Positions 1 through 11,852 of a stretch of 11,852 nucleotides of DNA are shown in pieces (position 1 is the first letter of the stretch; every line of letters begins with the position of its first letter). The stretch spans positions 1-11,852 of the forward strand of contig JAEOUH010000076.1 in assembly GCA_016839365.1 (NCBI GenBank). Direction: 5' to 3'. The notes beneath the pieces were generated by a model. It did no database searches, was not told the DNA's origin, and saw only the letters and a program-made list of their open reading frames with translations. This DNA is from Candidatus Hermodarchaeota archaeon (GTDB lineage Archaea > Asgardarchaeota > Hermodarchaeia > Hermodarchaeales > Hermodarchaeaceae). The translations under genes and the position numbers were made by a program.

Positions 1-2
1 CC

Positions 3-116
3 CCACCTCCCCGTAGCACCAGCCGCGGCGGTTTCCGCGGCGGAGGCGGCGTCAGCTGCGCCTGCGCTTGCGCCTGCGCATCTTGTGCGTGTGCTTGTGC
101 AGGAGGAGGACGTTAA
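3..116 (+). CDS. C-terminal fragment of a protein ending in a Gly-rich and Cys-Ala repeat tail (5'-truncated by the window edge)
   Basis: Frame 3 reads PPPRSTSRGGFRGGGGVSCACACACASCACACAGGGR* with TAA at 114-116. The Cys and Ala codons vary synonymously (tgc/tgt; gcc/gct/gca/gcg), so this is a protein-level repeat rather than a DNA microsatellite. From recall, similar CACACAGGGR tails end some DUF2207-like membrane proteins; this cannot be verified here. Confidence 0.8.
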   Translation, partial: PPPRSTSRGGFRGGGGVSCACACACASCACACAGGGR

Positions 117-139
117 CAGGCGTGCGCTGAATTGAAGTT

Positions 140-1744
140 CTATTTCCCCTTCGGGTACTTTTTCAAAATATAGTGAATACGCCGTCTGTCGTAGGAAATA
201 CCGAACTTGTCAAAAACCTGTTCCGCGATTATGCCCTTTGATAATCCATGGGCATCTAGTCGTTGGACTTCATTGATGACATTCTGCGGAATGAATTCAG
301 GGTTAGTTTCTCTTCTTGCTTGTATCATCTTTGCTAATTTTTCTGCTGTTTTTTGCCTTTCATTGGCATGTAAAAAGTAGGGAAGTTTGACAGCCCTCAG
401 GACACTTCTTTGGCGTTTTATCTTAATTCGTTTTCCGTCATCGATTGATATAATCCCAAGACTTCGAAGAAGCTCTTTAACCAAAGCAATGTTAGGTTCA
501 CAAGCATTTCCAAGGGCTTGATCCTTCGTGCTTGCCCATCCATCCCCATCGTTGAGTCCTTGAATGAACTTTATGCGAATTTTAATTGGTGCTTTGATTA
601 ACCAATCTGCTTTAATCGGATCGTAAGTAGTACGCTGATTTCGTCGAAGTCCTAAACAAGTTTGGTCAATCCAAGTGAGAAGTGGTGTGTTTTCTGAGTT
701 CCAAGAATAGCAGGTATTTAAACCAGTGAAGGAATCTCGATCGCCAACTTGTTTGGCGAGTATACCGATTTTACCTAGGTAATAGCAGGTAGCCACACCA
801 ACTTGTCGACTCCAAGTGTAGCTTTTCGAAAGACGAAGATCAATACGATGGGCAGTTCGTGAGATGCTGGATTTCCCGCAGTCACTGACAATGATGCCGA
901 GAAGATAGGCGAAGGCTTCATCTTGGGTGATTGGTTCAAATTGTTTGTGCCAGTGTTCCATTTGTGGTGTATCGAGAGGGTGTGTTTGCTGGATGACTTG
1001 TTGGACTTCTGCCCATGTTTCTACGGTTGTGGGCACGTGAATGAAGGTGGTGGGGTGGAAGTTGCCTTCCATGGTGAGGGGGAGCCATTGGTGGTCGGGT
1101 TCAGGGGGTTGTTGGGGGATGCGGCGTGTGAGTTCGAGGTAGTCAGGGCGGCTTCCGTTGAGCCAGCGCATGATTTGGGAGTGGTGGATGTTGAGGGTGC
1201 GGGCGATGTCGAGGTTGGTACCGCCGTCTGTGAGGAGGGTGAGGGCGTGGAAGTATTGGGTGCAGTGGGTGAGGCGTTTGTGGTGGTGTTTGGATGCGGT
1301 GAGTTCTGGAGTGGGATAGTAGGTGGCGAGTCGGGCTAGGATGTCGTTGGTGGATGTGACGCCGTTATTCTCTTTATGAAGTTGTGTGATGATTTTGTTT
1401 GCTTGGGTTTTGGAGAGGATGCGGTCGAGTTCGTAGTAGAGGCGGGGTTTGCGGGCGTCTTGGGCCCAAGCGGTGAATTTCTGGCGAGATATTCCGAGTT
1501 CGTTTCCTAAGCGTTTGCGGTCGCCGCGTTCGAGGTGGGTTTTACCTTTGAGGAGTTGGATGAAGGTGAGGTGTAGTTCAGCTTCTCGTATGAGTTGTGG
1601 ATATTGGGGATTGCGTTTAAGCCCTGGATATTCGGTGTTGAGAATGTGGTGGAGGTGGGGGATGGTGGTGATGGGGGTGTCACCGATGTGGGGGTGCCAG
1701 AAGTTGATGGGGGCGTGGTCACGGGGTGTAGGTGGTTGGGGCAT
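140..1744 (-). CDS. Free-standing LAGLIDADG endonuclease-domain protein with multiple helix-turn-helix motifs (534 aa)
   Basis: Two LAGLIDADG-like helices: AYLLGIIVSDCG (D288) and FIQGLNDGDG (D401), followed by the typical LVKELLRSLGI block. HTH-like segments are RKRLGNELGISRQKFTAW, NLDIARTLNIHHSQIMRWLNG and the C-terminal GLSKGIIAEQVFDKFGISYDRRRIHYIL. A GTGAGG RBS-like motif lies upstream of the ATG. No intein splicing motifs are present. Confidence 0.85.
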   Translation of the reverse strand: MPQPPTPRDHAPINFWHPHIGDTPITTIPHLHHILNTEYPGLKRNPQYPQLIREAELHLTFIQLLKGKTHLERGDRKRLGNELGISRQKFTAWAQDARKPRLYYELDRILSKTQANKIITQLHKENNGVTSTNDILARLATYYPTPELTASKHHHKRLTHCTQYFHALTLLTDGGTNLDIARTLNIHHSQIMRWLNGSRPDYLELTRRIPQQPPEPDHQWLPLTMEGNFHPTTFIHVPTTVETWAEVQQVIQQTHPLDTPQMEHWHKQFEPITQDEAFAYLLGIIVSDCGKSSISRTAHRIDLRLSKSYTWSRQVGVATCYYLGKIGILAKQVGDRDSFTGLNTCYSWNSENTPLLTWIDQTCLGLRRNQRTTYDPIKADWLIKAPIKIRIKFIQGLNDGDGWASTKDQALGNACEPNIALVKELLRSLGIISIDDGKRIKIKRQRSVLRAVKLPYFLHANERQKTAEKLAKMIQARRETNPEFIPQNVINEVQRLDAHGLSKGIIAEQVFDKFGISYDRRRIHYILKKYPKGK

Positions 1745-1766
1745 GGTGGGGGCGCCTCACAGATGT
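1637..1766 (-). repeat. Dispersed repeat A, copy 1: RBS plus first ~36 codons of the LAGLIDADG gene
   Basis: Matches 11376-11509 in the same orientation. The core 1650-1727 vs 11389-11466 is 70/78 identical by manual alignment, with identical tggttggggcatggtgg and gcgcctcacagatgt blocks. Confidence 0.95.
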
Positions 1767-1790
1767 TGGTGGAGATTGGGTTTTGAACTC

Positions 1791-1840
1791 CACACTTTCT
1801 GGCGGGGTGCGGGATTTGGTTGATTTTTATGCGTTCTGGT
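1791..1840 (-). promoter_or_regulatory. Dispersed repeat B, copy 1: probable BRE/TATA promoter and transcription start region of the LAGLIDADG gene
   Basis: The minus strand reads accagaacgcATAAAAAT...(~22 nt)...gaaagtgtg and ends 47 nt before the ATG. It is 40/50 identical to 5258-5306. The promoter role is inferred from the spacing. Confidence 0.65.
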
Positions 1841-2037
1841 GGATAATTTTGGGTGTTGCAGGCAAAGCTTCAGCTGCGTCAATAAAGCGCAATATGCCCC
1901 CAACTTTCGCCGTATTGGTGAATTTAGTATCTCTTTCACTTGAAGACGGGATGGAACTACTTAGGTATGAAATATTAATAGAACGTCCACATCAAATACA
2001 TCCAAACCTTGGTCGACACAAGGATGGGCGTAGACGT

Positions 2038-4677
2038 ATGCTACGAACCTCGAAGAAACACTTCGTCCAATTCGTGATGATATGCATCCTTTTCTCATGG
2101 TGGGGTGCCACAATCCCCCGCTATACGCCAAATACTCCAGTCAACAATCTCTCCCCTCAGCACCCCATCATTTCCCAGGCGTTTTTGCAGAACTTTTTGA
2201 GTTTCGAGCGACCTTTACCCCACTCCCGTATGGCTCACTGGGATTATCACATTCTAAGAGACCGACAAAGCTCAGATCAAAGGTTCAGCCCATTCACCAG
2301 TTCTACCACTGATCTTTCCCAGACAAGAACCTGGTACACACGAACCCCCGCAACAGCCTACAGAAACCCTGTCATCCCCCCCTATCCACTGACCCTTCAT
2401 CGTCCTATCATCATTGAATCAGATGCTGAGTTTGCCAGCCAAGGATGGCCGGGGAATGGCACTCAAGAAAATCCATACACTATTTCAAATTTGAACATAA
2501 CAGCAACATTGGGGGAATCTTGCATCTTGATTGAAAATACTCGCGTTCATTTCGTTATCACAAATTGCTGGATGCATGACCAAGGCACTGGCGATGGGGT
2601 CTTGTTAGCTAATGTAACCAATGGGCTCATTGCCAACACGACATGGATTAACCTTTATTTTGGAATTACGCTCAGGTCCTCAGAGTCCATTGAGATATTC
2701 AATAACACCTTGATTGGTTCTTGGAGGGGAATCGAGGTAGTTGATGCAACTACCACGAAGATAGTCAACAACACCTGCTCCAACTCATTTTTAGGAATTG
2801 GCGCCTTCAATTCATCCTCCACAGAAATTGTCAATAACACTTTGAAAGACTGCGAATTCTTTGGATGTGAGATTTACCCTGTCAATGATAATATCATCGC
2901 CAATAATTCACTTACAAACTGTGGCTTCTTTTTCGGCGTCTGGGAAGACAGGCTGTCTCCTCTTCCATTAGTCGGAGTGGGGAGCCTTAATAATGTAGAA
3001 TCTCAGATAATCGGAAATCTCGTCAATAATCGGCCATTGATCTTTTGGCAAAGGCGAAGTGGAGGAACCGTTCCTCTGGATGTCGGTCAAATCATACTTC
3101 TTGAGTGTAATGGTGTCACTATTCAAGATCAGTATATCACCAACACCTCAATTGGCATATTCGTTGGTTTCTCTACTCATACCCAGATCGTTAATAGCAT
3201 TTGTTCACACCACACTGTGTATGGCATTTGCATTCACAATTCCACCGATATTACTGTAAACTACAACTTGTGTAGGAATAACTTCTTAGTTGGAATCTCT
3301 TTTTACCATTCACGCAACTCTGTTGTGACAAACAACACCTGCAAGCATAATGGTGTAGGTATTGACCTCCTTGAATCTAATACCAACCAGCTCCTTAACA
3401 ATACCTGTAACTCTAATCAGGAAAGAAGCTGGGCTGGGGGGGAAGGATGGGGTCACTGGTTCGGGGGAGAAGGCATTTCGATTTTTGGGGAGTCAAACGT
3501 TGTTAAGTGGAATCACTGCAATGATAATACAGGTTCTGGAATCTTTATTAGCGGTCATAATAATAGCGTTTTGGAAAATACTTGTACTAACAATGGGGTT
3601 GGCATTAGCTTTCGAATTTACCCCAATAATATTATTATTGGCAACTGCTTGATCGGTTGCGGTTTTGACTTCGAAATGCCAGATGGGGAGGTAGAGTGGC
3701 AAGATGTCGAGATTAGTGGGAATACGGTGAACGGACGTCCACTGATTTTCTGGCATGCACGAGTTAATGAGAGAGTTCCATCGGGAGCCGGGCAAATCAT
3801 CCTTTTTAATTGCAGGAACATCATAGTGGAGAGACAAAACCTCACTAATTGTCCGAACGCCCTCCTCATCAGAAACACCGACCATTCCCTCTTTGCGAAT
3901 AACCTTCTAAGTGATATAGCAGGAGATGGGATTTCTATTGCTGATTCCTTTTATAATCACTTCACAGGAAATATTATCTCGGATTGTTCGCGCGGGCTCA
4001 ACTTGGTTGACGCTTCCTACTCCTATTTCACGAACAACATCTTAAGCAACATAACACAAGAAGGAATTTGCATTATTGGGGCTGGCTCCAATCATTTCTC
4101 AGAAAATATTCTCACTAACTGTTCAGTTGGATTCTTTGTATCGGGGTCTGTCCACTGCCTTTTCAGGTATAACATTCTTTATGACAATACACACGAAGGA
4201 ATTTCATTTCTTCGATCTCACTACAATCACATCTTGGGAAATTTGCTATCAAATAATGGTTGCAACATTTGGTTTCATTCGGATTCCCAGAACAACACCG
4301 TAGAATGGAACACCTTCATTGGCAACCAAAGCACCAACGCAAATGATGATTGTAACTACTACTTACGCCCATGGGCGAACATTTTTGATCGCAATTTTTG
4401 GTCCGATTATACCGGCGTTGATGCCAATCTCGATGGCTATGGGGATACAGCCTACAATATTGCAGGAGATGCTTCTAACCGTGATCTTCACCCTATAAAG
4501 AGCCCCATAAACTTACTGGCAATTCGTTTGACACAGCGGATATTATTATTCCTTGAGAGAGTCACTATTCTACTCTTTGTGATTGTCGTAGTTATCTTGG
4601 TTTTAGCTAGATTAAGACGCGGTGCTCCCAAATCTTCTGAGGTGAGTGGGGTTAACCGGAATTCCATGAGGAGGTGA
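2038..4677 (+). CDS. Membrane-anchored right-handed parallel beta-helix (NosD/CASH/PbH1-repeat) surface protein, ~879 aa
   Basis: Signal-like N-terminus (MLRTSKKHFVQFVMICILFSWWG), the PIIIESDAEF..WPGNGTQENPYTI motif, many N-N-x..GI repeats, a NosD-type end (NFWSDYTGVDANLDGYGDTAYNI) and a C-terminal TM helix followed by RLRR. The start is moved from 1732 because the extension overlaps the divergent gene's start and promoter; ATG 1951 is an alternative. Confidence 0.85.
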   Translation: MLRTSKKHFVQFVMICILFSWWGATIPRYTPNTPVNNLSPQHPIISQAFLQNFLSFERPLPHSRMAHWDYHILRDRQSSDQRFSPFTSSTTDLSQTRTWYTRTPATAYRNPVIPPYPLTLHRPIIIESDAEFASQGWPGNGTQENPYTISNLNITATLGESCILIENTRVHFVITNCWMHDQGTGDGVLLANVTNGLIANTTWINLYFGITLRSSESIEIFNNTLIGSWRGIEVVDATTTKIVNNTCSNSFLGIGAFNSSSTEIVNNTLKDCEFFGCEIYPVNDNIIANNSLTNCGFFFGVWEDRLSPLPLVGVGSLNNVESQIIGNLVNNRPLIFWQRRSGGTVPLDVGQIILLECNGVTIQDQYITNTSIGIFVGFSTHTQIVNSICSHHTVYGICIHNSTDITVNYNLCRNNFLVGISFYHSRNSVVTNNTCKHNGVGIDLLESNTNQLLNNTCNSNQERSWAGGEGWGHWFGGEGISIFGESNVVKWNHCNDNTGSGIFISGHNNSVLENTCTNNGVGISFRIYPNNIIIGNCLIGCGFDFEMPDGEVEWQDVEISGNTVNGRPLIFWHARVNERVPSGAGQIILFNCRNIIVERQNLTNCPNALLIRNTDHSLFANNLLSDIAGDGISIADSFYNHFTGNIISDCSRGLNLVDASYSYFTNNILSNITQEGICIIGAGSNHFSENILTNCSVGFFVSGSVHCLFRYNILYDNTHEGISFLRSHYNHILGNLLSNNGCNIWFHSDSQNNTVEWNTFIGNQSTNANDDCNYYLRPWANIFDRNFWSDYTGVDANLDGYGDTAYNIAGDASNRDLHPIKSPINLLAIRLTQRILLFLERVTILLFVIVVVILVLARLRRGAPKSSEVSGVNRNSMRR

Positions 4678-4681
4678 ATTT

Positions 4682-5176
4682 TTGACTGATCTTCGTGACA
4701 AATTGATAGCACTAGATCGGGAGGGTTTAGAACAGGAGGCTGCACGGCTCGGGATTAGTGTCACTGAGTCAATGAGCCGGGCTGAGCTAATTATTGCGAT
4801 TGAGACCGTGAATGCCCATCATGAATTGGGTGCCATTCAATCCTTCCGGGAATATCGTGTCCTCATTTCTGGTCTCATCTTGGTAACCATAGCCACAATT
4901 GTATGGGCCTTTGACACGTATTTACTACTAGCAGGCCTCCATGTCATATTTTTTGATGTTGTATCATCACTGATCCCTTCATTGATTTACTGGGTGCTCC
5001 GCGCCCTAGGAGGCTGCTTGATTGCAGCGGCGCTAATTTCTCTTGCGTTCAAAAAGGGTGACGAGAGAATGACTCCGGTTGTTAGAGGTGCCCTAATTAC
5101 TGTGACTGTACTTATCATCATTATCGTGATTATCTCTATACCTTTTCCAGGTAATTGGTTAACGATGTATCCCTGA
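4682..5176 (+). CDS. 3-TM membrane protein with an N-terminal Rho_N/HeH-like helix-extension-helix domain (164 aa)
   Basis: TTG start preceded by a strong GGAGGTGA RBS (4670-4677) that overlaps the upstream stop. The N-terminal LIALDREGLEQEAARLGISVTESMSRAELIIAIE resembles the Rho N-terminal domain pattern. Three hydrophobic segments follow. Confidence 0.8.
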   Translation: MTDLRDKLIALDREGLEQEAARLGISVTESMSRAELIIAIETVNAHHELGAIQSFREYRVLISGLILVTIATIVWAFDTYLLLAGLHVIFFDVVSSLIPSLIYWVLRALGGCLIAAALISLAFKKGDERMTPVVRGALITVTVLIIIIVIISIPFPGNWLTMYP

Positions 5177-5217
5177 CGAATCATCACAACAACTGAATTG
5201 TATATGAGGTAAACAAC

Positions 5218-5337
5218 ATGACTGACAAAGGGGCGTCTTCAAGGCACAATGTGTATGCACACTTTCAGGGGGGCGCGGGGTTCGCCTCGTTTATATGCGT
5301 TCTGGTCAACATTGTAGGGCTGGCTGGGGTTGGTTAG
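5218..5337 (+). CDS. Possible small ORF (39 aa) or 5' remnant of an interrupted gene
   Basis: TGAGGT RBS 7 nt before ATG 5218. It reads MTDKGASSRHNVYAHFQGGAGFASFICVLVNIVGLAGVG* and overlaps repeat B copy 2. Confidence 0.35.
   Translation: MTDKGASSRHNVYAHFQGGAGFASFICVLVNIVGLAGVG
5258..5306 (-). repeat. Dispersed repeat B, copy 2: orphan copy of the LAGLIDADG gene's promoter-like block
   Basis: cacactttcaggggggcgcggggttcgcctcgtttatatgcgttctggt vs cacactttctggcggggtgcgggatttggttgatttttatgcgttctggt at 1791-1840: 40/50 identical, with exact 9-nt and 13-nt ends. Confidence 0.85.
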
Positions 5338-5512
5338 TGCGCTTGTGCCCGCAGTTATCGGAAAAAGTCGTGGCTAAAATGATTGCATTCACGTTAATCC
5401 AAAGATTGTTCGATGTTTTATGGGGTTCATTGGTTTTTGTCGTATTTGTTGGCATGCATGGTGTGCTATCTTTTTAACCGGTGATTGCTCACCCCGCGGT
5501 GAGGTCATTATT

Positions 5513-6025
5513 ATGGCCGAAATGAATATACCTGGATGGTTTCGCTGGATCTTAATGCTGTTTGGACTAGTTATTATCATTCTTGCTGCAGCGCTGTTTG
5601 TACTGCTGATTGAATACTATCTGTTCATTGTCATCGTCGTGATATTCATCTTAATTGGGTTCTTGTCGATTATCCGCGTTTTCATAAAGTTTCGAGGCTG
5701 GCTTCGGTTCCTAAAATTAATTCTTAATATCATCATCATCATTCTGGCAATCGTTGTCTACATGTTCTATGGGGTCTATCCGATAGAATGGCTCTTTTGG
5801 ATGCTGAGTGTGGGTCTGATACTCGATGGTCTGGACTGGCTTCTCGTAATGTTTGTGGCTGGCCCCGAAGGAGTATACAAATGGTTAGGACTCCTCTTCG
5901 GTCTCATTGAACTAGTGCTCGCGGCGGTTGTCTTCGTGATGATTGCTTACGCATGGTGGCTTCTAGCTGGCGCTGTAATTCTCAGTGGATTGAATCTGTT
6001 GATTAACGGTTTTATTGCAAAATAG
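5513..6025 (+). CDS. DUF308/HdeD-like multi-pass membrane protein (170 aa, ~6 TM)
   Basis: Very hydrophobic, with duplicated helical-hairpin patterns (WILMLFGLVIIILA / WLGLLFGLIELVLA). ATG 5513 is chosen for the GGTGAGG RBS at 5498-5504 and TTTTTAA at 5471-5477. The family assignment is by pattern only. Confidence 0.75.
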   Translation: MAEMNIPGWFRWILMLFGLVIIILAAALFVLLIEYYLFIVIVVIFILIGFLSIIRVFIKFRGWLRFLKLILNIIIIILAIVVYMFYGVYPIEWLFWMLSVGLILDGLDWLLVMFVAGPEGVYKWLGLLFGLIELVLAAVVFVMIAYAWWLLAGAVILSGLNLLINGFIAK

Positions 6026-6027
6026 AC

Positions 6028-6067
6028 TTGTGACATTCACTGTTGAGTGTCACAATTTCTTTTTTTT
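6028..6067 (+). terminator. Hairpin plus oligo-T terminator
   Basis: 12-bp stem ttgtgacattca / tgagtgtcacaa (one G-U pair) with a 4-nt loop, followed by tttctttttttt. It begins 2 nt after the stop at 6025. Confidence 0.85.
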
Positions 6068-6182
6068 CGCCCATCGAGAAGTTCGTCCAACACCTTCAAT
6101 TCATCGCAGTCATCATCTTCTCTCTACAGTTGCGGAAGGTGGTCACTGACAGCCTTGTGCTGCAATAGTTGAATTCGAACGA

Positions 6183-7748
6183 CTATTTGTCAAATCTTGG
6201 TGTTGGGTGTCGAAGGATGACTTGGGTTTGTAGAGTGGTAAACTCTAATGGACTTAGAAGCGGTCCGAGGTGGTGGATGTTTATCCATATTATGGCGTTG
6301 GGAGGGCATGTTATGGAAATGGTGGTGTCTGTGGTTGTGCTTGGCGGGGTCCAGTCGCCATATTGCTGGAGTCCTGCGCTTGACAATATTCGAGTCGAAA
6401 TTATAAAGGTGCCCGCTGGGGCATTATGGAGGGTGATATGGGTGGTTGTTGAACGGGATCCATGGTTAGCGATGAGAATCGTGTAATTGTGTTGGCCCGG
6501 TCCTTGCGTTGCCAGGACGCTGGGGGGAACCGGCATGGGGAACAGGGTAGGTGAAGGAACCAGGGTAGAGTTCACTATGGATTGCCCCATGATTGCGGCA
6601 AAGGGTTTCAGAGCATGAAATGTGGGTTTAGGGGTTGTAGGGTTACGCGTGAGTAAACCAAAGTTAGCTTCGTCACCAAAAATCGTGGTAACGCTGGGAT
6701 GAATCGGGACATCTTTGGCAAAGCCGAAACAGGCGACGTCAATGCCGTGGTGTGCGGCACTCACTAACACATGGGTAATGTGCAGGGCTGCGGTCATCGT
6801 ACCCCATTCGGTATCCGAGAGGAGGTCAAGCCCGTATTCATCGAACACCCGGTCAATGTGTCCAAAGCCATGGTTCGTCAGCAAAGTAGTTCCGGTTTCA
6901 ATGACTCCGACAACTTGTGCGGGTTGATTCCAATACGCATGCCAGGAGAAAAAGTCTAGAGGAAGTCCCAAGCCATTGACATGTCCTAAGAAGCTCGTGG
7001 TCCAATCACTAAAGTTGATGTCCGCAAGTCCTGGGCCACCAATTTTGAATGAACCCCCTATTGTTTTCAAGCGTTGCGATACGGTAGAATATAATTGAAG
7101 AAATTCTTGTTTAGAACCATTCCAAAAGGCTGGCAGATTGGGTTCGTTTCCAATTTCGATGTAATCAAAATTGAAAATTTGTCCTGACATTCCTGGCCAT
7201 CCTAGCTCGTAATGCATCACTACATGGGCGACCACTTCTGCATAAATTGTAAAGTTATCAGGTGGGCTGTTTGGTGCCCAGTTGGTTGCTAGGGACCTTG
7301 GACACCCCAGAAACGTCAAGATGGGTTGGGCTCCACTGTTATTGACCACTTCAACGAGTAGATTGAGATAGGTCCAGTTATAGAAATTGGGGTTTTGTGC
7401 ATCCGTAAAGGTTGAACCATTGAAGATGGTGTGGTACCATCCCCATCCGGAACTGGCGGCTAACTGCCATCCGAATCGACACCAGACGCGGAGCCGCTGC
7501 AGACCGAGGTTGCGGAACAGCTCATAGGCGACAGTATCTTGATACAATCCTGTTACATCTGGTCCATAGGAATTCACACCCGCAAGCTGGTTTACTGTGC
7601 CAGTTACCTGGCTGGTTTCAACTTGTAGCTCGAATTCAACCGGCGGAAGAATTACGAAGGTTAACACCAGCCATACACCTAGACTCAGTATAAGGAACAC
7701 TGTCACAATAGCGATTACCAATCGTCGCCGCACGGTCAACGCTTCCAT
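6183..7748 (-). CDS. Membrane-anchored clan GH-A glycoside hydrolase, GH39 (beta-xylosidase/alpha-L-iduronidase)-like
   Basis: N-terminal RRR plus a TM helix; YNWTYLN, YIEIGNEPN (acid/base Glu), KIGGPG, LDFFSWHAY, VFDEYG (nucleophile Glu) and NFGLL..TPKPTF. The start could also be 7790 or 7820. Confidence 0.85.
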   Translation of the reverse strand: MEALTVRRRLVIAIVTVFLILSLGVWLVLTFVILPPVEFELQVETSQVTGTVNQLAGVNSYGPDVTGLYQDTVAYELFRNLGLQRLRVWCRFGWQLAASSGWGWYHTIFNGSTFTDAQNPNFYNWTYLNLLVEVVNNSGAQPILTFLGCPRSLATNWAPNSPPDNFTIYAEVVAHVVMHYELGWPGMSGQIFNFDYIEIGNEPNLPAFWNGSKQEFLQLYSTVSQRLKTIGGSFKIGGPGLADINFSDWTTSFLGHVNGLGLPLDFFSWHAYWNQPAQVVGVIETGTTLLTNHGFGHIDRVFDEYGLDLLSDTEWGTMTAALHITHVLVSAAHHGIDVACFGFAKDVPIHPSVTTIFGDEANFGLLTRNPTTPKPTFHALKPFAAIMGQSIVNSTLVPSPTLFPMPVPPSVLATQGPGQHNYTILIANHGSRSTTTHITLHNAPAGTFIISTRILSSAGLQQYGDWTPPSTTTDTTISITCPPNAIIWINIHHLGPLLSPLEFTTLQTQVILRHPTPRFDK

Positions 7749-7900
7749 TTCTCGGTCTAGCCATCGTCTTGTATTTAGCTTAACCTGCATTCTGCTATGT
7801 ACTTGATTAGGCTGCCTCAAAGAATTGGTGTTGTGAGGATTCTTCTTGTTGTTGGGCGATGTATGATAAGAATCCTTGAGTACCCTTACTTTGAGGGTGA

Positions 7901-7925
7901 TTTAGTAATATTTATGACGTTTCTG
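7901..7925. promoter_or_regulatory. Probable divergent BRE/TATA promoter region between the GH39-like gene and the ABC operon
   Basis: AT-rich tttagtaatatttatg. The minus strand reads cagaaacgtcATAAATAT, similar to cagaacgcATAAAAAT upstream of the LAGLIDADG gene. Confidence 0.5.
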
Positions 7926-7965
7926 CGATAAGTAGGGGGGAACCTAATGGTTCGTACAACTGGAG

Positions 7966-8775
7966 ATGTATGATTTGAATGGTAGAGGAATTGCTGCCAT
8001 AGCTTTGATTATCGGTATAGTGGTTGGTTTCAGTATAGGTTGGTTTGCACCTGCCTTACTTCCCCCGGCTCCAGCACCGAGTCTGGTTGCTCAGATTCAA
8101 GCACGGGGTTCACTCTATGTGGGAACAAGTTCTGATTGGCCCCCCTTTGAGATTTACAACACGACGACAGATCAGTATGAAGGCTTTGATATCGATCTCT
8201 GTGAAATGATTGCTGCCCACCTCGGTGTTACAGTGACGTGGTTCGACATGGACTTTGACGCCTTACCTGCGGCTTGCATAGCTGGCACAATTGATATGAT
8301 TGCGGCAGCCATGTTTGTCACACCCGAACGCGCGGAACAGCTTGCCCACTCAGTCCCGTATATCAGAACCAATCAAGTAGTAGTTGTTAAGGGGAACTCA
8401 ACCCTCACAATTACTGACTTAGAGGATTTGGAAGGTTATACTGTTGGAGTTCAATCAGGTACGGTTGAAGACTTAGACCTAACCGATTTGGTAGACGCAG
8501 GTGTTGGCATAAATCTTGTTCGGTATGCTAGAGCCGACATCATGTTAGCTGACCTAGAGGCGGGAGGTCTCGATGCAACCTACGTGGATGAGCCGGTCTT
8601 TACAGTCTATTCAGGAATCTACTTCCTTAAAACGATTTATACTTACCCCGCACCACCTACCGCCCTATTCTGCCGTTGGGAGAATCCGGATTTATTGCAG
8701 GAGATAAACATTGTAATCTTAAATGCATTTGCAGACGGAACAATGGACGCCCTAATCGCACAATGGTTTGGGTGA
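7966..8775 (+). CDS. Polar amino acid ABC transporter substrate-binding protein (SBP_bac_3), N-terminally anchored
   Basis: LYVGTSSDWPPFE, YEGFDIDL, TPERAEQ..SVPY and VGVQSGT motifs, plus an N-terminal TM. TTG 7975 is a possible alternative start. Confidence 0.95.
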   Translation: MYDLNGRGIAAIALIIGIVVGFSIGWFAPALLPPAPAPSLVAQIQARGSLYVGTSSDWPPFEIYNTTTDQYEGFDIDLCEMIAAHLGVTVTWFDMDFDALPAACIAGTIDMIAAAMFVTPERAEQLAHSVPYIRTNQVVVVKGNSTLTITDLEDLEGYTVGVQSGTVEDLDLTDLVDAGVGINLVRYARADIMLADLEAGGLDATYVDEPVFTVYSGIYFLKTIYTYPAPPTALFCRWENPDLLQEINIVILNAFADGTMDALIAQWFG

Positions 8776-8778
8776 TAC

Positions 8779-9462
8779 ATGTTGCAAGCGCCGGATCTCC
8801 CCTCCATCTTTTTTTACATTATTTTCCACGGATTACCAATCACGTTAATTCTTACAGCACACGGTCTGATTTGGGGATTTTTAATTGGTCTTTTATTAGC
8901 GCTGATGCGGGTTTATGGTACTCGAGAAATCGAATGGGTTGCAATTGCTTATGAGAAAGTGTTTCGTGGCATTCCTTTGCTGGTGTTAATTTTTCTTTTT
9001 GCATTTGGTGTTCCTGGTCTCTTTTGGTTTATCGACCCGCTGTACAGAACTCTGGCAGCGGTTATTCTTTCGTTGGCGCTTCGAAGTGGGGCATACCAAT
9101 CCCAGATTCTTCGAGGAGCTATCCTCTCCGTTAATCCGGGACAGCAGTTGGCTGCGAGGGCTTTGGGGATGAGTCGACTACAAGCGTTTCGATACGTGGT
9201 TATGCCCCAAGCTCTTCGAATGGCCCTTCCGAGCTGGTCAAATGAGTATGCTGTCGTCATTAAGGATACAACGTTCGCGTCCGCTGTTGGAATAATTGAA
9301 ATGCTTCGGGTTACATTTCGCGTTGTGGCGAATAACCCCGAGATGTTGTTTCCCCCGCTTGTGATTCTCGCCATAATCTATCTCATATTTACTTATCCTA
9401 TTACGAGATTCTTTGGAGAGCGCCAAACTCAGAAACTCAAAGACTTAGGGTTAGGAGGCTAA
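8779..9462 (+). CDS. Polar amino acid ABC transporter permease (GlnP/HisM family)
   Basis: FRGIPLLV, AYQSQILRGAILSVNPGQQLAARALGMS (EAA loop), MPQALR and IKDTTFAS motifs. Confidence 0.95.
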   Translation: MLQAPDLPSIFFYIIFHGLPITLILTAHGLIWGFLIGLLLALMRVYGTREIEWVAIAYEKVFRGIPLLVLIFLFAFGVPGLFWFIDPLYRTLAAVILSLALRSGAYQSQILRGAILSVNPGQQLAARALGMSRLQAFRYVVMPQALRMALPSWSNEYAVVIKDTTFASAVGIIEMLRVTFRVVANNPEMLFPPLVILAIIYLIFTYPITRFFGERQTQKLKDLGLGG

Positions 9463-9467
9463 GAGAA

Positions 9468-10262
9468 GTGGAAAAACCGTTACTTCAAGTAAAGAACATT
9501 TGGAAGGCTTATGATGAACTCCAAGTTCTCAAGGGCGTCTCTTTTGATGTGGAAGAAGGTGAAGTTAAGGTAATTTTTGGTCCCAGTGGGTCAGGGAAAA
9601 GCACCCTCCTCCGCTGCATCAATATGTTGACTCCTCCAGACAAAGGAACAGTAATCCTTCAGGGTACAAATCTCATGGATTCTGACACTAATCTGAATAT
9701 GATCCGATCAAAGATTGGGATGGTTTTCCAACATTTCAACCTTTTTTTGCACCTAAAAGCAATAGACAATGTTAGCCTTGGTCCGCGACGTGTCCTTGGC
9801 TTGTCTAAAGATGAGGCAACGGAAAGGGCACTTGATGCATTAATTCAAGTGAAGATGGAGAAGTGGGCAGACCATTATCCTGCCCAATTGTCAGGTGGAC
9901 AACAACAACGAGTGGGAATCGCTCGGGCTTTGGTTATGAATCCCGTATTGATTTTGTTTGATGAACCCACATCTGCGCTAGATCCCGAACTAATTGGTGA
10001 AGTGCTACAAGTGATGCTTGACATCGCTAAATCGGGTACAACGATGGTTGTAGTTACTCATGAAATGGGCTTTGCCCGAGCCGTTGCAACTGAGATGATT
10101 TTCATCGATGAGGGTGTTATTGTTGAAAAAGGAACCCCAAGGCACTTTGCGATCTCGCCTGAAACGGAGAGAGCAAAGCAGTTCCTGCACCGGCTTGAAG
10201 TTCTTTACGGTCATCACGAGGAGCTTCTTGAACCTGAAGATAAGGAGGAAGGTAATTCGTGA
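9468..10262 (+). CDS. glnQ: Polar amino acid ABC transporter ATP-binding protein (GlnQ family)
   Basis: Walker [19 protein letters not shown], signature LSGGQQQRV, Walker [14 protein letters not shown] and VTHEMGFA. Confidence 0.95.
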
Positions 10263-11023
10263 TTCAAGTCCTTCCTCGATGGCTTGAAGACCTCCTCACT
10301 GTCTTATCGTATAGTGATGAACTCATCGCTGGTTTGTCTACGACACTTTCACTGTATTTCACCGCATTAATCATGGGGTTCTTTCTTGGTTTAGGATTCG
10401 CTATTGGCCGGCAATATGGAGGGATAATAACTTCGAGAATCTCTACTGCCTACATTGAATTAATCCGTGGTACTCCATTGCTTGTTCAACTTTTTCTGTT
10501 CTACTTCTTTCCCTATAGCTTAAGTGCGACCCTTGAGCTTCTTGGTCTTCTTCCCCTCCCTTTAGATTGGAGTATACAAATAATTGGTCCGGGGGGCCAG
10601 GTGATTACCATTCTGAATCATCGGATTCTTACCTGCTATTTGATGTTAGGGCTTAACAGTACAGCATATCAGGCTGAGTACCTTCGTGGTGCAATCGCTT
10701 CTGTGAGTGCTGAACAATTATTAGCCGCACAATCACTGGGCCTTTCACGAGCAGGGGGTATCCGCTCCATTGTGTTACCGCAATCCCTGCGTCGAGTTAT
10801 ACCTTCTTGGTCCAACGAAGCTGCATATCTACCAAAATACACCGTTGTTGCCTACTTCATTGGAGTAGAAGATCTCTTTGCTGCAGCACACTTTATTGTT
10901 GCCCGTACCTTTCTAACGTTAACCACCTATCTGCTTGTTGCCCTGATATATCTCGTATTAGTTACTGTAATCTCTAGGATATTAGACTACGTCCATGATC
11001 GAACTAAAATTCCTGGACTTTAG
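10259..11023 (+). CDS. Polar amino acid ABC transporter permease (second subunit)
   Basis: YIELIRGTPLLVQLF, AYQAEYLRGAIASV..Q..AAQSLGLS and LPQSLR motifs. GTGA start/stop overlap with the ATPase gene. Confidence 0.95.
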   Translation: MIQVLPRWLEDLLTVLSYSDELIAGLSTTLSLYFTALIMGFFLGLGFAIGRQYGGIITSRISTAYIELIRGTPLLVQLFLFYFFPYSLSATLELLGLLPLPLDWSIQIIGPGGQVITILNHRILTCYLMLGLNSTAYQAEYLRGAIASVSAEQLLAAQSLGLSRAGGIRSIVLPQSLRRVIPSWSNEAAYLPKYTVVAYFIGVEDLFAAAHFIVARTFLTLTTYLLVALIYLVLVTVISRILDYVHDRTKIPGL

Positions 11024-11348
11024 AATGCCTATTGTTTAGAAGTGTACTGGCTTCCTTTTGATAGGATGGGACTTGTTAATCGGGGTTTACGGTGGTCCAA
11101 TTTTTTGTTTGCATTAGACATATGTTATGTGTGGTCTTTCTTTGGTGTGATGGAGCGTGTTCCTCGGGTGGTAGCGCCGTAGACTGCATCCTATGATCCT
11201 GTGGAATTGGCGGAGGTGACGCAGGAGATTGTGTGTCGTCGTGAAGATTGTGCTCGAAAATACACAGATGTGTATGTGGCGGGAGTGTATGGGGGGATTG
11301 CGACGGCGTATGCTGTGGGATGCCCGTTAATCTGTTTGGGTGCCGTAG

Positions 11349-11486
11349 CTATTTAGTGGTGTGGCGGTTGAGGAAGTCGAGGATGGTGTGGAGGTGGGGG
11401 ATGGAGGTGATGGGAGTGTTGCCGATGTGGGGGATCCAGAGGTTAATGGGGGCGTGGTCACGGGGTTTCTGGGATGGTTGGGGCAT
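11349..11486 (-). pseudogene. Truncated paralog (45 aa) of the N-terminus of the HTH-LAGLIDADG protein; remnant or functional mini-protein
   Basis: MPQPSQKPRDHAPINLWIPHIGNTPITSIPHLHTILDFLNRHTTK* vs MPQPPT-PRDHAPINFWHPHIGDTPITTIPHLHHILN. It has the same catctgtgaggcgc RBS region, and homology ends after ~codon 37. Confidence 0.8.
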
Positions 11487-11509
11487 GGTGGTGTGCGCCT
11501 CACAGATGT
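11376..11509 (-). repeat. Dispersed repeat A, copy 2
   Basis: Direct repeat of 1637-1766; see copy 1. Confidence 0.95.
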
Positions 11510-11529
11510 GTGCGGATTTGGGTGTTAGG

Positions 11530-11543
11530 AGAACGCGTTTTAA
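11530..11543. promoter_or_regulatory. Candidate bidirectional promoter between the mini-ORF and the nucleoside hydrolase gene
   Basis: agaacgcgttttaa contains the AGAACGC motif of repeat B (here facing right), the palindrome aacgcgtt and a TTTTAA box. Confidence 0.4.
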
Positions 11544-11586
11544 GTTGGTGTGAATATAGGGTTGGTTGTTGGTGGTGAGTGGGTTG

Positions 11587-11852
11587 GTGAAGTGGTCTTG
11601 GTTGATCTTGGTCTTATTGGTAGGGGTGTTGTTCGTTGGCCAGGTGCCGGTGGGTGGGCGTGGCATGGCGCCGCCGGGGGTGGTGTCGGTGATTGTGGAT
11701 ATGGATGTGGATCCGTCGGATACTTGTGCACTCTTGTATTTGTTGAAGCATCCGGGGGTTGTGGTGCGGGCGATTACGGTGTCGTGTGGGATTACTTACA
11801 TTGATGAGGGGGTGGCGAATGTGTTGCGGTTGTTGGAGTATCTGGGGATTCG
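11587..11852 (+). CDS. Nucleoside hydrolase family (IU-NH-like) protein with a signal peptide, 3'-truncated by the window edge
   Basis: Frame 1 is open from 11560 to the end: MKWSWLILVLLVGVLFVGQVPVGGRGMAPPGVVSVIVDMDVDPSDTCALLYLLKHPGVVVRAITVSCGITYIDEGVANVLRLLEYLGI. This matches the NH N-terminal pattern (IIDxDxxxDD, ALxxxL..P, ITxxxG, NxLRLLExLG). A GGTGAG RBS lies upstream of GTG 11587. Confidence 0.85.
   Translation, partial: MKWSWLILVLLVGVLFVGQVPVGGRGMAPPGVVSVIVDMDVDPSDTCALLYLLKHPGVVVRAITVSCGITYIDEGVANVLRLLEYLGI

Follow-up and report, generated by a model that had tools for sequence, protein, structure and literature searches.

We asked what three traces of a free-standing LAGLIDADG gene within a short piece of an archaeal chromosome represent. 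The window, i.e. the whole stretch of DNA analysed, is the entire 11.9-kb contig of an Asgard archaeal MAG (genome G000, 2.2 Mb). The original prediction had recognised three minus-strand traces of one locus, which the open reading frame, two repeats and BLAST against the genome confirmed, and had offered two readings: a multi-copy free-standing family that inserts between genes and leaves 5' footprints, or a regulator with dispersed cognate sites. The features of the window are as follows.

1..113, plus strand: 3' end of a DUF2207-like membrane protein gene, with a Cys-Ala repeat tail ending in GGGR
140..1744, minus strand: intact free-standing HTH-HTH-LAGLIDADGx2-HTH gene (P0001, 534 aa), recognised by its ORF and both motifs
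1745..1842, minus strand: leader and putative promoter block B, with a Shine-Dalgarno-like GAGG and a TATA-like CATAAAAAT at about 1823-1831
1894..11023, no single strand: chromosomal genes between the traces (NosD-like/beta-helix, orf164, orf201, GH39 on the minus strand, four-gene amino-acid ABC transporter)
5218..5259, plus strand: 5' stump (14 codons) of the ATPase gene of an ABC transporter, with intact homologues in relatives
5258..5319, minus strand: B', a fragment (-98 to -47) of a LAGLIDADG-gene promoter/leader that meets the ATPase stump tail to tail
11084..11353, plus strand: 5' third of a radical-SAM gene, which breaks off near codon 96 in the CxxxCxxC motif region
11349..11385, minus strand: 3' end (~11 codons and stop) of an alpha/beta-hydrolase gene that G008 carries in full (Pfam Abhydrolase_1)
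11386..11526, minus strand: L', LAGLIDADG-gene fragment from -38 to +98, with SD, ATG at 11486 and ~35 codons
11644..11850, plus strand: 5' portion of an inosine-uridine nucleoside hydrolase gene that runs off the end of the contig

A free-standing LAGLIDADG gene

The P0001 gene lies between the stop of a convergent gene and a divergent gene, with a promoter, an SD and a stop codon of its own. It interrupts neither a host ORF nor an RNA gene, and scans of the window for Rfam families and tRNAs returned nothing. The gene is therefore of the free-standing kind and not the resident of an intron or intein. An inverted repeat flanking it in the window was not found. The convergent DUF2207-like gene, whose Pro-rich part is cut by the contig end, matches the tail of a 614-aa paralog on C93 at 89%, and such a gene also adjoins the orthologous LAGLIDADG gene in five relatives (G005, G010, G002, G003 and G012). 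Homology among orthologous loci ends at 1842, with five relatives aligning up to about 1840-1842. Block B also lies ~50 nt before an unrelated small gene in G014, G004, G012 and G007, and a resembling promoter architecture is present elsewhere in G000. Judged from these alignments, block B is a predicted promoter and leader that would serve an unrelated gene as well in relatives, which leaves the idea of a regulator with dispersed cognate sites weak.

The content of 1894..11023 is ordinary chromosomal genes. The amino-acid ABC operon is 80-86% identical to chromosomal operons in G014, G008 and G012, with differing neighbourhoods. Pfam searches gave no match for orf164, orf201, orfK, the c2 pair, c56 and u151, and profile comparison found the 348-aa neighbour of orfK unrelated to the LAGLIDADG family. 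GC-skew islands were dropped as a mark of an element, 16 islands with |skew| >= 0.4 being present in G000; one of them (C93, 13001-13500) falls in the sequence encoding the Pro-rich tail of the DUF2207-like gene.

Predicted fold and active site of P0001

In the AF2 model of P0001 (pLDDT 91), a pair of homeodomain-like HTHs precedes a double-motif LAGLIDADG core, and another HTH follows at the C-terminus. The core (residues ~270-480) is a pseudo-dimeric alpha-beta-beta-alpha-beta-beta-alpha unit with the two LAGLIDADG helices packed centrally, the same as that of I-DmoI, I-Tsp061I, PI-PfuI and PI-SceI, each helix ending in a conserved Asp. VIA Z scores of this region were 16.1 for PI-SceI, 16.0 for PI-PfuI and 12.5 for I-DmoI (Foldseek TM to I-DmoI 0.6-0.69), and WhiA structures scored 15.6 (8dy9_I) and 13.9 (3hyi). 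Both catalytic residues, D288 (..VSD) and D401 (..DGDG), are invariant in 21 diverse homologues. The acidic catalytic residues are lost only in the LAGLb side branch, whose dead paralogues persist beside live ones. Fold and catalytic acids would place P0001 in the LAGLIDADG superfamily, and DNA cutting is predicted.

P0001 reaches 20 bits with Pfam LAGLIDADG_3, under the cut-off of 22.5 that relatives pass, and its HTH_23 and IS3/IS630-HTH matches are likewise sub-threshold; the sole NCBIfam matches fall in the HTH part of IS3/IS630 models and score 15-17 bits, where the cut-offs are 100-160. There are weak matches to homeodomain-like motifs of the HTH_23/HTH_28/HTH_32 type, and the C-terminal HTH of P0001 superposes on those of Tc3, Mos1 and ISCth4 (Z ~6). 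The N-terminal 265 residues, folded alone (pLDDT 88), matched no fold above Z 4.3 (Foldseek E >= 0.85); we do not claim a new fold for this predicted module. A family-profile search of solved structures returned chance ferritin matches only.

Both partial copies abut gene stumps

The right-hand repeat pairs 1637-1727 with 11376-11466 (91 nt, 87% identity) and extends to 1637-1784 against 11376-11526 (152 nt, 83%; BLAST E 3e-35 against the whole 2.2-Mb genome). It had been described as the RBS plus the first ~37 codons. SD, ATG and 5' codons are indeed present; the gene sequence itself covers only -38 to +98, and the frame after codon ~35 comes from another gene. L' tracks the LAGLIDADG gene to about codon 35 and then follows the tail of the G008 hydrolase, switching where both resemble each other, so that the hydrolase end now forms the tail of a 45-codon chimeric ORF. 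An orthologue of this hydrolase is absent elsewhere from G000. On its other side L' has no block B and runs directly into the conserved stretch upstream of the nucleoside hydrolase gene. Full-length versions of the neighbouring truncated radical-SAM gene exist as a paralogue on C64 and as orthologues in relatives. A mini-ORF equal to the chimera was found in no relative, a remnant in G011 being independent and cut at codon 13, and the exact 41-nt pattern across the junction had no match in a metagenome contig collection. A single species-level history of the nucleoside hydrolase, hydrolase, radical-SAM and ABC block was set aside as under-determined from five genomes.

For the orphan copy of the upstream block, the repeat 1804-1853 versus 5270-5319 is 72% identical, and over 5258-5306 B' shares 80% identity with the leader (E 1e-4 genome-wide). 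The copy is thus real, yet it holds only -98 to -47 of the leader, with the TATA-like core and the surroundings of the presumed start retained. At its junction the leader switches to the reverse complement of the start of an ABC ATPase gene. G005:C73 and G004:C96 have this gene intact, downstream of their orf164 orthologues. No ORF follows B' beyond an 11-codon frame antisense to the ATPase stump.

Thus, neither partial copy sits between intact unrelated genes, as had been thought; each abuts a truncated gene fragment. As read from the junctions, which are known from one short-read MAG contig, L' would be a rearrangement scar formed by illegitimate recombination at a microhomology, and B' likewise probably an illegitimate-recombination scar with a gene stump; neither looks like an insertion footprint. 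Remnants of 3' ends and internal deletions also occur among relatives' copies, and the notion of 5' footprints as an insertion signature is not supported.

Filled and empty sites in relatives

A genome-wide search recovered no copy in G000 beyond the single intact gene and the two fragments, an outcome that the original prediction had named as speaking against it. The relatives rescue the reading as a mobile family: they carry 1-10 matches per genome (26-70% identity) in multiple paralogous lineages per chromosome, at intergenic sites with presence/absence polymorphism. Three genus members show no copy, although these MAGs are incomplete. The family occurs in 2-3 Asgard families (3 of the 27 sampled families of the phylum), comprises about 424 clusters at 50% identity, and ranges from short forms of ~530 aa to long forms of up to ~1,500 aa. 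Several of the relatives' copies carry in-frame stops, frameshifts or internal deletions. Family loci lie at most 1.2 kb from a contig end in 21 of 28 cases, and in eight less fragmented genomes 11 of 17 are near a contig end against roughly 6-14% expected.

Comparison of orthologous loci, as the original prediction had advised, revealed empty as well as filled sites. At least 13 genomes from two genera, G000 included, have an empty Fae-Hps/c20 spacer of about 150 nt. This spacer is filled by a LAGLIDADG gene plus one ORF in G014, holds a 200-nt 3' remnant of the G014-type insertion in G003, and in G005 carries an internally deleted copy of another lineage in opposite orientation. The two insertions, in a single ~70-nt spacer, are independent. 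At a second site, G000:C7 is collinear with G012:C51 save for a 1.77-kb gene-plus-promoter unit right after the tRNA-Thr-ED gene stop, which is present in G012 and G010 and absent from G000:C7; the difference may reflect a gain or a precise loss. At the two sites examined there was no sign of a target-site duplication, a terminal repeat or a conserved target motif.

Most copies are in conserved synteny across 2-6 species and the gene tree follows the loci; movement is therefore rare. Between orthologues dN/dS is about 0.15-0.35, indicating purifying selection, and the family may have a host function.

Discussion

We consider it the best explanation, with a probability of roughly 60%, that P0001 belongs to a lineage-restricted family of free-standing, homing-endonuclease-like LAGLIDADG genes that is mobile over evolutionary time and decaying here, the partial copies being wreckage. 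The family comes and goes between conserved genes and hence behaves as a slow selfish element and not as a regulon. Each copy would be a self-contained ~1.8 kb cassette of a BRE/TATA-type promoter, leader and HTH-LAGLIDADG-HTH gene, occupying intergenic DNA, typically next to the end of a conserved convergent gene, just past its stop codon. Gained at a site, it would be inherited vertically for a while, evolve fast, and then decay and be lost. This would be the classical life cycle of a homing endonuclease, though here it would run in a cellular chromosome, with no intron or intein involved. L' (-38 to +98) and B' (-98 to -47) would be debris of one or more earlier copies, joined to neighbouring gene stumps through microhomology-mediated illegitimate recombination in a region that appears to have been rearranged repeatedly within the genus. 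The protein presumably cuts DNA, cutting would drive copying into empty sites, and breaks near cassettes may have promoted local rearrangements. Only tentatively do we entertain that the cassettes are actively self-propagating, with HTH arrays setting long targets and cuts both spreading the gene and seeding microhomology rearrangements.

Archaeal intron- and intein-borne LAGLIDADG enzymes share the pattern of gain, decay and loss with this family. P0001 differs from them in that it has no intron or intein host and has its own promoter and SD, adds ~265 N-terminal residues (two homeodomain-like HTHs and a beta-hairpin module without fold match above Z 4.3) and an extra C-terminal HTH, and belongs to several paralogous lineages per chromosome. 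T4 seg/mob genes, I-TevIII-like genes and yeast HO are stand-alone, have their own promoters, lie between conserved genes, are present or absent in close relatives and carry modular DNA-binding domains. The filled and empty sites of the P0001 family are of like kind, although the phage genes are GIY-YIG or HNH genes in viral genomes and HO is intein-derived, whereas P0001 is a LAGLIDADG protein of an archaeal chromosome whose homing is putative. Likeness to IS630/Tc1-mariner and IS3 transposases is limited to the HTHs (weak sequence matches, and the superposition of the C-terminal HTH). P0001 has no DDE domain, and neither terminal inverted repeats nor target-site duplications were seen at the two sites inspected. 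An insertion sequence or DDE transposon was rejected on these grounds, lacking a transposase fold and with matches far below cut-offs.

WhiA resembles P0001 in a LAGLIDADG scaffold followed by a three-helix HTH and in being a free-standing chromosomal gene. The WhiA protein no longer carries the catalytic acids, and its gene is conserved in bacteria as a single copy. The P0001 family, in contrast, keeps the acids save in the dead side branch and is multi-copy, patchy and often broken, and despite the C-terminal HTH we did not assign P0001 to the class of WhiA-like regulators, the catalytic Asp residues being retained. That the proteins are domesticated DNA-binding proteins nonetheless, either WhiA-like regulators or chromatin/segregation factors, with B blocks as operators and the traces as a small regulon, would fit the WhiA-like architecture, synteny under purifying selection, retention of dead paralogues and a block B common to an unrelated gene. 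We regard it as unlikely given both invariant Asp residues, the frequent fragments and pseudogenes, the clean empty sites, the genus members without a copy in their incomplete MAGs, and B' and L' ending at gene-stump junctions instead of being placed before genes. Still less probable is a function of the partial copies themselves, with L' as a selected 45-aa mini-protein and B' as a live promoter from which an antisense or non-coding transcript would run into the operon upstream. L' does keep SD, ATG and an open frame, and B' its TATA-like core and start region. Against this, the final 11 codons of the L' ORF are borrowed from the hydrolase gene, L' has lost the block B promoter, its mini-ORF has no counterpart in relatives, only a short antisense frame follows B', and Rfam gives no match.

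The A repeats had been suggested as recombination ends, for which no supporting evidence was found. They could record a single integration in which a ~9.7 kb segment with a LAGLIDADG 5' end recombined homologously with a resident gene beside the nucleoside hydrolase gene and duplicated the 5' end, by Campbell-type or homology-facilitated illegitimate recombination. The DUF2207 gene and the nucleoside hydrolase gene lie on either side of one LAGLIDADG gene in G005 and in an ENA contig. The window divides these connections, the intact gene having the DUF2207 link and L' the other. Moreover, the intact gene is a mosaic whose leader groups with L', G012 and G002 and whose body groups with the G005 and JGI copies, and the far junction is illegitimate. 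Yet L' shares 84% identity with the 5' end of the intact gene itself and only 69% with G005; it is thus not a G005-type resident end, and the homology-facilitated version built on one was rejected. The repeats are 16% diverged and the event would hence be old, the linkage of LAGLIDADG gene and ABC operon is common to G012, and the segment consists of ordinary genes. We think such an integration improbable. Least credible of all are repeats and junctions as assembly artefacts of a strain-mixed metagenome, in spite of the short-read origin of the contig and the position of the family at contig ends in many assemblies: copies diverged by 13-28% are not collapsed repeats, the junction microhomologies of ~10 nt are far under assembler k-mer sizes, and similar remnants arise independently in other assemblies.

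Organelles are well known to carry free-standing LAGLIDADG genes, and single domesticated ones are known too. A full-text literature search found no paper on a chromosomal, multi-lineage family of such genes. With the cassette reading, the window changes from an apparent three-copy element or regulon to one live gene and two repair scars. The family would flag a cause of assembly breaks and local loss of synteny in Asgard MAGs. It offers tractable natural nucleases, as predicted, with modular HTH arrays, whose candidate targets may be read directly from the empty sites in sister genomes.

Repeated traces of one LAGLIDADG locus

The window represents the entire contig C56 of a 2.2-Mb MAG (G000; 93 contigs, 84% complete). 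Its features are:

1-113, +: tail of a DUF2207-like gene
140-1744, -: HTH-LAGLIDADG gene, encoding the 534-aa protein P0001
1894-4677, +: beta-helix/NosD-like protein
between the NosD-like gene and GH39 in the gene list: orf164 and orf201
5258-5319, -: B', orphan fragment of the LAGLIDADG leader
after orf201 in the gene list, -: GH39 hydrolase
7966-11023, +: four-gene amino-acid ABC transporter
11386-11526, -: L', right-hand partial copy of the LAGLIDADG gene
11644 onwards, +: nucleoside hydrolase (NH) gene, start only

The original prediction that this contig carries repeated traces of the LAGLIDADG locus was confirmed, as a repeat search of the window and whole-genome BLAST recovered both repeat pairs. 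In the BLAST search, 1637-1784 matched 11376-11526 with 83% identity over 152 nt (91-nt core at 87%; E 3e-35) and 1791-1840 matched 5258-5306 with 80% identity (E 1e-4). A genome-wide search of G000 turned up neither another copy of the gene nor one of its 37-residue N-terminus. Records of homologues carry the names "Candidatus Hodarchaeota archaeon" and "Promethearchaeota archaeon", and the genes nearby in relatives encode, among others, Arf/Ras-like GTPases, Yip1 and the archaeal tRNA-Thr-ED domain; these findings place the organism among the Asgard archaea.

The partial copies are joined to gene stumps

Sequence comparison showed that L' corresponds to the LAGLIDADG gene between about -38 and codon ~35, after which its frame becomes the last ~11 codons and the stop of an alpha/beta-hydrolase gene. 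This hydrolase is intact in the relative G008 (Pfam Abhydrolase_1), where it ends in the same residues as the L' ORF (..HTILDFL.RHT.K), and no orthologue was found elsewhere in G000. The switch lies within a ~35-nt stretch of chance resemblance between the two genes. Directly past the hydrolase tail lies a radical-SAM gene of which only the 5' third is left, ending at its CxxxCxxC motif; an intact paralogue is located on C64 of G000 and intact orthologues exist in six relatives. On the opposite side of L', homology to the region upstream of the G008 nucleoside hydrolase begins at ~11516-11520, leaving L' without its own B promoter. L' is a chimera, and 11084-11526 as a whole is a patchwork made of short gene pieces, resembling leftovers of error-prone break repair.

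A similar picture emerged for B'. The contigs G005:C73 and G004:C96 of two relatives follow the same order as the window past orf164 and into an ABC ATPase gene, of which the window retains 14 codons (5218-5259). Past this stump the window continues with the LAGLIDADG leader on the reverse strand, from -47 back to -98, and downstream of B' there is only an 11-codon frame. B' is a second junction of the same sort as L'. The idea that the partial copies represent insertion footprints or operator sites was therefore not borne out: both are best seen as repair scars joined to gene stumps. B' and L' hold complementary, non-overlapping 5' parts of the gene (-98 to -47 and -38 to +98, gap about 9 nt), placed 6 kb apart in reverse of the natural order; this could be coincidence, or they could be two sides of one leader break.

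History of the locus

Both G005 and an ENA contig carry one orthologous LAGLIDADG gene between the DUF2207 side and the NH side, in an interval that also holds a Ras-like fragment, Yip1 and one ORF. In G012, the ABC operon follows the 5' end of the LAGLIDADG gene, and the order of the NH, hydrolase, CysK, radical-SAM and ABC genes varies among G008, G014, G006, G010 and G000. The intact window gene is itself a mosaic, its leader grouping with L', G012 and G002 and its body from about +375 onward with G005 and a JGI copy. L' is most similar to the 5' end of the intact gene itself (84%), so the duplication arose within this lineage and is old, with a divergence like that seen between species. 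A minor rival account of how the locus was produced invokes Campbell-type or homology-facilitated integration.

Further features were observed in these surroundings. DUF2207-like proteins (window 1-113, G000:C93:13505-13585, L068:1715-1966) have a poly-Pro stretch and a tail of Cys-Ala repeats (..CACACA..CACACAGGGR) at their C-terminus, and contig ends fall in this stretch in G000 and G005. An overlapping ORF pair (about 160 and 490 aa, HTH-like start) without Pfam match lies at varying places of the rearranged NH/radical-SAM/ABC region in four genomes (L038:6898-8831(+), L044:3268-5252(-), L040:6729-8665(-), L039:11112-12854(+)) and may be a further mobile or rearrangement-associated unit. 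GC skew reaches ~0.5 at window 1000-1850 and 11000-11852, a range that takes in the gene's N-terminal half and leader as well as the fragment patchwork; G000 has only 16 such islands genome-wide.

P0001 combines a LAGLIDADG core with HTH units

Both LAGLIDADG motifs are kept across 21 aligned homologues (38-77% identical), with S287-D288 and Q395-G396-x-x-D399-G400-D401-G402 invariant. The AlphaFold model of P0001 is confident (pLDDT 91, pTM 0.81). Structure comparison, with Foldseek also run, superposed residues ~270-480 at Z 12-16 on PI-SceI, PI-PfuI, the TliVMA intein endonuclease, WhiA, E-DreI, I-Tsp061I and I-DmoI, and identified residues 480-534 of the model as a Myb/homeodomain-like three-helix HTH. 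Folded alone (pLDDT 88), the N-terminal 265 residues form two homeodomain-like three-helix units and a beta-hairpin module, for which a structure search returned no overall fold match (best Z 4.3). We found no intron or intein host interrupted by the gene. Longer family members of up to ~1,540 aa carry extra HTH units N-terminally; in P0043, P0080 and P0078 (1,270-1,543 aa) the N-terminal HTH module recurs before the core as two to three partial repeats, and members of this size occur mainly in a second Asgard family (f6). Automatic annotation already labels some members "LAGLIDADG family homing endonuclease", and full-text literature searches found no paper describing the family.

A family of free-standing elements

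That the gene belongs to a family of free-standing elements was borne out by its multiple copies in relatives and by occupied versus empty intergenic sites. Of 18 further genomes in the organism's family, 13 have P0001 matches, with up to 10 matches per genome at 26-70% identity. Profile searches detected LAGLIDADG family members in three families of the phylum (12/18, 22/43 and 1/4 genomes) and in none of about 135 genomes sampled from 24 others; 424 clusters at E <= 1e-3 were found among 1.84 billion cluster representatives.

A Fae-Hps fusion gene and its conserved 99-aa neighbour (c20) are separated by a ~150-nt spacer that is empty in at least 13 genomes from two genera, G000:C15 among them. 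A minus-strand LAGLIDADG gene with a 151-aa ORF (2.5 kb) fills it in G014, and G003 has only the last ~200 nt of this insertion, 74% identical at the protein level. G005 carries a plus-strand, internally deleted copy whose nearest relative, in G017, is located on the other side of Fae-Hps. Two lineages thus entered one ~70-nt spacer in opposite orientations. The second site lies on G000:C7, which aligns collinearly with G012:C51 and G010:C12 but lacks 1.77 kb present there. The missing unit comprises the LAGLIDADG gene, ~124 nt in front of it with a B-like promoter at the extreme edge, and ~45 nt behind it; it starts no more than a few bases from the tRNA-Thr-ED stop codon. No duplicated target sequence and no terminal repeats are visible at these two sites. 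A third site is taken up in G000 by a Nudix-like ORF (255 aa, G000:C60:12798-13761) and in G004 and G005 by the cassette of gene and leader.

In a maximum-likelihood tree the copies group by genomic location, indicating that most are inherited vertically. Clades adjoin DUF2207 (G000, G005, G010, G002, G003, G012), an Arf-like GTPase gene (G007, G002, G011) and tRNA-Thr-ED (G010, G012); G004 and G005 share a fifth lineage. The copies change several-fold faster than the genes beside them (branch lengths of 0.17-0.39 per site against 94-95% identity for Fae-Hps). A dN/dS of about 0.15-0.35, with dS near saturation, shows that they are under purifying selection, and in the DUF2207-adjacent clade synonymous divergence in the N-terminal half is about half that of the C-terminal half.

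Decay is frequent, as several P0001 matches carry in-frame stops, frameshifts or internal deletions, or retain one end only. Remnants in relatives are not confined to the 5' end: G011 keeps the B block and 13 codons adjoining a nucleoside hydrolase gene, G003 a 3' end, and G005 one internally deleted copy plus a separate 3' fragment. In G010 and G003, a convergent paralogue that has lost both catalytic acids (VSHSEK, FDGSGS) adjoins a live gene. It lies 20-25 nt away (L044:268-1506(+), L083:845-2098(-)), lacks the first ~125 residues and is conserved between the two genomes. The nearly identical G004 and G005 copies (L080:1181-2812(-), L082:329-1823(-); branch lengths 0.02-0.03) both show an in-frame TAA in their tblastn matches, which would fit either a pseudogene common to both genomes or a recent transfer. 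Contig ends are frequently close, with 21/28 loci lying within 1.2 kb of one. In eight less fragmented genomes this holds for 11/17 loci versus 6-14% of sequence (rough binomial estimate about 4e-7; related genomes are not independent).

The B block is shared with orfK

In LAGLIDADG orientation the B block reads ACCAGAACGCATAAAAAT..AACCAAA..CCCGC.CCCC, with SD and ATG 50-100 nt downstream. Among orthologous loci, homology ends exactly at its upstream edge (window 1842), and looser versions precede other G000 genes. Position and consensus make an archaeal BRE/TATA promoter with its leader the best reading of the block. It also occurs (84-91% identical) about 50 nt upstream of orfK, an unrelated ~147-aa gene, in G014, G004, G012 and G007. 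Members of the orfK family lie at L057:1050-1490(-), L063:1556-1996(+), L062:1054-1488(-) and L068:567-1470(-). A conserved 348-aa Cys-rich protein follows orfK; neither family has a Pfam match and neither was found in G000. On G012:C117, two orfK paralogues separate the LAGLIDADG gene from the DUF2207 gene. These data suggest a functional link in which orfK may serve the LAGLIDADG gene as partner, inhibitor or co-regulated cargo.
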